Part shown: piece by piece, positions 1-64,000 of the stretch
Position numbering within the stretch: position 1 is the first letter of the stretch
Layout: each line of letters starts with the position of its first letter
Assembly (NCBI GenBank): GCA_050252545.1
Contig: JBFWKS010000001.1
Coordinates: 3,932 to 67,931, forward strand
DNA length: 64,000 nucleotides
Reading direction: 5' to 3'
DNA from: Solirubrobacteraceae bacterium
GTDB lineage: Bacteria > Actinomycetota > Thermoleophilia > Solirubrobacterales > Solirubrobacteraceae
The notes under the pieces: generated by a model
Database searches by the model: none
What the model was told of the DNA's origin: nothing
Seen by the model: the letters and a program-made list of their open reading frames with translations, nothing else
Translations under genes and position numbers: made by a program

Positions 1-74
1 CTCGGCATATCGCATGCTGAAATCTACATACGGCCTGTGGACCACGGTTCCGGGCGTCGGACCGGGCCGGTCGC

Positions 75-578
75 TCATGAACGCCGGTCGGCGCGGGTGA
101 TCGTGCGCTCCAGCTGCTCGGCGCGACCGTGGTCGGCGCAGGTGGTGCCGATCGTCGCGGCGGCCTGGGTCAGGTGGTCGCGGAGGGGGCCGTCGGTGCC
201 GATGGCCTGCGGATCGCGGCCGAAGATCGTCGCCAGCACGCCCATCGGGCGGTCCAGCGTCGCCAGGAGCGCGTCGCGCTGCGGCTTTCGGCTGCCGCTG
301 CGGGACAGGGTGCCCATCCCGCGGACCTCGACGCAGATCCGGCCGATCGCGATCTCGGCCTCGGCGACATGGCTGGCACCGGTGCTGGTCAGGCGGTGCG
401 CGCGATCGGTCAGGCCCTCCGGCAGCGGGACCTCGTCGGGGACCGGGCCGTCGATCTGGTCCTGGACGGTGTGCCACAGATCGGCGGCGTGATCGCGCAC
501 GCCGCCGGGCCCGCCCGCGGCGACGAGCAGCACGAGGGCGACGAGCACCGCCACGATCCGGCCGGGGGAGAGGTTCAC
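75..578 (-). CDS. Hypothetical exported/membrane-anchored protein
   Basis: 167-aa ORF, GTG start, hydrophobic N-terminus (IVAVLVALVLLVAAGG), two Cys; no recognisable domain. Confidence 0.6.
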   Translation of the reverse strand: MNLSPGRIVAVLVALVLLVAAGGPGGVRDHAADLWHTVQDQIDGPVPDEVPLPEGLTDRAHRLTSTGASHVAEAEIAIGRICVEVRGMGTLSRSGSRKPQRDALLATLDRPMGVLATIFGRDPQAIGTDGPLRDHLTQAAATIGTTCADHGRAEQLERTITRADRRS

Positions 579-784
579 CCGATCGTGGTCGACGGCTCCG
601 GGTCGACCCGCGAGAGGTCGTGGTCGACCTGGACCGATGGGGGATGCGAGCGCCGCCTCGGGGAGGTCTGCGGACCCGTCGTCCGCGGGGGGCGTCGTTG
701 GCGGACGTGGGTCGGCGACGCGGCGACCGGTCGTGACGCCCCGCCCGGTGACGCGGCGACCGGGGGACCGTCCGCGCCGAGGGG

Positions 785-1669
785 TCAGGCCGGCGGGGCC
801 ACCTGCTGGACCAGGACCGATGCGCCGTCGAGATCGCGCTCGCGGCCGGCGGCGACCGCGGCGAGCACCGCGTCGGCGTCGTGGCGGGCCCCGTCGTAGA
901 CCACGACGATCGCCTCGTCACCCGGCACCAGGAACGTCGACTCCCCGACCGGCGTGTACCGGGTGGCGCCGATCCCCACGAGCACGCGGGTCGGTCGCCC
1001 GCACGCGTCCAGGTACGACCCGACCGGCTCCAGCGGCGTGTCGTCGGACCCCTCCTGGTGGTTGAGCCGGTCCACGATCCACGCCAGCAGCGTGTCGCCG
1101 TAGTACGAGTAGCCGGGCAGCGGACTGTCGACCCCGTAGGCGTCGGTGCGCCCCGCCCGACGCAGGAAGCTCGCCAGCCGCAGCGTCTCGGTCGGTCCGT
1201 CCGGCGACAGGTCGGTCACCGGGATGAACGTGCTCGCGACGCCCTTCGACGCCGGACCCCAGTTCTTCTTGTGGCTGATCTTGCGCGCACCCGGTCGCCG
1301 GATCGAGCAGTCGTTGAACGCACCGATCGCGTGCGGTACCACGGCCGTCGGGGTGCCGGACGCGTCGTAGGTGACATCGGCCAGCAGCCCGACCTCGGGC
1401 TCGATCTGTAGGTTGAGCGGCTCGTCCGACGGCGGTGTCGCGATCGCCTCCGACGACAGCGGGAAGACACCGAGGAAGTCCTCGCGGCCCGGGACGTACC
1501 AGGGGAAGATCCCCTTCGGGGCCTCGCCGACCGACGCGACCGAGACGAAGTCCGCGGCTTCACCGGCCTGCTCCAGGTGCCCGGCGAAGTTGCCGGCCAC
1601 CCCGAACCCGAACACGTCCCGAAGATCCTGCGGGTCGACGGTGATCAGCGGGGACGTGGGGGAGGGCAC
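785..1669 (-). CDS. DUF5718-like (FAH-fold) protein
   Basis: FGFGVAGNFAGHLEQAGE, IEPEVGL, FNDCSIRRPGARKISHKKNWG motifs recognised from memory of this family. Confidence 0.75.
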   Translation of the reverse strand: MPSPTSPLITVDPQDLRDVFGFGVAGNFAGHLEQAGEAADFVSVASVGEAPKGIFPWYVPGREDFLGVFPLSSEAIATPPSDEPLNLQIEPEVGLLADVTYDASGTPTAVVPHAIGAFNDCSIRRPGARKISHKKNWGPASKGVASTFIPVTDLSPDGPTETLRLASFLRRAGRTDAYGVDSPLPGYSYYGDTLLAWIVDRLNHQEGSDDTPLEPVGSYLDACGRPTRVLVGIGATRYTPVGESTFLVPGDEAIVVVYDGARHDADAVLAAVAAGRERDLDGASVLVQQVAPPA

Positions 1670-1808
1670 GGTCGGTCAGGGTATCCGTCGTACCGGGAAG
1701 AGCCGCGGACGATCCCACCGGCGGCGGGCGGGCGGAATCACCGTCGTGGGAAGGTGCGGGGCCCGTCAGGCCCCATTGGCAGCGCCCCGCATCGCGATGC
1801 CCTCGACG

Positions 1809-2690
1809 TCAGACCGCGGACGGCACCCCGGTCAGCTCCTCGGACAGGGTCCACAGGCGCCGGGCAGTGGGGCCGTCCTGTGCCCGCTGCGTGCGGCCGA
1901 CGATCTTCGGCGCGCCGCGGGACTCCTGCAGGCCGCCCGGTCCCACGTACGTGTTGCCCGGCAGGTCCTGCGTGGCTGCGAACAGCGACGGGAGCGCCCC
2001 GTTCTCGGCGCTCTGGGCGATCAGGACGTTGCCGACCTTGCCCAGCAGATTCGACATGGGCGACCCGTGGCTCTGCAGGTGGGTTGCGGCGTAGCCCGGG
2101 TGGGCGGCCAGCGACCGCACGGCGCTCCCGGTCGCGGCCAGTCGTCGGTCGAGCTCGAGGGTGAAGAGCAGGTTGGCGAGCTTGGACTGCCCGTAGGCCG
2201 GCCACGCCCGGTAACGACGGCGCTCCCCGTTCAGATCGTCCAGGTCGATCTTGCCGGTGCGGTGCATCATCGACGACAGGGTCACCACCCGATCGGTGAT
2301 CCGGTCCAGCAACAGGTTGGTCAGGGCGAAGGGGCCCAGGTGGTTGGTGCCGATCTGCAGCTCGAACCCCTGCGCGGTGCGGCCCTGCGGCACCGCCATG
2401 ATCCCGGCGTTGTTGATCAGGCCGTCGATCGGGCCGTCCCACTCCTCCGCGAACCGCCGTACCGAGTCCAGGTCGGCGAGGTCCAGCGGCCGGACCTCCA
2501 CCGTCCCCGTGATCGTCTGGGCGGCCTGCTCGCCCTTGGCGATGCTGCGCACCGCCAGGACGACCCGGGCCCCGACCCGGGCCAGCTCCCGGGCCGTCAC
2601 CAACCCCAGGCCGCTGTTGGCGCCCGTGATGACGAACGTGCGGCCCGTCTGGTCGGGCAGGTCGGCGGCGGACCATCCGGAACGGCTCAT
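1809..2690 (-). CDS. SDR oxidoreductase (retinol dehydrogenase/protochlorophyllide reductase-like)
   Basis: TGANSGLG, NNAGIM, NHLGPF, YGQSK motifs; ATG 2690 lies 7 nt after a TACGGT -10-like hexamer. Confidence 0.9.
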   Translation of the reverse strand: MSRSGWSAADLPDQTGRTFVITGANSGLGLVTARELARVGARVVLAVRSIAKGEQAAQTITGTVEVRPLDLADLDSVRRFAEEWDGPIDGLINNAGIMAVPQGRTAQGFELQIGTNHLGPFALTNLLLDRITDRVVTLSSMMHRTGKIDLDDLNGERRRYRAWPAYGQSKLANLLFTLELDRRLAATGSAVRSLAAHPGYAATHLQSHGSPMSNLLGKVGNVLIAQSAENGALPSLFAATQDLPGNTYVGPGGLQESRGAPKIVGRTQRAQDGPTARRLWTLSEELTGVPSAV

Positions 2691-2772
2691 TGACGGCACC
2701 GTACCCAGTGCGGGTGACGTGCCGCACGGCCCGCCCGCTCGCGCCACGCCGCACGACGCGCCCACCGGCGGC

Positions 2773-3549
2773 TCAGGCCACACCGCGCAGCAACACACCG
2801 ACGGCGTAGGCCAGCACCGCGGCACTGCCGCCCACCGCGAGGGTCTCGAGACCCGAGCTCCACCGTCGACGACCGACGAGCCCGGCCTTCGCGACGCCGA
2901 CGGCGAAGAACGCGGAGAGGGTGAGCACGGCGCTCCACACGAACGGGTCGGCGATCTGATCGGGCCACGCCAGGTCCACGATGTACGCCCCGAGCGGCAG
3001 CAGGCCGACGAGGAGGAACGCCGCGAAGGTGGACAGGGCGGCGGCGACCGGACGCGGCGGATCGGCGCTGTACCCGAGCTCCTCGCGCATCATGAGATCC
3101 AGCCAGACCTCGCGATCACCGGTGACGACCCGCACCGCGTCGTCGAGCTGCTCGCCGGCGAAGCCCTGTCCGGCCAGGATCTGGCGGACCTCCTCGCGCT
3201 CGCCGTCGGGGAAGGTCTCGATCTGGTGCTCCTCGTCGCGGCGGGCCCGATCGCGCTGCTGCAGCTCGGCACGCGTGCCGAGGTAGTTGCCGATCGCCAT
3301 GCTGAACCCGTCCGCGAGCAGGTTGGCGGTCCCCATCACCACGACGATGCCATCGGCGAGCTGGGCGCCGGTCACCCCGGCGACCACCGCAAACGTCGTC
3401 ACCGCACCGTCGACCGCACCGAGCACCGCGTCGCCGAGGACGCTCGGGCGACGCTCGGCGCCGAGGCGACGCCGGACGGCGTCCGGGGTGTGGATGGTGG
3501 CCAGCTGCTCCGCGTCCGGGGCCGTCGAACGCGTCCGGAGCCGTCGCAT
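2773..3549 (-). CDS. VIT1/CCC1 family Fe/Mn transporter
   Basis: DAVLGAVDGAVTTFAVVAG, ANLLADGFSMAIGNYLG, EREE motifs and TM helices. Confidence 0.9.
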   Translation of the reverse strand: MRRLRTRSTAPDAEQLATIHTPDAVRRRLGAERRPSVLGDAVLGAVDGAVTTFAVVAGVTGAQLADGIVVVMGTANLLADGFSMAIGNYLGTRAELQQRDRARRDEEHQIETFPDGEREEVRQILAGQGFAGEQLDDAVRVVTGDREVWLDLMMREELGYSADPPRPVAAALSTFAAFLLVGLLPLGAYIVDLAWPDQIADPFVWSAVLTLSAFFAVGVAKAGLVGRRRWSSGLETLAVGGSAAVLAYAVGVLLRGVA

Positions 3550-3626
3550 CAGGCGTCCGCTCCGCGCCGGCGAGCGATCGCGTGGCCGACCGGTTCGCGG
3601 TGGCTCGGAATCGGTGCCGGCACCGG

Positions 3627-4064
3627 TCAGCGGCCGGCGGCCAGGGCGTCGCGGACGAGTTGCGACACGCGCTTGCCGTCGGCCTGCCCGCCGACGGAGG
3701 CCATCACCTGCTTCATCACCCGGCCCATGTCCTTGGGCGACGTGGCGCCGGTGTCGGCGATCGCCTGCGCGACCGCCTCGCGCAGGTCGTCGTCGGACGG
3801 CTCGGCGGGCAGGTAGCCGGAGATCAGCTCGGCCTCGAACCGCTCGCCGGTCTCGAGCTCGTCGCGGCCCGCGTCGTGGTACGCCTCGGCGGACTCCAGC
3901 CGCCGCTTGCGTTCCCGCCGCAGCACCGCCATCTCGTCCCCCTTGCCCTCCTTGGCGTCCTTCTGCAGCTCCGACAGCACGAGCCGCAGAGCCTGCGTCC
4001 GCGGGCGGTCGCCGGCCTTCAGTGCGGCGTCGGCGTCCTGCTTGACCCGCTCCATGATGCTCAT
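3627..4064 (-). CDS. yqeY: GatB/YqeY domain protein
   Basis: MSIMERVKQDADAALKAGD...RRERKRRLESAEAY...KDMGRVMKQVM; leaderless-type start. Confidence 0.9.
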   Translation of the reverse strand: MSIMERVKQDADAALKAGDRPRTQALRLVLSELQKDAKEGKGDEMAVLRRERKRRLESAEAYHDAGRDELETGERFEAELISGYLPAEPSDDDLREAVAQAIADTGATSPKDMGRVMKQVMASVGGQADGKRVSQLVRDALAAGR

Positions 4065-4121
4065 CGCTCCACGGTAGTCGAGCGGCCCACTGGGCCGTGG
4101 GCCGGGCGATAGCGTCGGGGC

Positions 4122-4855
4122 ATGGTCGGACCGAACACCACCGACGAGTCGAGCGTCACCGCCACCGCCGCCGCGCTGTCGGCGATCGCCGCGGAGGAGG
4201 GCGTGACCGGCCCCGACCGGCTGGAGCGCCACGACACGCACATGTCGATCGTCCTGCTCGGCAGGGACCGGGCCTACAAGGTCAAGCGCGCCCGGCGATT
4301 CGCCTTCGCCGACCTCGCGAGCGCGACCGGCGCCGTTGGGCGTGCGGTGAGGAGGTGCGCGTCAACCGCGAGCTCTCCGGTGACATCTACCTGGGGGTGC
4401 GTGCGGTCGTGCCCGACGGGGACCGGTTCCGGCTGGCGGACGGGGACGATCCGGCGGCGGTGGAGCACGTCGTGGAGATGCGGCGGTTCGACGCGGCCCG
4501 GACGCTGCGCTCCGCGGTCGAGCAGGGACGGCTCGACCTCGCCGACCTGGACCGGGTCGCCGCGACGGTCGCCGCGTTCCACGACCGCGCGCCCCGCGTC
4601 GATGCCCCGCACGCGGCGCCCGAGGCGGCATCCGCGGCCAAGCGCGCCGTCGCCGCCGAGGACGTCGAGCTCACCGCGCTGCTGACCGCGCCCGACGTGG
4701 CGATCCTGCACGCCGCCACGCCCGACGTCGGGCGGGCCCAGGAGGCCGTCGCCGAGCCGCTCGACGAGGTGCCGGCCGACCGGCTGCTGATGGTGCGGAC
4801 CGACCGGCCGGTCACGGCGGTCGCCCTTGCGGTCGCCGCCGCGCTCGACGCGTGA
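4122..4855 (+). pseudogene. Frameshifted and internally deleted aminoglycoside-phosphotransferase-like/AAA protein (Rv2004c-like)
   Basis: N-terminal DTHMSIVLLGRDRAYKVKR in frame of 4122 continues as RRWACGEEVRVNRELSGDIYLGV in another frame after about 4330; no HGD kinase motif or P-loop follows. Confidence 0.7.
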
Positions 4856-5002
4856 GGTCGGGACCGACGCTCACGGCTCGACGACGGCGGCGGTGGCGAA
4901 CCCGTAGAGGCCGAGCCGGACGGGTCGCCGCACATCCGCAGCGCCCTCGCGATGCCGTTCGCGGTGGTGCCCCTGGCCATGGCCGCCGCTCTATGCTACA
5001 AC

Positions 5003-5033
5003 TGAACAATCATTGACGATCTGTACACATGGT
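5003..5033. promoter_or_regulatory. AT-rich imperfect inverted repeat plus CATGGT -10-like hexamer upstream of the FAD oxidoreductase
   Basis: TGAACAATCATTGACGATCTGTACA (5003-5027); CATGGT 5028-5033 is 6 nt before ATG 5040. Confidence 0.4.
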
Positions 5034-5039
5034 GCCGGC

Positions 5040-6677
5040 ATGGCTGACGCACGAACGGATCCGCACGGGACCCCGGCCCGTCCGGGCGCTTCCCACCGCG
5101 AGCAGGCGTGGGGACGCTGGGGCGACCCGGCCGACGCGGCGCCGCTGTCCGACGCGCTCGCCCCGCTGCTCGAGCAGGCGCTCGGGGTCCGCCGCCCGGG
5201 CGCCCCGGTGCCGCCGGTCGACGGCGTCCGGCCGGCTCCGGGCCGGCTCTCCGACGTGGCCCGCCGGGCGATCGTCGCGGTCGTCGGCGACGCGCACCTG
5301 CTCGACGACGACGAGACCCGCGCCCGCCACACCCGTGGACGCTCCACGCTCGACCTGCTCCGCGTCCGCGACGGCGATCTGGCCGACGCCCCCGACGCGG
5401 TCGTCCTGCCCTCCGGCCACGACGACGTGCTCGCCATCCTGCGGGCCTGCGCCGAGCACCGCATCGCCGTCGTGCCCTTCGGCGGTGGCACCTCCGTCGT
5501 CGGCGGCCTGGCCCCCGCCCGCGACGGGTTCGCCGCGGTGATCGCGCTCGACCTGCGCCGGATGGACGCGCTGGTCGACGTCGACCCCGTGTCGCGCACC
5601 GCGACCCTGGAGCCGGGTCTGCGCGGACCGGACGCCGAGGCGCTGCTGGCGCCGCACGGGTTCACCATCGGCCACCACCCGCAGTCGTTCCTGTGGGCGA
5701 CGATCGGCGGGTTCGCCGCCGCCCGCTCCAGCGGGCAGGCCTCGGCCGGCTACGGTCGCTTCGACGAGATGGTCGTCCGGCTGCGGGTCGCCACGCCCAC
5801 CGGCACCCTCGACGTCGGACGCGCCCCGCGCTCCGCCGCCGGCCCGGATCTGCGCCAGCTCGTGCTCGGGTCGGAGGGCGCCTTCGGCGTCATCACCGCC
5901 GTCACCGTCGCCGTCCGTCCCGTTCCCGCCGCGCGGGTCTACGACGGCTGGCGGTTCGCGTCGTTCGCCGACGGGACGGCCGCGCTGCGGAGCCTGGCGC
6001 AGGACGGCCCGACGCCGACGGTCCTGCGGCTCTCGGACGAGGCGGAGACCGCCCTGAACCTCGCCCGCCCGGACGAGATCGGCGCCGGTGGCCCGGGTGG
6101 CTGCCTGGCGATCGTCGGCTACGAGGGGACGGCCGACGAGGTCGCGCGTCGCCGCGAGGCCACCACCGCCCGGCTGCGCGAGCTCGGCGGCACCCCCGAC
6201 GCCGACGCCGGCACGGCGTGGGAGCACGGGCGCTACCGGGGCCCCTACCTGCGGGATGCGCTGCTCGACGCGGGGGCGCTGGTGGAGACGCTGGAGACCA
6301 CCGCGTTCTGGGCCGACCTGCCGGCGCTCTACCGGGCGGTGAGCGACGCCCTGCGCGAGACCCTCACCGGGCTCGGCACCCCGCCGGTGATCCTCACCCA
6401 CGTCTCGCACGTCTACGCGACCGGGGCGTCGCTGTACTTCACCGTCGGGTGCGCGCAGGCCGGCGACCCGGTGGCGCAGTGGCGGACGGCCAAGGAGGCC
6501 GCCAACGCCGCGATCGGTTCCGTCGGCGCGTCGATCACCCACCACCACGGCGTCGGCACCGACCACCGCGCCGCGCTCGCCGACGAGATCGGCCCGCTCG
6601 GCGTCGCGGTGCTGCGGGCCACGAAGGCCGCGCTCGACCCCGACGGCATCCTCAACCCCGGCGTGCTGGTCCCGTGA
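5040..6677 (+). CDS. FAD-binding oxidoreductase, alkyl-DHAP synthase (AGPS)-like
   Basis: PFGGGTSVVGG FAD motif, HHPQSF, SHVY, THHHGVG C-terminal motif. Confidence 0.85.
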   Translation: MADARTDPHGTPARPGASHREQAWGRWGDPADAAPLSDALAPLLEQALGVRRPGAPVPPVDGVRPAPGRLSDVARRAIVAVVGDAHLLDDDETRARHTRGRSTLDLLRVRDGDLADAPDAVVLPSGHDDVLAILRACAEHRIAVVPFGGGTSVVGGLAPARDGFAAVIALDLRRMDALVDVDPVSRTATLEPGLRGPDAEALLAPHGFTIGHHPQSFLWATIGGFAAARSSGQASAGYGRFDEMVVRLRVATPTGTLDVGRAPRSAAGPDLRQLVLGSEGAFGVITAVTVAVRPVPAARVYDGWRFASFADGTAALRSLAQDGPTPTVLRLSDEAETALNLARPDEIGAGGPGGCLAIVGYEGTADEVARRREATTARLRELGGTPDADAGTAWEHGRYRGPYLRDALLDAGALVETLETTAFWADLPALYRAVSDALRETLTGLGTPPVILTHVSHVYATGASLYFTVGCAQAGDPVAQWRTAKEAANAAIGSVGASITHHHGVGTDHRAALADEIGPLGVAVLRATKAALDPDGILNPGVLVP

Positions 6678-8428
6678 TGCGCCGCGCACGCCGTCCGTCG
6701 CCGGGCACGGCACGCCCGGGCGTCGGCGCCCCGTCGCCGGGCGGCCCGGCGACGCACCTCACCGCCGCGCGTCGCGCCGCCGACCTGGACCGCCTGGCCG
6801 CGGGCGAGACCGTGGACGTGCTCGTCGTGGGCGGTGGCATCACCGGCGTCGGGGTCGCGCTCGACGCCGCCACGCGGGGCCTGTCGGTGGCCCTCGTCGA
6901 GCGCGGGGACCTGGCGACGGGCACGAGCCGGTGGAGCTCCAAGCTCGCCCACGGAGGCCTGCGCTACCTGGCCCAGGGCCGGTTCGGGATCGCCTGGGAG
7001 TCCGCCCGCGAGCGCGGGCTGCTGGCCGACGTGATCGCCCCGCACCTCATCCGGGCCCTGCCGCAGGTGACCCCCCTGTACGGCCGCGCGCCCCAGGTCG
7101 CGCCGTTGGCGGTCGCCGCGGGCGTGCGCACCGGCGATGCGATGCGCGCCCTGGCCGGCACCAGTGGGCGGCGCCTGCCACGGATGCGTCGGGTGAGCGC
7201 GGCCGAGGCCCGGCTGTGGGCACCGGCCCTGGACTCGCGGCGGTTGCGCGGAGCGCTGTTGCACTGGGACGGGCAACTCGAGGACGACGCGCGCCTGGTC
7301 GTCACCGTCGCCCGGACCGCCGCGGCGCACGGCGCCATGATCCTGACCCGGGCCGAGGCGCTGGAGCTGCGGGCCGACGGAGCGACCGTGCGCGACCGCA
7401 CGCCGCGACCGGGGACGACCGGGGACGAGGCCACCGCGACGGCCGAGGGCCGCACGTTCGAGCTGCGGGCGCGGCACGTCGTCAACGCCACCGGCGTCTG
7501 GGCGGGCGACCTCGTCGACGGGGTGACGTTGCGGCCCAGTCGCGGATCGCACCTGCTGCTGCCCGCCGAGCGGCTCGGCAACCCGAGGGCGGCGGTCAAC
7601 GTGCCCGTCCCCGGCCGCTTCGGCCGGTTCGTGTTCGCGCTGCCCCGCCCCGACGGCCTCGTCCTCGTCGGGATCACCGACGAGCCGCACGACGGTCCGG
7701 TGCCCGACGCCCCGCTGCCCACGCCGGAGGAGGAGGACTTCCTCCTGCGGACGCTCTCCACCGCGCTGGGCCGGCCGGTGGGACCGGAGGACGTCGTCGG
7801 GCGGTTCGCCGGCCTGCGCCCCCTGCTGGACACCGGCGGGGGCGGCAGGACCGCGGACGTGTCGCGACGCCACCTCGTCGTCGAGGACCCTCGCACGCAG
7901 GTGATCACCGTCGTCGGGGGCAAGCTCACGACCTACCGCCGGATGGCGGAGGACGCGGTCGACCGGGTCGTGGCCCGTCCCGGGGTGACGGCCGGACGGT
8001 GCCTGACGACCAGCCTGCCGCTGGTCGGAGCGCCCGCCCCCGGTGCCGTGGGGCGCGGAGACGGGCGGCGCGATCCCGGTGCGGAGCGCGTGGACCCGCG
8101 GCCGGCACACGCGGTCGAGCGGGACCGTGGGGGAGACGCGGGCGGCCCGTCCGTCCCCGAGCGCCTGCTCCGCCGGTTCGGGACCGAGGCCCCGGCGGTC
8201 GTGGCCCTGGCCGGTGGTGACCCGTCGCTCCTGGAGCCGATCGCGTCCGGCGTGTCGGTCCTGGGCGTCGAGGTGCTCGCCGCCGTCCGCTGGGAAGGGG
8301 CCCTGACGCTCGGCGACGTCCTCGATCGCCGCACCCGCCTGGGCCTGGTGCCCGCGTGGCGCGATCTGGCGGCGGAGCCGGTGGAACGGTTGATGGGACG
8401 GACGTCGACCCCGACCTCGGTGGCCTGA
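6677..8428 (+). CDS. glpD: FAD-dependent glycerol-3-phosphate dehydrogenase
   Basis: VVGGGITGVG, GTSRWSSKLAHGGLRYL, GGKLTTYRRMAE, RRTRLG; TGATG coupling with upstream gene. Confidence 0.9.
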   Translation: MRRARRPSPGTARPGVGAPSPGGPATHLTAARRAADLDRLAAGETVDVLVVGGGITGVGVALDAATRGLSVALVERGDLATGTSRWSSKLAHGGLRYLAQGRFGIAWESARERGLLADVIAPHLIRALPQVTPLYGRAPQVAPLAVAAGVRTGDAMRALAGTSGRRLPRMRRVSAAEARLWAPALDSRRLRGALLHWDGQLEDDARLVVTVARTAAAHGAMILTRAEALELRADGATVRDRTPRPGTTGDEATATAEGRTFELRARHVVNATGVWAGDLVDGVTLRPSRGSHLLLPAERLGNPRAAVNVPVPGRFGRFVFALPRPDGLVLVGITDEPHDGPVPDAPLPTPEEEDFLLRTLSTALGRPVGPEDVVGRFAGLRPLLDTGGGGRTADVSRRHLVVEDPRTQVITVVGGKLTTYRRMAEDAVDRVVARPGVTAGRCLTTSLPLVGAPAPGAVGRGDGRRDPGAERVDPRPAHAVERDRGGDAGGPSVPERLLRRFGTEAPAVVALAGGDPSLLEPIASGVSVLGVEVLAAVRWEGALTLGDVLDRRTRLGLVPAWRDLAAEPVERLMGRTSTPTSVA

Positions 8429-8449
8429 CCGGGCGGCACGCCGGCGCGG

Positions 8450-9070
8450 TCAGGTCCTCGTGTCCGCCGTCGTGGGCAACCCCGCTCCGGGGGCCTCCAG
8501 CACCCGGTACGCCTCGTCCAGCAGCTCGAGCACCTCGCCGCCGCGTTCGATCCAGACGCGGAACGCGGCGGTCGATGCGCCCAGGCAGGCCTGGGCGACC
8601 GTGGTCGGCCGCAGGGCGTCGGGGTCGTCGTCGGTGTGGCGGGCGACGAACTCCGCGATCGCATCGCACCATTCGCGGTGGCGCAGCATCGCGTGGGCCT
8701 GCAGCGCGGGCACCGTCGTGATCAGGCGCATCCGCACCCGCAGCTCGGGCATCGCGTCGGGGCCGTAGTCGTTGAACGCGACGACCGCCCGACGGATCAC
8801 GGTCATCAGCGGCGTGTCGGGTGGTGCGGCGGCCAGGTGATCGCGGAATCGCTGGACGTGCGTGCGGAAGTCGCCCCAGACGATGTCGTGCTTGGACGGG
8901 TAGTAGCGGAAGAGCGTCCGGCGGCCGATCCCGGCGGCGGCGGCGATCGCGTCGACGGTCGTCGCGTCGTACCCGTCGCGATCGAAGAGCTCCAGGGCGA
9001 CCGACGTGATCCGTTCGGCCGAGGTGCTCGCCGGACGGCCGGGGCGGGCGGGTGGTGGTTGCGGGCTCAT
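8450..9070 (-). CDS. mftR: Mycofactocin system TetR-family regulator
   Basis: TetR HTH (IAAAAGIGRRTLFRYYPSKHDIVWGDF), RVRMRLITTVPALQAH; divergent from mftA. Confidence 0.9.
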   Translation of the reverse strand: MSPQPPPARPGRPASTSAERITSVALELFDRDGYDATTVDAIAAAAGIGRRTLFRYYPSKHDIVWGDFRTHVQRFRDHLAAAPPDTPLMTVIRRAVVAFNDYGPDAMPELRVRMRLITTVPALQAHAMLRHREWCDAIAEFVARHTDDDPDALRPTTVAQACLGASTAAFRVWIERGGEVLELLDEAYRVLEAPGAGLPTTADTRT

Positions 9071-9222
9071 GCGCGGTCCGAAGCATCGCCGGTGGCGCGG
9101 CGGGGTGCGCTCCCGCGCCCGCCGTGGGCGGCGCTCACGTCCGGTGGCGGACCGGCCTCGTGCCTCGGAGCCGGCCCACAGCGGAAGGCGGTGGATGAGG
9201 GCGTCTGCGCGACCAACCGATA

Positions 9223-9252
9223 TTGACACCGCGTGCCACGCGGTGGTATAAG
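9223..9252 (+). promoter_or_regulatory. Sigma70-type promoter of the mft operon
   Basis: TTGACA 9223-9228, 18-bp spacer, extended -10 TG-n-TATAAG 9244-9252. Confidence 0.75.
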
Positions 9253-9267
9253 ACGCGGGAATCGTCG

Positions 9268-9282
9268 TGGCACGCGATGCCG
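9268..9282. promoter_or_regulatory. MftR operator (GGCA-N5-TGCC core)
   Basis: TGGCACGCGATGCCG between promoter and mftA RBS; matches the known mycobacterial MftR operator core. Confidence 0.7.
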
Positions 9283-9305
9283 AAACCCGAGTAGCAGGAG
9301 AGCGC

Positions 9306-9443
9306 ATGACCGCCCCCGAAGTCACCGAGGCGTCCGTCGAGGAGTCGGCCGCCCGCGCCGAGGAGCCGGCGCCCGAGGCCCTCGTCGAAGAGGACCTCCT
9401 CGTCGAGGACGTCTCCATCGACGGCATGTGCGGGGTCTACTAG
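9306..9443 (+). CDS. mftA: Mycofactocin precursor peptide (45 aa)
   Basis: MTAPEVTEASVEESAARAEEPAPEALVEEDLLVEDVSIDGMCGVY*; diagnostic IDGMCGVY C-terminus; AGGAG RBS at 9296-9300. Confidence 0.97.
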   Translation: MTAPEVTEASVEESAARAEEPAPEALVEEDLLVEDVSIDGMCGVY

Positions 9444-9446
9444 CCC

Positions 9447-9779
9447 ATGCTCGGCACGACCTCCACGCCCGCCGGCCCGGACGCCCGCGGCGTCGCGGCG
9501 GACGCGGTGGTCGCCCTCGACGCCCCGTGGGCGCTGCATCCCCAGGTCGCGCTGCGTCCCGAGCGGTTCGGCGCGCTGGCCTACCACTTCGGCACCCGCC
9601 GGCTGTCGTTCCTGAAGAGCCCGCGGCTGCTCGCCGTCGTGCGTGCCCTGGACGACGCGGCGACCGTCCGCCACGCCTGCCTGACCGCCGGCATCGACGA
9701 GCGCGAGCTGCCGACCTACCGTCGCGCGCTCGACACCCTCGCCCGCACCGACATGATCGTCCCCCGGGAGCCCCGATGA
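9447..9779 (+). CDS. mftB: Mycofactocin RRE/PqqD-like chaperone
   Basis: WALHPQVALRPERFGALAYHFGTRRLSFLKS. Confidence 0.95.
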   Translation: MLGTTSTPAGPDARGVAADAVVALDAPWALHPQVALRPERFGALAYHFGTRRLSFLKSPRLLAVVRALDDAATVRHACLTAGIDERELPTYRRALDTLARTDMIVPREPR

Positions 9780-11260
9780 CCCCGCCCGCCCTCGCGGCCT
9801 CGGCGCCCGCCGGCGTCACGACCGTCGCTCCCGCACCGTCCCCGGCGTCGCCCGACACCGGCCTCCCGACCCCGCCGGAGCGCCCGGTCGGACGGCTCGT
9901 CGACGAGTTCCAGTCCGGCCTCGACGCACCGATCTGCCTGACCTGGGAGCTGACCTACGCCTGCAACCTGGCGTGCGTGCACTGCCTGTCCTCGTCGGGA
10001 CGCCGCGATCCGCGCGAGCTGTCGACGGCGGAGTGCACGGCCGTCATCGACGAGCTCCAGCGGATGCAGGTCTTCTACGTGAACATCGGCGGCGGTGAGC
10101 CGACGGTCCGCAAGGACTTCTGGGAGCTCGTCGACTACGCCACCGACCATCAGGTCGGGGTCAAGTTCTCGACCAACGGCTCGCGGATCGACGCCGACGT
10201 CGCCCGACGCCTCGCCTCCAGTGACTACGTCGACGTGCAGATCTCGCTGGACGGCGCGACGCCCGAGGTCAACGATCCCGTCCGCGGGCCCGGTACGTTC
10301 GACACCGCGATGACGGCGATGGGTCACCTCCGCGACGCCGGGTTCTCCGGGTTCAAGCTGTCGGTCGTCTGCACCCGCCACAACATCCCGCAGCTGGACG
10401 CGTTCAAGGCGATCGCCGACGAGTACGGCGCGCAGCTGCGCCTCACCCGGCTGCGCCCCTCCGGTCGCGGTGCCGACACGTGGGACGAGCTGCATCCGCT
10501 GCCGCACCAGCAGCGTGAGCTCTACGACTGGCTCGTCGCGCACGGTGACGACGTGCTCACCGGTGACTCGTTCTTCCACCTGGCCGCCTACGGTGACGCG
10601 CTTCCGGGACTGAATCTGTGCGGCGCCGGACGCGTGGTGTGCCTCATCGACCCCGTGGGTGACGTCTACGCGTGCCCGTTCGCGATCCACGACGAGTTCC
10701 TCGCCGGCAACGTCCGTGCCGACGGCGGGTTCCAGGGTGTGTGGCGCGAGTCGGAGCTGTTCCTCGAGCTGCGCGAGCCGCAGGCGGCGGGCGCGTGCAA
10801 CTCCTGCCAGTTCTTCGACAGTTGCCGCGGCGGCTGCATGGCCGCCAAGTTCTTCACCGGTCTGCCGATGGACGGCCCCGACCCGGAGTGCGTGCTCGGT
10901 CACGGCGAGGAGCTCCTGAAGCAGCGCGGCGACGCGCTGCTGCCCAAGCCGTCGGTCGACCGGTCCAAGCGACTGTCCAAGCGCCAGCGCCTGGAGCGGG
11001 CCGCGGCGGAGCGCGGGATCACCCTGCCACCGCAGACGGGCGAGACACCGCCACCGGACCTGCGCGCGATCACGCACGCACCCGACCGAGCGTGCGACGA
11101 GAGCCCGTTGGCGGGGTTCGCCGTGACGCCGCCCGACCGCCGACCGAACCAGGCGTGCGACGAGCGTCCGTCGGCCGCGCTCTCGGTGGAGGGCCACGAC
11201 GTCCCGGTGGTGCATCCCGGCGCTGCGTCGTCGGGCACCCGTCGTCGCGCGGCGTCCTGA
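9776..11260 (+). CDS. mftC: Mycofactocin radical SAM/SPASM maturase
   Basis: APICLTWELTYACNLACVHC, GGGEP, SPASM Cys cluster CNSCQFFDSCRGGC; ATGA overlap with mftB. Confidence 0.97.
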   Translation: MTPPALAASAPAGVTTVAPAPSPASPDTGLPTPPERPVGRLVDEFQSGLDAPICLTWELTYACNLACVHCLSSSGRRDPRELSTAECTAVIDELQRMQVFYVNIGGGEPTVRKDFWELVDYATDHQVGVKFSTNGSRIDADVARRLASSDYVDVQISLDGATPEVNDPVRGPGTFDTAMTAMGHLRDAGFSGFKLSVVCTRHNIPQLDAFKAIADEYGAQLRLTRLRPSGRGADTWDELHPLPHQQRELYDWLVAHGDDVLTGDSFFHLAAYGDALPGLNLCGAGRVVCLIDPVGDVYACPFAIHDEFLAGNVRADGGFQGVWRESELFLELREPQAAGACNSCQFFDSCRGGCMAAKFFTGLPMDGPDPECVLGHGEELLKQRGDALLPKPSVDRSKRLSKRQRLERAAAERGITLPPQTGETPPPDLRAITHAPDRACDESPLAGFAVTPPDRRPNQACDERPSAALSVEGHDVPVVHPGAASSGTRRRAAS

Positions 11261-12462
11261 TGGCCAGTACCCACACGTGGTTCGAGTCGGTCGCCGAGGC
11301 GGAGCGCCGCGCGCGCAAGCGGCTGCCGTCGTCGGTGTACGGTGCGCTGACGGCCGGTGCCGAGGCGGGGATCACCCGCGAGGACAACCTGCGAGCGTTC
11401 GGTGAGCTGGGCGTCGTACCGCGGATCGCCACCGGTCTGAGCGGCACCCGCGACGCGGCGACGACGGTGATGGGCCAGGACATCGCGATGCCGGTGCTCG
11501 TGTCGCCGACCGGCGTGCAGGCGGTGCACCCGCAGGCCGAGGTCGCCGTCGGGCGGGCGGCGGCCGCTGCAGGTATCGCCCAGGGCCTCTCGTCGTTCGC
11601 GAGCAAGCGGCTGACCGACGTCGTCGCCGTCAACCCTCAGACGCTGTTCCAGGTGTACTGGTTGGGTGACCGTGACCGGATCGTCCAGATCCTCGACGAC
11701 GCCCGGCGGGGCGGCGCGCGCGGGATCATCCTGACCCTCGACTGGACGTTCGCCCACCGTCGCGACTGGGGCAGCCCGGCGATCCCCGACGGCCTGGACC
11801 TGCGCACGATGATCCGGATGGCGCCCCAGGTGCTGCGCAGGCCGCGGTGGCTGCGCGACTACCTGCGTGACGGCGGGCCGCCGTCGCTGACCGTGCCGAA
11901 CATGGCGCCCCCCGGCGGTGACGCACCGACGTTCTTCGGTGCGTACGGCGAGTGGATGATGACCCCCGCGCCGACCTGGGACGACATCGCCTGGATGCGG
12001 AGCCAGTGGGACGGTCCGTTCCTCGTCAAGGGCATCTCGCACCCCGACGACGCGCGCCGGGCGGTACAGGCCGGGGCGAGCGCGATCTCGGTGTCCAACC
12101 ACGGCGGCAACAACCTCGACGGCACGCCGGCGACGATCCGGACGCTGCCCGCGATCGCCGACGCGGTCGGCGACGAGATCGAGGTGCTGCTCGACGGTGG
12201 CATCCGCCGCGGCAGCGACGTCGTCAAGGCCGTCGCGCTCGGTGCCCGTGCGGTGCTCGCCGGACGTGCGGTGCTGTGGGGCCTGGCCGCCGGCGGTCAG
12301 GCCGGCGTCGCCAACGTCCTGGAGATCCTGCGAGCCGGGATCGATGAGACGCTCAACGGCATCGGCCGCGCGTCGATTCACGATGTCACCCGCGACGATG
12401 TCGTCGTGCCCGACGGGTTCAGCCGCGTGCCCTCCCGCCCCGGAGCCGGATCGCGGACGTGA
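11260..12462 (+). CDS. mftD: Pre-mycofactocin synthase (FMN alpha-hydroxy acid dehydrogenase family)
   Basis: WFESVAEAERRARKRLP, DWTFAHRRDWGSP, SNHGGNNLDG, DGGIRRGSDVVKA. Confidence 0.95.
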   Translation: MASTHTWFESVAEAERRARKRLPSSVYGALTAGAEAGITREDNLRAFGELGVVPRIATGLSGTRDAATTVMGQDIAMPVLVSPTGVQAVHPQAEVAVGRAAAAAGIAQGLSSFASKRLTDVVAVNPQTLFQVYWLGDRDRIVQILDDARRGGARGIILTLDWTFAHRRDWGSPAIPDGLDLRTMIRMAPQVLRRPRWLRDYLRDGGPPSLTVPNMAPPGGDAPTFFGAYGEWMMTPAPTWDDIAWMRSQWDGPFLVKGISHPDDARRAVQAGASAISVSNHGGNNLDGTPATIRTLPAIADAVGDEIEVLLDGGIRRGSDVVKAVALGARAVLAGRAVLWGLAAGGQAGVANVLEILRAGIDETLNGIGRASIHDVTRDDVVVPDGFSRVPSRPGAGSRT

Positions 12463-12588
12463 CCGGGTGATCGGGGCCGGGCGCGACGGGTGACCGCCGC
12501 CGGCCCGGGTGCTGCGACTCCCGCACCGCCCGCGATCCCCACACCGTCCCGCGCCTTCCGCCGCCGCGACCCCGACACCGTCCCGACC

Positions 12589-13281
12589 ATGGCGCACCTG
12601 TCCGACATCACCTCGCCCGACCTTGCGCGTCGTCGGTCCGCGCTGCTGGTGGTGCCGGTGGGCGCGACCGAGCAGCACGGGCCCCACCTGCCGCTGACGA
12701 CCGACACCGAGATCGCGACGGCGCTCGCCGACGGCCTCGACCGCGAGCGGGACGACGTCGTCGTGGCACCGGCGGTCGCGTTCGGCGCGAGCGGCGAGCA
12801 CCAGGCCTTCCCCGGCACGCTGTCGATCGGAACCACCGCGACCGAGCTGTTGCTCCTCGAGCTCGGCCGGTCGGCGACCGAGACCTTCGACCGCGTGCTC
12901 TTCCTGTCGGCGCACGGCGGCAACGCCGAAGCGGTCAACGGCGCCACCGCACGCCTGCGCGAGGAGGGTCGTGACGTCCGCGCGTGGGCGCCACGGTGGG
13001 ACGGCGATGCGCACGCCGGGCACGTCGAGACGTCGATCATGCTCGTGCTCGCGCCCGAGCGGGTCCGGGCGCACGCGGCGACCGTCGGCACGGTCGAGCC
13101 GCTCGGCGAGCTGCTGCCGCGGATGCGCCGTGAGGGTGTGGCGGGCGTCAGCGCCAACGGGGTCCTCGGCGACGCGACGACCGCGTCCGCCGACGCGGGT
13201 CGCACACTGCTGCGGGTCGCCGCGCAGGACCTGCGGGCCACCGTCGCCCGATGGGACGCGGAGCGGGTCGGTGTCGTCTAG
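12589..13281 (+). CDS. mftE: Mycofactocin creatininase-family peptidase
   Basis: GATEQHGPHLPLTTD, SGEHQAFPGT, AHGGN, DAHAGHVETS; start could be upstream GTG 12490. Confidence 0.92.
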   Translation: MAHLSDITSPDLARRRSALLVVPVGATEQHGPHLPLTTDTEIATALADGLDRERDDVVVAPAVAFGASGEHQAFPGTLSIGTTATELLLLELGRSATETFDRVLFLSAHGGNAEAVNGATARLREEGRDVRAWAPRWDGDAHAGHVETSIMLVLAPERVRAHAATVGTVEPLGELLPRMRREGVAGVSANGVLGDATTASADAGRTLLRVAAQDLRATVARWDAERVGVV

Positions 13282-13312
13282 TACCGCCGGCCCGTCCGGA
13301 CCGGCCGCGTGG

Positions 13313-14875
13313 ATGCAACCGGTCGGCCGGGGCCCGGCGCGCGGTCGCGGCGACGGGGCGGCGCAGGCCACCCGCCCGGACGGCACCGATCCGCTGCCCG
13401 AGGGGTTCGGACTGGTCCTCGACCGCGACACCCGGCGCCACGCCGGAGGCACCGTGCTCGTCGGAGGATGGCCGCGGCGGGTCATACGGTTGCGGGCCGC
13501 CGGTGCCGCCGCGGTCGACACGCTGCTGCGTGGCGAGCCGACGAGCCACGCGGGCCGGACGTTGGCCCGTCGGCTCGTCGACGCGGGGCTGGCGCACCCC
13601 GTACCGCCCGACGCCGGGGTGCCGCATCGCGTCGATCCGCGGATGCCGCAGGGCACTCCTCCCGCCGGCGGGCCGGCGCACGCCGGCCCGTCCGCGGATG
13701 GCCTCGCCTCAGCCGACGTGACCGTCGTCATCCCGGTCCGTGACCGGCCGTCCGAGTTGGCCCGCTGTCTGGCCGCGCTCGGCGGTGACGTGGCCGTGGT
13801 CGTCGTCGACGACGGGTCGAGCGCTCCCGACGCGGTCCGGGCCGTGACCGACGCCGCCCATGCGACGCTCGTGCGCCGCGAGACCGGCGGCGGCCCGGCG
13901 GCCGCCCGCAACGAGGGCCTGCACCACGTCACCGCGCCGCTCGTCGCGTTCCTCGACAGCGACTGCGTGCCGCCCGCAGGGTGGCTCGCGCCCCTCGTCG
14001 GGCACCTGTCCGACCCGACCGTCGTGGCGGTCGCCCCGCGCGTCCGCGGTGCGGCGACCGGCGACACGACCGCGCGCCGGTGGGGGAGGGCACGATCGCC
14101 GCTCGACCTCGGTGGTCGGCCCGGACGGGTCGCCCCCGGCACGCCGATCGCCTACGTCCCGACCGCGGCGCTCGTCGTGCGTCGCGCGGCGCTCGCCGGC
14201 CAGGACGGCCCCTTCGACCCGGCGCTGCGCCACGGCGAGGACGTCGACCTGATCTGGCGCCTGCATGACGCGGGCGGCACGATCCGTTACGAGCCGGCCG
14301 TCGTCGTCGAGCACCACGAGCCCGCATCGTGGGCCGAGCTGCTCGTGCGGCGGTGGCGGTACGGCACGTCGGCCGGTCCGCTCGCCCGCCGTCACGGACG
14401 ACGGCTCGCCCCGGTCGTCCTCGCGCCGGTCCCGACCGCGGCGGCCGTCGCCGCGCTCTCGGGTCGACCGCGGGCGGCGCTCGCGATCGCACTGGCACAG
14501 GGCATCCGGCGCGGCCGGCGCATCCAGCGGGCGGGCGCACCCGCGTGGTACGGGCCGCTCTGGTCGCTGCGCTCCGCCGTCCAGGCCACCGACGGGCTGG
14601 CCCGCACCGCGACGATGCTCGCCCCCGCGGCGCTCCCGGTGCTCGCGATCGCGCGACCGCGACTGGCACGGCGCGTCCTGGGGGCGGTCGTCACGGCACC
14701 GCTGGCGCGCTGGGCCGGGGCCCGCCGCGACGGCACCGCCGGGGGCCTCGGGCCGCTGCGCTGGGCCGCGGCGTCGATCGCCGACGACCTCGCGTACGGC
14801 CTCGGGGTGTGGGCGGGGGCGCGCCGCTCGCGCGACGCACGTGCCCTCCTGCCGGTGCGGGAGACGCCGGCGTGA
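13313..14875 (+). CDS. mftF: Mycofactocin glycosyltransferase (GT2)
   Basis: VVIPVRDR, VVDDGS, GPAAARN, FLDSDC, GEDVDL, YGTSAGPL; start uncertain (GTG 13271 also in frame). Confidence 0.92.
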   Translation: MQPVGRGPARGRGDGAAQATRPDGTDPLPEGFGLVLDRDTRRHAGGTVLVGGWPRRVIRLRAAGAAAVDTLLRGEPTSHAGRTLARRLVDAGLAHPVPPDAGVPHRVDPRMPQGTPPAGGPAHAGPSADGLASADVTVVIPVRDRPSELARCLAALGGDVAVVVVDDGSSAPDAVRAVTDAAHATLVRRETGGGPAAARNEGLHHVTAPLVAFLDSDCVPPAGWLAPLVGHLSDPTVVAVAPRVRGAATGDTTARRWGRARSPLDLGGRPGRVAPGTPIAYVPTAALVVRRAALAGQDGPFDPALRHGEDVDLIWRLHDAGGTIRYEPAVVVEHHEPASWAELLVRRWRYGTSAGPLARRHGRRLAPVVLAPVPTAAAVAALSGRPRAALAIALAQGIRRGRRIQRAGAPAWYGPLWSLRSAVQATDGLARTATMLAPAALPVLAIARPRLARRVLGAVVTAPLARWAGARRDGTAGGLGPLRWAAASIADDLAYGLGVWAGARRSRDARALLPVRETPA

Positions 14876-16395
14876 CCGTCGCCGCCGACCCCGCCGACCG
14901 CTACGACGTGATCGTGGTCGGCGCCGGGTCGTCGGGCTGCGTCCTCGCGACGCGGCTCACCGACGAGCCGGGCCGCCGCGTCCTGCTGCTCGAAGCCGGG
15001 GCGGTCCACCCGGACGAGGCGTCGTATCCGGCGGAGCTGCGCGACGAGCGGACGCTCCCGCAGGCCCCGCTGTGGGAGTACGAGGGCATCACCACCGGTC
15101 GGCCGGGGAAGGCGGGCCGGTCGAGCCGGGTCGTCCGCGGACGGGTGCTCGGCGGGTCGGGCGCGGTCAACGGGATGCTCTACCAGCGCGGCCTGCCCGA
15201 GGACTACGACCGCTGGGGCCTGGCGCGCTGGAGCGCCGCCGCGCTGGAGCCCGCCTTCGAGCGGGTCGAGCGGATCCCGATCCGCCGCCTCGGCCGCGAG
15301 CACTGGGCACCGAGCCACGTCGCCTTCCACGACGCCCTGCGCGAGCTCGGCCACCCGGTCAACCCCGACCCGTCACGCGCCGAGCACCAGGGCGTCGGCG
15401 CGACCGCACGCAACTCCGACGGCGAGCGGAGGATGAGCGCTGCGCTCGCCTACCTGATGCCCGTCATCGGTCGGCAACAGCTCGCGGTGACGGGCGACGC
15501 GACGGTCGGCCGGGTCGCGGTCCGCAACGGTCGCGTCGTCGGGCTGGACGTGCGGATCGGCGGCCGCGACCGGCGGATCACGGCCGACGAGGTCGTGCTC
15601 GCGGCCGGCGCGATCGAGACCCCGCAGATCCTCGTCCGGTCCGGCATCGGCGCGCCGGACGACCTGCGGCGGCTCGGGATCACGCCCACCGTCGGGCTGC
15701 CGGGCGTCGGCCGCAACCTCACCGACCATCCGTCGGTCGTCGTCGCGGTCCGCCTGCGACCCGAGGTGCGTCGTGGCGACCTGCGCTTCCTCGTCGGGCT
15801 CGTCGCCACCTCCGGCCACGCCCAGCGACACGGTGGGCGGAGCGACCTGCAGACCCTCGTGATGTCGGGCCCGTACGTCGCCGACGACGGTGCCCGCCTA
15901 CCACCCGCCGACGACCCGCGGACCGTCGACGCGATCCTCACCCCGATCCTCAACGCGCCCGAGAGCGTCGGCCGGATCGAGATCCGCAGCGCCGACGGGT
16001 CGCGCCCGCCACGGATCCACTACCGCTACCTGGAGGCGCCGGGCGACCGCGAGCGCCTGCGTGAGGCGGTGCGGACCGCCGTCGACGTCGTCGAGCATCC
16101 GGCGTTCGCCCCGCTCGTTGCCGACGACGCCGGCGTGCCCGTCCCCGCCATCCGAGAGGACGACGCCGCACTCGACGCGTGGATCGCCGGCGCGCTGCGC
16201 ACCACGCTCCACGGCTGCGGCACCTGCCGGATGGGACCCGACGACGACCCCGACGCGGTCGTCGACGATCGCTGTCGCGTGCGCGGGGTCGACGGCCTGC
16301 GGATCGTCGACCTGTCGATCGTCCCGCGGGTCCCGACCGCTCCGCCGAACGCCACCGCGATGGCGATCGCCGAGCACGCCGCGACGTGGATCTGA
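14872..16395 (+). CDS. mftG: GMC oxidoreductase, MftG by position
   Basis: GAGSSG FAD motif, GGSGAVNG, LHGCGTCRMG, RVRGVDGLRIVD; GTGA overlap with mftF. Confidence 0.8.
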   Translation: MTVAADPADRYDVIVVGAGSSGCVLATRLTDEPGRRVLLLEAGAVHPDEASYPAELRDERTLPQAPLWEYEGITTGRPGKAGRSSRVVRGRVLGGSGAVNGMLYQRGLPEDYDRWGLARWSAAALEPAFERVERIPIRRLGREHWAPSHVAFHDALRELGHPVNPDPSRAEHQGVGATARNSDGERRMSAALAYLMPVIGRQQLAVTGDATVGRVAVRNGRVVGLDVRIGGRDRRITADEVVLAAGAIETPQILVRSGIGAPDDLRRLGITPTVGLPGVGRNLTDHPSVVVAVRLRPEVRRGDLRFLVGLVATSGHAQRHGGRSDLQTLVMSGPYVADDGARLPPADDPRTVDAILTPILNAPESVGRIEIRSADGSRPPRIHYRYLEAPGDRERLREAVRTAVDVVEHPAFAPLVADDAGVPVPAIREDDAALDAWIAGALRTTLHGCGTCRMGPDDDPDAVVDDRCRVRGVDGLRIVDLSIVPRVPTAPPNATAMAIAEHAATWI

Positions 16396-16466
16396 CCGAC
16401 GAGCGGGCCACGGACGGGTCTCAGGGCCCGGTTCGCGATCCGACCGGCCCATAGACTCCCGCAGAC

Positions 16467-17030
16467 GTGCTCCTGCGCCACGAACACCTGCTCGACGGGC
16501 TCGTCACGCTCTTCCTGGCCGAGGGCTTCCGGCAGTTCCGGGTCGCGGACCTCGCCGCGCGGATGAAGTGCTCCAAGTCGACGCTCTACGCGCTGGGCGA
16601 CAGCAAGGAGCGGGTGACCGTCGCGGTCGTCGCACGGTTCTTCCAGACCGCGACGCGGTTCGTCGAGGGACGCACCGCTCAGCATCCACCGGGCCCCGAG
16701 CGGGTCGCCGCGTACCTGGCGGCCGTCGCCGACGCCCTGCGGCCGGCGTCGGCGCGGTTCATGGAGGACCTGGCCGAGGACCCCGCGACGCGGCGGATCT
16801 ACGAGCGCAACACCACCCAGGCCGCCAGCCGTGTCCGCGAGCTCATCGCCGAGGGCGTGGCGTCCGGGGAGTTCCGCGACGTCCACTCCGAGTTCGCCGC
16901 CGACGCCGTCGCGTCCACGATGGCCCGGATCCAGCGGGGCGAGGTGCGCCGCCACACCGGGCTGCGCGACGCCGAGGCGTACGAGGAGCTGACCGCGCTC
17001 CTGCTCCGCGGGATCCGCTCGCCGGGCTGA
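16467..17030 (+). CDS. TetR-family regulator
   Basis: ADLAARMKCSKSTLYALG HTH; TAGACT -10-like hexamer upstream. Confidence 0.85.
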   Translation: MLLRHEHLLDGLVTLFLAEGFRQFRVADLAARMKCSKSTLYALGDSKERVTVAVVARFFQTATRFVEGRTAQHPPGPERVAAYLAAVADALRPASARFMEDLAEDPATRRIYERNTTQAASRVRELIAEGVASGEFRDVHSEFAADAVASTMARIQRGEVRRHTGLRDAEAYEELTALLLRGIRSPG

Positions 17031-17090
17031 GAGCGGCATCGGCGGCGGAGCGGCGGGCCCGGACCGATGGGCGGCGGCAGAACCTTCCAG

Positions 17091-17206
17091 GGGGTGACGG
17101 TTCGTGACGCCACCCCCGCGGTGATGCCTCCCGTGGTGACGCCACCCCGGTGGTGGCTCGTGCCACCCCCGGTGACGCCACCCCCGGTGACGCAACCCCC
17201 GGTGGC
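17091..17206. repeat. Degenerate tandem array of an approximately 15-bp unit (GTGACGCCACCCCCG)
   Basis: About six copies starting near 17104, 17121, 17136, 17160, 17172, 17187, between convergent genes. Confidence 0.8.
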
Positions 17207-17213
17207 GGTCGGG

Positions 17214-17978
17214 TCAGCGCGGCGCCATCCGCAGGGCGCCGTCCAGCCGGATGACCTCGCCGTTGAGCATCGCGTTGGTGGCGATGTGCTCGACCAGGTC
17301 GGCGTACTCGGCGGGATCGCCGAGCCGCGCGGGGAACGGCACCGTGCCGCCCAGGCTGTCCTGCGCGGCCTGCGGCAGGCCGGCGAGCATCGGGGTGGCG
17401 AAGAGCCCCGGTGCGATCGTCACCGCGCGGATGCCGTAGCGCGACAGCTCGCGCGCGACCGGCAGCGTCAGACCGACGACGCCACCCTTGGACGCCGAGT
17501 AGGCGACCTGGCCGACCTGCCCGTCGTAGGCGGCGATCGACGCGGTCGACACGAGCACGCCGCGCTCGCCGGTACGGGCGTCGGGCTCGTTGTCGCGCAT
17601 CGCCTGGGCGCTCAGACGCAGCACGTTGATGGTGCCGATCAGGTTGACCTGGATGACCTTGGCGAAGTCCGCAAGCTCGGTTGCGGCGTCGCGACCGAGG
17701 AGCTTCGTCGGGTTGCCCAGGCCGGCGCACACCACCGCGATCCGCAGGCCACCGTCGGCTTCGGACGCCAGTGCGACCGCGGCCTCGACGCTGCCGGGGT
17801 CGGTCACGTCGGTGACCTGCGCGACCGCGCCGATCTCGTCGGCGAGCGCCTGCGCGCGGTCACCGGCCAGGTCGGCGATCACGACGTGCGCGCCCTCGCT
17901 CGCGAGCCGGCGGGCGGTCGCCTCGCCGAGTCCCGACGCGCCGCCGAAGACGATCGCGCCTGCTCCTTGGATCTGCAT
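17214..17978 (-). CDS. SDR, 3-hydroxyacyl-CoA dehydrogenase type 2 (HSD17B10-like)
   Basis: GGASGLG, ASIAAYDGQVGQVAYSASKGG, NGEVIRLDGALRM. Confidence 0.92.
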   Translation of the reverse strand: MQIQGAGAIVFGGASGLGEATARRLASEGAHVVIADLAGDRAQALADEIGAVAQVTDVTDPGSVEAAVALASEADGGLRIAVVCAGLGNPTKLLGRDAATELADFAKVIQVNLIGTINVLRLSAQAMRDNEPDARTGERGVLVSTASIAAYDGQVGQVAYSASKGGVVGLTLPVARELSRYGIRAVTIAPGLFATPMLAGLPQAAQDSLGGTVPFPARLGDPAEYADLVEHIATNAMLNGEVIRLDGALRMAPR

Positions 17979-18082
17979 CTGTGGTGCTCCTTGGGTCGGG
18001 CGGGACGTCGAGATCCCGCGCAGAGATGGTGTGGGAGACGCGGACCCGCCCGTGGCGGTCGGCGCTCCGGAGTGCCGTGGGG

Positions 18083-19228
18083 TCAGGCCGCCTTGGCCAG
18101 GTGGCGACCGATCACCATACGCTGGATCTGGTTGGTGCCCTCGAAGATCTGCATGACCTTCGCCTCGCGCATGAACCGCTCGACGGGGAAGTCCTTGGTG
18201 TAGCCGGCACCGCCGAGCACCTGCACGGCGTCGGTCGTCACCCGCATCGCCGCGTCGGTCGCGACGAGCTTGGCGATCGACGCCTGGCGCGAGAACGGCA
18301 GGCCGCGGTCGCGGCGGCGGGCGGCCTCCAGCATCGTCGCGCGCGCGGACTCGACCGCGGCGGCCATGTCGGCCAGCAGGAACGCGAGTCCCTGATGGTC
18401 GATGATCGTCCTGCCGAAGGCCTCGCGCTCCTTGGCGTACGTCACGGCGTGATCGAGCGCCGCCTGGGCGAGCCCGATGGCACACGCGGCGATCCCCAGA
18501 CGGCCGGAGTCCAGGGCCTGGAGGGCGATCGCCAGGCCCTGGCCCTCCGTGCCGATCCGCCGCTCGGTGGGCAGCGGGGTGCCGTCGAAGTCGACGGTGG
18601 CGGTGCTCGACCCGGTCAGGCCCATCTTGTGCTCGGGCGGCTGGGCGGACACGCCCTGCGCGTCGGCGGGGGTGAGGAAGCACGAGATCCCGGTGCGCTC
18701 GTCCGACGTCCGCGCGAAGAGCGCGTAGAAGTCGGCGTCCCCGCCGTGGGTCACCCACGCCTTGCTGCCGGTGACCTCGTACCCCTCGTCGGTCGCGCGG
18801 GCGGCGCAGCGCATCGCGGCCGGGTCCGATCCGGCGTGCGCCTCCGACAGGCAGTACCCGCCGAGCAGCTCGCCGCCGAGCATCTCCGGCAGCCAGCGGT
18901 CGCGCTGCTCGTCCGACCCGAACGTCGCGAGCGGGTAGCACGCCATCGTGTGCACGCTGACGCCGACGGCGACGCTCGCCCACGCGGCGCCGAGCTCCTC
19001 GAGCACCTGGAGGTAGACCTCGTAGGGCTGCCCGCCGCCACCGTGCTCCTCCGGGTAGGCCATGCCGAGGAGGCCGAGATCGCCGAGTCGGCGGAACGTC
19101 TCACGCGGGAAGACCGCGTCGGCCTCGGCGCGCGCCGCCTCGGGGAGCAGGTCCGTGCGGGCGAACTCACGCGCCAGGGCGACGATCTCCTCCGCCTCCG
19201 GGGTGGGCAGCGTCCGTTCGGCGGGCAT
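18083..19228 (-). CDS. Acyl-CoA dehydrogenase
   Basis: YCLSEAHAGSD, GSKAWVTHG, KMG, GRLGIAA, QIFEGTNQIQR. Confidence 0.93.
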   Translation of the reverse strand: MPAERTLPTPEAEEIVALAREFARTDLLPEAARAEADAVFPRETFRRLGDLGLLGMAYPEEHGGGGQPYEVYLQVLEELGAAWASVAVGVSVHTMACYPLATFGSDEQRDRWLPEMLGGELLGGYCLSEAHAGSDPAAMRCAARATDEGYEVTGSKAWVTHGGDADFYALFARTSDERTGISCFLTPADAQGVSAQPPEHKMGLTGSSTATVDFDGTPLPTERRIGTEGQGLAIALQALDSGRLGIAACAIGLAQAALDHAVTYAKEREAFGRTIIDHQGLAFLLADMAAAVESARATMLEAARRRDRGLPFSRQASIAKLVATDAAMRVTTDAVQVLGGAGYTKDFPVERFMREAKVMQIFEGTNQIQRMVIGRHLAKAA

Positions 19229-19452
19229 ACCCCCACGGTACCAGCAGAGGCCGTGTGGTACTCGCCGAATTCAGGCGCTTCCCCCGATCGGTGGGATCGG
19301 CGCACATGTCCGCGGTGGTTCGGGAGTACAGGGCGCCATCAACCGGCACTGCTGGGAGAGATATGAGACCAGCCGGATGGGGTATGAGGCGCCCCAGACG
19401 GAGTACTGCAGAGCGCAGAATAGTACGGCCGGGGCCAGCCGGTAGACGAGAA

Positions 19453-19468
19453 TCTCCCGTCCGGGGTA
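19453..19468. promoter_or_regulatory. Candidate regulator site A (TCWCCCG-N2-CGGGWGA family) upstream of Mce operon
   Basis: TCTCCCG-TC-CGGGGTA; similar to sites at 42428, 48514 and 51713. Confidence 0.45.
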
Positions 19469-19472
19469 TGGC

Positions 19473-19489
19473 GTGGACAAGCCGTCCAC
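19473..19489. promoter_or_regulatory. Perfect 17-bp inverted repeat, candidate PucR-family site
   Basis: GTGGAC-AAGCC-GTCCAC. Confidence 0.5.
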
Positions 19490-19632
19490 TGGGAGCCTGA
19501 CCGTGGTTCAGGGGGGAGACCCGGCCGAGGTCACGGAGCGGGCGACGCGTGCGTCGTTCCGACGAGTGCTCGCCGGACCGCGGTCGGTCCCCCTGCGGAA
19601 CACCAACGATGTTGCGAACGGCGGACACGACC

Positions 19633-20115
19633 ATGGAGCACCAGCCACCCCCCGGACGACCGAGCCGCGACGACGCGGACTCGGTGGCGATGGTGCGTGA
19701 GCGCGCCGATGTCGGCCATGCTGCGGGTGCGTGGCGGCGGGTTCTGGAGTTGTGGGACAAGGCGGCCGAGGATGAGGCCGCCCGTCGGTTGCTCGGGCGT
19801 GTCGGTCGTACGGTTCGGTTGTCGTCGTCGGATCTGCAGGACGCGTCGATCGTGATCCGTCTGCAGGGCGATATCGAGCTGATCGAGGATCGTGCGGAGC
19901 CTGCTGACATCGAGCTGACGATGGGCACCGCGGATCTGGAGCGTCATGCTGACGGGACGTTGCGTGTCGCGATGGCGATCGCCGCGGGGCGGGCGACGTT
20001 CACCGGGCCGGTTCGCGAGTTCCTGCGGGTGATCCCGATCGTCCACGCGATCGCCAATCCGCCGGTGGCCGTGGGGACCAACACCGACTTCGACGTCCAG
20101 GACGGGGAGTTCTGA
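19633..20115 (+). CDS. SCP2 sterol-carrier-like lipid-binding protein
   Basis: ADIELTMGTADLERHADGTLRVAMAIAAGRATFTGPVREFL aligns by eye to the SCP2 core of the 45390-45791 protein; TGATG coupling to the ATPase. Confidence 0.65.
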   Translation: MEHQPPPGRPSRDDADSVAMVRERADVGHAAGAWRRVLELWDKAAEDEAARRLLGRVGRTVRLSSSDLQDASIVIRLQGDIELIEDRAEPADIELTMGTADLERHADGTLRVAMAIAAGRATFTGPVREFLRVIPIVHAIANPPVAVGTNTDFDVQDGEF

Positions 20116-20990
20116 TGAGCACCACCACCTCTGCCGGCGCCGCCGATCCCGCGACCGCTGCGCTGTTGGACAAGGCCGCCGATTACGACCATCACGAGGG
20201 CGGCATGGTCGTGCCGCAGCGTGATCCGGGCGATTTCTGGTCGATCGAGTGCGTCGATCTGTACAAGTCGTTCGGGTCCAACCGGGTGATGAACGGCCTG
20301 AACGTCGGCATCCCGGAGGGGATGATCACGGTCATCCTCGGCCCGTCGGGCACCGGCAAGTCGGTCTTGCTGAGCCACCTGATCGGGTTGATGTTCCCCG
20401 ATCAGGGCGACATCCTCGTGCACGGCCAGTCGGTGCCGGACATGACGATGAAGCAGCTGCTGGAGATGCGGCGCAAGTTCGGGATCCTGTTCCAGGACGG
20501 CGCGCTCTTCGGATCGATGTCGGTGTACGACAACGTCGCGTTCCCGTTGCGCCAGCACACCGACTTCGACGAGAAGCAGATCCGCGACATCGTGATGGGC
20601 CGCCTCAGCGAGGTCGGCCTCGCGGGTGGGGCGGAGCTGCGGATGCCGGCCGAGTTGTCCGGCGGGATGAAGAAGCGTGCCGGGTTCGCGCGGGCGCTGG
20701 TCCTCGATCCGCAGATCGTCATGTTCGACGAGCCCGACTCGGGTCTGGACCCGGTCCGCACCGCGCTGCTCTGCCAGCTGATCGAGAAGGTGCACTCCGA
20801 GAACGGCGGCACCTACGTCGTCATCACCCACGACATCGCGTCCGCCCGACGGATCGGCGAGTACATCGCCGTGCTGTGGAAGGGCCGGATCGTGCAGTCC
20901 GGTGACCGCGACGACATGTTCGACTCCCCCAACCCCTTCGTCCGCCAGTTCCTGGCCGGCCGCCCCGGCGGCCCGCTCGGGATGGAGTGA
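20115..20990 (+). CDS. mceG: Mce/Mla-type ABC transporter ATPase
   Basis: Walker A GPSGTGKS, LFQDGALF, LSGGMKKR, FDEPDSGLDP, ITHD. Confidence 0.9.
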   Translation: MSTTTSAGAADPATAALLDKAADYDHHEGGMVVPQRDPGDFWSIECVDLYKSFGSNRVMNGLNVGIPEGMITVILGPSGTGKSVLLSHLIGLMFPDQGDILVHGQSVPDMTMKQLLEMRRKFGILFQDGALFGSMSVYDNVAFPLRQHTDFDEKQIRDIVMGRLSEVGLAGGAELRMPAELSGGMKKRAGFARALVLDPQIVMFDEPDSGLDPVRTALLCQLIEKVHSENGGTYVVITHDIASARRIGEYIAVLWKGRIVQSGDRDDMFDSPNPFVRQFLAGRPGGPLGME

Positions 20991-21011
20991 CCCGACCCCG
21001 GGATCGAGCAC

Positions 21012-21884
21012 ATGGCGACCACCACACAACCCGCGACAGGACGCGTCGGTCCGTCCGGTCAGCCGACCGGGCCGGTCGACGGGCCCCCACCAGGCCGCAA
21101 GAGCGCCGGTCCGCTGGCACTGCTCGAGCAGATCGCGGACATGCTCATCCTCGCGTGGCGGACGCTCATCGCGGTCTTCACGCCGCCGTACTCCTGGCGC
21201 GACGAGTTCATCGAGGAGACCTGGATCATCATCCGGCGGTGCGCGATCCCGCTGATGATCTCGGCGACCGCGTTCGGCTTCGGGGCGCCGGGCCTGCAGG
21301 GCGGCAACCTCGTCGGCCTGCTCGGCACCATCGACCGGCTCGGCTCGTTCTTCGTCATGGCGTCGGTGCGGGAGTTCGCCCCGTGGATCACCGGCATGGT
21401 CGTGGCCGGCATCGGCGGCACCGCGGTGTGCGCCGACCTGGGCGCCCGCAAGGTCCGCCAAGAGCTCGACGCGATGATCACCCTGGGCCTCGACCCGGTG
21501 CGCACGATCGTCGCCCCCCGGTTCCTGGCGCTGGGCATCGTCACCGCCGCGATGAACCTGATCGCGATCATCATGGGCGTCGTCGGCGGCTGGCTCGCCG
21601 CGGTCGTCGTCTTCGGCGAGACGAGCGCCGGCTACTTCAGCACCTTCACCTCGAACTTCACCGTCCCGGACCTCCTGGGCAGCGTGCTCAAGACGACGCT
21701 GTTCGGCTTCATCGTCGCCGTCGTCTGTTGCTACAAGGGCATGCACACCAAGGGCGGTGCCGAGGGCGTCGGCCGGGCCGTCAACCAGGCGGTCGTCATC
21801 TCGTTCGTCGCCATCTGGGCGTTCAACTACGTGTTCACCACGACGTTGCTGGCCGCCTTTCCCGAGACGGGGAGCCTGCGATGA
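21012..21884 (+). CDS. yrbEA: YrbE/MlaE permease A
   Basis: VREFAPWITG, CADLGARKVRQELDAM, GGAEGVGRAVNQAVV. Confidence 0.9.
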   Translation: MATTTQPATGRVGPSGQPTGPVDGPPPGRKSAGPLALLEQIADMLILAWRTLIAVFTPPYSWRDEFIEETWIIIRRCAIPLMISATAFGFGAPGLQGGNLVGLLGTIDRLGSFFVMASVREFAPWITGMVVAGIGGTAVCADLGARKVRQELDAMITLGLDPVRTIVAPRFLALGIVTAAMNLIAIIMGVVGGWLAAVVVFGETSAGYFSTFTSNFTVPDLLGSVLKTTLFGFIVAVVCCYKGMHTKGGAEGVGRAVNQAVVISFVAIWAFNYVFTTTLLAAFPETGSLR

Positions 21885-22735
21885 GCACCGAGGCACCTCC
21901 CGGCTCCCGCCGGCCCCTGCGGCCGTCCGCCGGTCAGACCCTCGCCGAGGGCCTCGTCGGCCCGGTCCGCGGCACCCTGCGCGAGCTCGGAGAGATGACC
22001 CGGTTCTCGGGCCGCGCGGTCGTCGAGATCCCCGGGTCGTTCCGCTACACCGCGGAGATCCTGCGCCAGGCCGGTCTGTTGATCACCGGTTCGGCGATCG
22101 TCATCTGGGGCATGCAGTTCGTGATGGGCATGCAGTGCGCCACCGAGGCGAACTACGTGCTCCGCGGCTACGGCGCGTCCGCCTACTCCGGGGTGTTCAC
22201 CGCGCTGTGCGGCGCCCGCGAGATGGGCCCGTACATGTGGGGCTACATCGTCGCGGCCAAGATCGGCTGCGGCCTCGTCGCCGAGCTCGGATCGATGCGG
22301 ATCAACAACGAGTTCGACGCGATGGAGTCGGTCGGCATCAACCCGATGCGGTACGTCGTCGCCACGCGTCTCGTCGCCGCCTGGCTCGCCTTCCCGCTCC
22401 TCTACCTCGTCGGTCTGGCCTTCCACACGCTGGCGGACTTCTTCGTGATCGTCACCCAGATCAAGGAGGTCTCGCGTGGCGGGTTCGAGACGATCCACTG
22501 GCAGTTCGTGGGCCTGATGGACATCATCTATTCCGAGATCAAGATCATGGCCATGGGGACGCTCATCGTCCTGGTCGCCATGTACTACGGGTTCACCGCG
22601 CGCGGCGGACCGTCCGGAGTGGGCACCGCCACCGCCAAGTCGATGGTCCTCAACCTCGTCGTCGTCCACGTCGTCGGGTCCCTCCTGACGATGGTCTTCT
22701 GGGGCCTCGATCCCAGCTTCCCGGTCGGAGGGTGA
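21881..22735 (+). CDS. yrbEB: YrbE/MlaE permease B
   Basis: AKIGCGLVAELGSMRINNEFDAMES, GGPSGVGTAT. Confidence 0.9.
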   Translation: MSTEAPPGSRRPLRPSAGQTLAEGLVGPVRGTLRELGEMTRFSGRAVVEIPGSFRYTAEILRQAGLLITGSAIVIWGMQFVMGMQCATEANYVLRGYGASAYSGVFTALCGAREMGPYMWGYIVAAKIGCGLVAELGSMRINNEFDAMESVGINPMRYVVATRLVAAWLAFPLLYLVGLAFHTLADFFVIVTQIKEVSRGGFETIHWQFVGLMDIIYSEIKIMAMGTLIVLVAMYYGFTARGGPSGVGTATAKSMVLNLVVVHVVGSLLTMVFWGLDPSFPVGG

Positions 22736-22740
22736 CCCTG

Positions 22741-24045
22741 ATGCGTTCGATTCTGCGGCGGCCCTGGCCCGTCATCATCGTCGTGGGCATCGCGTTCCTC
22801 GGCTGGAAGGCGCTCAGCGATCGCCAACAGGAGTACGAGGTCCAGGCGGCGTTCGACTCCGCGGTGAACCTCACCACCGGCCTCGACGTCCAGATGCGTG
22901 GCGTCGACGTCGGAAAGGTCGCCGGGGTCCGGTACGAGGACGGCAAGGCGATCGTCTCGATCGGGGTCTCCGACGACCGTGTGTTCCCGCTCCGCAGGGG
23001 AACGAAGGCGACGATCCGATACGGCACGACCGTCGGCATCGGTACGCGCTACGTCGAGCTCCTCCCCGGACCGAAGGACGCACCGTCGATCCCCGACGGC
23101 GGCACCATCGCGTCGAAGGACGTCACGACCCCCGTCGAGCTCGACGAGGTGTTCAACACCCTCAACCCGGAGACGCGGGAGCGGCTCACGTCGCTCGTCG
23201 GCAACTCCGCTGACGTCACCGCCGGCCGGTCGAAGGAGCTCAACCGTGGCCTGCGGACGCTGCCGGGTGGGGTGCGGACCACCGGTGACGTCATGGGCGA
23301 CCTGCTCGCCGACGAACAGGCGATCCGTGCGCTCGTCGTCAACGGTGAGCGGGTCTCCCGAACGCTGGTGAGCCGCACCGGCGCGATCAGCGAGACGATC
23401 ACGGCCGCGCGACGGACGCTCGACGCGTTCGGCAACAGCGCCGACGGGGTCCGCGCCTCGATCGACGGCTTGGCCCCGACGTTCCGCCAGGCGCGCTCGA
23501 CCCTGCGTCGCGCCGACGGCAGCCTCGAGAAGGTCCGCACCCTCATCCGTGCCGTCGAACCCGGGGCCAAGCGGATCCCGGCGCTCGCCCGCGCGGCGCG
23601 CCCGGCGCTCGTGCGGCTGCAGCAGGTCACGCCCGTGGCGCTCGCCACGCTGCGGACGACCCGTGACGGCGCGCCGGCGGTGACGGAGCTCCTCGACAAG
23701 GGCCGCACCACGCTCCCGGCCGCGGGCACCGCGATGAAGACCGCGAACCCGATGCTCGCCTGCGTCCGGGCGTACGTCCCCGAGATCGCCGGGATGCTCG
23801 GCACCTGGGGCGGGGCGACGAAGAACTACGACGACCGGGGCCACTTCGGGCGGATCTTCGTGCGCGAGGGCGTCACCTCCCTGAACGGGCTGATCCCCGA
23901 CGCGGCGCTCCCGACCCTCCTCGGCCACAAGTTCGCGATGCCCCGACCGCCCGGACTCAACGCCGGAGCGGTGCACTACCCCGAGGAGTGTGAGGTGTCC
24001 GCGGACGCGCTCGACCCGACCAAGGACGTGGAGGCGGTCCGGTGA
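22741..24045 (+). CDS. MCE/MlaD family protein 1
   Basis: N-terminal TM, LTTGLDVQMRGVDVGKV, GTRYVELLPG, long helical region. Confidence 0.9.
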   Translation: MRSILRRPWPVIIVVGIAFLGWKALSDRQQEYEVQAAFDSAVNLTTGLDVQMRGVDVGKVAGVRYEDGKAIVSIGVSDDRVFPLRRGTKATIRYGTTVGIGTRYVELLPGPKDAPSIPDGGTIASKDVTTPVELDEVFNTLNPETRERLTSLVGNSADVTAGRSKELNRGLRTLPGGVRTTGDVMGDLLADEQAIRALVVNGERVSRTLVSRTGAISETITAARRTLDAFGNSADGVRASIDGLAPTFRQARSTLRRADGSLEKVRTLIRAVEPGAKRIPALARAARPALVRLQQVTPVALATLRTTRDGAPAVTELLDKGRTTLPAAGTAMKTANPMLACVRAYVPEIAGMLGTWGGATKNYDDRGHFGRIFVREGVTSLNGLIPDAALPTLLGHKFAMPRPPGLNAGAVHYPEECEVSADALDPTKDVEAVR

Positions 24046-25475
24046 ATCCGAAGATCCTCAGCACCGCGCTCGCGGCGGTCGTCGCGATCGTCGGCGTGAT
24101 CCTCCTCACCAGCGGTGGGGACGACGACGCTTACCAGGTCCGGATCGTCTTCGACGACGCCGGAGGCCTCGTCGAGAACGGCGACGTGAAGATCGGCGGC
24201 GTCGTCGCCGGGCGGATCATGAAGCTGCAGGTCACCGACGACGACCTGGGTGAGGCGATCGTCGAGCTCAAGGAGAACGCCGCCCCGATCGGACGCGGCG
24301 CCCGGGCCCGGGTCCGTCCCGTGAACCTCCTCGGCGAGAAGTACGTCGACCTCGACGCCGGTGACGTCCGCTCGCCGGAGCCGTCCGGGGTCGTCATCCC
24401 GCCCGGGCGGACCTCGGCGCCGGTCGAGCTCGACGACGCGATCAACATCCTCGATCCGGACAGTCGGGCGCGCCTTCGGATCCTCATCAACGAGACCGGC
24501 ATCGCTCTCGGCGGCAAGGGGACCGACCTCAACGCGACCCTCGCCCGTCTGCCCCGCGCCCTCGACGAGGCCGAGGAGCTCGTGAAATCGATCTCCGACA
24601 CGGGAAAGATCGACCGGCTCATCACCGACGGTGACCGCGTGCTCGCGGCCTTCAACGACGGACGCGACGACCTGACCGGCATGGTCGACTCGGCGGCGCG
24701 GACGCTCGCGGTCACCGCGCGCCTGCGGCAAGACCTGGGCCGGACCCTCGACGCCGCACCCGCCACCCTGACGCAGCTGCGCTCGACGCTCGTGAAGCTC
24801 GCGGGCACGGCGACGCGCCTGGAGCCCGCCGCCGTCGAGCTCCGTCGCACCGCGGGACCCCTCGCCGCGACGCTCAAGTCGGTCCCCGGCTTCCGGAGCG
24901 CGGCGGCGCCGACTCTGTCGCAGGTCCGGACGGTGTCGCCGAACCTCTCGCGCCTGGCGCGAGAGGCCTCGCCCACGATCCGGCGCCTGCAACCGCTCTC
25001 CGACGATCTCGTCACGTTCTCCCGGGCGCTCGATCCGGTGACGCGCATCCTCGACGTCCAGACCAACCCGCTGCTGCGCGTGATGGAGGGCTGGGCCCGC
25101 ACGATCCAGATGCGGGACGGTCTCGGGCACCTCTTCCGGACCGAGGTCACCGTCGACGAGGAGCTCCTCACGACGCTGCTCGTGCAGCTCCAGCCGGCGC
25201 CGACCGCGAACAAGCGCTCCCGCTCGGACGCGGACGACAAGCCGAGCGTCGCGGCCCGGAAGACGCCCCGATCGACGACTCGACGGCTGACGCCGGGCCC
25301 GGATCCGGCGCCGACCGCGACCGCGCGGACCCCGGACGACCGGTCGTCGTCCACGTCGACGGGGACGCCGCCCCCGGATCCCGCCGCGACGACCGGGGTG
25401 CCGTTGCTCGACGGCGCGGTCGGCGCGGTCGGCGGGGCCCTGACCGACCTCCTCGACTCCCTCCAAGGCCGATGA
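24042..25475 (+). CDS. MCE/MlaD family protein 2
   Basis: GLVENGDVKIGGVVAGRI, LLGEKYVDL; Pro/Thr-rich C-terminal tail. Confidence 0.9.
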   Translation: MNPKILSTALAAVVAIVGVILLTSGGDDDAYQVRIVFDDAGGLVENGDVKIGGVVAGRIMKLQVTDDDLGEAIVELKENAAPIGRGARARVRPVNLLGEKYVDLDAGDVRSPEPSGVVIPPGRTSAPVELDDAINILDPDSRARLRILINETGIALGGKGTDLNATLARLPRALDEAEELVKSISDTGKIDRLITDGDRVLAAFNDGRDDLTGMVDSAARTLAVTARLRQDLGRTLDAAPATLTQLRSTLVKLAGTATRLEPAAVELRRTAGPLAATLKSVPGFRSAAAPTLSQVRTVSPNLSRLAREASPTIRRLQPLSDDLVTFSRALDPVTRILDVQTNPLLRVMEGWARTIQMRDGLGHLFRTEVTVDEELLTTLLVQLQPAPTANKRSRSDADDKPSVAARKTPRSTTRRLTPGPDPAPTATARTPDDRSSSTSTGTPPPDPAATTGVPLLDGAVGAVGGALTDLLDSLQGR

Positions 25476-26770
25476 CCTCCCGACGCCGCTCCCGCCGTTT
25501 CTCCCGCGCGGCCAGCGCGACCCTGCCGCGGCCGGTGCTCTGGCTGCTGGGCCTGGGCGCCCTCGCCGCGGTCGCCGCCATGGCCTGGGTCGGGTTCAAC
25601 GCCCCGAACTCGATCCCGGGACGGAGCTACTACACCGTCCAGGCGGAGTTCGAGGACGCCAACAACCTGACCGGCCACTACGAGGTCCGCATCGCCGGCC
25701 GGCGCGTCGGCCAGGTGCTGAACCCGCGGGTGGTGGACGGCAAGGCCGTCGTCGACCTCCAACTCGAGCCCGACGTCGCCCCACTGCGGTCCGACACCAA
25801 GCTCCGGGTCCGTCCGCGCAGTGCGATCGGCGTCCGGTTCGTCGACGTCAGCCCGGGCGTGAAGGGGCGCCCGCTCGAGGAGGGCGACACGATCGCCGCG
25901 GCGAACACGTCGACCGTCGTCGAGCTCGACGAGGTCCTGGGCACGCTGGACGCACGCCGCCGGGTCGACGCCCGTACCGTCGTCCAGGAGCTCGGCACGG
26001 GCTTCGCCGGACGGGGCGAGGAGCTCAACGAGATGCTCGACGGCACCCCGACCGCCCTCGACCGGGTGGCTCGCGTCGCCGGCGAGATCAACGCTCGGGT
26101 CGGAGCGATGAGCGGGCTCATCGAGGGACTGGCCGGAACGCTCGGCGCGATCGATCCGGCGCGCGACGAGTACGTCAACGCGTTCGACTCGACCTCCCGG
26201 GGTCTGCGCCCGTTCGCGGAGAGCGAGCAGGACCTCGGGGCATCGCTCGACCGGGCCCCGGCCGCGCTGAGCGTCGCCCGGGCCGGCCTGCGCGACGCCG
26301 ACCCGTTGCTCGACGAGCTGTCCGGCATGGGTCGGGAGCTCGTTCCGGCGCTGCGGCCGGCGCCCGCCGGCCTGCGCCAGGCGGATGCGCTGCTCCGCGA
26401 ATCCCGTGACGGCCTCCGCGCCGCCCGCACGACGCTCCGGCAAGCGGACGACGCGATCCCGGTCACGCTCGACCTGCTGAAGCGCCTCGATCCGGTCATC
26501 CCGACGACGAGCGAGGCGCTGAAGGAATCGCTGCCGACGCTGGGCGAGGTCGGACCGCGCGGGTGCGACATCGCGCTATTCACGAAGAACTGGAGCTCGA
26601 TGCTCGGCCCCGCCGCCGCCGGCGGTGACCCGCGACTCGGCGGCGTGAGCAGCCTGCGTCTGCTCCTCATCGCGTCGCTCGAGAGCGTGATGGGGACCAC
26701 CCAACGGCTCCCGACCGTGATGTCGAACCCGTATCCCAAGCCCTGCACGGTGACGGAGGATCGTCGATGA
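25472..26770 (+). CDS. MCE/MlaD family protein 3
   Basis: LTGHYEVRIAGRRVGQV, IGVRFVDVSPG. Confidence 0.9.
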   Translation: MTSRRRSRRFSRAASATLPRPVLWLLGLGALAAVAAMAWVGFNAPNSIPGRSYYTVQAEFEDANNLTGHYEVRIAGRRVGQVLNPRVVDGKAVVDLQLEPDVAPLRSDTKLRVRPRSAIGVRFVDVSPGVKGRPLEEGDTIAAANTSTVVELDEVLGTLDARRRVDARTVVQELGTGFAGRGEELNEMLDGTPTALDRVARVAGEINARVGAMSGLIEGLAGTLGAIDPARDEYVNAFDSTSRGLRPFAESEQDLGASLDRAPAALSVARAGLRDADPLLDELSGMGRELVPALRPAPAGLRQADALLRESRDGLRAARTTLRQADDAIPVTLDLLKRLDPVIPTTSEALKESLPTLGEVGPRGCDIALFTKNWSSMLGPAAAGGDPRLGGVSSLRLLLIASLESVMGTTQRLPTVMSNPYPKPCTVTEDRR

Positions 26771-28191
26771 AGCTCTCCGAGCGATTCCAGCACCGGCCCG
26801 GCCGCGCCCGGCCGCGCCCTGTCCGCGTCGGCCTCATCGCCCTGGCGGTCCTGGGCGTCGTGCTCTACATGGGCTACACGAGCACCAACCCGCTCTCGGG
26901 CGGCAAGGGTGATCTGATCCGGGCCGAGTTCCGCGACGCGACGCACCTGCGCGCGAACACCGACGTCCGCGTCGCGGGGGTCAACGTCGGCAAGGTCGAG
27001 GAGGTCGAGCTCTCCGACGACACCAGCCGCGCCGTCGTGAAGCTGCGGATGAACTCCGACTCCGGCGTCACCCTCCATCGCGACGCCCGGGCCGCCGTCT
27101 GGTGGCGCACGCTCCTCGGCCGCAACACCTACGTCGAGATCGAGCCGGGTTCGCCATCGGCCGGCGAGCTGGGCGAGGGCACCATCCCTCTGGGACGCAC
27201 GACCGTCCAGGAGGAGCTCGACGCCGTCGTCTCGGCGCTCCCGCCCGAGCAGCGTCAGGCGACGCGCCAGATCATCGGCGGCTTCGACGAGGGCTTCTCT
27301 GACACCGCCGGCGGACGGCGGACCATCGACGCGCTCGACGGGGCGGGGCCGTCGCTCGCCCGTGGCCTCCGCGGACTCCGCGGCACCGAGGCCGGCGACC
27401 TGCCCAAGCTCGTCCGCGAGATGTCGAAGACCCTGGGCATCTTCGGTCGCAACGTCGTCGAGCTCGCGGGCTTCATCGACAACGGCCGGATCGCGCTCGG
27501 CACCATGAGCGCGAACTCCCCCGCCATCTCGCGCCTCGTCCGTGAGGCTCCGGCCGCCCTCGCCGACACGCGCCTCACGCTCACCCGGGTCGAGAAGACC
27601 CTCGACGACCTGGATCCGTTGGCCGTCAAGCTCGTGCCCGGCGCACGGAAGCTCGACCCGGCCGCCCGTGCCGCGACGCCGATGCTCCGGCGCCTCGACA
27701 CCGTTCTGAAGGACGCGACCCCGACGCTCCGCGATCTGCGCCCCGCCGTTCGGCGCCTGGCCGCGATGGCCCCGACGGGCAGGAAGGTCCTCACCGACCT
27801 GGACCCGACGATCGCCCGTCTGAACGACGAGCTGCTGCCGTGGCTCGACGAAGGTGACCCGGAGACGAAGATGCGCAACTACCAGGCGATCGGACCGTTC
27901 TTCAGCGCGACCAACTCGATGGGCTCCCCGTTCGACGCGAACGGCAACGTCCTCAACTTCCAGACGTTCGTCGACGAACGGTCCCTCCTCACCCTGGGCT
28001 GCATCACCCGCCTGACCGACCCGACCGCGACGATCACCCAGAAGCTCGACTGCCGTGGCCTCGAGGCGATCGTCCGGCGCATGTTGTCCGGTCAGGCCCC
28101 TCCCGGTGCCGGCGAGTTCGACCCCGCGCTCGACGAGGACGTCGGTGACCGCTCGCGTGCCGCGGGCCTGGCCCGGAAGGGAGCCCGCTGA
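26767..28191 (+). CDS. MCE/MlaD family protein 4
   Basis: LRANTDVRVAGVNVGKV, LLGRNTYVEIEPG. Confidence 0.9.
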   Translation: MKLSERFQHRPGRARPRPVRVGLIALAVLGVVLYMGYTSTNPLSGGKGDLIRAEFRDATHLRANTDVRVAGVNVGKVEEVELSDDTSRAVVKLRMNSDSGVTLHRDARAAVWWRTLLGRNTYVEIEPGSPSAGELGEGTIPLGRTTVQEELDAVVSALPPEQRQATRQIIGGFDEGFSDTAGGRRTIDALDGAGPSLARGLRGLRGTEAGDLPKLVREMSKTLGIFGRNVVELAGFIDNGRIALGTMSANSPAISRLVREAPAALADTRLTLTRVEKTLDDLDPLAVKLVPGARKLDPAARAATPMLRRLDTVLKDATPTLRDLRPAVRRLAAMAPTGRKVLTDLDPTIARLNDELLPWLDEGDPETKMRNYQAIGPFFSATNSMGSPFDANGNVLNFQTFVDERSLLTLGCITRLTDPTATITQKLDCRGLEAIVRRMLSGQAPPGAGEFDPALDEDVGDRSRAAGLARKGAR

Positions 28192-29456
28192 TGCGGTTCA
28201 ACCGAGATCGCCTCGCGCTCGAGGTCCAGCGGGCACGTGGACCGTTCCTGCTCTACATCCTCCTCGTGGCACTGGGAATCGTCGCGATGTGGTACCTCAC
28301 ACGCAACCTCGTCATCCAGTGGCCCTGGCAGGACACGAAGACGGCGAGGATCGTCGTCGACGACGCCAAGGGCATCGTGCCCGGCCAGCAGGATGTCCGG
28401 ATCGCGGGCGTCAAGGTCGGCCTGATCGAAGACGTCGAGACCGACGGCAAGGGTGCCGTCGTCACCCTGTCGCTGGAGGACAAGGCCGGGCCGATCTACA
28501 AGAACGCCCGGATGCGGATCCGGCCGGTCACACCGCTGCAGGACATGTACGTCGCGATCGAGAACCGCGGCACGCCCGAGGCGGGCGAGCTCGACGAGGA
28601 GACCGTGCTTCCCGCGGGGCGCACCGAGACTCCGACCGACGTCTCGCGTGTCCTCAACGTCATGGACGCCGATTCCCGTCAGCGGGTCCAGGCGCTGCTC
28701 AGCGGGCTGTCGGAGGGTCTGCCCGACGGTGGCGAGCGGCTGCGGAGCGCGTTCGCGGCGGTCGGACCGTTCGTCGAGCAGGCCACCGAGCTCACCGACG
28801 CGATGGGTCGACGCCGATCGCAGCTCGCGCGCCTGGTGCACAACGGCAGCCGACTCGCGGCCGCGATCAACACCCGCGACCGGCAGCTCGCCCAACTCAT
28901 GCAGGCCGGCAACGCGACGATGGCGGAGTTGGCGCAGCACAACGCCAACCTCGGATCGACGCTCGCTCAGCTCCCCGACACGCTCGCCGTGATGCGGAGC
29001 TCGTTCGCGCGGCTGCGCAAGTCGGAGGACCAGATCGACCCGGCTCTCCGGGCCCTCATCCCGGTCGCGGACAACCTCGAGGACGGCCTCGAGGGCCTGC
29101 GTCGGGTGAGCGGTGACGCGATGCCCGCGCTCGCGGCCGTGCGGACGCCGGTCAAGCAGCTGCGCCCGCTCGCCGGCGACCTCGAGACGACCTCCGATCG
29201 CCTCGACACCGCGCTCGGCGAGCTCGCACCGCAGGTGCCGCGGCTCGACCGGGCCACGAAGAAGGTCCTGCCCTGTCGATTCGCGACGGCCAAGTTCTTC
29301 CAGTGGACCCCGTCGGTCCTGAAGTACTACGACTCCGCCGGAGCCTACCCACGCGGTGAGATGGTCTACGGGACCGACGTCGTGCCCGGGCCCGGCAACA
29401 CGGATCCCGCGCTGTTCCGGCCGTGGACCTGCACCCAGAAGGAGGGACGGCCGTGA
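28191..29456 (+). CDS. MCE/MlaD family protein 5
   Basis: IVPGQQDVRIAGVKVGLI, PLQDMYVAI. Confidence 0.9.
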   Translation: MRFNRDRLALEVQRARGPFLLYILLVALGIVAMWYLTRNLVIQWPWQDTKTARIVVDDAKGIVPGQQDVRIAGVKVGLIEDVETDGKGAVVTLSLEDKAGPIYKNARMRIRPVTPLQDMYVAIENRGTPEAGELDEETVLPAGRTETPTDVSRVLNVMDADSRQRVQALLSGLSEGLPDGGERLRSAFAAVGPFVEQATELTDAMGRRRSQLARLVHNGSRLAAAINTRDRQLAQLMQAGNATMAELAQHNANLGSTLAQLPDTLAVMRSSFARLRKSEDQIDPALRALIPVADNLEDGLEGLRRVSGDAMPALAAVRTPVKQLRPLAGDLETTSDRLDTALGELAPQVPRLDRATKKVLPCRFATAKFFQWTPSVLKYYDSAGAYPRGEMVYGTDVVPGPGNTDPALFRPWTCTQKEGRP

Positions 29457-30796
29457 AGATCGAATACCGCGGAGCGAAGGTCATGGCGATCATCGCCTTC
29501 CTCGCGCTGTGCCTCGGCATCTTCGTCTGGCTCTTCGGACTGGCCGGAGGCCGGATGCTCGAAGGGTCGTCCTACACGGCGGTCGTCCGCATGCCGGACG
29601 CGTTCCAGCTCGTGTCGAACGCCGACGTCCGCAGCGCGGGCGTCAAGGTCGGCAAGGTCCGTGAGGTCACCAACGACGGGGACCAGGCCCGGGTGACGAT
29701 CAGCCTCGACGACGACCACGCGCCGCTGAACAAGGACGCGACGATCAAGCTGCGGACCAAGACGCTCGTCGGCGAGAACTACCTCGAGCTCATTCCGGGC
29801 AGCCCGAGGGCGGGCACCGTGCCGTCGGGCGGGACGCTGCCGCTGGAGCGGGCCGGGGAGTCGGTCCAGCTCGACCAGATCCTGTCCTCGATCGACCGGG
29901 AGACCCGGCGCGAGGTCCAGCGCAACCTCAAGCAGGTCGGCCCGGGCCTGGAGGGCCGCGGTAACGACACCAACGAGCTGTTCAAGGCCATGCCCCCGAC
30001 GGTGGACAACTCCTCCGCCGTCGCCCGCGTCCTCGACGGCCAGCGCGAGCAGCTCGGCCGTGTGGTCGACCAGGGCGGGCAGCTCCTCAAGGCCTTCGCG
30101 AACCGGTCCGACGACGTCCGGGCGCTCGCCGGTGGCCTGCGCCGCACGACCGCGGCGGTCGCCGATCGCGACGCCGCCCTCCGCGAGGGTTTCCGCGAGC
30201 TCCCGGCGACCCTCGAGCAGATCCAGAGCACGGCCGGACGCCTGGGATCGGTGGCGCGCGAGAGCACGCCGGTCGTCGCGTCCCTGCGCACCGGGGTGCG
30301 GTCGCTGCCGCCCGTCACCTCCCGCCTCGCCGCGGCGGCGTCGGACGGACGCCGGATCTTCCGGATCCTGCCGTCGGTCTCGCGCCGCGCCGACCCGCTG
30401 CTCGAGAGCCTGCGCGAGTTCTCCAAGGACGCCAACCCGGTGATCCCCCAGTTCGCCGGGTTCCTCCGGCAGGTCAATCCCGCGCTGCGCTACATCGGTC
30501 CGCGCGCTGAGGACATGGTCACGGCCATCGCCAACCTGGGTTCGGCCACCGATAGCCGCGACGACGCGGGCCACCTCGCCCGCGTCCACGTGGTCGTCAG
30601 CGAGAAGACGGTCACGGGGCTCGGCGTCACCGATCTCGTCGAGCGGTTCCTCGACCTCACCGGCGCCTCGTCGGTCTTCCGCAGCCGGCTCAACTCCTAC
30701 CCCGTGCCGGGCACGCGCGACGCGCCGCAGCCGTTCAAGCCCGGCGACTACGCGCCGCTGAAGGCGGACCCCCCGATCGCCGGTGCCGATGGGTGA
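29453..30796 (+). CDS. MCE/MlaD family protein 6
   Basis: LVSNADVRSAGVKVGKV, LVGENYLELIPG; GTGA overlap. Confidence 0.9.
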   Translation: MKIEYRGAKVMAIIAFLALCLGIFVWLFGLAGGRMLEGSSYTAVVRMPDAFQLVSNADVRSAGVKVGKVREVTNDGDQARVTISLDDDHAPLNKDATIKLRTKTLVGENYLELIPGSPRAGTVPSGGTLPLERAGESVQLDQILSSIDRETRREVQRNLKQVGPGLEGRGNDTNELFKAMPPTVDNSSAVARVLDGQREQLGRVVDQGGQLLKAFANRSDDVRALAGGLRRTTAAVADRDAALREGFRELPATLEQIQSTAGRLGSVARESTPVVASLRTGVRSLPPVTSRLAAAASDGRRIFRILPSVSRRADPLLESLREFSKDANPVIPQFAGFLRQVNPALRYIGPRAEDMVTAIANLGSATDSRDDAGHLARVHVVVSEKTVTGLGVTDLVERFLDLTGASSVFRSRLNSYPVPGTRDAPQPFKPGDYAPLKADPPIAGADG

Positions 30797-30811
30797 CCCG
30801 GGCGTGAGAGG

Positions 30812-31633
30812 GTGGGGTCCGTGGCCACGTCGCTGACCTACTCGCGCATCGTCGTCCCCCGCTCGATCGGGGTGCCCGACGGGGCCTACGGCCTCGATCG
30901 GGACGGCGACGTACCGGCTCGCGATCGCGCCACCGGCCTGCCGCGGCGCTCCGACGGGGAGGACGTCCTCGTCGTCCGCAGCGACCGGATCGACGACGGG
31001 CGGGCCGTGTCGACCCGGGTGTCGATCGTCCACGGCGAGCGGTTCTCGGCCGCCGACGCCAAGGCGCGCCTGGAGCGCTGGCGTGACGACGTCGACGCCC
31101 GCCAGGTCGAGCGCGACGCGGTGATCGTCGCGGTCAACCGGGCGATACGCGCCTACCGCCTGGGCAGCGGCGACGCGTACGCGCTCGAGGTGACGGTCGA
31201 GGACGTCAACGAGTCCACGCTCGGCATCGTCTCGCCCGAGGGCGCGTTCCGCGGCGAGACCGGGGACGCGCTGTCGCCCGACCGACCCCGCTCGCGTCGG
31301 CCGTCCCGGCTCGAGGTCAACCAGGCCGGCGAGGCGGTGGGCCTGGGCCTGGGGTTCGGCGACCGGTTCCTCGAGGGCGAGGAGCTGCTGGTGATCGCCG
31401 GACGCGAGTCGTCGCTGGGTCGCGACCGGTCGGCCCACGCCGCCCTACGGGCCGGAGCCGGACTGATCGTCGACGAGCTGGCCGCGGACCCGACGGCGAC
31501 CGACGCCCGCTCGGTCGCGGTCGCGGTCGTGTCCGATGGCGAGCCCGACGACGTGCTCGACGACGCGCGACGGTTGCAGGACGCGCTCGACGGCTGGCGC
31601 CGCGACGCGCGGGCCGCCGCGCACGGCACCTGA
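30812..31633 (+). CDS. Hypothetical soluble protein at the end of the Mce operon
   Basis: 273-aa ORF 15 nt after last mce gene, typical codon usage, no TM segment; start may be GTG 30821. Confidence 0.65.
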   Translation: MGSVATSLTYSRIVVPRSIGVPDGAYGLDRDGDVPARDRATGLPRRSDGEDVLVVRSDRIDDGRAVSTRVSIVHGERFSAADAKARLERWRDDVDARQVERDAVIVAVNRAIRAYRLGSGDAYALEVTVEDVNESTLGIVSPEGAFRGETGDALSPDRPRSRRPSRLEVNQAGEAVGLGLGFGDRFLEGEELLVIAGRESSLGRDRSAHAALRAGAGLIVDELAADPTATDARSVAVAVVSDGEPDDVLDDARRLQDALDGWRRDARAAAHGT

Positions 31634-31669
31634 CGGGTGGGGAGCCGGTTGATCACCCCCCGCCGTGGC

Positions 31670-31840
31670 TCACATCGGTTCGAACTCCGACTTGCGGGCA
31701 CCGCAGACCGGGCACATCCACGACGCCGGGATGTCACTGAACGCCGTTCCCGGGGGGATGCCGCCGTCGGGATCGCCCTCGGCCGGATCGTAGATATAGC
31801 CGCAGGACTCGCAGATCCACTGGGCGTCGGGGTCGGACAT
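31670..31840 (-). CDS. Rubredoxin (56 aa)
   Basis: [40 protein letters not shown]; GAGGAG RBS. Confidence 0.97.
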
Positions 31841-31957
31841 GGCACTCCTCGTCGGTCGGTCTGTCTGGGGGCCAGCAGCGCGGGCGCTCCGCCGCCCCAG
31901 CGTATGCGTTCCGGCGACGCCGCGGGACGCGCCTTCCACCGAGAACTGACCGGGCGC

Positions 31958-31974
31958 TTGGTCGTTTCGACCAC
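31958..31974. promoter_or_regulatory. 17-bp inverted repeat between rubredoxin and PucR gene
   Basis: TTGGTC-GTTTC-GACCAC; a TACGCT -10-like hexamer for rubredoxin lies at 31899-31904 on the minus strand. Confidence 0.5.
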
Positions 31975-31995
31975 GTTCGACAGGCCGGCTCGACG

Positions 31996-33270
31996 GTGAA
32001 GCCGCGGCCCGGCAGAGCGAGCGCCGTACCCGTCTGCTCCCCGAAGGCCGAGCAGCTGATCGCGGTCGCCGCCGGACGGCTGGAGCGGACGTCGGACGCC
32101 GTCGCCGTCCGTCTGATCGAAGAGGTCGAGATCCGCATGCCCGAGCTCAAGGGCGACGAGGAGTTCCACGACGCGCTGCTCGGGGTCGCGCGCGGGAGCG
32201 TCGAGCTGATCTCGACGATGATGCGCACGTGGACCGACCCGAGCGTCGTGCCGCCCCCACACGAGGCGCTCGAGTGGGCGCGCAGCCTCGTCGGTCGCGG
32301 CGTGTCGATCAACGACCTCCTGCGCGTGTACCGGCTCGGGCAGGCGACCTACCAGGACCTGTTCTACGCCGAGGTCGGCCAGCAGGGCGCCGATCCTGTG
32401 ACCGCGATGGAGGCGATGCGCGCCTGCTCCGCGTTCGCGTTCGCGTGGATCGACGCGATCTCCACGCCACTGATAGCCGCCTACGAGGAGGAGCGCGACC
32501 GGCGTCAGCAGGGTGCGGAGGCGGTGCGCGTCGAGACGATCGAGGCGATCCTCGCGGGCGAGGCGGTCGACCCGCAGATCGCCGGTGCCCGGCTCCGGTA
32601 CGACCTGGGCCGTCGGCACGTGTGCTTCGTCGTGTGGGCCGACGACGACGGTGGTCCAGCCACGCCGCTCGACCTGGACCAGGCGGTCAGCGAGGTCATC
32701 GCCGTGATCGGGGGCGGCGGTCGGCCGCTGCTGCTGCGGTCCTCGCCACGGGTCACGATCGGGTGGACGGCCCGGTCGACGGCCGACGACGGAACCGAGG
32801 ACGCGCTGGCGCCGCGGCTGCGCCGGTCCGGCTGCCGGGTCGCGGTCGGGGCGGTCGGGGAGGGCGTCGCCGGGTTCCGCACGTCGCACGATCAGGCGAT
32901 GCGGGCTCGCCGCGTGGCCCGAATCCTCCGCGGCGGCGCCCAGGCGACGTTCTTCGACGCGGTGGCGGTCGAGGACCTGCTGACGCGTGACGTCGACGCC
33001 GCGCGTGCGTTGGCGGTACGGACGCTCGGCCCGCTCGCGGCCGACGACGACGCCACGCGACGCCTGCGGACCACGCTGCGCGTGTACCTGGAGGAGGGCC
33101 AGAGCCTGGCGCGAGCGTCGCGTCGACTCGGTATCCATCAGAACACGATCGCCTACCGCGTACGGCGGGCGATCGAGCTCACCGGGCAGTCCGACGCGGG
33201 CTCCAAGGCCCTGCAGGCAGCCGTGCTGCTCGCGCCGCTGCTGGGCGGCAAGGACGCCGACGGGGGCTGA
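31996..33270 (+). CDS. PucR/CdaR family transcriptional regulator
   Basis: Helical N-domain, GGDEF-like middle, C-terminal HTH ([32 protein letters not shown]). Confidence 0.9.
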
Positions 33271-33394
33271 TCGGCGCCCTCCGTTGCGACCGGACCGCCC
33301 CGCGACCCGATACCGGGCACGCGCCCCATCCGTGTCGTGAACGTCGCGGATTCCCCGTCAGGAGGGTGGATGGGCGCCCCTGCATGCGCGATGC

Positions 33395-33411
33395 TTGTGA
33401 CGGGGTCACAG
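33395..33411. promoter_or_regulatory. 17-bp inverted repeat upstream of GAF-LuxR gene
   Basis: TTGTGA-CGGGG-TCACAG (N5 spacing, not the N6 of CRP/GlxR). Confidence 0.5.
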
Positions 33412-33595
33412 CACGACCGGACGATCCTGTGGCGAAAGGTTGGGCGGGGAGCCGCGATGCGAGCGACCATCCAGCCAGGGGAGGGACCCGACGGTGCTGG
33501 TGATTTCACCGATGTGTCGTGGGCACGGTTCGGTGTTCGCCCCAGTCCGCGATTCGGCGGGCAGGAGAGGATCAGGCAGTCCACCGGGGAGAGAG

Positions 33596-34879
33596 ATGAC
33601 GATGATCAAGGGACAGGGTGAAGTGCGGGGAGGCACGGTCACCGAGGACGGGTCCACCTGGGCGTTCAACGCACCACGGATCACGGAGAAGCGGTTGCGC
33701 GAGGACGTGGAGAGCGTCCTGCAGTGGGCGGTCGAGCTCGGGTACGCCGGGACGGATGTCGACGGCGCCCCGCCCCGGATCGAGGACCTGGAGGCCGGTC
33801 GCGACGCGATCGGCGCCGCGCTGCACGACGCGCTCGAGGCGGTCCGCACCGGCGGCGTCGTCGAGGGCCACGCCCGTCGCGGCACGGTCGATCTGGTCCT
33901 CGCCTGCCGCGACGTCGAGGCCCGGCTGCGCGACGCCGAGCGGGCGGCGGAGTCGATCGCGCTGGGCTCGGTCCGGGACGCGCTCGGGACGCTGCGCGAC
34001 CTGACCACCGTCGAGCAGCTGCTCGAGCGGGCGCCGGCCGCCGCGGTCCGACTGGGGTTCGATCGTGCGCTCGTGTCGGCGATCGAGCGGTCGGTGCTGG
34101 CGCCGCGCTCGTGCGAGATGGGCGGGGACGTGGAGCGCGCCGCGGCGATGATCCGCGTCGGACGCGAGAATCCGCGCCGGCTCGACCCGACGCTGCCCGA
34201 GACCGAGATCGTGCGGCGGCGCCGGGCGATCACGGTCCGCAACGCCGTCCACGACCCGCGGGTCCACCGGCCGTTGGTCGACGTGGCGGAGACGCGCGAC
34301 TACACGGCGGCGCCGATCATGGGTGGTGGCCGCGTGATCGGGCTGCTGCACGCCGATCACTTCGTCAAGCAGCGCCGGGTCAGCCGGTTCGACCGCGACC
34401 TGCTGTGGATGTTCGCCGACGCGTTCGGGCAGACCTTCGAGCGGATCGCGCTCGACGCGCGGGTCGAGGGGATCCGGCGGGCGGTCGGTCACGCGTCGGC
34501 GATGACGACCGCGGCGATCGGCCACACCGCCGACGTCGAGCTGACGCTCGGCGACGCGTGCGAGACGTCGGAGGCGCCGCCGCTCGCGCGGATGGCCCCG
34601 GCTCCCGCCCCGTCGGGCGCGTCGATCCTGCCGCCCGAGGACCGGGTCGACTCGGTCCTCACCCCGCGCGAGGTCCAGGTGCTGCGGCTGATGGCGGAGG
34701 GTGAGACGAACATCGGCATCGCCGAGCGGCTGATCGTCGCCCCGGGCACCGCCAAGACGCACGTCAAGCACATCCTGCGCAAGCTCTGCGCGTCCAACCG
34801 CGCCGAGGCCGTGTCGCGGTACCTGCAGCTCGAGCACGAGCGCTCGGCCGGGCGCCCGCGCGAGGCCGGCGGCTGGTGA
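33596..34879 (+). CDS. GAF-LuxR transcriptional regulator (paralogue 1)
   Basis: GAF-like region (AAPIMGGGRVIGLLHAD), LuxR HTH LTPREVQVLRLMAEGETNIGIAERL...TAKTHVKHILRKL. Confidence 0.88.
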   Translation: MTMIKGQGEVRGGTVTEDGSTWAFNAPRITEKRLREDVESVLQWAVELGYAGTDVDGAPPRIEDLEAGRDAIGAALHDALEAVRTGGVVEGHARRGTVDLVLACRDVEARLRDAERAAESIALGSVRDALGTLRDLTTVEQLLERAPAAAVRLGFDRALVSAIERSVLAPRSCEMGGDVERAAAMIRVGRENPRRLDPTLPETEIVRRRRAITVRNAVHDPRVHRPLVDVAETRDYTAAPIMGGGRVIGLLHADHFVKQRRVSRFDRDLLWMFADAFGQTFERIALDARVEGIRRAVGHASAMTTAAIGHTADVELTLGDACETSEAPPLARMAPAPAPSGASILPPEDRVDSVLTPREVQVLRLMAEGETNIGIAERLIVAPGTAKTHVKHILRKLCASNRAEAVSRYLQLEHERSAGRPREAGGW

Positions 34880-35205
34880 CCGCGACAGTCGTCGCCGCGG
34901 GACGCCCGGATCGACGTCACGCCGCGCGACGGCTCGCCGTTCTCGCTGTCGTACGAGCCGCTGATGCACCTGGAGATGCAGGGGCTGGGGTACTTCCACC
35001 CCGAGTGGGCGCACGGCACGCCGCACGGCGAGCTGCGCGTCGGTCGTGAGGACCTGGTGCTGGCCGACGCCCGGCCGGACGAGCCGCAGCGGCTGCACCG
35101 GCAGCTGCTCTGCCGGGTGACCGCCCGCCACGAGGACGGGGCGAGGAGACCGGGATCGGGATCATGGAGCACCTCGTCCACGGGCCGTACGCCCCGCTGA
35201 GCTGA
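34880..35205 (+). pseudogene. 5-prime-truncated, frameshifted remnant of a conserved hypothetical gene
   Basis: DARIDVTPRDG...GLGYFHPEWAHG...LHRQLLCRV, then after the G4 run at 35138-35141 EETGIGIMEHLVHGPYAPLS* in another frame. Confidence 0.6.
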
Positions 35206-35289
35206 CGTAGGACGGCCCCGCCCGCCTCCGCCGCTGCGCCGCGGGGTGGCGGGGCGGGCCGGCGCCCGGGTGGGACGGTCTCCGCGTCG

Positions 35290-36105
35290 CTACGCGGTCA
35301 CCTCGTCGACGAAGCACGCCAGCTCGTCGAGCACCTCGTCGCGGTTGGTCTCGTTGAAGACCTCGTGGCGGGCGCCCGGGTAGCGGTGGGCGCGCAGGTC
35401 GTCCGCCGCCAGCCGCCGGACCACCGGCTCGACGAGGTCGGCCGGGGACAGCGCGTCCTCGTCACCGTGGAGCCACAGCAGGGGGGACGTCGACAGCGGC
35501 GGGCCGTCCGCCACCGCCTGCACGGCCTTGAACACCGCGCGGAGCGTCGGGCGCTTGAACGGCCCGTGGTAGACGAGCGGATCGGCGACGTACGCCTCGC
35601 CGACGGCGGGATCGCGCGACAGGACCGCCGGGTCGATCGGCACCTCGGGCAGCGGGTCCATCTCGACGAGCGGCTCGATCTGCGGGTTGCCGGCGATGAA
35701 CGGCCCCGCCAGCACCACGCCGCGCGGGGCGTCGGCCCCGAGCTGCAGGTGACGGGTGACGATGAGCCCGCCGAGCGAGTGACCGACGAGCACGACCGGC
35801 AGACCGCGGTGTCGCGCGGTGACGACGTCGCGCACCGCACCGAGGTCGCGGGCGAGGTCGTCGAAGCTCTCGACGAGCGCCGGCTCGCCGGCCGAACGGC
35901 CGTGGGCGTGGTGGTCGGGGGCGTAGACCGCGGCGCCGTCGGCGACGAGCCGCCGGGCGACGTGGTCGTAGCGACCGCCGTGCTCACCGTAGCCGTGGGC
36001 GATCAGGACCACGCGCCGCGGGACCTTCGGCACCCACGAGCGGACGACGAGCTCGCCGTGGCGACCGGCGACGGTCAGGTCGTCGGTGGTGATCGGGTCG
36101 GACAT
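35290..36105 (-). CDS. Alpha/beta hydrolase (lysophospholipase/monoacylglycerol lipase-like)
   Basis: HGYGEH, DHHAHGRS, GHSLGG nucleophile elbow, HEVFNE. Confidence 0.9.
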   Translation of the reverse strand: MSDPITTDDLTVAGRHGELVVRSWVPKVPRRVVLIAHGYGEHGGRYDHVARRLVADGAAVYAPDHHAHGRSAGEPALVESFDDLARDLGAVRDVVTARHRGLPVVLVGHSLGGLIVTRHLQLGADAPRGVVLAGPFIAGNPQIEPLVEMDPLPEVPIDPAVLSRDPAVGEAYVADPLVYHGPFKRPTLRAVFKAVQAVADGPPLSTSPLLWLHGDEDALSPADLVEPVVRRLAADDLRAHRYPGARHEVFNETNRDEVLDELACFVDEVTA

Positions 36106-36224
36106 GTGGGGTGCTCCTCGGGTCGGGCCGCGGGCGTCCACGTCGCTGACGCGCGCCGGGCCGGGCTGGTGGTCGGTCGGAACGATCGGTTGGGGCGGGA
36201 GCCGGATCGCCGGCGCCCGGCGGG

Positions 36225-37610
36225 TCAGGCGACGGCCAGCACCTCGTCGAACGCCTCGACGAGCGACCGGCGGAACAGCGGCACGTCGGCGACGGCGGCG
36301 GAGTCGAGGTTGGCCCCGACGCAGGCACGGTCCCCGTGCGAGACGAGCGTGATCATCGCCGCGGCCCCGGGCAGTGGCGCGTACGGATAGAGCCGCTCCA
36401 CCCGCGCCCCGGCCAGGTACACCGGCTCGCGGATGCCCGGCACGTTCGACGCCTGCAGGTCGGTCCCGCGCATCGCCGGGCCGAGCATCCGCGCCACGAC
36501 CGGGGCCGGTAGCCGGGCCATCACCGGGGTGACGTGGCTCAGCACGTCGAGCGCCGGGTCGTGCCGGGCGGCGCGCACCAGGGCGCCGATCGCCTGCATC
36601 CGTCGGACCGGGTCGGGCTCGTCGAGCGGTCCCGCCATCCTCGCAGCGGCGAACTGATTGCCGCCGGCGGGGGCGTCGTCCTTGCGCACCGAGACCGGGA
36701 TCGCGATCGGGATCGCCGGCACCGGGCTGCCGTGCGCCTCGTGGTACCGGGCGAACGTGCCGAGCAGCGCCGCCAGGTAGGCGTCGTTGACGGTGCCTCC
36801 CGCCACGCGTCCGGCGTCTCGCAGCGCCTTGAACGGCATCTCGTGCGCCACGAACCGCCACGTCAGGTCGCGCTCGGCGAGCAGCGGCGACGGTGGCGCG
36901 GGCGGGTCGCCGAGGACGCGCCTGGCGGACGTCACCGCGGTCGACGCGTCACGGACGAACGACGCCGGGCGCCGGAGCGCGCCGACCGCCGACGACGCCA
37001 GGCTGAGGGCACGTCGCGCGTCGGAGGCACCGAGCCGTGCGGCGGTCCTGACGCGGCCGCGCGGACGGATGACGGCGGGCAGCGGCAGTTCGGGTCGGTC
37101 GGTCGTCGGCTCCACCGTCCGCGAGTGCATGGCGTCGAGGAGCTGCACGATGCCGATGCCGTCGGTGGAGCTGTGGTGCAGCTTCAGCACGTACGCCGCG
37201 GCCCCGTCGGGCAGGCCCTCCAGGAGGATCGCCTCCCACGGGGGACGAGCGCGGTCGAACGGGGCCATCGCGATCCGGGCGGCCGCGTCGAGCGCGTCGT
37301 CGAGCGTCGCCCCGTCCGGGAGCGACTCCCAGCGCAGGTGGTGGTCCAGGTCGAACCGCTCGTCGCTGACCCAGCGGGCGGTGCCGATCCCCGGGTCGTC
37401 GACGCGACGACGGAACCGCGGGACGGCACGGGACGCCCACTCGTGCGCGGCACGCAGCCGCTCGCGCTCGGGTGCCCGGTCCAGGAGCTCGACGCCGACG
37501 ATCGTCGAGCGCAGCGCCGGGTCGCGCTCGGCGCGCCACATGACCGTCTCGATCGGGCTCAGGTCGTCGTCGGTGCCCCACCGGAAGGACCGGTCCGCGG
37601 TACGGGCCAT
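36225..37610 (-). CDS. Wax ester synthase/diacylglycerol acyltransferase (WS/DGAT)
   Basis: LHHSSTDG (HHxxxDG), GTVNDAYLAA, SNVPG. Confidence 0.92.
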   Translation of the reverse strand: MARTADRSFRWGTDDDLSPIETVMWRAERDPALRSTIVGVELLDRAPERERLRAAHEWASRAVPRFRRRVDDPGIGTARWVSDERFDLDHHLRWESLPDGATLDDALDAAARIAMAPFDRARPPWEAILLEGLPDGAAAYVLKLHHSSTDGIGIVQLLDAMHSRTVEPTTDRPELPLPAVIRPRGRVRTAARLGASDARRALSLASSAVGALRRPASFVRDASTAVTSARRVLGDPPAPPSPLLAERDLTWRFVAHEMPFKALRDAGRVAGGTVNDAYLAALLGTFARYHEAHGSPVPAIPIAIPVSVRKDDAPAGGNQFAAARMAGPLDEPDPVRRMQAIGALVRAARHDPALDVLSHVTPVMARLPAPVVARMLGPAMRGTDLQASNVPGIREPVYLAGARVERLYPYAPLPGAAAMITLVSHGDRACVGANLDSAAVADVPLFRRSLVEAFDEVLAVA

Positions 37611-38620
37611 CACGCCACCTCGTGTCGTTCGCTCTCGGCGATGATCCGGCGCAGGCCGCGGTAGGCCTCGCGCGGGTGCCGTCCGTGGTGGACGACCTGC
37701 TCGACCTCGTGGCAGATCGGCAGCCGGCAGCCGTACCGGCCCGAGAGCTCCATCGCCGTCGTCGCGGTGCGCACGCCCTCGGCGACCTGGCCCATCTCGT
37801 CGACGATCTGCTGCAGCGTCCGGCCCTGCGCGAGCCCCTCGCCGACACGGCGGTTGCGCGAGAGCGGACTGATGCACGTGGCCAGGAGGTCGCCCATCCC
37901 GGTGAGCCCCGAGAACGTGCGCTCGTCGGCGCCGAGCGCGACGCCCAGGCGCGTGATCTCGGCCAGGCCACGGGTGATCACCAGCGCGCGGGTGTTGTCG
38001 CCGACCCCGAGCCCGTCGGCCATGCCGCTGGCGATCGCGATGACGTTCTTGAGCGCCCCGCCGAGCTCGGACCCGACGATGTCGTCGTTGCGGTAGACAC
38101 GGAAGCGGTCGGTGGAGAAGATCGGCTGCAGCGTGCGCGCGACCTCCTCGTCGCGCGTCGCCACGACGACCGCCGCGGCCAGGCCGTCGAGCACCTCGCG
38201 GGCGAGGTTCGGGCCGGACATCGCCGCGACCGGATGGCCGGGCAGCTCCTCGGCGATGATCTCCGTCGGCCGCAGGTGCGTTCCCGGCTCCAGGCCCTTG
38301 GCGAGCGACGCGACCGGCACCCCCGGACGGATGTGGCGGGCCACCTCGGGCAGCGTCGTGCGGAACGCGTGCGACGGGACACCCATCACGAGCACGTCGG
38401 CGCCGGCGACCGCGGATGCCAGGTCGGTCGTCGCGTCCAGCCCGTCGGGGAGTGGCCGGTCCCCCAGGAAGCGCGTGTTGCGATGCCGGTCGCGGACGTC
38501 CTCGACGACCGCGGGATCGCGCGCCCACAGCGTCGTCGGAACGTGGTTGGCGGCGAGCGCCGCGACGGTCGTGCCCCACGAGCCCCCGCCGAGGACCGTG
38601 ACCTGCCGGGGTGCGGTCAC
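37610..38620 (-). CDS. gpsA: NAD(P)H-dependent glycerol-3-phosphate dehydrogenase
   Basis: [40 protein letters not shown]. Confidence 0.95.
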
Positions 38621-40092
38621 GACGAGCCCTCCGCCAGGGCCGGTCGCGGTGGTTCGGGCCAGTCGGCGAGCGTCGCCACGAACCGGTCGCGGACGTCGGC
38701 GACGTGCTCGTCGAGCGTCTCGCGCCGCCAGCCGCCCGTGTCGATCGGCGCCAGCACGGCCACGTCGATCCGTCCGGGACGGATCCGTTGGGTGTTGCCC
38801 CACATCACCTCGCCGGCGTTGCGGAGCACGATCGGCACCATCGGCACCTCGGCCTGCATGGCGATGTGGAACGCGCCCTTCTTGAACGGGCCCAGGCGCG
38901 GCGACACCGAGCGGGTGCCCTCCGGGCTGATCGCGAGCGACACGCGCTCCTCGCGGACCTTGCGGACCGCGGGGGCCATCGCCTCACGGGCCTGCTTGAT
39001 GTCGCTGCGGTCGATGAACGCCACGTCACCCAGGCGCAGCAGCGGCCCGAAGACCGGGTTGCTGCGGACCTCCTTCTTGGCGACCCCGGTGAACCCGGTC
39101 CGCAGCAGGTGCATCATCACCGGCACGTCGATGCCGCTCTGGTGGTTGAAGACGAAGACGCACGGCCGCGCCGACCAGAGGTGCTCGCGACCGGCGACGA
39201 CCCGTACGTCGACGCCGGTGAGCGCGAGCGCCAGGTCCGATCCGACACCGGCGGCGATGTCGATCGCGGTGCTGCGCGACCGGCGCAGCGCCCCGATGCC
39301 GAGTCCGGCGACGAGCCCGGTCGCGACCGCGCCGTAGAGCGTCCCGGTCCGCGCGAGGTCACGCAGTCCGGGGCGGTCGTCACGACGGTCGCAGCGCAGC
39401 ACCGGCCAGCCGTCGCGGCCGGCGCGGTCCAGCAGCTCCGGCTCCGGCTCGACGGCGGCCGGGTGACCGACGGCCTCCAGCAGCGGGATGTCCTCGGTGC
39501 CGTTGGAGTACGCGAACGCGTCGGCCGGGTCGGCGCCGCACTCCTCCAGCAGGTCGAGCAGCGCCCGCGCCTTGCCGTCGCCCCACGGCGGCCTGCCCAG
39601 GGCGCGGCCGGTCAGGCGGCCGTCGCCGTCGACCTCGACCTCGGTGCAGATGATCGTGTCGACGTCGAGCTCGCGTGCCGCCGGCTCGATCTGGAACCGG
39701 GTCGCGGAGGTGGCGAGGACGACGGTGTGCCCCCGCGCGTGGTGGGCGGCGACGAGCGGCCACACCTCGGGGTGCAGCCGCTCGGCGATCTCCATCCTGA
39801 AGAGCCGCCGGCCGAGCTCCTGCAGGTCCTCCTCGAACGCGCCGGTCCACGCGCCGAGCGACAGCTCCAGCAGCCGGTCGAAGTCCTCCGCGGTCCGGAG
39901 GCCACGTCGCAGCAGCGCCAGCGTCTTCGCCAGCTCGACCGGGCCCAGGTCCCAGGTCCGCAGCCGGTGCGCGTAGAACCGCGACGCCGAGTAGCCGGAG
40001 ATCACCGTCCCGTCGTAGTCGAAGCACGCCACGGTCGCCGGCCCGGCCGGCGCCTCGCGGATCCGGGCGACGAGCTCAGGCGTCGTCGCCAT
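38617..40092 (-). CDS. plsC: HAD-IB phosphatase fused to 1-acyl-G3P acyltransferase
   Basis: FDYDGT HAD motif I; [20 protein letters not shown] acyltransferase motifs. Confidence 0.9.
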
Positions 40093-42337
40093 CGAGCACC
40101 TCCGCCAGGGTCGCGCGGTCCAGGGCCTCGATCACCCGGAGCCGTCCGATGATCTCCTCGAGCTCGTCGAGCCATGCGCGCCGGGCGGTGCGCACCGGTT
40201 CGCGCCCCGGGTCGACGAGGTCGCGGTTGGCCGCCAGGTCGAGGGCGGCGGCGAACAGCTCGCGCGACACCGACTCGGCCCCGTGGACCTCGCCGCGGAG
40301 CACCGCCTGCTGGCCGGTGCCGAGGCACTCGGTGAGCAGGTCCTCGCGGCCGATCCCCTTCCGCGGGTCGAGGGCGACGAGCCGACGGGCGACGATGAGC
40401 TGCGCGTCGAAGAACGACCGCAGGGTGCGGTGCGCGACGAGCATCCGCTGCTGGGAGAGCAGCTCGCCCGCCCCGGCCTGGGTGCCCATCTGCTCCTGCC
40501 ACCCGGTCGCGAACCGGTCGGTCTGCTCGCGCAGCTCGCGGCGGAAGCGCGCCTTGTCGTGGAAGAAGAACTCGAACTTCAGGAGGTCGCGCAGCGCGAG
40601 AGCGTCCTCCCATGCGCGCTCCAGTCGCTCCGGACCGGGGGGCTCCGGGGACCGGGTCAGCCCGACGACGACGAGCTCCACGATCGCCCGCAGGATCAGG
40701 TGGTGCAGCGCCCCGTTGCGGTAGAACGCGGCGACGCCGTGGCCGTTCGGTGCGATCGACCAGACCGGTTCGTCGCCCCCGTCGAAGCGGGTCACCGCGT
40801 CGGCGTCGACGAGCGCGTCGAGCGCGCTGCGCAGCGCGTTGGGGTGGCGCAGGCGGTCGAGGTCGCCGCGCGCACCGCGCTCGGCCAGCAGGTCCAACAG
40901 CGGGCCGGTCAGGGCGACGATCTCGTCGAGCGTCAGCGCCCGGTCGCGCAGGCCGAGCAGGACGAACGAGACGACCGACGTGCCGCGGACCGGCGTGACC
41001 TCGTTGATGCCGGTGCAGATCCGGAACGCGACCTTCTCGAGCTGCGCGCGACCGGGTCCGGCCTCCTCGAGGGCGTCCCGCAGCGAGAACGGCTCACCGA
41101 ACTCCACCCGTGCGGTGCCGACGTTGCGGCTCTGTGCCCGCACGTAGTCCACCCACCAGCGCAGTCCCTCGCCGCGCTTGGGTGCGCCGCGCTGCTCGGC
41201 GACCATCGCCGTCACCTCGTGCAGCCGGTCGTAGAGGATCGACGTCGGCACGAGCAGCACGTCGCGGTCGCCGTCGGCGACCGCCTCGGTCAGGTAGTGG
41301 AGGAGCCCGTACCGCGGCGGACGGAGCTTGCCGGTCCGCGTCCGGCCGCCCTCGATGTACCACTCGAGGTTGAACCGCTTGGCGACGAGGTGCGAGAAGT
41401 ACGCCCGGATCGCCAGCCGGTAGAGCCGGTCCCCACCGAACTTGCGGCGGATGAAGATGACCCCCGACCGCTTGCCGAGCGGCCCCAACGGCCAGAACGA
41501 CATGTTGTCGCCGCCGAGCAGGTGGTTGCGCGGCATGTCCGCCTGGTGCAGCACCTCCGCGAGCACGAGCGGATCGACGTACGAGCGGTGGGTCGGCAGG
41601 AAGACGAGCGCGTGCTCGCGGTTGCGGGCCCGCAACCGCTCGATGTCCGCGTGGTCGACCTCGACCGTCCACGCGCGGGCGTGCATCGGCCGCACGAACG
41701 CCCGGAAGGCGTCGATCGCCAGCGGGCTCTGCACCGCGACGAGCTCGTGCAGGCCTTCGGTCGCGCCCTCGAGCGCCTCCGCGAACGGCACGTCGAGGTC
41801 GTCGGCGATCTTCGCCACATCGTCGTGGAACGATGCCGACGCCGCGATCTGCTCGGCGACGTGACGGGGCACCTTGTAGCGGTCGCCGAGGACCTGTCGC
41901 TCCGCCCGGTCGCACGCGAGCTGGGCCTGGCGAGCGACGAAGGCGGCGCGCCGCTCGGCCGATCCACCGCCCTCCTCGCTGCGGAACCGCTCGTCGAGCT
42001 CGCCGGCCGTCGCGGCCTGACCGACGGTCACTCGCAGCCGCTCGGGGCTGCGCGCCACGGCCAGGCGCTGGATCCGGTCGCGCGGACGGCGTGGGTCCAG
42101 CAGCGTGGCCAGATCACGGGTGCGCCCGGAGGACGGCAGCCACGTGACCCGCACCGGCTCGACGAGTCGGTCGGGATCGTCGAGCCGGCGTGACACGGCG
42201 GGGTCACCGATCGTTGCGACGGTCGCGCCTGGACGCTCCCGCGACGCCCACGCCTCGAGCGCCTCGCGCTCGGTCCGCGTCCGGGCATCGGCGAGGACGA
42301 GCACCGATGGTGGTGCGAGCGTGCTCGTGCCGTTCAT
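40076..42337 (-). CDS. plsB: Glycerol-3-phosphate 1-O-acyltransferase (PlsB/GPAT-DHAPAT family)
   Basis: PTHRSYVD, FIRRKF, YIEGGRTRTGKL motifs. Confidence 0.9.
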   Translation of the reverse strand: MNGTSTLAPPSVLVLADARTRTEREALEAWASRERPGATVATIGDPAVSRRLDDPDRLVEPVRVTWLPSSGRTRDLATLLDPRRPRDRIQRLAVARSPERLRVTVGQAATAGELDERFRSEEGGGSAERRAAFVARQAQLACDRAERQVLGDRYKVPRHVAEQIAASASFHDDVAKIADDLDVPFAEALEGATEGLHELVAVQSPLAIDAFRAFVRPMHARAWTVEVDHADIERLRARNREHALVFLPTHRSYVDPLVLAEVLHQADMPRNHLLGGDNMSFWPLGPLGKRSGVIFIRRKFGGDRLYRLAIRAYFSHLVAKRFNLEWYIEGGRTRTGKLRPPRYGLLHYLTEAVADGDRDVLLVPTSILYDRLHEVTAMVAEQRGAPKRGEGLRWWVDYVRAQSRNVGTARVEFGEPFSLRDALEEAGPGRAQLEKVAFRICTGINEVTPVRGTSVVSFVLLGLRDRALTLDEIVALTGPLLDLLAERGARGDLDRLRHPNALRSALDALVDADAVTRFDGGDEPVWSIAPNGHGVAAFYRNGALHHLILRAIVELVVVGLTRSPEPPGPERLERAWEDALALRDLLKFEFFFHDKARFRRELREQTDRFATGWQEQMGTQAGAGELLSQQRMLVAHRTLRSFFDAQLIVARRLVALDPRKGIGREDLLTECLGTGQQAVLRGEVHGAESVSRELFAAALDLAANRDLVDPGREPVRTARRAWLDELEEIIGRLRVIEALDRATLAEVLDGDDA

Positions 42338-42390
42338 GCCAGATCCCTGCTCACCATCACGCGTTGTGGACACCATGACGCCTCGCCCGT

Positions 42391-42420
42391 GCCCCGACGG
42401 GCAGGAGAACCCGTCGGGGC
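42391..42420. terminator. Perfect 11-bp stem hairpin (terminator or operator) between P450 and plsB
   Basis: GCCCCGACGGG-CAGGAGAA-CCCGTCGGGGC; no U-tract. Confidence 0.4.
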
Positions 42421-42427
42421 GACGGAT

Positions 42428-42443
42428 CTCTCCCGGACGGGTG
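42428..42443. promoter_or_regulatory. Candidate regulator site upstream of plsB operon
   Basis: Reverse strand TCACCCG-TC-CGGGAGA; 17 bp (42424-42440) are the exact reverse complement of 51717-51733. Confidence 0.55.
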
Positions 42444-42549
42444 ACCGGGCCGACCCCCCCGTGTGGGGTGGGACGGACCGGCGCGGTGGCGCGCCGGGGT
42501 CACGGTGCGGTCACCCGGACCTTCCGTCCGCCGGGGTCGGCGCGTCCGG

Positions 42550-43869
42550 TCAGTGCGGGACGGGGCAGGTCGCGGTGGCGTCGGCAACGGTCCCGGTGGC
42601 CGGCGTCCCGCTGCCGGAGGTCACCGGCGTCCAACGGACCTGCAGCCGGTGGATCCCGTTGATGAAGTTGTTCTCCTGGTACTCCGGCTCGTCGGCGGTG
42701 AGGTCGGGCATCGTGCCGTAGACCTCGCGCAGCAGCGACTTGAGCGTCGTGCGGGCCAGCGCGTTGCCGAGGCAGTAGTGCGGGCCGCCGCCACCGAACG
42801 CGACGTGGCGGTTGGGGTCGCGGAGGATGTCGAACTCGTCGGCGTTGTCGTAGATCTCCTCGTCGCGGTTGCCCGAGCAATACCAGAGCACGACCTTGTC
42901 GCCCTGCTTGATCTGGGCGTCGCGAACCTGCACGTCCTGCGTGGCGGTGCGGCGCATGTGCAGCAGCGGCGACGCCACGCGGAGGATCTCCTCGACCGCC
43001 CCGTCGATCCGGCCGTCCATGTCCTCCAGCAGCAGCGCGAGCTGGTCGGGGTTCTGCGAGAACAGCCGGATCGCGTGCGCGGAGGAGTGACGCGTGGTGT
43101 CGTTGGCGGCGACGGCGAGCAGGACGAAGAACGCGGAAATCTCGTCCTCGGTCATGTGCTGGCCCTCCCACTCGGCGTCGAGCATCCAGCTGACGAGGTC
43201 CTCTCCGCGGTTCTCGCGCCGCTCCTCGGCGAGCTCCTGCACGACGGAGTGCAGGTCGATGACGCAGTCGGCGAACAGCTCCAGCCCGCTCTGCTCTCCA
43301 CAGACCTCCGGGTCGCCCCAGGCGAGCAGGCGCTGCGCGGCGCTGATGGTCTTCTCGTACAGACGGTCGGGGACGCCGAAGAAGCTCGCGAAGATCCGTC
43401 CGGGCAGGTGCATCGACACCAGGTCGACGAAGTCGCCCTCGCCCTTGGGCGCCATCTCCTGGACGAGGTCGCGGGCGTGCCCACGGACCCAGCCGTCGAG
43501 TCGGCGCATGTTCCTGGGCTTGAACGCGTCGAGGGTGATGCCCCGCAGCTGCGTGTGGCGCGGCGCGTCCATGGCGATGAACGACTGCGCCGCCTCGGTC
43601 ATCAACGGGTCGAAGGTCTCCATGGTGATCCCCTCGGCGCTGGAGAAGATCTGCGGGTTGCGGCTGGCGTAGCGGATGTCCTCGTACTTCGTCAGCGACC
43701 AGAACCCCTGGGTGTTGAGCTCGGGCGGCAGCAGGTCGGACTCCGGCGCACGGCTCCACGGCACCGGGTTCTCGCGGCGCAGGACAGCGAACGCGGCGTC
43801 GCGCTCATCCGGGTGCTTGGCCCAGAACGACTTGGCTGCGAGATCGATCTCATCGAGGGTGGTGCTCAT
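42550..43869 (-). CDS. Cytochrome P450 (CYP124/125/142/268-like clan), paralogue 1
   Basis: I-helix AVAANDTT, EEILR, heme motif FGGGGPHYCLG. Confidence 0.95.
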   Translation of the reverse strand: MSTTLDEIDLAAKSFWAKHPDERDAAFAVLRRENPVPWSRAPESDLLPPELNTQGFWSLTKYEDIRYASRNPQIFSSAEGITMETFDPLMTEAAQSFIAMDAPRHTQLRGITLDAFKPRNMRRLDGWVRGHARDLVQEMAPKGEGDFVDLVSMHLPGRIFASFFGVPDRLYEKTISAAQRLLAWGDPEVCGEQSGLELFADCVIDLHSVVQELAEERRENRGEDLVSWMLDAEWEGQHMTEDEISAFFVLLAVAANDTTRHSSAHAIRLFSQNPDQLALLLEDMDGRIDGAVEEILRVASPLLHMRRTATQDVQVRDAQIKQGDKVVLWYCSGNRDEEIYDNADEFDILRDPNRHVAFGGGGPHYCLGNALARTTLKSLLREVYGTMPDLTADEPEYQENNFINGIHRLQVRWTPVTSGSGTPATGTVADATATCPVPH

Positions 43870-44128
43870 GCTGCTCTCCTCCGTCGGGGTGTCACCCAGT
43901 TCATCCCAGAGCGACCGGGGGTCCGGCGACGGAGGAACCCCGAACCGCCCGGGGCCCGCTGGGCGAAATCCCGAAACGGCGCGGGAGGCCTGCACGGCGC
44001 GGACGCACCGGCGGCGCGGTCCGTCTCGTGCGCGACGGCGCGGAGCGCACCGTGCCGGACGGCGTGGGATGCAGCGTCCACCGGGACGATCCACCGCCGT
44101 CGGGCCGCCGGGGGCGTAGTATCGAGCG

Positions 44129-45361
44129 ATGGGAGAGGTTGTGGGGAACGAGGTGGAGGAGACGTGGTGCAGCGGTGGCCGCGTGATCGCGGACCCGCGG
44201 CTCGCCGATGACTTGCGGTCGCTGTTGGACGCGGCCCGGTCGAGTGGCCTGGACGATGTGGATCCGCGCCCCCGCGATGTGGAGCAGGCGCGGGCGGCGC
44301 TGGCCCGCGTCATCGACCGGGCGACCGAGCGCCTGGTGACCGCCGAGCGCGTCGACGCGGCGACGCGTCGGGCCGCGGGGGACGTGCTCCTCGGCGGTCG
44401 CGAGCTGGACGAGCGGCTCCTGGCGCAGGTCGATCACGACCGCGAGGCGTCGTTCGGTGCGGTGCGTGACGCGCTCGGGGTGCTGCGCGAGGTGACGACC
44501 GGCGACCAGATGGTCGAGCGCGCCCCGACGGCGATCTCCCGCCTGGGGTTCGACCGGGCGATCGTGTCAGCGGTCGAGGACGCGTGCTTCATTCCCCGTG
44601 GCTGCTTCATCTCGGGTGACGACGCGTGGGCGGCCGAGGTCGTTCGCGCCGGACAGGCCGCGCGGCGGCGTCTGGACCGGACGTTGGCCGAGACCGAGAT
44701 CGTCCGGCGCCGCACCGCGATCCGCGTGCTGGACGTCCAGGCCGATCCGAACGTGCACCGCGAGATCGCCGACGTGTCGCAGTCGCGCAGCTACGTCGCC
44801 GCGCCGATCATCGCCGGCGGGCACGTCGTGGGGTTCCTCCACGCCGACTACTTCCACCAGCGCCGGACCGTCAGCGAGCTCGACCGTGACGTGCTCTGGA
44901 TGTTCGCCGAGGCGTACGGCCAGGCGTTCGAGCGAGCGGTCCTCGTGTCGCGGATGGACGGGCTGCGCCGCGCGGTCCGCGCGGCCGCGTCGACCGCCGA
45001 GGATGCGTTCACCTGGGCGTTCGCCGAGCCGCCGAGCCTCAAGAGCGACCTCGGCGGCCGGGCGATCCCGGGCGCCATGGGCGAGGCACCCGTCCACGAC
45101 ATCCCGACGGGCACTACCGGCGTCAGCTCCCTGAGCCTCGATCAGCAGGCCGACGACGTGCTCACCCGGCGCGAGCTCGAGGTGCTGCGGCTGATGGCCG
45201 CCGGAATGACGAACGGTGCGATCGCCGACCGCCTCGTGATCTCGCACGGCACGGTCAAGACGCACGTCAAGCACATCCTGCGCAAGCTCCGGGCGGCCAA
45301 CCGCGCCGAGGCGGTCTCGCGCTACCTGCAGATCGAGCACCGGCGCTCGCGGCTCAACTGA
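44129..45361 (+). CDS. GAF-LuxR transcriptional regulator (paralogue 2)
   Basis: Same architecture as 33596-34879; TAGTAT + 6 nt + ATG leaderless-type start; divergent from P450. Confidence 0.88.
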   Translation: MGEVVGNEVEETWCSGGRVIADPRLADDLRSLLDAARSSGLDDVDPRPRDVEQARAALARVIDRATERLVTAERVDAATRRAAGDVLLGGRELDERLLAQVDHDREASFGAVRDALGVLREVTTGDQMVERAPTAISRLGFDRAIVSAVEDACFIPRGCFISGDDAWAAEVVRAGQAARRRLDRTLAETEIVRRRTAIRVLDVQADPNVHREIADVSQSRSYVAAPIIAGGHVVGFLHADYFHQRRTVSELDRDVLWMFAEAYGQAFERAVLVSRMDGLRRAVRAAASTAEDAFTWAFAEPPSLKSDLGGRAIPGAMGEAPVHDIPTGTTGVSSLSLDQQADDVLTRRELEVLRLMAAGMTNGAIADRLVISHGTVKTHVKHILRKLRAANRAEAVSRYLQIEHRRSRLN

Positions 45362-45389
45362 GCGCGAGCGGCCGGTACGGAGCGCACGC

Positions 45390-45791
45390 TCAGACGGCGG
45401 CGCCGTCCTTCTCCGCGACCATCTCGCGGTACATCGGGAAGAGCGGCTTGGTCAGCGGCACGAGCTTGAGGATCTTGGCGACCGGGCCCTTCGCCTTGAC
45501 CTGGCCCTTGGCCAGACCGACGGCGAGGTTGTACTCGCCGCGCCAGAACTTGTCGCCGATGTCCGACGGCATGTAGAGCTTGACGTCGGCGTCCTCGTTC
45601 TCGGTGTCGTCGAGCACCTCGAGCTTGGGCTCGTGCATCTTGATCAGGACCTTCGCGTCCGGATCGCTGTAGTAGACCTGCAGGTCGATGTCGGCGGCGG
45701 CGAGCTTGGCGCCCTCCGGCGTGTCGGCGGCCTTGCGGAACACGCCACCGAGGTACTGCTCGACCTCTTCGCGGTCCTTGAAGTAGGGCAT
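45390..45791 (-). CDS. SCP2 sterol-carrier domain protein
   Basis: KFWRGEYNLAVGLAKGQVKAKGPVAKILKLVP. Confidence 0.85.
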   Translation of the reverse strand: MPYFKDREEVEQYLGGVFRKAADTPEGAKLAAADIDLQVYYSDPDAKVLIKMHEPKLEVLDDTENEDADVKLYMPSDIGDKFWRGEYNLAVGLAKGQVKAKGPVAKILKLVPLTKPLFPMYREMVAEKDGAAV

Positions 45792-46045
45792 CGTCGCTCC
45801 CGTCGTCGGTGATTCACGGCGTGGTGATCACGCCTACGACGAACGTATCCCCGCCCGACCGGTTCGCGCGATCGTCTCGTCGGGGGATGTTCCTCCTCCC
45901 TTCTGCGCGGCGGCGGATGATCGCGCGGGCACAACGGGGAACACGGCGTCATCCGGGGTATCAAGCTCTCCCGATCGACGCATGGGCCGGTCCGGCACGC
46001 GCGGTTAGCGTCGGGCTGCAGCTGTCACAGACCCCGGGAGGACCC

Positions 46046-47146
46046 ATGCAAGCCACCGCCGCCGTGTTGCGCGAAGTCGACAAGCCGATGGTCGTCGAGA
46101 CCGTCCAGATCGACGAGCCCCAGGAGGACGAGGTCCTCGTCGCGATCAAGGGCGTCGGGATCTGCCACACCGACATGACGGTGATGGACGGCACGCTGCC
46201 GATCCCGCTGCCGACGGTGCTCGGGCACGAGGGCGCCGGCATCGTCGAGAAGGTCGGCTCCGCGGTGACGAACGTCGCCCCCGGCGACCACGTCGTCCTG
46301 AGCTTCGGGCACTGTCGCGAGTGCGAGGTCTGCGAGTCCGGCCGGCCCGCGTACTGCGAGCTGTTCGCGCCGCTGAACTACTTCGGCACCCGCCTCGACG
46401 GCACCGTCACGCTGCACAACGGCGACGAGGACGTCCACGGCAACTGGTTCCAGCAGTCGTCGTTCGCCAGCCACGCGATCGCGAAGGCGACCAACACGGT
46501 CAAGGTCACCAGCGACGTGCCGATCGAGCTGCTCGGCCCGCTCGGCTGCGGCATCCAGACCGGCGCCGGCACCGTGCTCAAGGTCCTCCAGCCGAAGGCC
46601 GGTCAGAGCATCGCGATCTTCGGCCTCGGCGGGGTCGGCCTGGCGGCGCTCATGGCCGCGAAGGCCGTCGGGTGCGACCCGATCGTCGCGATCGACACCA
46701 ACGCCGAGCGGCTCGATCTGGCGATGGAGCTCGGCGCCACGCACCGGTTCAACCCGAAGGAGCACCACGACCTGCTGTGGGACGTCCAGCAGGTCACGGC
46801 GTCGGGGGTGGACTTCTCGTTCGAGACCGTCGGGACCGGCGAGATCGTCCGCCAGGCGCTCGAGGTGCTCCGCTCGCCCGGGCACGCCGCGAGCGTCGGG
46901 TTCCGCGGCCTGGAGAACCTGATCACGATCGACCAGGGCCACCTGATGCTCGGTCGCCGGCTGTCGGGCGTCATCGAGGGCGATGCCGACCCGCAGACCT
47001 TCATCCCCGAGATGATCGACCTGTACCGCGAGGGCCGGTTCCCGTTCGACCGGCTGATCGAGAAGTTCACGCTCGACCAGATCAACGAGGCCGTCGAGGC
47101 GTCCGCGTCGGGCCGCGTCATCAAGCCGGTCGTCGTCTTCGACTGA
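46046..47146 (+). CDS. Zn-dependent alcohol dehydrogenase (aryl-alcohol/geraniol dehydrogenase-like)
   Basis: GICHTD, GHEGAG, CRECEVC...YC structural Zn, LGPLGCGIQTGAG, GLGGVG. Confidence 0.92.
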   Translation: MQATAAVLREVDKPMVVETVQIDEPQEDEVLVAIKGVGICHTDMTVMDGTLPIPLPTVLGHEGAGIVEKVGSAVTNVAPGDHVVLSFGHCRECEVCESGRPAYCELFAPLNYFGTRLDGTVTLHNGDEDVHGNWFQQSSFASHAIAKATNTVKVTSDVPIELLGPLGCGIQTGAGTVLKVLQPKAGQSIAIFGLGGVGLAALMAAKAVGCDPIVAIDTNAERLDLAMELGATHRFNPKEHHDLLWDVQQVTASGVDFSFETVGTGEIVRQALEVLRSPGHAASVGFRGLENLITIDQGHLMLGRRLSGVIEGDADPQTFIPEMIDLYREGRFPFDRLIEKFTLDQINEAVEASASGRVIKPVVVFD

Positions 47147-47156
47147 TCCCGGGAGC

Positions 47157-48392
47157 TCAGCCGGTCAGCTCGCGTCCGATCAGGGCGCGGGCGATGACCC
47201 ACTGCAGCACCTCGTTGGCGCCCTCGAAGATCTCCAGGATCTTGGCGTCGCGGTAGATCTCCTCCAGCCGGTAGGTCTCGCCGGTGGCGCCCATCTGCCG
47301 CGCGAACCCGTAGCCGCCGTGGACCTGCAGCGCGTCGCGGGCGACGTCGTTGGCGAGCTTCGTGGCGAACGACTTGGCCATCGACGCCTCCGGCTCGCCG
47401 GACCGGTCCCCGCGATCCAGCCGCACCGCGGCCTTCTGGTACATCGACCGCGCCGCCTCCAGGTGGGTGGCGTGCTCGGCCAGGCGGTACTGCCAGTGCT
47501 GCATCTCGCCGAGCTTGCGCCCGAACAGCTCACGGGTGTGCAACCGCTGGACGGCCAGATCGAGCGCCGCCTGTGCGACCCCGACCCCGGCGGCGCCGAT
47601 CCCGACCCGGCCGGCGGCCAGCGACGCCAGCGCGGCACCCAGGCCCCGGCCCGGCTCGCCGAGGACGTGGTCCTCGGGCACGAAGACGTCCTCCAGCACG
47701 ATGTCGGCGGTGATCTGGCCGCGGTGGCCCATCTTGAGATCGGGCTCCTCGACCCGCACCCCGTCGGCGTGCATGTCCACCAGCAGGAACGTCAGCGCCG
47801 GCCGGTCGCCGTCGCGGCAGAGCATGCAGCACCAGTCGGCCACGACGCTGTTGGTGATCCACCGCTTGCGCCCGCTGACGCGGAAGCCACCGTCGACCGG
47901 CTCGGCGACGGTCTTCAGCGCGGTCGGCGTCAGGTCGGAGCTGGCGTCCGGCTCGGTCGTGGCGAACGCGAACGCCGACTCGCCGCTGATCAACGGGGGC
48001 AGCAGCCGGTCCTGCACGTGCGGGCGGGCGAAGCTCAACGCCCGGGCGTTGAGGATGCACTGCCCGTCGTAGACGCCGGCCATCGACGAGGACTCGTAGG
48101 CGATCTCCTCGGTCACCAGGCAGGTCGCGAGGATCGGGTGCTCGAGCCCTGCGCCGTGCGGGGCGGGGAACGGCACCGCGAAGCACCCCTCCGCCGCCAG
48201 GCCGCGGAACGCCTCCCACGGGAACGAGTCGCGGGACTCCTCGCGCTGGGCGATGTCGCGGGCGACCGGGGCCAGGTGCCGCTCGACCGCGCTCCGTGCC
48301 ATCGACCGGACGTGCTCGACGTCGGGCGGCAGGAACACGTCGTGCCAGGTGCGGTCCTGGGTGCGGGGCGGGTTCGCGGTCGCGTCGCTCAT
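47157..48392 (-). CDS. Acyl-CoA dehydrogenase
   Basis: FATTEPDASSD, GRKRWITN, KMG, EIFEGANEV. Confidence 0.9.
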   Translation of the reverse strand: MSDATANPPRTQDRTWHDVFLPPDVEHVRSMARSAVERHLAPVARDIAQREESRDSFPWEAFRGLAAEGCFAVPFPAPHGAGLEHPILATCLVTEEIAYESSSMAGVYDGQCILNARALSFARPHVQDRLLPPLISGESAFAFATTEPDASSDLTPTALKTVAEPVDGGFRVSGRKRWITNSVVADWCCMLCRDGDRPALTFLLVDMHADGVRVEEPDLKMGHRGQITADIVLEDVFVPEDHVLGEPGRGLGAALASLAAGRVGIGAAGVGVAQAALDLAVQRLHTRELFGRKLGEMQHWQYRLAEHATHLEAARSMYQKAAVRLDRGDRSGEPEASMAKSFATKLANDVARDALQVHGGYGFARQMGATGETYRLEEIYRDAKILEIFEGANEVLQWVIARALIGRELTG

Positions 48393-48513
48393 CCCCCGAT
48401 CCTGACCGGTCGACCTCGCTTCCGCGATCGGCCGTGCGGGAGAGCTTCGCCGTCCGCGCGGGTGACGTGCCGAACGCCCCGCTCACGGCGGGGCCTCGCG
48501 GTGGCGCGGGCGA

Positions 48514-48529
48514 TCGTCCGTCGGGGGGA
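48514..48529. promoter_or_regulatory. Candidate regulator site between acyl-CoA dehydrogenase and acyl-CoA ligase
   Basis: A-TCGTCCG-TC-GGGGGGA-G, 16/18 identical to 51712-51729. Confidence 0.55.
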
Positions 48530-48616
48530 GCGGAACCTCCCGGCGGGCCGATGGCGGTGCCGTACCCCGGTGCGCGAGACTGGGTCGCCCCCATCGCCGA
48601 CGACGGAGATCGCTTC

Positions 48617-50164
48617 ATGCACCCTGGTGCCCACCCTGCCGACCACACCGCCATCGTCATGGCCGACTCCGGGGAGACGGTGACCTACGGCGAGCTCGAC
48701 GCATCCGCCAACCGGATCTCGCGGGTCATGCGCTCCCTCGGCCTCGGCGTCGGCGACCACATGGCGCTCTGCATCGAGAACCGTCGGGAGATCTTCGACG
48801 TCCTCTGGGGCGCCCACGACGCCGGCCTGCTGTACACGGCGCTGTCGACGCGTCTCGGCGCCGACGAGATGGCCTACATCGTCCAGGACTGCGGCGCCCG
48901 CGTGTTCGTGCTGTCGGCCCGCTACGCCGACCTGGCCGACGAGGTCCGTGCCGCCACCCCCGGCGTCGAGCACCACCTGAGCCTCGGTGGCGAGATCCCC
49001 GGGTGGACGGCGCTGGAGGACCTGATGGCCGAGCAGTCCGACCAGCCGCTCGACGAGCAGCGGATCGGCGGCAAGGACATGCTCTACTCGTCGGGCACCA
49101 CCGGGCGTCCCAAGGGCATCCGGCCCAAGGAGCTCGAGGCACCGCTCGACGCCTCCCCGATCATCGTCACGCCGATCCTCGGCGGCAAGCTCGGTGTCGG
49201 TCCCGGGTCGGTGTACCTCACCCCGGCGCCGATGTACCACGCGGCCCCGCTGCGGTTCTCGATGGCGATCCACCAGCTCGGCGGCACCGTCGTGCTGATG
49301 GAGCGGTTCACCCCCGAGCGCGCGCTCGAGCTCATCGCCGGCCACGGCGTCACCCACACGCAGATGGTGCCGACGATGTTCGTGCGGATGCTGCGCCTGC
49401 CCGCTTCGGCGCGCGACGCCGCCGACGTGTCGTCGTTGAAGGTCGTCATCCACGCCGGGGCACCCTGCCCGCGCGAGGTCAAGCAGCAGATGATCGACTG
49501 GTGGGGCCCGATCATCCACGAGTACTACGCGTCGACCGAGGGCGCCGGCCTGACCTGGGTGACGAGCGAGGAGTGGGTCTCGCACCCCGGCACGGTCGGG
49601 CGCGCGGCGATCGGCACCCCGCGGATCCTCGCCGAGGAGGAGGACGTGGAGCTGCCCGTCGGGCAGACCGGCCGGGTGTTCTTCTCGGACGGCCCGCAGT
49701 TCGAGTACCACAACGATCCCGACAAGACCCGTGGCGCGCACAGCAGCCAGGGCTGGTCGACGGCCGGTGACATCGGCCACCTGGACGAGGAGGGGTTCCT
49801 GTACCTCACCGACCGGGCGTCGTTCATGATCATCAGCGGCGGGGTCAACATCTACCCGCAGGAGTCCGAGAACGTCCTGGCGTCCCACCCCAAGGTCATG
49901 GACGCGGCCGTGTTCGGGATCCCCGACGAGGACTTCGGGGAGTCGGTCAAGGCGGTGATCCAGCCGATGGAGATGCCCGCCGACGACGCGGCCGCCGCGG
50001 CGCTGGAGGCCGAGTTGATCGCCCACTGCCGCGCGCAGCTGGCGGACCTCAAGTGCCCCCGCAGCATCGACTTCCGTGCGGAGCTGCCCCGGCACGAGAC
50101 CGGCAAGCTCTACAAGCGCCTGCTGCGCGACGAGTACCGCGAGCGGGCCGCCGCCGGCGCGTAG
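48617..50164 (+). CDS. Acyl-CoA synthetase (AMP-forming)
   Basis: YSSGTTGRPKG, YASTEG, GDIG, IISGGVNIYPQE, ETGKLYKR; start uncertain. Confidence 0.92.
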   Translation: MHPGAHPADHTAIVMADSGETVTYGELDASANRISRVMRSLGLGVGDHMALCIENRREIFDVLWGAHDAGLLYTALSTRLGADEMAYIVQDCGARVFVLSARYADLADEVRAATPGVEHHLSLGGEIPGWTALEDLMAEQSDQPLDEQRIGGKDMLYSSGTTGRPKGIRPKELEAPLDASPIIVTPILGGKLGVGPGSVYLTPAPMYHAAPLRFSMAIHQLGGTVVLMERFTPERALELIAGHGVTHTQMVPTMFVRMLRLPASARDAADVSSLKVVIHAGAPCPREVKQQMIDWWGPIIHEYYASTEGAGLTWVTSEEWVSHPGTVGRAAIGTPRILAEEEDVELPVGQTGRVFFSDGPQFEYHNDPDKTRGAHSSQGWSTAGDIGHLDEEGFLYLTDRASFMIISGGVNIYPQESENVLASHPKVMDAAVFGIPDEDFGESVKAVIQPMEMPADDAAAAALEAELIAHCRAQLADLKCPRSIDFRAELPRHETGKLYKRLLRDEYRERAAAGA

Positions 50165-50217
50165 GACCGACCGGGCCGCCTCGCCGACCGGCGCGGCGGT
50201 CCGGGAGGACGTCGGGG

Positions 50218-50343
50218 GCGGGAGTGTTGCAACACCGGCGTTCCACGTCCGCAACGCAGCACACCCCGCCACCGGCCACCTACCGACTCGGGGGTGCGCT
50301 GCAGAACCGGCGCCCACGGTCCGCAACGCAGCACACCCCCGAG
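50218..50343. repeat. Two tandem REP/MITE-like palindromic units
   Basis: Units 50218-50269 and 50287-50343 share exact GTCCGCAACGCAGCACACCCC (50247-50267, 50319-50339); unit 2 has 15/16-bp terminal inverted repeats. Confidence 0.75.
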
Positions 50344-50387
50344 CCCGCACGGCTCCGCCCGCCGGGCGCAGGCCCGGCGGCGCGCGG

Positions 50388-51677
50388 TCAGGCCTTCTTC
50401 GGGGTCCACGCGGCCTGCGCCGCGTGGATGCCGTGGATGAAGTTGTTGATCTGGAACTCGGGCGGCGCGGTGAGGTGCAGGTCGGGCATGCGGGTGTAGA
50501 CCTCCTGCATCGACGCCTTGATCATCTGCCGGCCGAGCGCCGAGCCGATGCAGAAGTGCGGTCCGCCCGCGCCGAACGCCATGTGCCGGTTGGGCTTGCG
50601 CTGGATGTCGAACCTGCGCGGGTCGTCGAACTGGTCCTCGTCGAAGTTGCCCGAGCAGTACCACAGCACGCACTTGTCGCCGGCCTTGATCTCCTGGCCG
50701 TTGACGACGACGTCCTTGGCCGCGGTGCGCCGGAAGTGCTGGACCGGGCTGGAGTAGCGGAGGACCTCCTCGACGGCGGTGTCGATCCGGCCGTCCATGT
50801 CCTCCCGCAGCAGCGCGAGCTGGTCGGGGTTCTCGTCGAACAGCCGGAACATGTGCCCGATCGAGTGGCGCGTGGTGTCGTTGGCGGCCGACGCGAGCAG
50901 CGAGAAGAACGCGGCGATCTCCCAGTCGTCCAGGGTCCGGTCCTCGAACTTCGCGTTGACGACCCAGCTGACGAGGTTCTCGGCCGGATGCTCGCGGTAG
51001 TGGTCGGCGCGCGCCATCGCGATCGACTGGATCCGGTCGGCCTCCTCGGCGAACGTCGTCAGCGCGTCGCGGCCGAGGGCGCAGTTCGGGTCGTCCCACG
51101 CGAGCATCCGCTCGGCGGCCTCCATGATGGTGTACATGTCGTCGCTGCCGGCGTCGACGCCGAAGAAGAACGCGAAGATGCGGCCCGGGAGCTGCTTGGC
51201 GTACAGGTCGACGATGTCGCCCTCGCCCCGCTCGATGATCTCGTCGACGAGCTCCGTGGCCAGGCCGTTGATCCAGTCGTCGATCTTGCGGACGTTGCGC
51301 GGCGTGAACGCCTGCGACACGATCCCGCGGACCTGCCGGTGGTCGACGCCGTCCATGGCCAGGAACGACGTCGTGGCGAGCGTCACCACCTCGGGCATGT
51401 CCTCCATGAGGATGCCCTTGCCGCTGATGAAGGTCTCCGCGTCGCGGGAGACCCGGCGGCAGTCCTCCCACTTCGTGATCGCCCAGAACCCGGGCGTGTC
51501 GTCGTCCGGGGGCAGCAGCGTCGACTCGTACGCGCGGTGGTACGACACCGGGTGGTTCTCGCGGAAGAAGCGGAACGTGTCGTCACGCTCGATGAACGGC
51601 TTCTCCCAGAAGCTGCGGGCGGCGAGGTCGTGCTCGGGGCTCCACGACGGATGACGGACGTCGACCTGGGTGCTCAT
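50388..51677 (-). CDS. Cytochrome P450, paralogue 2
   Basis: ASAANDTT, EEVLR, FGAGGPHFCIG; clearly homologous to 42550-43869. Confidence 0.95.
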   Translation of the reverse strand: MSTQVDVRHPSWSPEHDLAARSFWEKPFIERDDTFRFFRENHPVSYHRAYESTLLPPDDDTPGFWAITKWEDCRRVSRDAETFISGKGILMEDMPEVVTLATTSFLAMDGVDHRQVRGIVSQAFTPRNVRKIDDWINGLATELVDEIIERGEGDIVDLYAKQLPGRIFAFFFGVDAGSDDMYTIMEAAERMLAWDDPNCALGRDALTTFAEEADRIQSIAMARADHYREHPAENLVSWVVNAKFEDRTLDDWEIAAFFSLLASAANDTTRHSIGHMFRLFDENPDQLALLREDMDGRIDTAVEEVLRYSSPVQHFRRTAAKDVVVNGQEIKAGDKCVLWYCSGNFDEDQFDDPRRFDIQRKPNRHMAFGAGGPHFCIGSALGRQMIKASMQEVYTRMPDLHLTAPPEFQINNFIHGIHAAQAAWTPKKA

Positions 51678-51712
51678 GGTCGAAGTGTCCTCCCGGCCGG
51701 CGCCCGTGACCA

Positions 51713-51728
51713 TCGTCCGTCCGGGAGA
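51713..51728. promoter_or_regulatory. Candidate regulator site between P450-2 and hydrolase
   Basis: A-TCGTCCG-TC-CGGGAGA-G. Confidence 0.55.
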
Positions 51729-51823
51729 GATCCACGTGCCGCGTGGATGAGCCGTTCGTCCCGGAGACCCGTCCCGACCGTGGCCCGGGTCTGTCCCCGG
51801 CGGCGTTGCGTAGCATCCTCGGG

Positions 51824-52687
51824 ATGTCCGGCACCGTCCCGTCGCCCGTCCCGATGCCGTTCACGCACGGGGCCCGAGAGGTCACGCTGGCGGGAGATCG
51901 CTGGGACGGTGCGGCGCCACCGGTGCTCATGCTCCACGGCGGGGGGCAGACCCGGCACTCGTGGGACCGGACCGCCCGGCGCCTGGCCGCCGACGGCCGT
52001 GCGGCGATCACGCTCGACGCCCGCGGCCACGGCGACAGCGAGTGGCATCCCGACGGCGACTATTCGATCGACGGCCTCGTCGAGGATCTGCTCGGGTTCG
52101 TCGCCACGCTCGACGCGCCGCCGGTGCTCGTCGGGGCGTCGATGGGCGGCATGACGTCGCTCGTCGCGTGCGGCGAGAACCCCGGTCTGGCCGCGGGCAT
52201 CGTGCTCGTCGACGTGGCCGTGCAGGTCGAGTCGAAGGGGGTCCGGCGGATCCTGGACTTCCTCGCCGCGCACCGCGACGGGTTCGGGTCGCTCGAGGAG
52301 GTGGCCGCCGTGATCGCCGAGTACAACCCGCACCGGCCGCCGTCGGAGAACCTCGACGGGCTGCGCAAGAACGTGCGTCAACGCGATGACGGTCGCTGGT
52401 ACTGGCACTGGGACCCGCGGTTCGTCGACATCCCGGACGAGGCCCGCCGGACCGCGTCGGTCGAGCGCCTCGAGCGTGCCGCCCGGTCGCTGGACGTGCC
52501 GGTGCTGCTCGTGCGCGGCGGGAGCTCCGACGTGCTCACGCCCGAGGGCGCCGAGCACATGCTGAGCCTGGTCCCGTCGGCGGAGCTGGCCGACGTCAGC
52601 GGCACCGGCCACATGCTCGTCGGCGACGACAACGACGTCTTCTCGACGAAGCTCGACGCGTTCCTGCAGCGGGTCGCGGCGGCCTGA
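51824..52687 (+). CDS. Alpha/beta hydrolase
   Basis: HGGGQT, DARGHGDS, GASMGG, GHMLVGD; TAGCAT + 7 nt + ATG. Confidence 0.88.
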   Translation: MSGTVPSPVPMPFTHGAREVTLAGDRWDGAAPPVLMLHGGGQTRHSWDRTARRLAADGRAAITLDARGHGDSEWHPDGDYSIDGLVEDLLGFVATLDAPPVLVGASMGGMTSLVACGENPGLAAGIVLVDVAVQVESKGVRRILDFLAAHRDGFGSLEEVAAVIAEYNPHRPPSENLDGLRKNVRQRDDGRWYWHWDPRFVDIPDEARRTASVERLERAARSLDVPVLLVRGGSSDVLTPEGAEHMLSLVPSAELADVSGTGHMLVGDDNDVFSTKLDAFLQRVAAA

Positions 52688-52766
52688 GCCACCACCGACG
52701 CTCGCCGACCGGGAGGCGGCGGGCCGGGGAACCGATCTGCGCCGCCGTCTGCCGCCTGGTCGTCCT

Positions 52767-53371
52767 CTACCGCCCGGTCAGCACCCGCGCCGGGTGCGCC
52801 GCCGGCGGACCGAGCAGCAGGTCGGTCGGTTCACGGTCACCGATCAGGTACCAGCGCCGGTCCGGGCCGAGCATCAGCCGGGCCGGCGCGTGCGGACCGT
52901 CGATCAGCCGCACATGGTCGGGGCGCCGCTCGGCGGCGTGGCCCGTGCCGGTTGCCGACTCGGCAGCGGCGTCCAGCGCCTCGTCGTCGATCGTCGGTGC
53001 CGCGCTGCCGGCCAACAGCCCGACGGCGGCCGCACCACCGACGCTCCACGCGTCGGCCAGCGCCATCGCGCGATCGGGGTCGATCCCGGCACCGGCCGCG
53101 AGCGCGTCGAGCCGCTCGGGGTCGCCGCGGTGGCGGGCCAGCAGGCGCGCGGTGTCCGCGTCCTCGGTCAGACCGAGCTGCAGCGACCCGCCGGACGCCA
53201 GGTCACCGGCGCGCGCAACGGCGTCGACCACCACCGCGGTCAGGCGCGGGTCGTCGGCACGCTCCAGCCAGCCGTCCTGCATCCCGCGGTCGGACTCCAA
53301 CGGCTCCGGCAGCCGGCTCGGCCGGCGGCGCAGCAGCTTGGCGGCGCGGACGATCCGCTCGGGAGGATCGC

Positions 53372-53375
<4 letters not shown>
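52767..53375 (-). CDS. SNF2-partner protein resembling the C-terminal half of SWIM zinc-finger proteins
   Basis: GTGA overlap with helicase stop; AWSVGGAAAV and LMLGPDRRWY segments recall actinobacterial SWIM partners; no Cys-based SWIM motif. Confidence 0.55.
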
Positions 53376-56278
<2,903 letters not shown>

Positions 56279-56330
56279 GCTACGGACTCCGGCGCGGCGG
56301 TGCGTCCGGCGTCCGCCCCGGGGGTGGTCG

Positions 56331-57068
56331 TCAGTCCGCGGCGGTCGCCGGGTCGGCGATGCGGGGCATCGGGACGGTGGCCTCGATCCGGCCGTCGGCG
56401 TCGCGCACGGCGTCGGTGCCGAGGAACTCGCGCAGCATCCGCCGGCCGAGCTCGAGCGCGGCGCTGATGTCGTCCTCGGCCAGGCGCAGGTTGCCGGGCT
56501 GCAGCTCCAGGCCTACCACGCCGTTCCACGCGCCCCACAGGTACCGGGTCAGCAGCCGCGCGTCGACCGGGCGGGCCTCGCCGGCGGCGACCGCGTCGTC
56601 GATCGTCGCGGCGAACCGGTCGAGCAGCACCCCGACGCGCTCCTGGACCCGGCGGTCGGTGTCGGCGTCGGCGGGTGCCCCGCCGGCACCGGCGCTGCGG
56701 AAGGTGATGAACCGGAACGCACCGGGGTGGTCGTGGTGGAACCGCAGGTAGGCGTCGCCGCCGGCGAGCACGCGCTGCAGCGGCGAGAACGACGGCTCGT
56801 CGATCTGGGCCATGTACCGCTCGAACAACTCCAGGGCTCGGTCGACGAGCGCCAGGTACAGGTCGTGCTTGCCGGCGAAGTGCACGTAGATCGACCCGAC
56901 CGACAGACCGGCCCGCTCGGCGATCTCCTCGATCCGCGCCCCGTGGAACCCGTCGCGCCGGAAGGCCCACTCCGCTGCCTCGAGGATCGCCGCCCGCGTG
57001 CGCGCCCGCCGTCGCTCGCCGCGGGTGGCGGGCGTCTCGGGGGCGGCGGGAGACGGGACGTCGGGCAC
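56331..57068 (-). CDS. TetR-family regulator
   Basis: IEEIAERAGLSVGSIYVHFAGK; GTG 57068 lies 6 nt after TACCCT. Confidence 0.9.
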   Translation of the reverse strand: MPDVPSPAAPETPATRGERRRARTRAAILEAAEWAFRRDGFHGARIEEIAERAGLSVGSIYVHFAGKHDLYLALVDRALELFERYMAQIDEPSFSPLQRVLAGGDAYLRFHHDHPGAFRFITFRSAGAGGAPADADTDRRVQERVGVLLDRFAATIDDAVAAGEARPVDARLLTRYLWGAWNGVVGLELQPGNLRLAEDDISAALELGRRMLREFLGTDAVRDADGRIEATVPMPRIADPATAAD

Positions 57069-57151
57069 CGATCCAGGGTAGCCCGGGCGGGCGCGGCACA
57101 CGTAAATGAACGGACTTGCAAAACGCTCGTCGATCGGGCATCGTCCACGTC

Positions 57152-58588
57152 ATGGACCGAGTCGAGGAGCGACGGGCGGAGCGCGTGGACGTGGTGATCG
57201 TGGGCGCCCGGTGCGCGGGGTCGGCGACCGCGATCGCCCTGGCCCGCCGGGGGCGGACTGTCCTCGTGCTCGACGGCGCCCGGTTCCCGTCCGACACGCT
57301 GTCGACCCACCTGTTCTTCCCGGCGCACGTCGCCGAAGTCGACCGGTTGGGGGCGCTCGACCGCGTCCGGGAGCTCGGGGCGCCCACCCACGACGTCGCC
57401 GGGCTGTGGGGCGACGACGTCATGGTCGCGGGGCCGTTCGCGCCGTTCGAGGGGCACGCGCACGGCTGGTCGGTGCGTCGGCCGGGGTTCGACCTGGCCC
57501 TGGTCGAGACGGCCCGCGAGGCGGGGGCCGAGGTGCGTGAGGCCACGCGGGTCACCGATCTGGTGTGGGGCGCCGACGGGCGGGTCGAGGGCGTCCGCTG
57601 GCGCTCGCGCGACGGGGCAGAGGGCACCGTCCTCGCCGACCTCGTGGTCGGGGCCGACGGTCGTCACTCGACGGTCGCCGGACTCGTCGGCACCCGGTCG
57701 CACCACGAGGTGCCCAACCACCGGATGATGGCCTACGCCTACTACCGGGACGCGCCGCGCGCCGACCGCCACGCCGCGCTGCAGTGGCGGGTCGGTCGCG
57801 AGCTCGGGACGGTGTTCCCCTGCGACGGGGGGCTGTCGATCGCGCTGCTCATGTCGCCGGTGGACCGCGCGCCGGAGTTCCGCGCCGATCCCGTCGGGAC
57901 GTTCGAGGCGACGGTGGCGGCGATGCCGCCGATGGCGACGCGGTTCGCCGACGCCGAGCGGGTGACCAAGGTCCGCACGTCCTACAAGCACCCCAAGTAC
58001 TTCCGGCACTCGGCCGGGCCCGGATGGGCGCTGCCGGGTGACTCCGGGCACTTCAAGGATCCCGTCACCGCGCAGGGGATCCGGGACGCGTTGCGGTTCG
58101 GTCGCCTGCTGGGGGAGGCGGTCGGCCCGCTCATCGGTGATCCCGTCGCCATCGATCGCGCGGTCCGGGCGTGGGAGCTCGACCGCGATGCCCAGTGCGT
58201 GGACATGTACCAGTGGGCCAACGCCCTGGGCGAGGCCGACGCCGTGTCGCCGATCGAGTCGGCGGCGTACCGCTGGCTCGCGGCGCGACCGGATGGGGCG
58301 ACCGAGGTCCTGGACGTCTTCTCGCGCCGGCGGCTGTCGGCCGACGTGTTCTCGCTCGGGCGGGCGGTGCGGTGGACCGCGGCGGCGCTGCGGACGCCGG
58401 ACCGGAGCCGGATCGACGTGCTGCGCACCGTGGGTCGCGACGCCGGGCGGGAGCTGCGCCGGCGGCGCGAGGCGGTCGCGTTCACCCGCGTCCGCGCGGC
58501 GTCCTCCCGCGCCGGGCTGACCCCGCCCCACACCGCGCCCGGCGCGGATCAGGCGATCGTCAACCCACCGTCGACGACGATCGTCTGA
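57152..58588 (+). CDS. FAD-dependent oxidoreductase/monooxygenase (geranylgeranyl reductase-like superfamily)
   Basis: VGARCAGS, VGADGRHS, GDSGHFKDPVTAQG; TTGCAA-17-CATCGT promoter then ATG; 3-prime end overlaps the convergent SDR by 40 bp. Confidence 0.85.
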   Translation: MDRVEERRAERVDVVIVGARCAGSATAIALARRGRTVLVLDGARFPSDTLSTHLFFPAHVAEVDRLGALDRVRELGAPTHDVAGLWGDDVMVAGPFAPFEGHAHGWSVRRPGFDLALVETAREAGAEVREATRVTDLVWGADGRVEGVRWRSRDGAEGTVLADLVVGADGRHSTVAGLVGTRSHHEVPNHRMMAYAYYRDAPRADRHAALQWRVGRELGTVFPCDGGLSIALLMSPVDRAPEFRADPVGTFEATVAAMPPMATRFADAERVTKVRTSYKHPKYFRHSAGPGWALPGDSGHFKDPVTAQGIRDALRFGRLLGEAVGPLIGDPVAIDRAVRAWELDRDAQCVDMYQWANALGEADAVSPIESAAYRWLAARPDGATEVLDVFSRRRLSADVFSLGRAVRWTAAALRTPDRSRIDVLRTVGRDAGRELRRRREAVAFTRVRAASSRAGLTPPHTAPGADQAIVNPPSTTIV

Positions 58589-59328
58589 CCGGTGATGTAG
58601 CCGGCACCGGGGCCGGCGAGGAACACCGCCGTGGCGGCCAGCTCTCGTGGGTCGCCGCCGCGGCCGGCGAGGATCCGCTTGTTCTGCGCCTCGAGGTATC
58701 CGTCGTCGTACTGCCCGGTCATCTCGGACTCGAAGAACCCGGGCGCGATCGCGTTGACGCGGATGCCGCGCCGACCGGTCCACTGCTGCGCCAGGTCACG
58801 CGTCAGGCCGAAGATCGCGGCCTTGCTCGCGGAGTACGCGGCCTGCGGAAGGCCGGCGGTCGTCAGCCCCAGGACGCTGGCGATGTTGATGATGCTGGCG
58901 CCCGGCTGCATGACCTTGGCGGCCGCCTGGGCCATCCAGTAGCTGCCGTTGAGGTTGATGTCGATGACCTGCCGGAACTGCTCCGGGGTCTCCTTGTGGG
59001 CGGGGACGGCGGTCCCGATGCCGGCGTTGTTGATCAGCACGTCGACCCGGCCGAAGGCGTCCATCGCGGCGGCGACGAGCCGCTGGGCGTCCTCGGGGAC
59101 CGCGACGTCGGTGGCGACGGTCACGGCCCGCCGCCCGGCGGTCTCGACGAGCGCCTTGGTCTCCTCCAGCCGGTCGACCCGCCGTGCCCCGAGGGCGACG
59201 TCGGCACCCGCCTCGGCGAATGCCCGCGCGAACGCGACACCGAGGCCCGCCGATGCTCCGGTGATGACGGCGACGCGTCCGTCAAGGCGGAACGCGTCGA
59301 GGATGGCGGGCGGGAAGCTACTGGTCAT
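58549..59328 (-). CDS. SDR oxidoreductase (FabG-like)
   Basis: TGASAGLG, NNAG, YSASK, NAIAPG, VDGG. Confidence 0.92.
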   Translation of the reverse strand: MTSSFPPAILDAFRLDGRVAVITGASAGLGVAFARAFAEAGADVALGARRVDRLEETKALVETAGRRAVTVATDVAVPEDAQRLVAAAMDAFGRVDVLINNAGIGTAVPAHKETPEQFRQVIDINLNGSYWMAQAAAKVMQPGASIINIASVLGLTTAGLPQAAYSASKAAIFGLTRDLAQQWTGRRGIRVNAIAPGFFESEMTGQYDDGYLEAQNKRILAGRGGDPRELAATAVFLAGPGAGYITGQTIVVDGGLTIA

Positions 59329-59503
59329 CGAATCTCCTCCGGGTGGGCGCCGGTCAGGCTATCCCCCTGGGAGGTTCGATCCGCCGACGGTGGTCGACGC
59401 GCACGGTCGGGCGTGCCGCTCCACGGTCGGTCCGGGCGACGGTGACGTGGGTCACCCGCCCGGCGCCATGGGCCGACGGACGCCCGGGCGTATGGTGCGG
59501 AGC

Positions 59504-59992
59504 ATGTCGCTGCTCAACACCCCCACGCGCGCCCTCGACGGGTCGCCGTTCTCGCTCGCCGACCACACCGACGATGCCCTGCTCATCGTCAACGTGGCGT
59601 CGCGCTGCGGGTTGACGCCGCAGTACGAAGGGCTGGAGCGGTTGCAGCAGACCTACGGCGGGCGCGGACTGCAGGTCATCGGCGTTCCGTCCAACCAGTT
59701 CCAGGGGCAGGAGCCGGGCTCGGCCGAGGAGATCGCCGAGTTCTGCTCGACGACCTACGGCGTGACCTTTCCGCTGCTGGAGAAGACCGACGTCAACGGT
59801 CCCGGCCGTCACCCGCTGTACGAGCGGTTGACCGCCACGGCGGACGCCGACGGCGAGGCCGGCGACGTGCAGTGGAACTTCGAGAAGTTCCTGCTGGCGC
59901 CGGGCGGCGAGGTCGTCGCCCGGTTCCGGCCCAAGACCGATCCGGAGGCCCCCGAGGTCATCGCCGCGATCGAGGGTGCACTGCCGCGTTAG
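59504..59992 (+). CDS. Cys-type glutathione peroxidase-like peroxiredoxin
   Basis: NVASRCGLTPQY, NQFQGQEPG, WNFEKFL; TATGGT + 7 nt + ATG. Confidence 0.93.
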   Translation: MSLLNTPTRALDGSPFSLADHTDDALLIVNVASRCGLTPQYEGLERLQQTYGGRGLQVIGVPSNQFQGQEPGSAEEIAEFCSTTYGVTFPLLEKTDVNGPGRHPLYERLTATADADGEAGDVQWNFEKFLLAPGGEVVARFRPKTDPEAPEVIAAIEGALPR

Positions 59993-60178
59993 GGACCGTT
60001 CGTCACCGGCGCGGGCGGCGGTACCGGCGGCCGCCGGACGGCACCGCCGGGCGGTCCGAACCTACGCCGAGGTCGGTGACTCGGAGCGTCGGCGGGTGGC
60101 GGCGGGAGGGATATTCCTCCGTGAGTCCCGTACCGTTGCTAGGTTGCGCGACGAAGTCAACCACTGGGAAAGAACACT

Positions 60179-60628
60179 ATGGCCGTCATCGATGACGCAC
60201 TGAAGACGTGGAAGCAGCGCCTCGCGCAGCTCGACAAGGAGCTCGCGCCGCTCCAGGCCGAGGCCGAGGAGCTGCGTGACGCGATCGCCAAGGTCGAGGG
60301 CGCGCGCCCCGCCCCGCCCGCCGCCAAGCCGCGCGGTCGCGCGGCCGCGGCCACGAAGGCGAAGCCCGCCGCCGCCAAGCCCGCCGCGAAGCGCCCCGCC
60401 CGCCCGAAGGGCAAGCGGACCCCGACGGGCCGTAGCCCGCGCGGTCAGAACCGCGCCCAGATCCTCGCCGCGATCGCGACCGAGGCGAAGACCGCCGGCC
60501 AGGTCGCCGACGAGACCGGCATCGGCCGTGGCACCGTCGCCTCGACGCTGCACAAGCTCGCCCGTGATGGCGCGGCCGTCAAGGCCGACCGTGGCTACCG
60601 CGCCGCCGAGGGTGGCGGCGAGAGCTGA
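60179..60628 (+). CDS. Small basic DNA-binding protein (coiled coil + Lys/Ala/Pro linker + winged HTH)
   Basis: Heptad N-terminus, PAAKP repeats, RGQNRAQILAAI...TAGQVADETGIGRGTVASTLHKLARDG. Confidence 0.75.
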   Translation: MAVIDDALKTWKQRLAQLDKELAPLQAEAEELRDAIAKVEGARPAPPAAKPRGRAAAATKAKPAAAKPAAKRPARPKGKRTPTGRSPRGQNRAQILAAIATEAKTAGQVADETGIGRGTVASTLHKLARDGAAVKADRGYRAAEGGGES

Positions 60629-60674
60629 GCCCCGTGCGCCCGGGTCCGATCGCCGATCGTGGTGATCGGACCCG

Positions 60675-61862
60675 GTGCGGTTCGTCGTCGTAGGCGGCGG
60701 GATCCTCGGCCTGGCGTCGGCGCGGCTGCTCACCCGTGAGCGCCCCGACGCCGACGTGGTGGTGCTCGAGAAGGAGTCGGACCTCGCCGTGCACCAGACC
60801 GGCCGCAACAGCGGTGTGGTGCACGCCGGTCTGTACTACGCACCCGGGTCGCTCAAGGCCCGGCTGTGTCGCCGCGGCGCCGGCCTGATCCGCGAGCTGT
60901 GCGCGGAGCACGGAACGGCGTACGAGGAGTGCGGCAAGGTCCTCGTCGCCACACGCGAGGACGAGCTGCCGCGGCTGCTGGAGATCCGGCGACGGGCGAT
61001 CGCCAACGGGGTACCCGGGATCGGCATGCTGGACGCGCCCGGACTGCGCCGGATCGAACCGCACACCACCGGTATCGCGGCCCTGCACTCCCCGACGACG
61101 GCGATCGTCGACTTCGCGGCCGTCGCCGGTGCGATGGCGACCGACATCGTCGGTGCCGGGGGGACCATCCGCACCGGCGTCACCGTCGCACGGATCACCC
61201 CGGACGGTCACCGCTCGCGGGTCATCCTCGACGACGGCACGACGCTCACCGCCGACCGGGTGATCGTGTGCGCCGGACTCCACGCCGACCGGCTCGCCCG
61301 CGCGTCCGGCCGGCCCGCCGCCCCGCGGATCATCCCCTTCCGCGGCGAGTACTGGGCGCTGCGTCCCGAGCGGACGTCACTCGTGCGGGGACTGATCTAT
61401 CCGGTGCCCGACCCCACGCTGCCGTTCCTGGGCGTGCACCTCACGCGCAAGATCGACGGCAGCGTCGTGGTGGGCCCCAACGCGGTGCTGGCGACCGCCC
61501 GCGAGGGGTACCGCAGGCGGACCGTCGACCGCCGCGACCTGGGTGACACCGTCCGCTGGCCCGGGACGTGGCGCCTGGCACGCAGACACCGCCGGGCGGC
61601 GATCGCCGAGATCGCCCGCTCCGTCTCGCGGCGGACCTTCGTCCACGACGCCCGACGGTTCGTTCCCGAGCTGCGCGCTCGCGACGTCGTCCCCGCCCGC
61701 GCCGGGGTGCGCGCCCAGGCGGTCGACGCCGACGGGACGCTCGTCGACGACTTCCGCCTGGAGGGCGACGGCCGGATCGTGTGGGTGCGCAACGCACCCT
61801 CTCCGGCGGCGACGTCGTCGATGGCGATCGCGGAGGAGCTCGTCGCCCGGCTCGACAGGTGA
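60675..61862 (+). CDS. lhgO: L-2-hydroxyglutarate oxidase
   Basis: GGGILG, HQTGRNSGVVHAGLYYAPGSLKA, PFLGVHLT, GVRAQA, NAPSPAATS. Confidence 0.92.
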   Translation: MRFVVVGGGILGLASARLLTRERPDADVVVLEKESDLAVHQTGRNSGVVHAGLYYAPGSLKARLCRRGAGLIRELCAEHGTAYEECGKVLVATREDELPRLLEIRRRAIANGVPGIGMLDAPGLRRIEPHTTGIAALHSPTTAIVDFAAVAGAMATDIVGAGGTIRTGVTVARITPDGHRSRVILDDGTTLTADRVIVCAGLHADRLARASGRPAAPRIIPFRGEYWALRPERTSLVRGLIYPVPDPTLPFLGVHLTRKIDGSVVVGPNAVLATAREGYRRRTVDRRDLGDTVRWPGTWRLARRHRRAAIAEIARSVSRRTFVHDARRFVPELRARDVVPARAGVRAQAVDADGTLVDDFRLEGDGRIVWVRNAPSPAATSSMAIAEELVARLDR

Positions 61863-61879
61863 TCCCGCCCCGACGCGGT

Positions 61880-63421
61880 TCAGGCGGTCCGGCGCCTCCG
61901 GCCCGCCACGTAACCGACGACGGCGTCGACGACGAGGAACGCCACGAGGGTCACCCCGAGCACCGGCAGGCACCACCCGACCACCGCGGCGGCGACGATC
62001 AGGACGGCGAGGACGCGGCGGTCGACGTGGCGCCACGCCCCACGCGCGGGCATCCGGGTCCGTGGCCGTCGCGCCCACCACATCCGGTAGCCGAGCACGA
62101 TCAGCACCAGCAGCGCGATCGCGATCGACGCCAGGACGATCTGGTTGACGATCCCGAACAGGTTGCCCATGTGGGCCTGGATCCCCCACCCCGCGAGCTT
62201 CGCGACGAGCGACCAGTCGGCGAACCGCACCGCGTCGGTCACCGCCCGGCCGGTCGGGTCGAGCGCCATCGCGTCGCGCCGCATCGGCCAACGGTCACGC
62301 GCCTCGGTGACCGTGAACCCCCGGCCGTCGACGGTCGGGACCGAGATCGACATCGGGTCCCGCAGACCGTGCGCGCGCGCCGTCGCCACCGCGGTGTCGG
62401 TCACGACGAGCCGGGCCTGCTCACCCCGCAGATCGGCGTCACCATCGACCGTCGACGGACCCCCGTGGTCGTGCCCCCGTGCTCGCCGCCCCCACCGTCG
62501 GCACCGACCGCGGTCACCGTCGGCGTCGTCCACGACAGCGACGAGCGCAGCTCGCCGAACTTCGCCCCAGCATGCTGCGACCAGGTCAGCCCGGTCGCCG
62601 ACAGGCCGAGCAGCCCGACGGCGAAGATCGTGCCCACCACGGCGTGGCGGGAGAGGCGCCGCGTCCGGGCAGGACCGCCGCGGTCGGGTAGCACCAGTCG
62701 GCGCAGACGACCGGTCCGCGCCCGTCGGCGCACCCACAGCACGACACCGCCGAGCACGATCACCCACAGCCAGCTCGCCGCCGCCTCGCTGTAGTTGCGC
62801 CCGACCGCGCCCAGGTGGAGGCCGCTGTGCAGATCGGCGAACCACGTGCGCAGCGGCATCGAGCCGAACTCCGTGTCGCGGACGCCACGGACCGCTGCGG
62901 TGGCCGGTGCGACGAACACCGTGCGCTGGCGGCCCTCGGGCAGTCCGGGCACGTCGAGGACGACGCGCGTCGTTTCCCCCGGCGACGCGCGTCGTTTCCC
63001 CCGGCGACGCGGGCGTGCGGACACTGCTGATCGTGCCCTCCGGATGCGCACGTCGGGCGGCCTGGATCTGCTCGGCGATCGGGCGCGGCGACCCACCGGA
63101 CGGGGACCGCAGCTCCTGGTCGTAGACGACGCGCTCGACCTGGGGGAGGACGGTGTAGACGAGACCCGTCGTAAGCGCCACGACGAGGAACGGTGCGACG
63201 AACAGCCCCGCCAGGACGTGGAGGCGCAGGACGAGCGGACGAAGCGAAAGCCGCCGCGGCGGACCGGTCGGGTCGATGAACGGTGGGCCGCCCGGATCGG
63301 AGGGCGGCGGGTCGCCCGGGTTGACGATGGACGGAGGCGTCGGGGACGCGCTGGGGGACGACGGCACGGATGCAGCCATGAGCGACGCGGCATCGGGCCG
63401 GTCGGGCGGTACGGAAGGCAC
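61880..63421 (-). pseudogene. PepSY-associated TM helix protein with two mutually compensating frameshifts
   Basis: N-terminal LHVLAG and C-terminal AHMG in one frame; middle WFADLHSGLHLG and TM helices in another frame; 22-bp duplication 62961-63004 and G5 run 62474-62478; GAGGAG RBS before GTG 63421. Confidence 0.8.
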
Positions 63422-63770
63422 GGGGCTCCTCGAGTCGGTGATGGTGGGATCGGGGCGCTCGTGCGCGCGGCGGCCCGCGCTTGGGGAGCGGCCCTCCGAC
63501 CATTGGGGCTCGAAGATGGGACGACCGACCGGCCGGACGCCGCGGCGCCCGGACCGCTCGGGCGGCGCGCCGGGGGCGACGGCGCCGGGCCCGGTGCCAA
63601 CCCAGGATCCGGCGCTCGCCCGGGTAGAACCCGGCGAGCAGCGGTGCCGCCAACGCCAGCGCGGGCGCCAGCAGGGCGACGACCTCGCCCGAGCCGGGAA
63701 CCGCGATCGCGACGATCGCCGCGAGCAGCGCAAGGCCCGACAGGGCGAAGGCGAGCCGTCGACGGGGCAT
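62760..63770 (-). CDS. Upstream ORF with N-terminal TM helices and an RGPP motif at residues 98-101 (probable leader peptide; frame runs on without an early stop)
   Basis: MPRRRLAFALSGLALLAAIVAIAV...ALALAAPLLAGFYPGE...PLPKRGPP; RGPP codons 63479-63468. Confidence 0.55.
   Translation of the reverse strand: MPRRRLAFALSGLALLAAIVAIAVPGSGEVVALLAPALALAAPLLAGFYPGERRILGWHRARRRRPRRAARAVRAPRRPAGRSSHLRAPMVGGPLPKRGPPRARAPRSHHHRLEEPRAFRTARPARCRVAHGCIRAVVPQRVPDASVHRQPGRPAALRSGRPTVHRPDRSAAAAFASSARPAPPRPGGAVRRTVPRRGAYDGSRLHRPPPGRARRLRPGAAVPVRWVAAPDRRADPGRPTCASGGHDQQCPHARVAGGNDARRRGKRRASSSTCPDCPRAASARCSSHRPPQRSVASATRSSARCRCARGSPICTAASTWARSGATTARRRRAGCG
62961..63004. repeat. Exact 22-bp tandem duplication
   Basis: CGACGCGCGTCGTTTCCCCCGG x2, followed by a 7-bp CGACGCG microhomology (63005-63011). 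Confidence 0.95.
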
Positions 63771-63824
63771 CGGAGCGCGAGGATACTCCCGCGTACCGGC
63801 CCACCGCCCGACCGAGGAACCCCC

Positions 63825-64000
63825 ATGTCCACGTCAAGCGCCGCACCGAGGATCGACCCGGCCGACTACCTCGACATCGACCGGCTGCTCTCCGACGACG
63901 AGCGCGGCATCCGCGATGTCGTCCGCACGTTCGTCCGCGACCGCGTCCTGCCGGACATCGCGGACTGGTTCGAGGCCGGAACCGCACCGCAGGACCTCTT
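63825..64000 (+). CDS. Acyl-CoA dehydrogenase, glutaryl-CoA dehydrogenase-like (5-prime part, runs off window)
   Basis: DYLDIDRLLSDDERGIRDVVRTFVRDRVLPDIADWFEAG; GAGGA RBS. Confidence 0.75.
   Translation, partial: MSTSSAAPRIDPADYLDIDRLLSDDERGIRDVVRTFVRDRVLPDIADWFEAGTAPQDL

Follow-up and report, generated by a model that had tools for sequence, protein, structure and literature searches.

The window analysed here, a 64,000-nt stretch of contig JBFWKS010000001.1 (assembly GCA_050252545.1) from a Solirubrobacteraceae bacterium, belongs to a genome of Patulibacter. Read directly, its reverse strand holds an open reading frame that starts with the ATG at 63770 and extends for 101 codons up to the second proline of an RGPP motif, and 47 nt past this motif, on the same strand, begins a gene matching the Pfam family PepSY_TM (Table 1). 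The preliminary description of the locus had listed two hydrophobic segments, FYPGE, an Arg-rich linker and PKRGPP, followed by a PepSY-TM gene, and all of these are present, FYPGE as residues 48–52 and PKRGPP as residues 96–101. The hydrophobic stretches (Kyte-Doolittle 17-residue means reach 2.6), together with a positive-inside charge pattern, point to two N-terminal transmembrane (TM) segments; GC3 of the leader frame is 0.90–0.93 across this part, and Arg98 follows Gly51 at a distance of 46 residues. There is no CxxC, as had been stated, the peptide being without any Cys.

No Shine-Dalgarno (SD) sequence lies between the −10-like hexamer and the leader ATG, and judging from the sequence the mRNA is probably leaderless or nearly so. 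Scanning with sigma-70 and terminator consensus sequences, which are ill-suited to this organism, unlike the family-wide TANNNT check described below, gave nothing, and an Rfam scan of 63250–63900 returned nothing relevant.

The SD of the PepSY_TM gene lies 36 nt beyond RGPP; the 37 nt given earlier is an end-to-start count between the same two elements. The gene is frame-broken in this assembly, with the middle ~170 codons in another frame when compared with the intact ortholog of a sister species (G011), and besides the tandem duplication it carries an additional 1-base frame shift near 62474–62478. With the genome a draft of 480 contigs, these shifts may stem from errors of assembly. The leader frame itself has no stop between RGPP and 62760, giving an open frame of 336 codons. 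A His triplet past the motif, also part of the preliminary description, is found at codons 109–111 but is not conserved in the only close ortholog.

Table 1. Positions of the leader, the PepSY_TM gene and associated elements in the window.
Feature	Position	Strand	Basis or remark
-10-like hexamer TATCCT, 9 nt 5′ of leader ATG	63780..63785	-	Sequence; TANNNT enriched across family
Leader ORF, codons 1–101	63468..63770	-	Sequence, family HMM match, alignments
Hydrophobic segment 1, residues ~6–24, after MPRRR	63699..63755	-	Hydropathy; aligns with family TM1
Hydrophobic segment 2, residues ~30–49, including family-invariant Pro36	63624..63683	-	Hydropathy and family alignment
PGE motif, residues 50–52	63615..63623	-	Gly51 invariant, 45/45 aligned members
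Arg-rich linker, residues 53–97	63480..63614	-	16 R/K, 0 D/E
Predicted anti-SD, codons 85–87 (CAT CTT CGA)	63509..63516	-	Pairs with 63434–63427, p about 0.9–1.0
RGPP codons R98 G99 P100 P101	63468..63479	-	Sequence; motif conservation
C-rich, G-poor tract, C/G about 1.5–2.4	63270..63465	-	Composition; begins right after putative stall site
SD GAGGAG of PepSY_TM gene	63426..63431	-	Sequence
PepSY_TM gene, GTG 63421–63419	61880..63421	-	Pfam PF03929, three pieces in two frames
Exact 22-bp tandem duplication, 2.3 copies, shifts PepSY frame	62961..63011	-	Tandem Repeats Finder
Read-through of leader frame past RGPP, 235 codons, out of frame with PepSY	62760..63467	-	No stop; indels versus G011; rare codons

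Conservation of the leader peptide

By sequence comparison, the leader is a member of a large family without a Pfam or NCBIfam model, as the preliminary description had suspected. Scans of both collections with the window leader and six relatives assigned no family, and members are annotated solely as hypothetical proteins. The leader falls outside DUF2946, as neither the window leader nor the six relatives gave a DUF2946 match at E ≤ 1. Against a family HMM covering only the N-terminal part the window leader scores E = 1e-13, and its ATG lies exactly 48 codons ahead of FYPGE, as in the family (~48 codons before xPGE). The family comprises 1316 clusters at 50% identity, mainly from Solirubrobacterales, and is present in 100 of 301 genomes and 30 of 81 genera of this order; at genus level, 13 relatives were found and aligned with the window copy (14 sequences).

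Absence of RGPP from homologues had been named in advance as a result that would speak against an arrest peptide. A profile without the C-terminal module, and so without RxPP, was used, and scoring was done on the 150 best representatives: R-x-P-P is present in 146 of them (RPPP 104, RAPP 27, RGPP 14, REPP 1), with 43–49 residues (mode 45) from the invariant Gly to the motif Arg. A stop codon follows the motif after 1–9 residues in 143 of these 146, so the missing stop of the window copy, correctly noted at the outset, is unusual, and LA occupies positions −3/−2 relative to the Arg in 119 of the best representatives. In an alignment of 45 relatives the Arg is kept in 44 and both Pro in all, the Gly to Arg spacing is 43–48 residues and a tail of 3–10 residues follows the motif in 43. 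Pro36 and Gly51 are invariant in this alignment and Leu44 is nearly so; the linker is conserved in length, not in sequence, and the residues past the motif vary in both. No column of conserved Cys, His or Met was found in the family alignment, and the peptide therefore has no obvious direct copper-binding site. TANNNT is found 6–11 nt upstream of the start in 29 of the 45 members, versus ~1.5% expected from base composition, and with this −10-like element and no SD most family members look leaderless.

The genes 3′ of family members encode DUF1775/YcnI, CopC, CopC-CopD, Caa3_CtaG, Iron_transport/P19-like, MbnP and PepSY_TM proteins, thus many unrelated kinds, both soluble and membrane-bound. 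Canonical PepSY-linked members have their own stop, followed by a gap of 70–102 nt to PepSY. PepSY orthologs of Streptomyces and Nocardia are preceded by leaders of unrelated sequence that likewise end in RGPP plus 3–19 residues; the family profile does not detect these, and we regard them as analogous, not homologous.

In its sequence the window copy is atypical of the family in having neither LA-x before the Arg nor a stop after RGPP. The motif is preceded by P-L-P-K, and the sole other such case among the 45 aligned relatives is G011, where the same stop-less KRGPP variant stands ahead of an intact 515-codon PepSY gene, with leader and PepSY in different frames. Between the two species the VGGPxPKRGPP block is kept, with just two synonymous third-position changes, and directly after RGPP 7-nt and 2-nt indels break the frame. 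Six of the 17 codons after RGPP are rare, and the frame past RGPP is probably not normally translated. Within the genus, a pattern search matched exactly only the window and G011, and in metagenome scans neither the leader protein nor a degenerate VGGPxPKRGPP pattern at DNA level gave a match.

Predicted RNA structure around the PepSY start

The preliminary description had drawn attention to GCACG (63464–63460) and CGTGC (63422–63418) as possible pairing partners. Both are present and complementary, but 5 bp are within chance and the pairing is not used in any predicted fold. A different and much stronger long-range helix is predicted instead, in which leader codons 85–87 would sequester the PepSY SD. 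All three codons are very rare (relative usage 0.04, 0.00 and 0.03), and a 181-nt segment folds with z = −4.6. This structure is not conserved in G011, where the equivalent stretch has z = −0.4; there, positions −16 to −4 of the PepSY start are predicted to pair with the RGPP codons (p about 0.95). Across the family, pairing of the stall footprint with the initiation region of the following gene is predicted in ~7 of 40 members versus 0 of 40 for a control window, an approximate figure, as the automated choice of the downstream start is unreliable and was wrong for both the window and G011. The anti-SD lies 36–43 nt 5′ of the P site of a ribosome at RGPP, outside one stalled ribosome. Constraining one such footprint in silico leaves the SD paired, and a second, queued ribosome frees it.

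Discussion

We suggest, with a probability of roughly 70%, that the 101 codons encode a leader peptide of the RxPP ribosome-arrest type, acting in cis, that controls PepSY_TM by a stall. Our computations show the ORF with its family, the conserved motif and spacing, the copper genes next to family members, the signs of a leaderless mRNA and the SD sequestration as predicted; the stalling, the sensed signal and the direction of regulation are what we infer. Transcription would start at or a few bases from the leader ATG, and the nascent chain would insert as a two-helix hairpin with both ends inside (N-in/C-in). The ribosome would stall at Arg98-Gly99-Pro100-Pro101, at peptide-bond formation to Pro101, presumably with Pro100 (63473–63471) in the P site and Pro101 in the A site, by analogy with toeprints of ApdA, ApdP and CruR (PMC12992588). 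By then the PGE end of helix 2, ~46 residues earlier in the chain, would have just left the exit tunnel and be at the membrane, so that the hairpin, through insertion force and/or a state dependent on copper, could set the duration of the stall. This in turn would set expression of PepSY_TM, the SD of which would be locked by the helix with leader codons 85–87 or, in G011, lie in a region paired with the RGPP codons themselves.

Small membrane uORFs with RAPP or RGPP have been described ahead of genes for PepSY, YcnI and PCu(A)C proteins, the first two being named as enriched partners, and Actinomycetota are among the bacteria that have them (Fujiwara et al., EMBO J 2025, PMC12992588); seven RAPP/RGPP proteins of S. 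lividans stall Streptomyces ribosomes in vitro and in vivo (PMC12992588). In mutants of ApdA and ApdP no residue could replace the Arg; at position 2, Gly gave full or even higher activity and Pro partial activity. P, A and G at this position support arrest best, with only partial activity for S and D (PMC12992588). The RxPP copper-leader class has already been published (2022–2025), and the window leader is probably a further case of it. The earlier reading as an arrest leader is supported at the level of sequence, with motif, spacing and copper-gene context all kept, but the idea is not new, the class having been published in 2025.

Like the class of Fujiwara et al., the window family has R-[A/G]-P-P at the C-terminus of a small TM protein encoded directly 5′ of a same-strand copper gene (PMC12992588). 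Their survey took only RAPP and RGPP in annotated proteins of < 300 aa with the motif near the end (PMC12992588), and since ~70% of the family have RPPP and the window copy is without a nearby stop, both would be missed by these criteria. The 2-TM/PGE family is not described as such in that survey, and for no S. lividans peptide tested there is the following gene given as PepSY (PMC12992588). CruR of Bordetella pertussis and CutF of Rhodobacter capsulatus are also uORFs of copper genes with a proline stall near the C-terminus and a sensor ~45 residues before it (PMC9426467; bioRxiv 10.1101/2025.02.05.636593), and the CruR operon includes a PepSY_TM gene, as here (PMC9426467). In contrast to these DUF2946 proteins, the window leader does not match DUF2946 and has neither CxxC/CxxxC nor a signal peptide, its N-terminus being a membrane hairpin; the hosts are Actinomycetota of the Gram-positive type, with an mRNA that appears to be leaderless. 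The spacing, too, is counted from a CxxC/CxxxC metal site in CruR and CutF and from the PGE motif in our family (43–48 residues). ApdA and ApcA (Actinomycetota) and ApdP share the RAPP/RAPG/RGPP core, a TM segment or signal sequence at the N-terminus and a stall that places the final two codons in the P and A sites, but precede secDF/yidC and monitor protein localisation, whereas the window leader precedes PepSY_TM and its family precedes copper genes. Monitoring substrates of the SecM/MifM/VemP type lie upstream of a sec/yidC gene, whereas the downstream gene here is PepSY_TM. Measured against RxPP arrest peptides in general, the window leader has the core motif and, by hydropathy, the N-terminal TM segments; the motif is not near the C-terminus, the frame running on for 235 codons past RGPP.

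The two best-known copper leaders differ in output, which is Rho for CruR and an SD-masking stem-loop for CutF (PMC9426467; bioRxiv 10.1101/2025.02.05.636593), and the same arrest leader could here have a transcriptional output as in CruR. A ribosome at RGPP would shield the RNA, and otherwise, when the stall is relieved or the leader is untranslated, Rho would load on the C-rich tract, a possible loading region, and terminate before or within PepSY. CruR works in this way, combining a C>G bubble with a RAPP stall and a sensor-to-RAPP spacing of 45 residues (PMC9426467), C/G rises here from about 1.0–1.2 to about 2 exactly past RGPP and stays high for ~200 nt, and no intrinsic terminator was found. 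However, the Pro-rich N-terminus of PepSY accounts for part of the C-richness, a released ribosome would meet no stop codon and translate on, keeping Rho off, and the region is predicted to be strongly structured, which disfavours Rho loading. We consider this output unlikely.

The missing stop lends itself to two further proposals, each of which we hold to be unlikely. In the first, the RGPP stall, the strongest EF-P-refractory variant, would itself be the effective end of translation, because the stop has been lost and the sequence past RGPP is drifting in both the window and G011 (indels not a multiple of three, many rare codons); the SD would then be freed only when a second ribosome queues over the anti-SD at 63516–63509, making a stop-less, collision-dependent switch. 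In the second, this genome would retain only a relic, the leader having once caused arrest and now being in decay along with its PepSY gene. The PepSY gene reads in two frames, and the switch may therefore be idle here; the leader lacks the stop and the LA-x-R context (an altered tunnel segment), and the exact variant was seen in no second genome or metagenome contig except G011. Against decay stand the intact PepSY gene behind the same variant in G011, the purely synonymous differences in the motif block and the possibility of assembly errors.

It is improbable, in our view, that the ORF is instead a stable small membrane protein in copper handling (e.g. an accessory subunit) with RxPP as a structural or interaction motif. 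The hairpin is conserved, with its invariant Pro36 and Gly51 and near-invariant Leu44, and the hypothetical-protein annotation would suit such a role, but position 2 of the motif takes only P, A or G, which permit arrest best, the linker is kept in length only and the post-motif residues vary, the partner genes are unrelated, and conservation of the frame ends at RGPP in the window and G011. A chance frame in 73% G+C DNA, where long accidental ORFs are common, or an N-terminal extension of PepSY split off by a frameshift, as PepSY-frame GC3 that is high already from about 63580 could suggest, can practically be dismissed given a conserved family with fixed start, length and motif, canonical PepSY-linked members with their own stop and gap, and separate frames for leader and PepSY in G011. 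We set aside a programmed +1 frameshift that would join leader and PepSY, as there is no slippery sequence and the canonical relatives have their own stop.

If the ORF is an arrest leader as we propose, it would add a large and easily defined sequence family to the proline-stall leaders of copper genes, most members of which, having RPPP, are missed by searches for RAPP or RGPP. Genes of this family, ~105 codons long, are at present annotated as 'hypothetical protein' or not called at all. The stop-less RGPP variant could serve as a natural experiment on the aftermath of arrest. The peptide is very simple: a charged spacer, constant in length, connects its hairpin of two helices to the putative stall motif, and Cys or His residues are not conserved. 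For this reason it may be a good model for how such leaders sense copper or the state of the membrane.

The leader and its gene in the window

Our analysis supports a reading of the leader as a putative arrest leader of the RxPP (Arg-x-Pro-Pro) type ahead of a copper-linked PepSY_TM gene, and it belongs to a large unnamed family; the support is comparative. Re-reading the sequence confirmed the observation itself, as every feature in the preliminary description is present at its assigned position. A 5-bp complementarity between GCACG and CGTGC, also pointed out there, exists but is trivial. GC3 in the leader frame is 0.90–0.93 across the hydrophobic part, and the first stop in that frame is found only at 62760.

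Features of the leader and the PepSY_TM gene in the window
Feature	Position	Strand	Basis or remark
TATCCT	9 nt ahead of leader ATG	-	Sequence
Leader ORF start, ATG	63770	-	Sequence; N-terminus MPRRR
Hydrophobic stretch 1	Residues ~6-24	-	Then short PGSGE turn
Hydrophobic stretch 2	Residues ~30-49	-	Then FYPGE
Linker, 45 residues	Between FYPGE and PKRGPP	-	16 Arg/Lys, zero acidic
RGPP codons, within PKRGPP	63479-63468	-	Sequence
GAGGAG, Shine-Dalgarno (SD) of PepSY_TM gene	63431-63426	-	Sequence
GTG start of PepSY_TM gene	63421	-	Pfam PepSY_TM match
Exact 22-bp tandem duplication	62961-63011		Shifts PepSY frame
Second frame shift	Near 62460-62493		~540 nt downstream of duplication; restores PepSY frame

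As assembled, the PepSY_TM gene is open in one frame, and its middle ~170 codons match orthologs in another frame only. The window comes from a 480-contig draft of a Patulibacter. The frame break may be genuine, making PepSY a pseudogene, or may stem from the assembly.

TATCCT sits in the 55-bp gap between the leader and a divergent acyl-CoA dehydrogenase-like gene. A TANNNT element 6–11 nt (mostly 8–9) before the start codon, with no SD, is found in 29 of 45 family members, where base composition predicts about 1.5%. In Actinomycetota, TANNNT close to the start without an SD typically marks leaderless mRNAs, and it supports both the chosen start codon and the leader as first cistron. Among members from the genus, the -10-like element lies inside a longer conserved CCGCTAnnGT (loci L002, L013, L016, L018, L022, L024, L031, L032, L033, L038), a candidate extended promoter or operator.

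A conserved family with a terminal RxPP motif

Searching related genomes in all six frames with the 101 leader residues gave weak matches which, once read in frame, form a single family. Members have about 105 codons, with an ATG or GTG start that in most genus members is 48 codons ahead of xPGE, and share two hydrophobic segments, an Arg-rich linker, LA-x-R-x-P-P, 3–10 further residues and a stop. A 14-member profile matches 100 of 301 genomes and 30 of the 81 genera sampled in Solirubrobacterales, often with several copies per genome. In a collection of 5.8 billion proteins the members are annotated as hypothetical proteins without a Pfam domain, and neither Pfam nor NCBIfam holds a model for them, which bears out the earlier suspicion of an unnamed family.

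As the initial relatives had been collected with the motif as a filter, the profile was rebuilt from sequences truncated four residues ahead of the Arg and searched against 1.84 billion cluster representatives, giving 1316 protein matches at E <= 1e-3, of which 193 reach E <= 1e-10. Non-conservation of RGPP, which the preliminary description had named as evidence against arrest, was not seen: R-x-P-P stands near the end in 146 of the best 150 (RPPP 104, RAPP 27, RGPP 14, REPP 1), the other four being truncated, shifted or RPPV. Among these carriers 119 have LA at -3/-2 and 143 have a tail of 1–9 residues; the Arg stands 43–49 residues (mode 45) past the invariant Gly of PGE. Strict invariance in a 45-sequence alignment is limited to Pro36, Gly51 and the two motif Pro; Arg is present in 44, and the linker is conserved in length but not in sequence. 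The sole aligned member without the Arg (L023:988-1314, minus strand) has NAPP and a CopC gene downstream. In one database protein (P0083, 176 aa), which lacks RxPP, a CopC domain directly follows the leader hairpin and linker, through either fusion of two genes or a frameshift in the assembly.

The genes following family members encode DUF1775/YcnI, CopC, CopC-CopD, Caa3_CtaG-like, P19-like Iron_transport/DUF7350, MbnP and PepSY_TM proteins, and all these types are copper-handling or copper-linked; CrpH-type PepSY_TM proteins support heme-copper oxidases (PMC13038864). The closest ortholog of the window's PepSY gene is in a Patulibacter sp. MAG, and three other genomes of Patulibacter have a canonical RPPP-plus-stop leader ahead of a PepSY_TM ortholog. 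Pairs of family members spaced about 2.8 kb from each other on one strand occur in about 18 genomes (e.g. G204:C17:223269-226360, G195:C13:21392-24509, G154:C28:132019-135133), so that one copper locus seems to bear two successive putative stall leaders.

Relation to published arrest leaders

RAPP/RGPP motifs are depleted from proteomes yet enriched close to the C-terminal end of small proteins that are secreted or sit in the membrane, and ORFs carrying them are over-represented upstream of TonB receptor, YcnI, PCu(A)C and PepSY genes, Actinomycetota included (Fujiwara et al., EMBO J 2025, PMC12992588). In the same study the Arg was irreplaceable, Gly at position 2 was fully active or stronger, Pro, Ser and Asp were partly active, and seven S. 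lividans examples stalled on Streptomyces and Bacillus ribosomes. The window leader fits this class. It lacks both Cys and a Pfam match to DUF2946, the family of the CruR and CutF copper leaders, which rules out membership there. CruR stalls at RAPP 45 residues past its CxxC sensor, with output via Rho (PMC9426467), and CutF combines a GPPP stall with an SD-masking stem-loop.

Nocardia and Streptomyces PepSY_TM orthologs (L065, L066, L068, L070, L072, L073) have longer His/Met-rich membrane peptides upstream, ending in RGPP plus 3–19 residues. The family profile does not detect these peptides, which are an independent parallel to the Patulibacter family with no detectable relation.

The stop-less variant and the predicted output

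The lack of a stop after RGPP, reported earlier, is confirmed in the assembled sequence and shared only with one sister species (G011), the tails being 284 and 448 codons; only these two carry (V)GGPxPKRGPP in place of LA-x-RPPP. Three codons differ between them in the 11-codon motif block, two synonymously (third position) in the leader frame and non-synonymously in the PepSY frame. Immediately past RGPP their alignment requires 7-nt and 2-nt indels, and 6 of the 17 window codons there are rare, against 9 among the first 84. Together these point to selection on the peptide as far as RGPP and none beyond, as would be expected were translation normally to end there. Decay alone does not account for the stop-less form, since PepSY is intact in G011.

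No further copies of the variant were found among genus genomes and metagenome contigs. A third Patulibacter genome (G010) keeps just TKRGPP and the downstream sequence, with another gene in place of the leader body. At this locus (L029, contig C103, ~560-720) the 3' end of a gene for a secreted protein, with N-terminal His and a TM anchor at its C-terminus, takes the place of the leader body ahead of the PepSY ortholog, and the remnant is a 15-codon mini-ORF ending in TKRGPP in another frame.

Compared with dinucleotide shuffles, the fold of the region 63560-63380 has z = -4.6, and SD bases 63431-63427 are predicted to pair with 63512-63516 (p = 0.88-1.00, 241-nt context). The predicted anti-SD comprises codons 85-87, CAT CTT CGA, with relative usage of 0.04, 0.00 and 0.03 across the genes of the window; this rarity argues that bases rather than codons are under selection. 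It lies 36–43 nt upstream of the inferred P site, and in silico one blocked ribosome footprint leaves the SD paired while two free it. The equivalent G011 stretch is not unusually stable, and its PepSY start positions -16 to -4 are predicted to pair with the RGPP codons (p about 0.95), the classical arrangement. Pairing of the downstream initiation region with the stall footprint is predicted in 7 of 40 members, compared with 0 of 40 when a control window is used, with start-codon choice being imperfect. A Rho-dependent output as in CruR would find support in the C-rich, G-poor tract that starts directly past RGPP, but we regard it as unlikely.

The principle of the arrest leader is already published, and what is unusual in the window copy is confined to its stop-less RGPP form and its rare-codon anti-SD.
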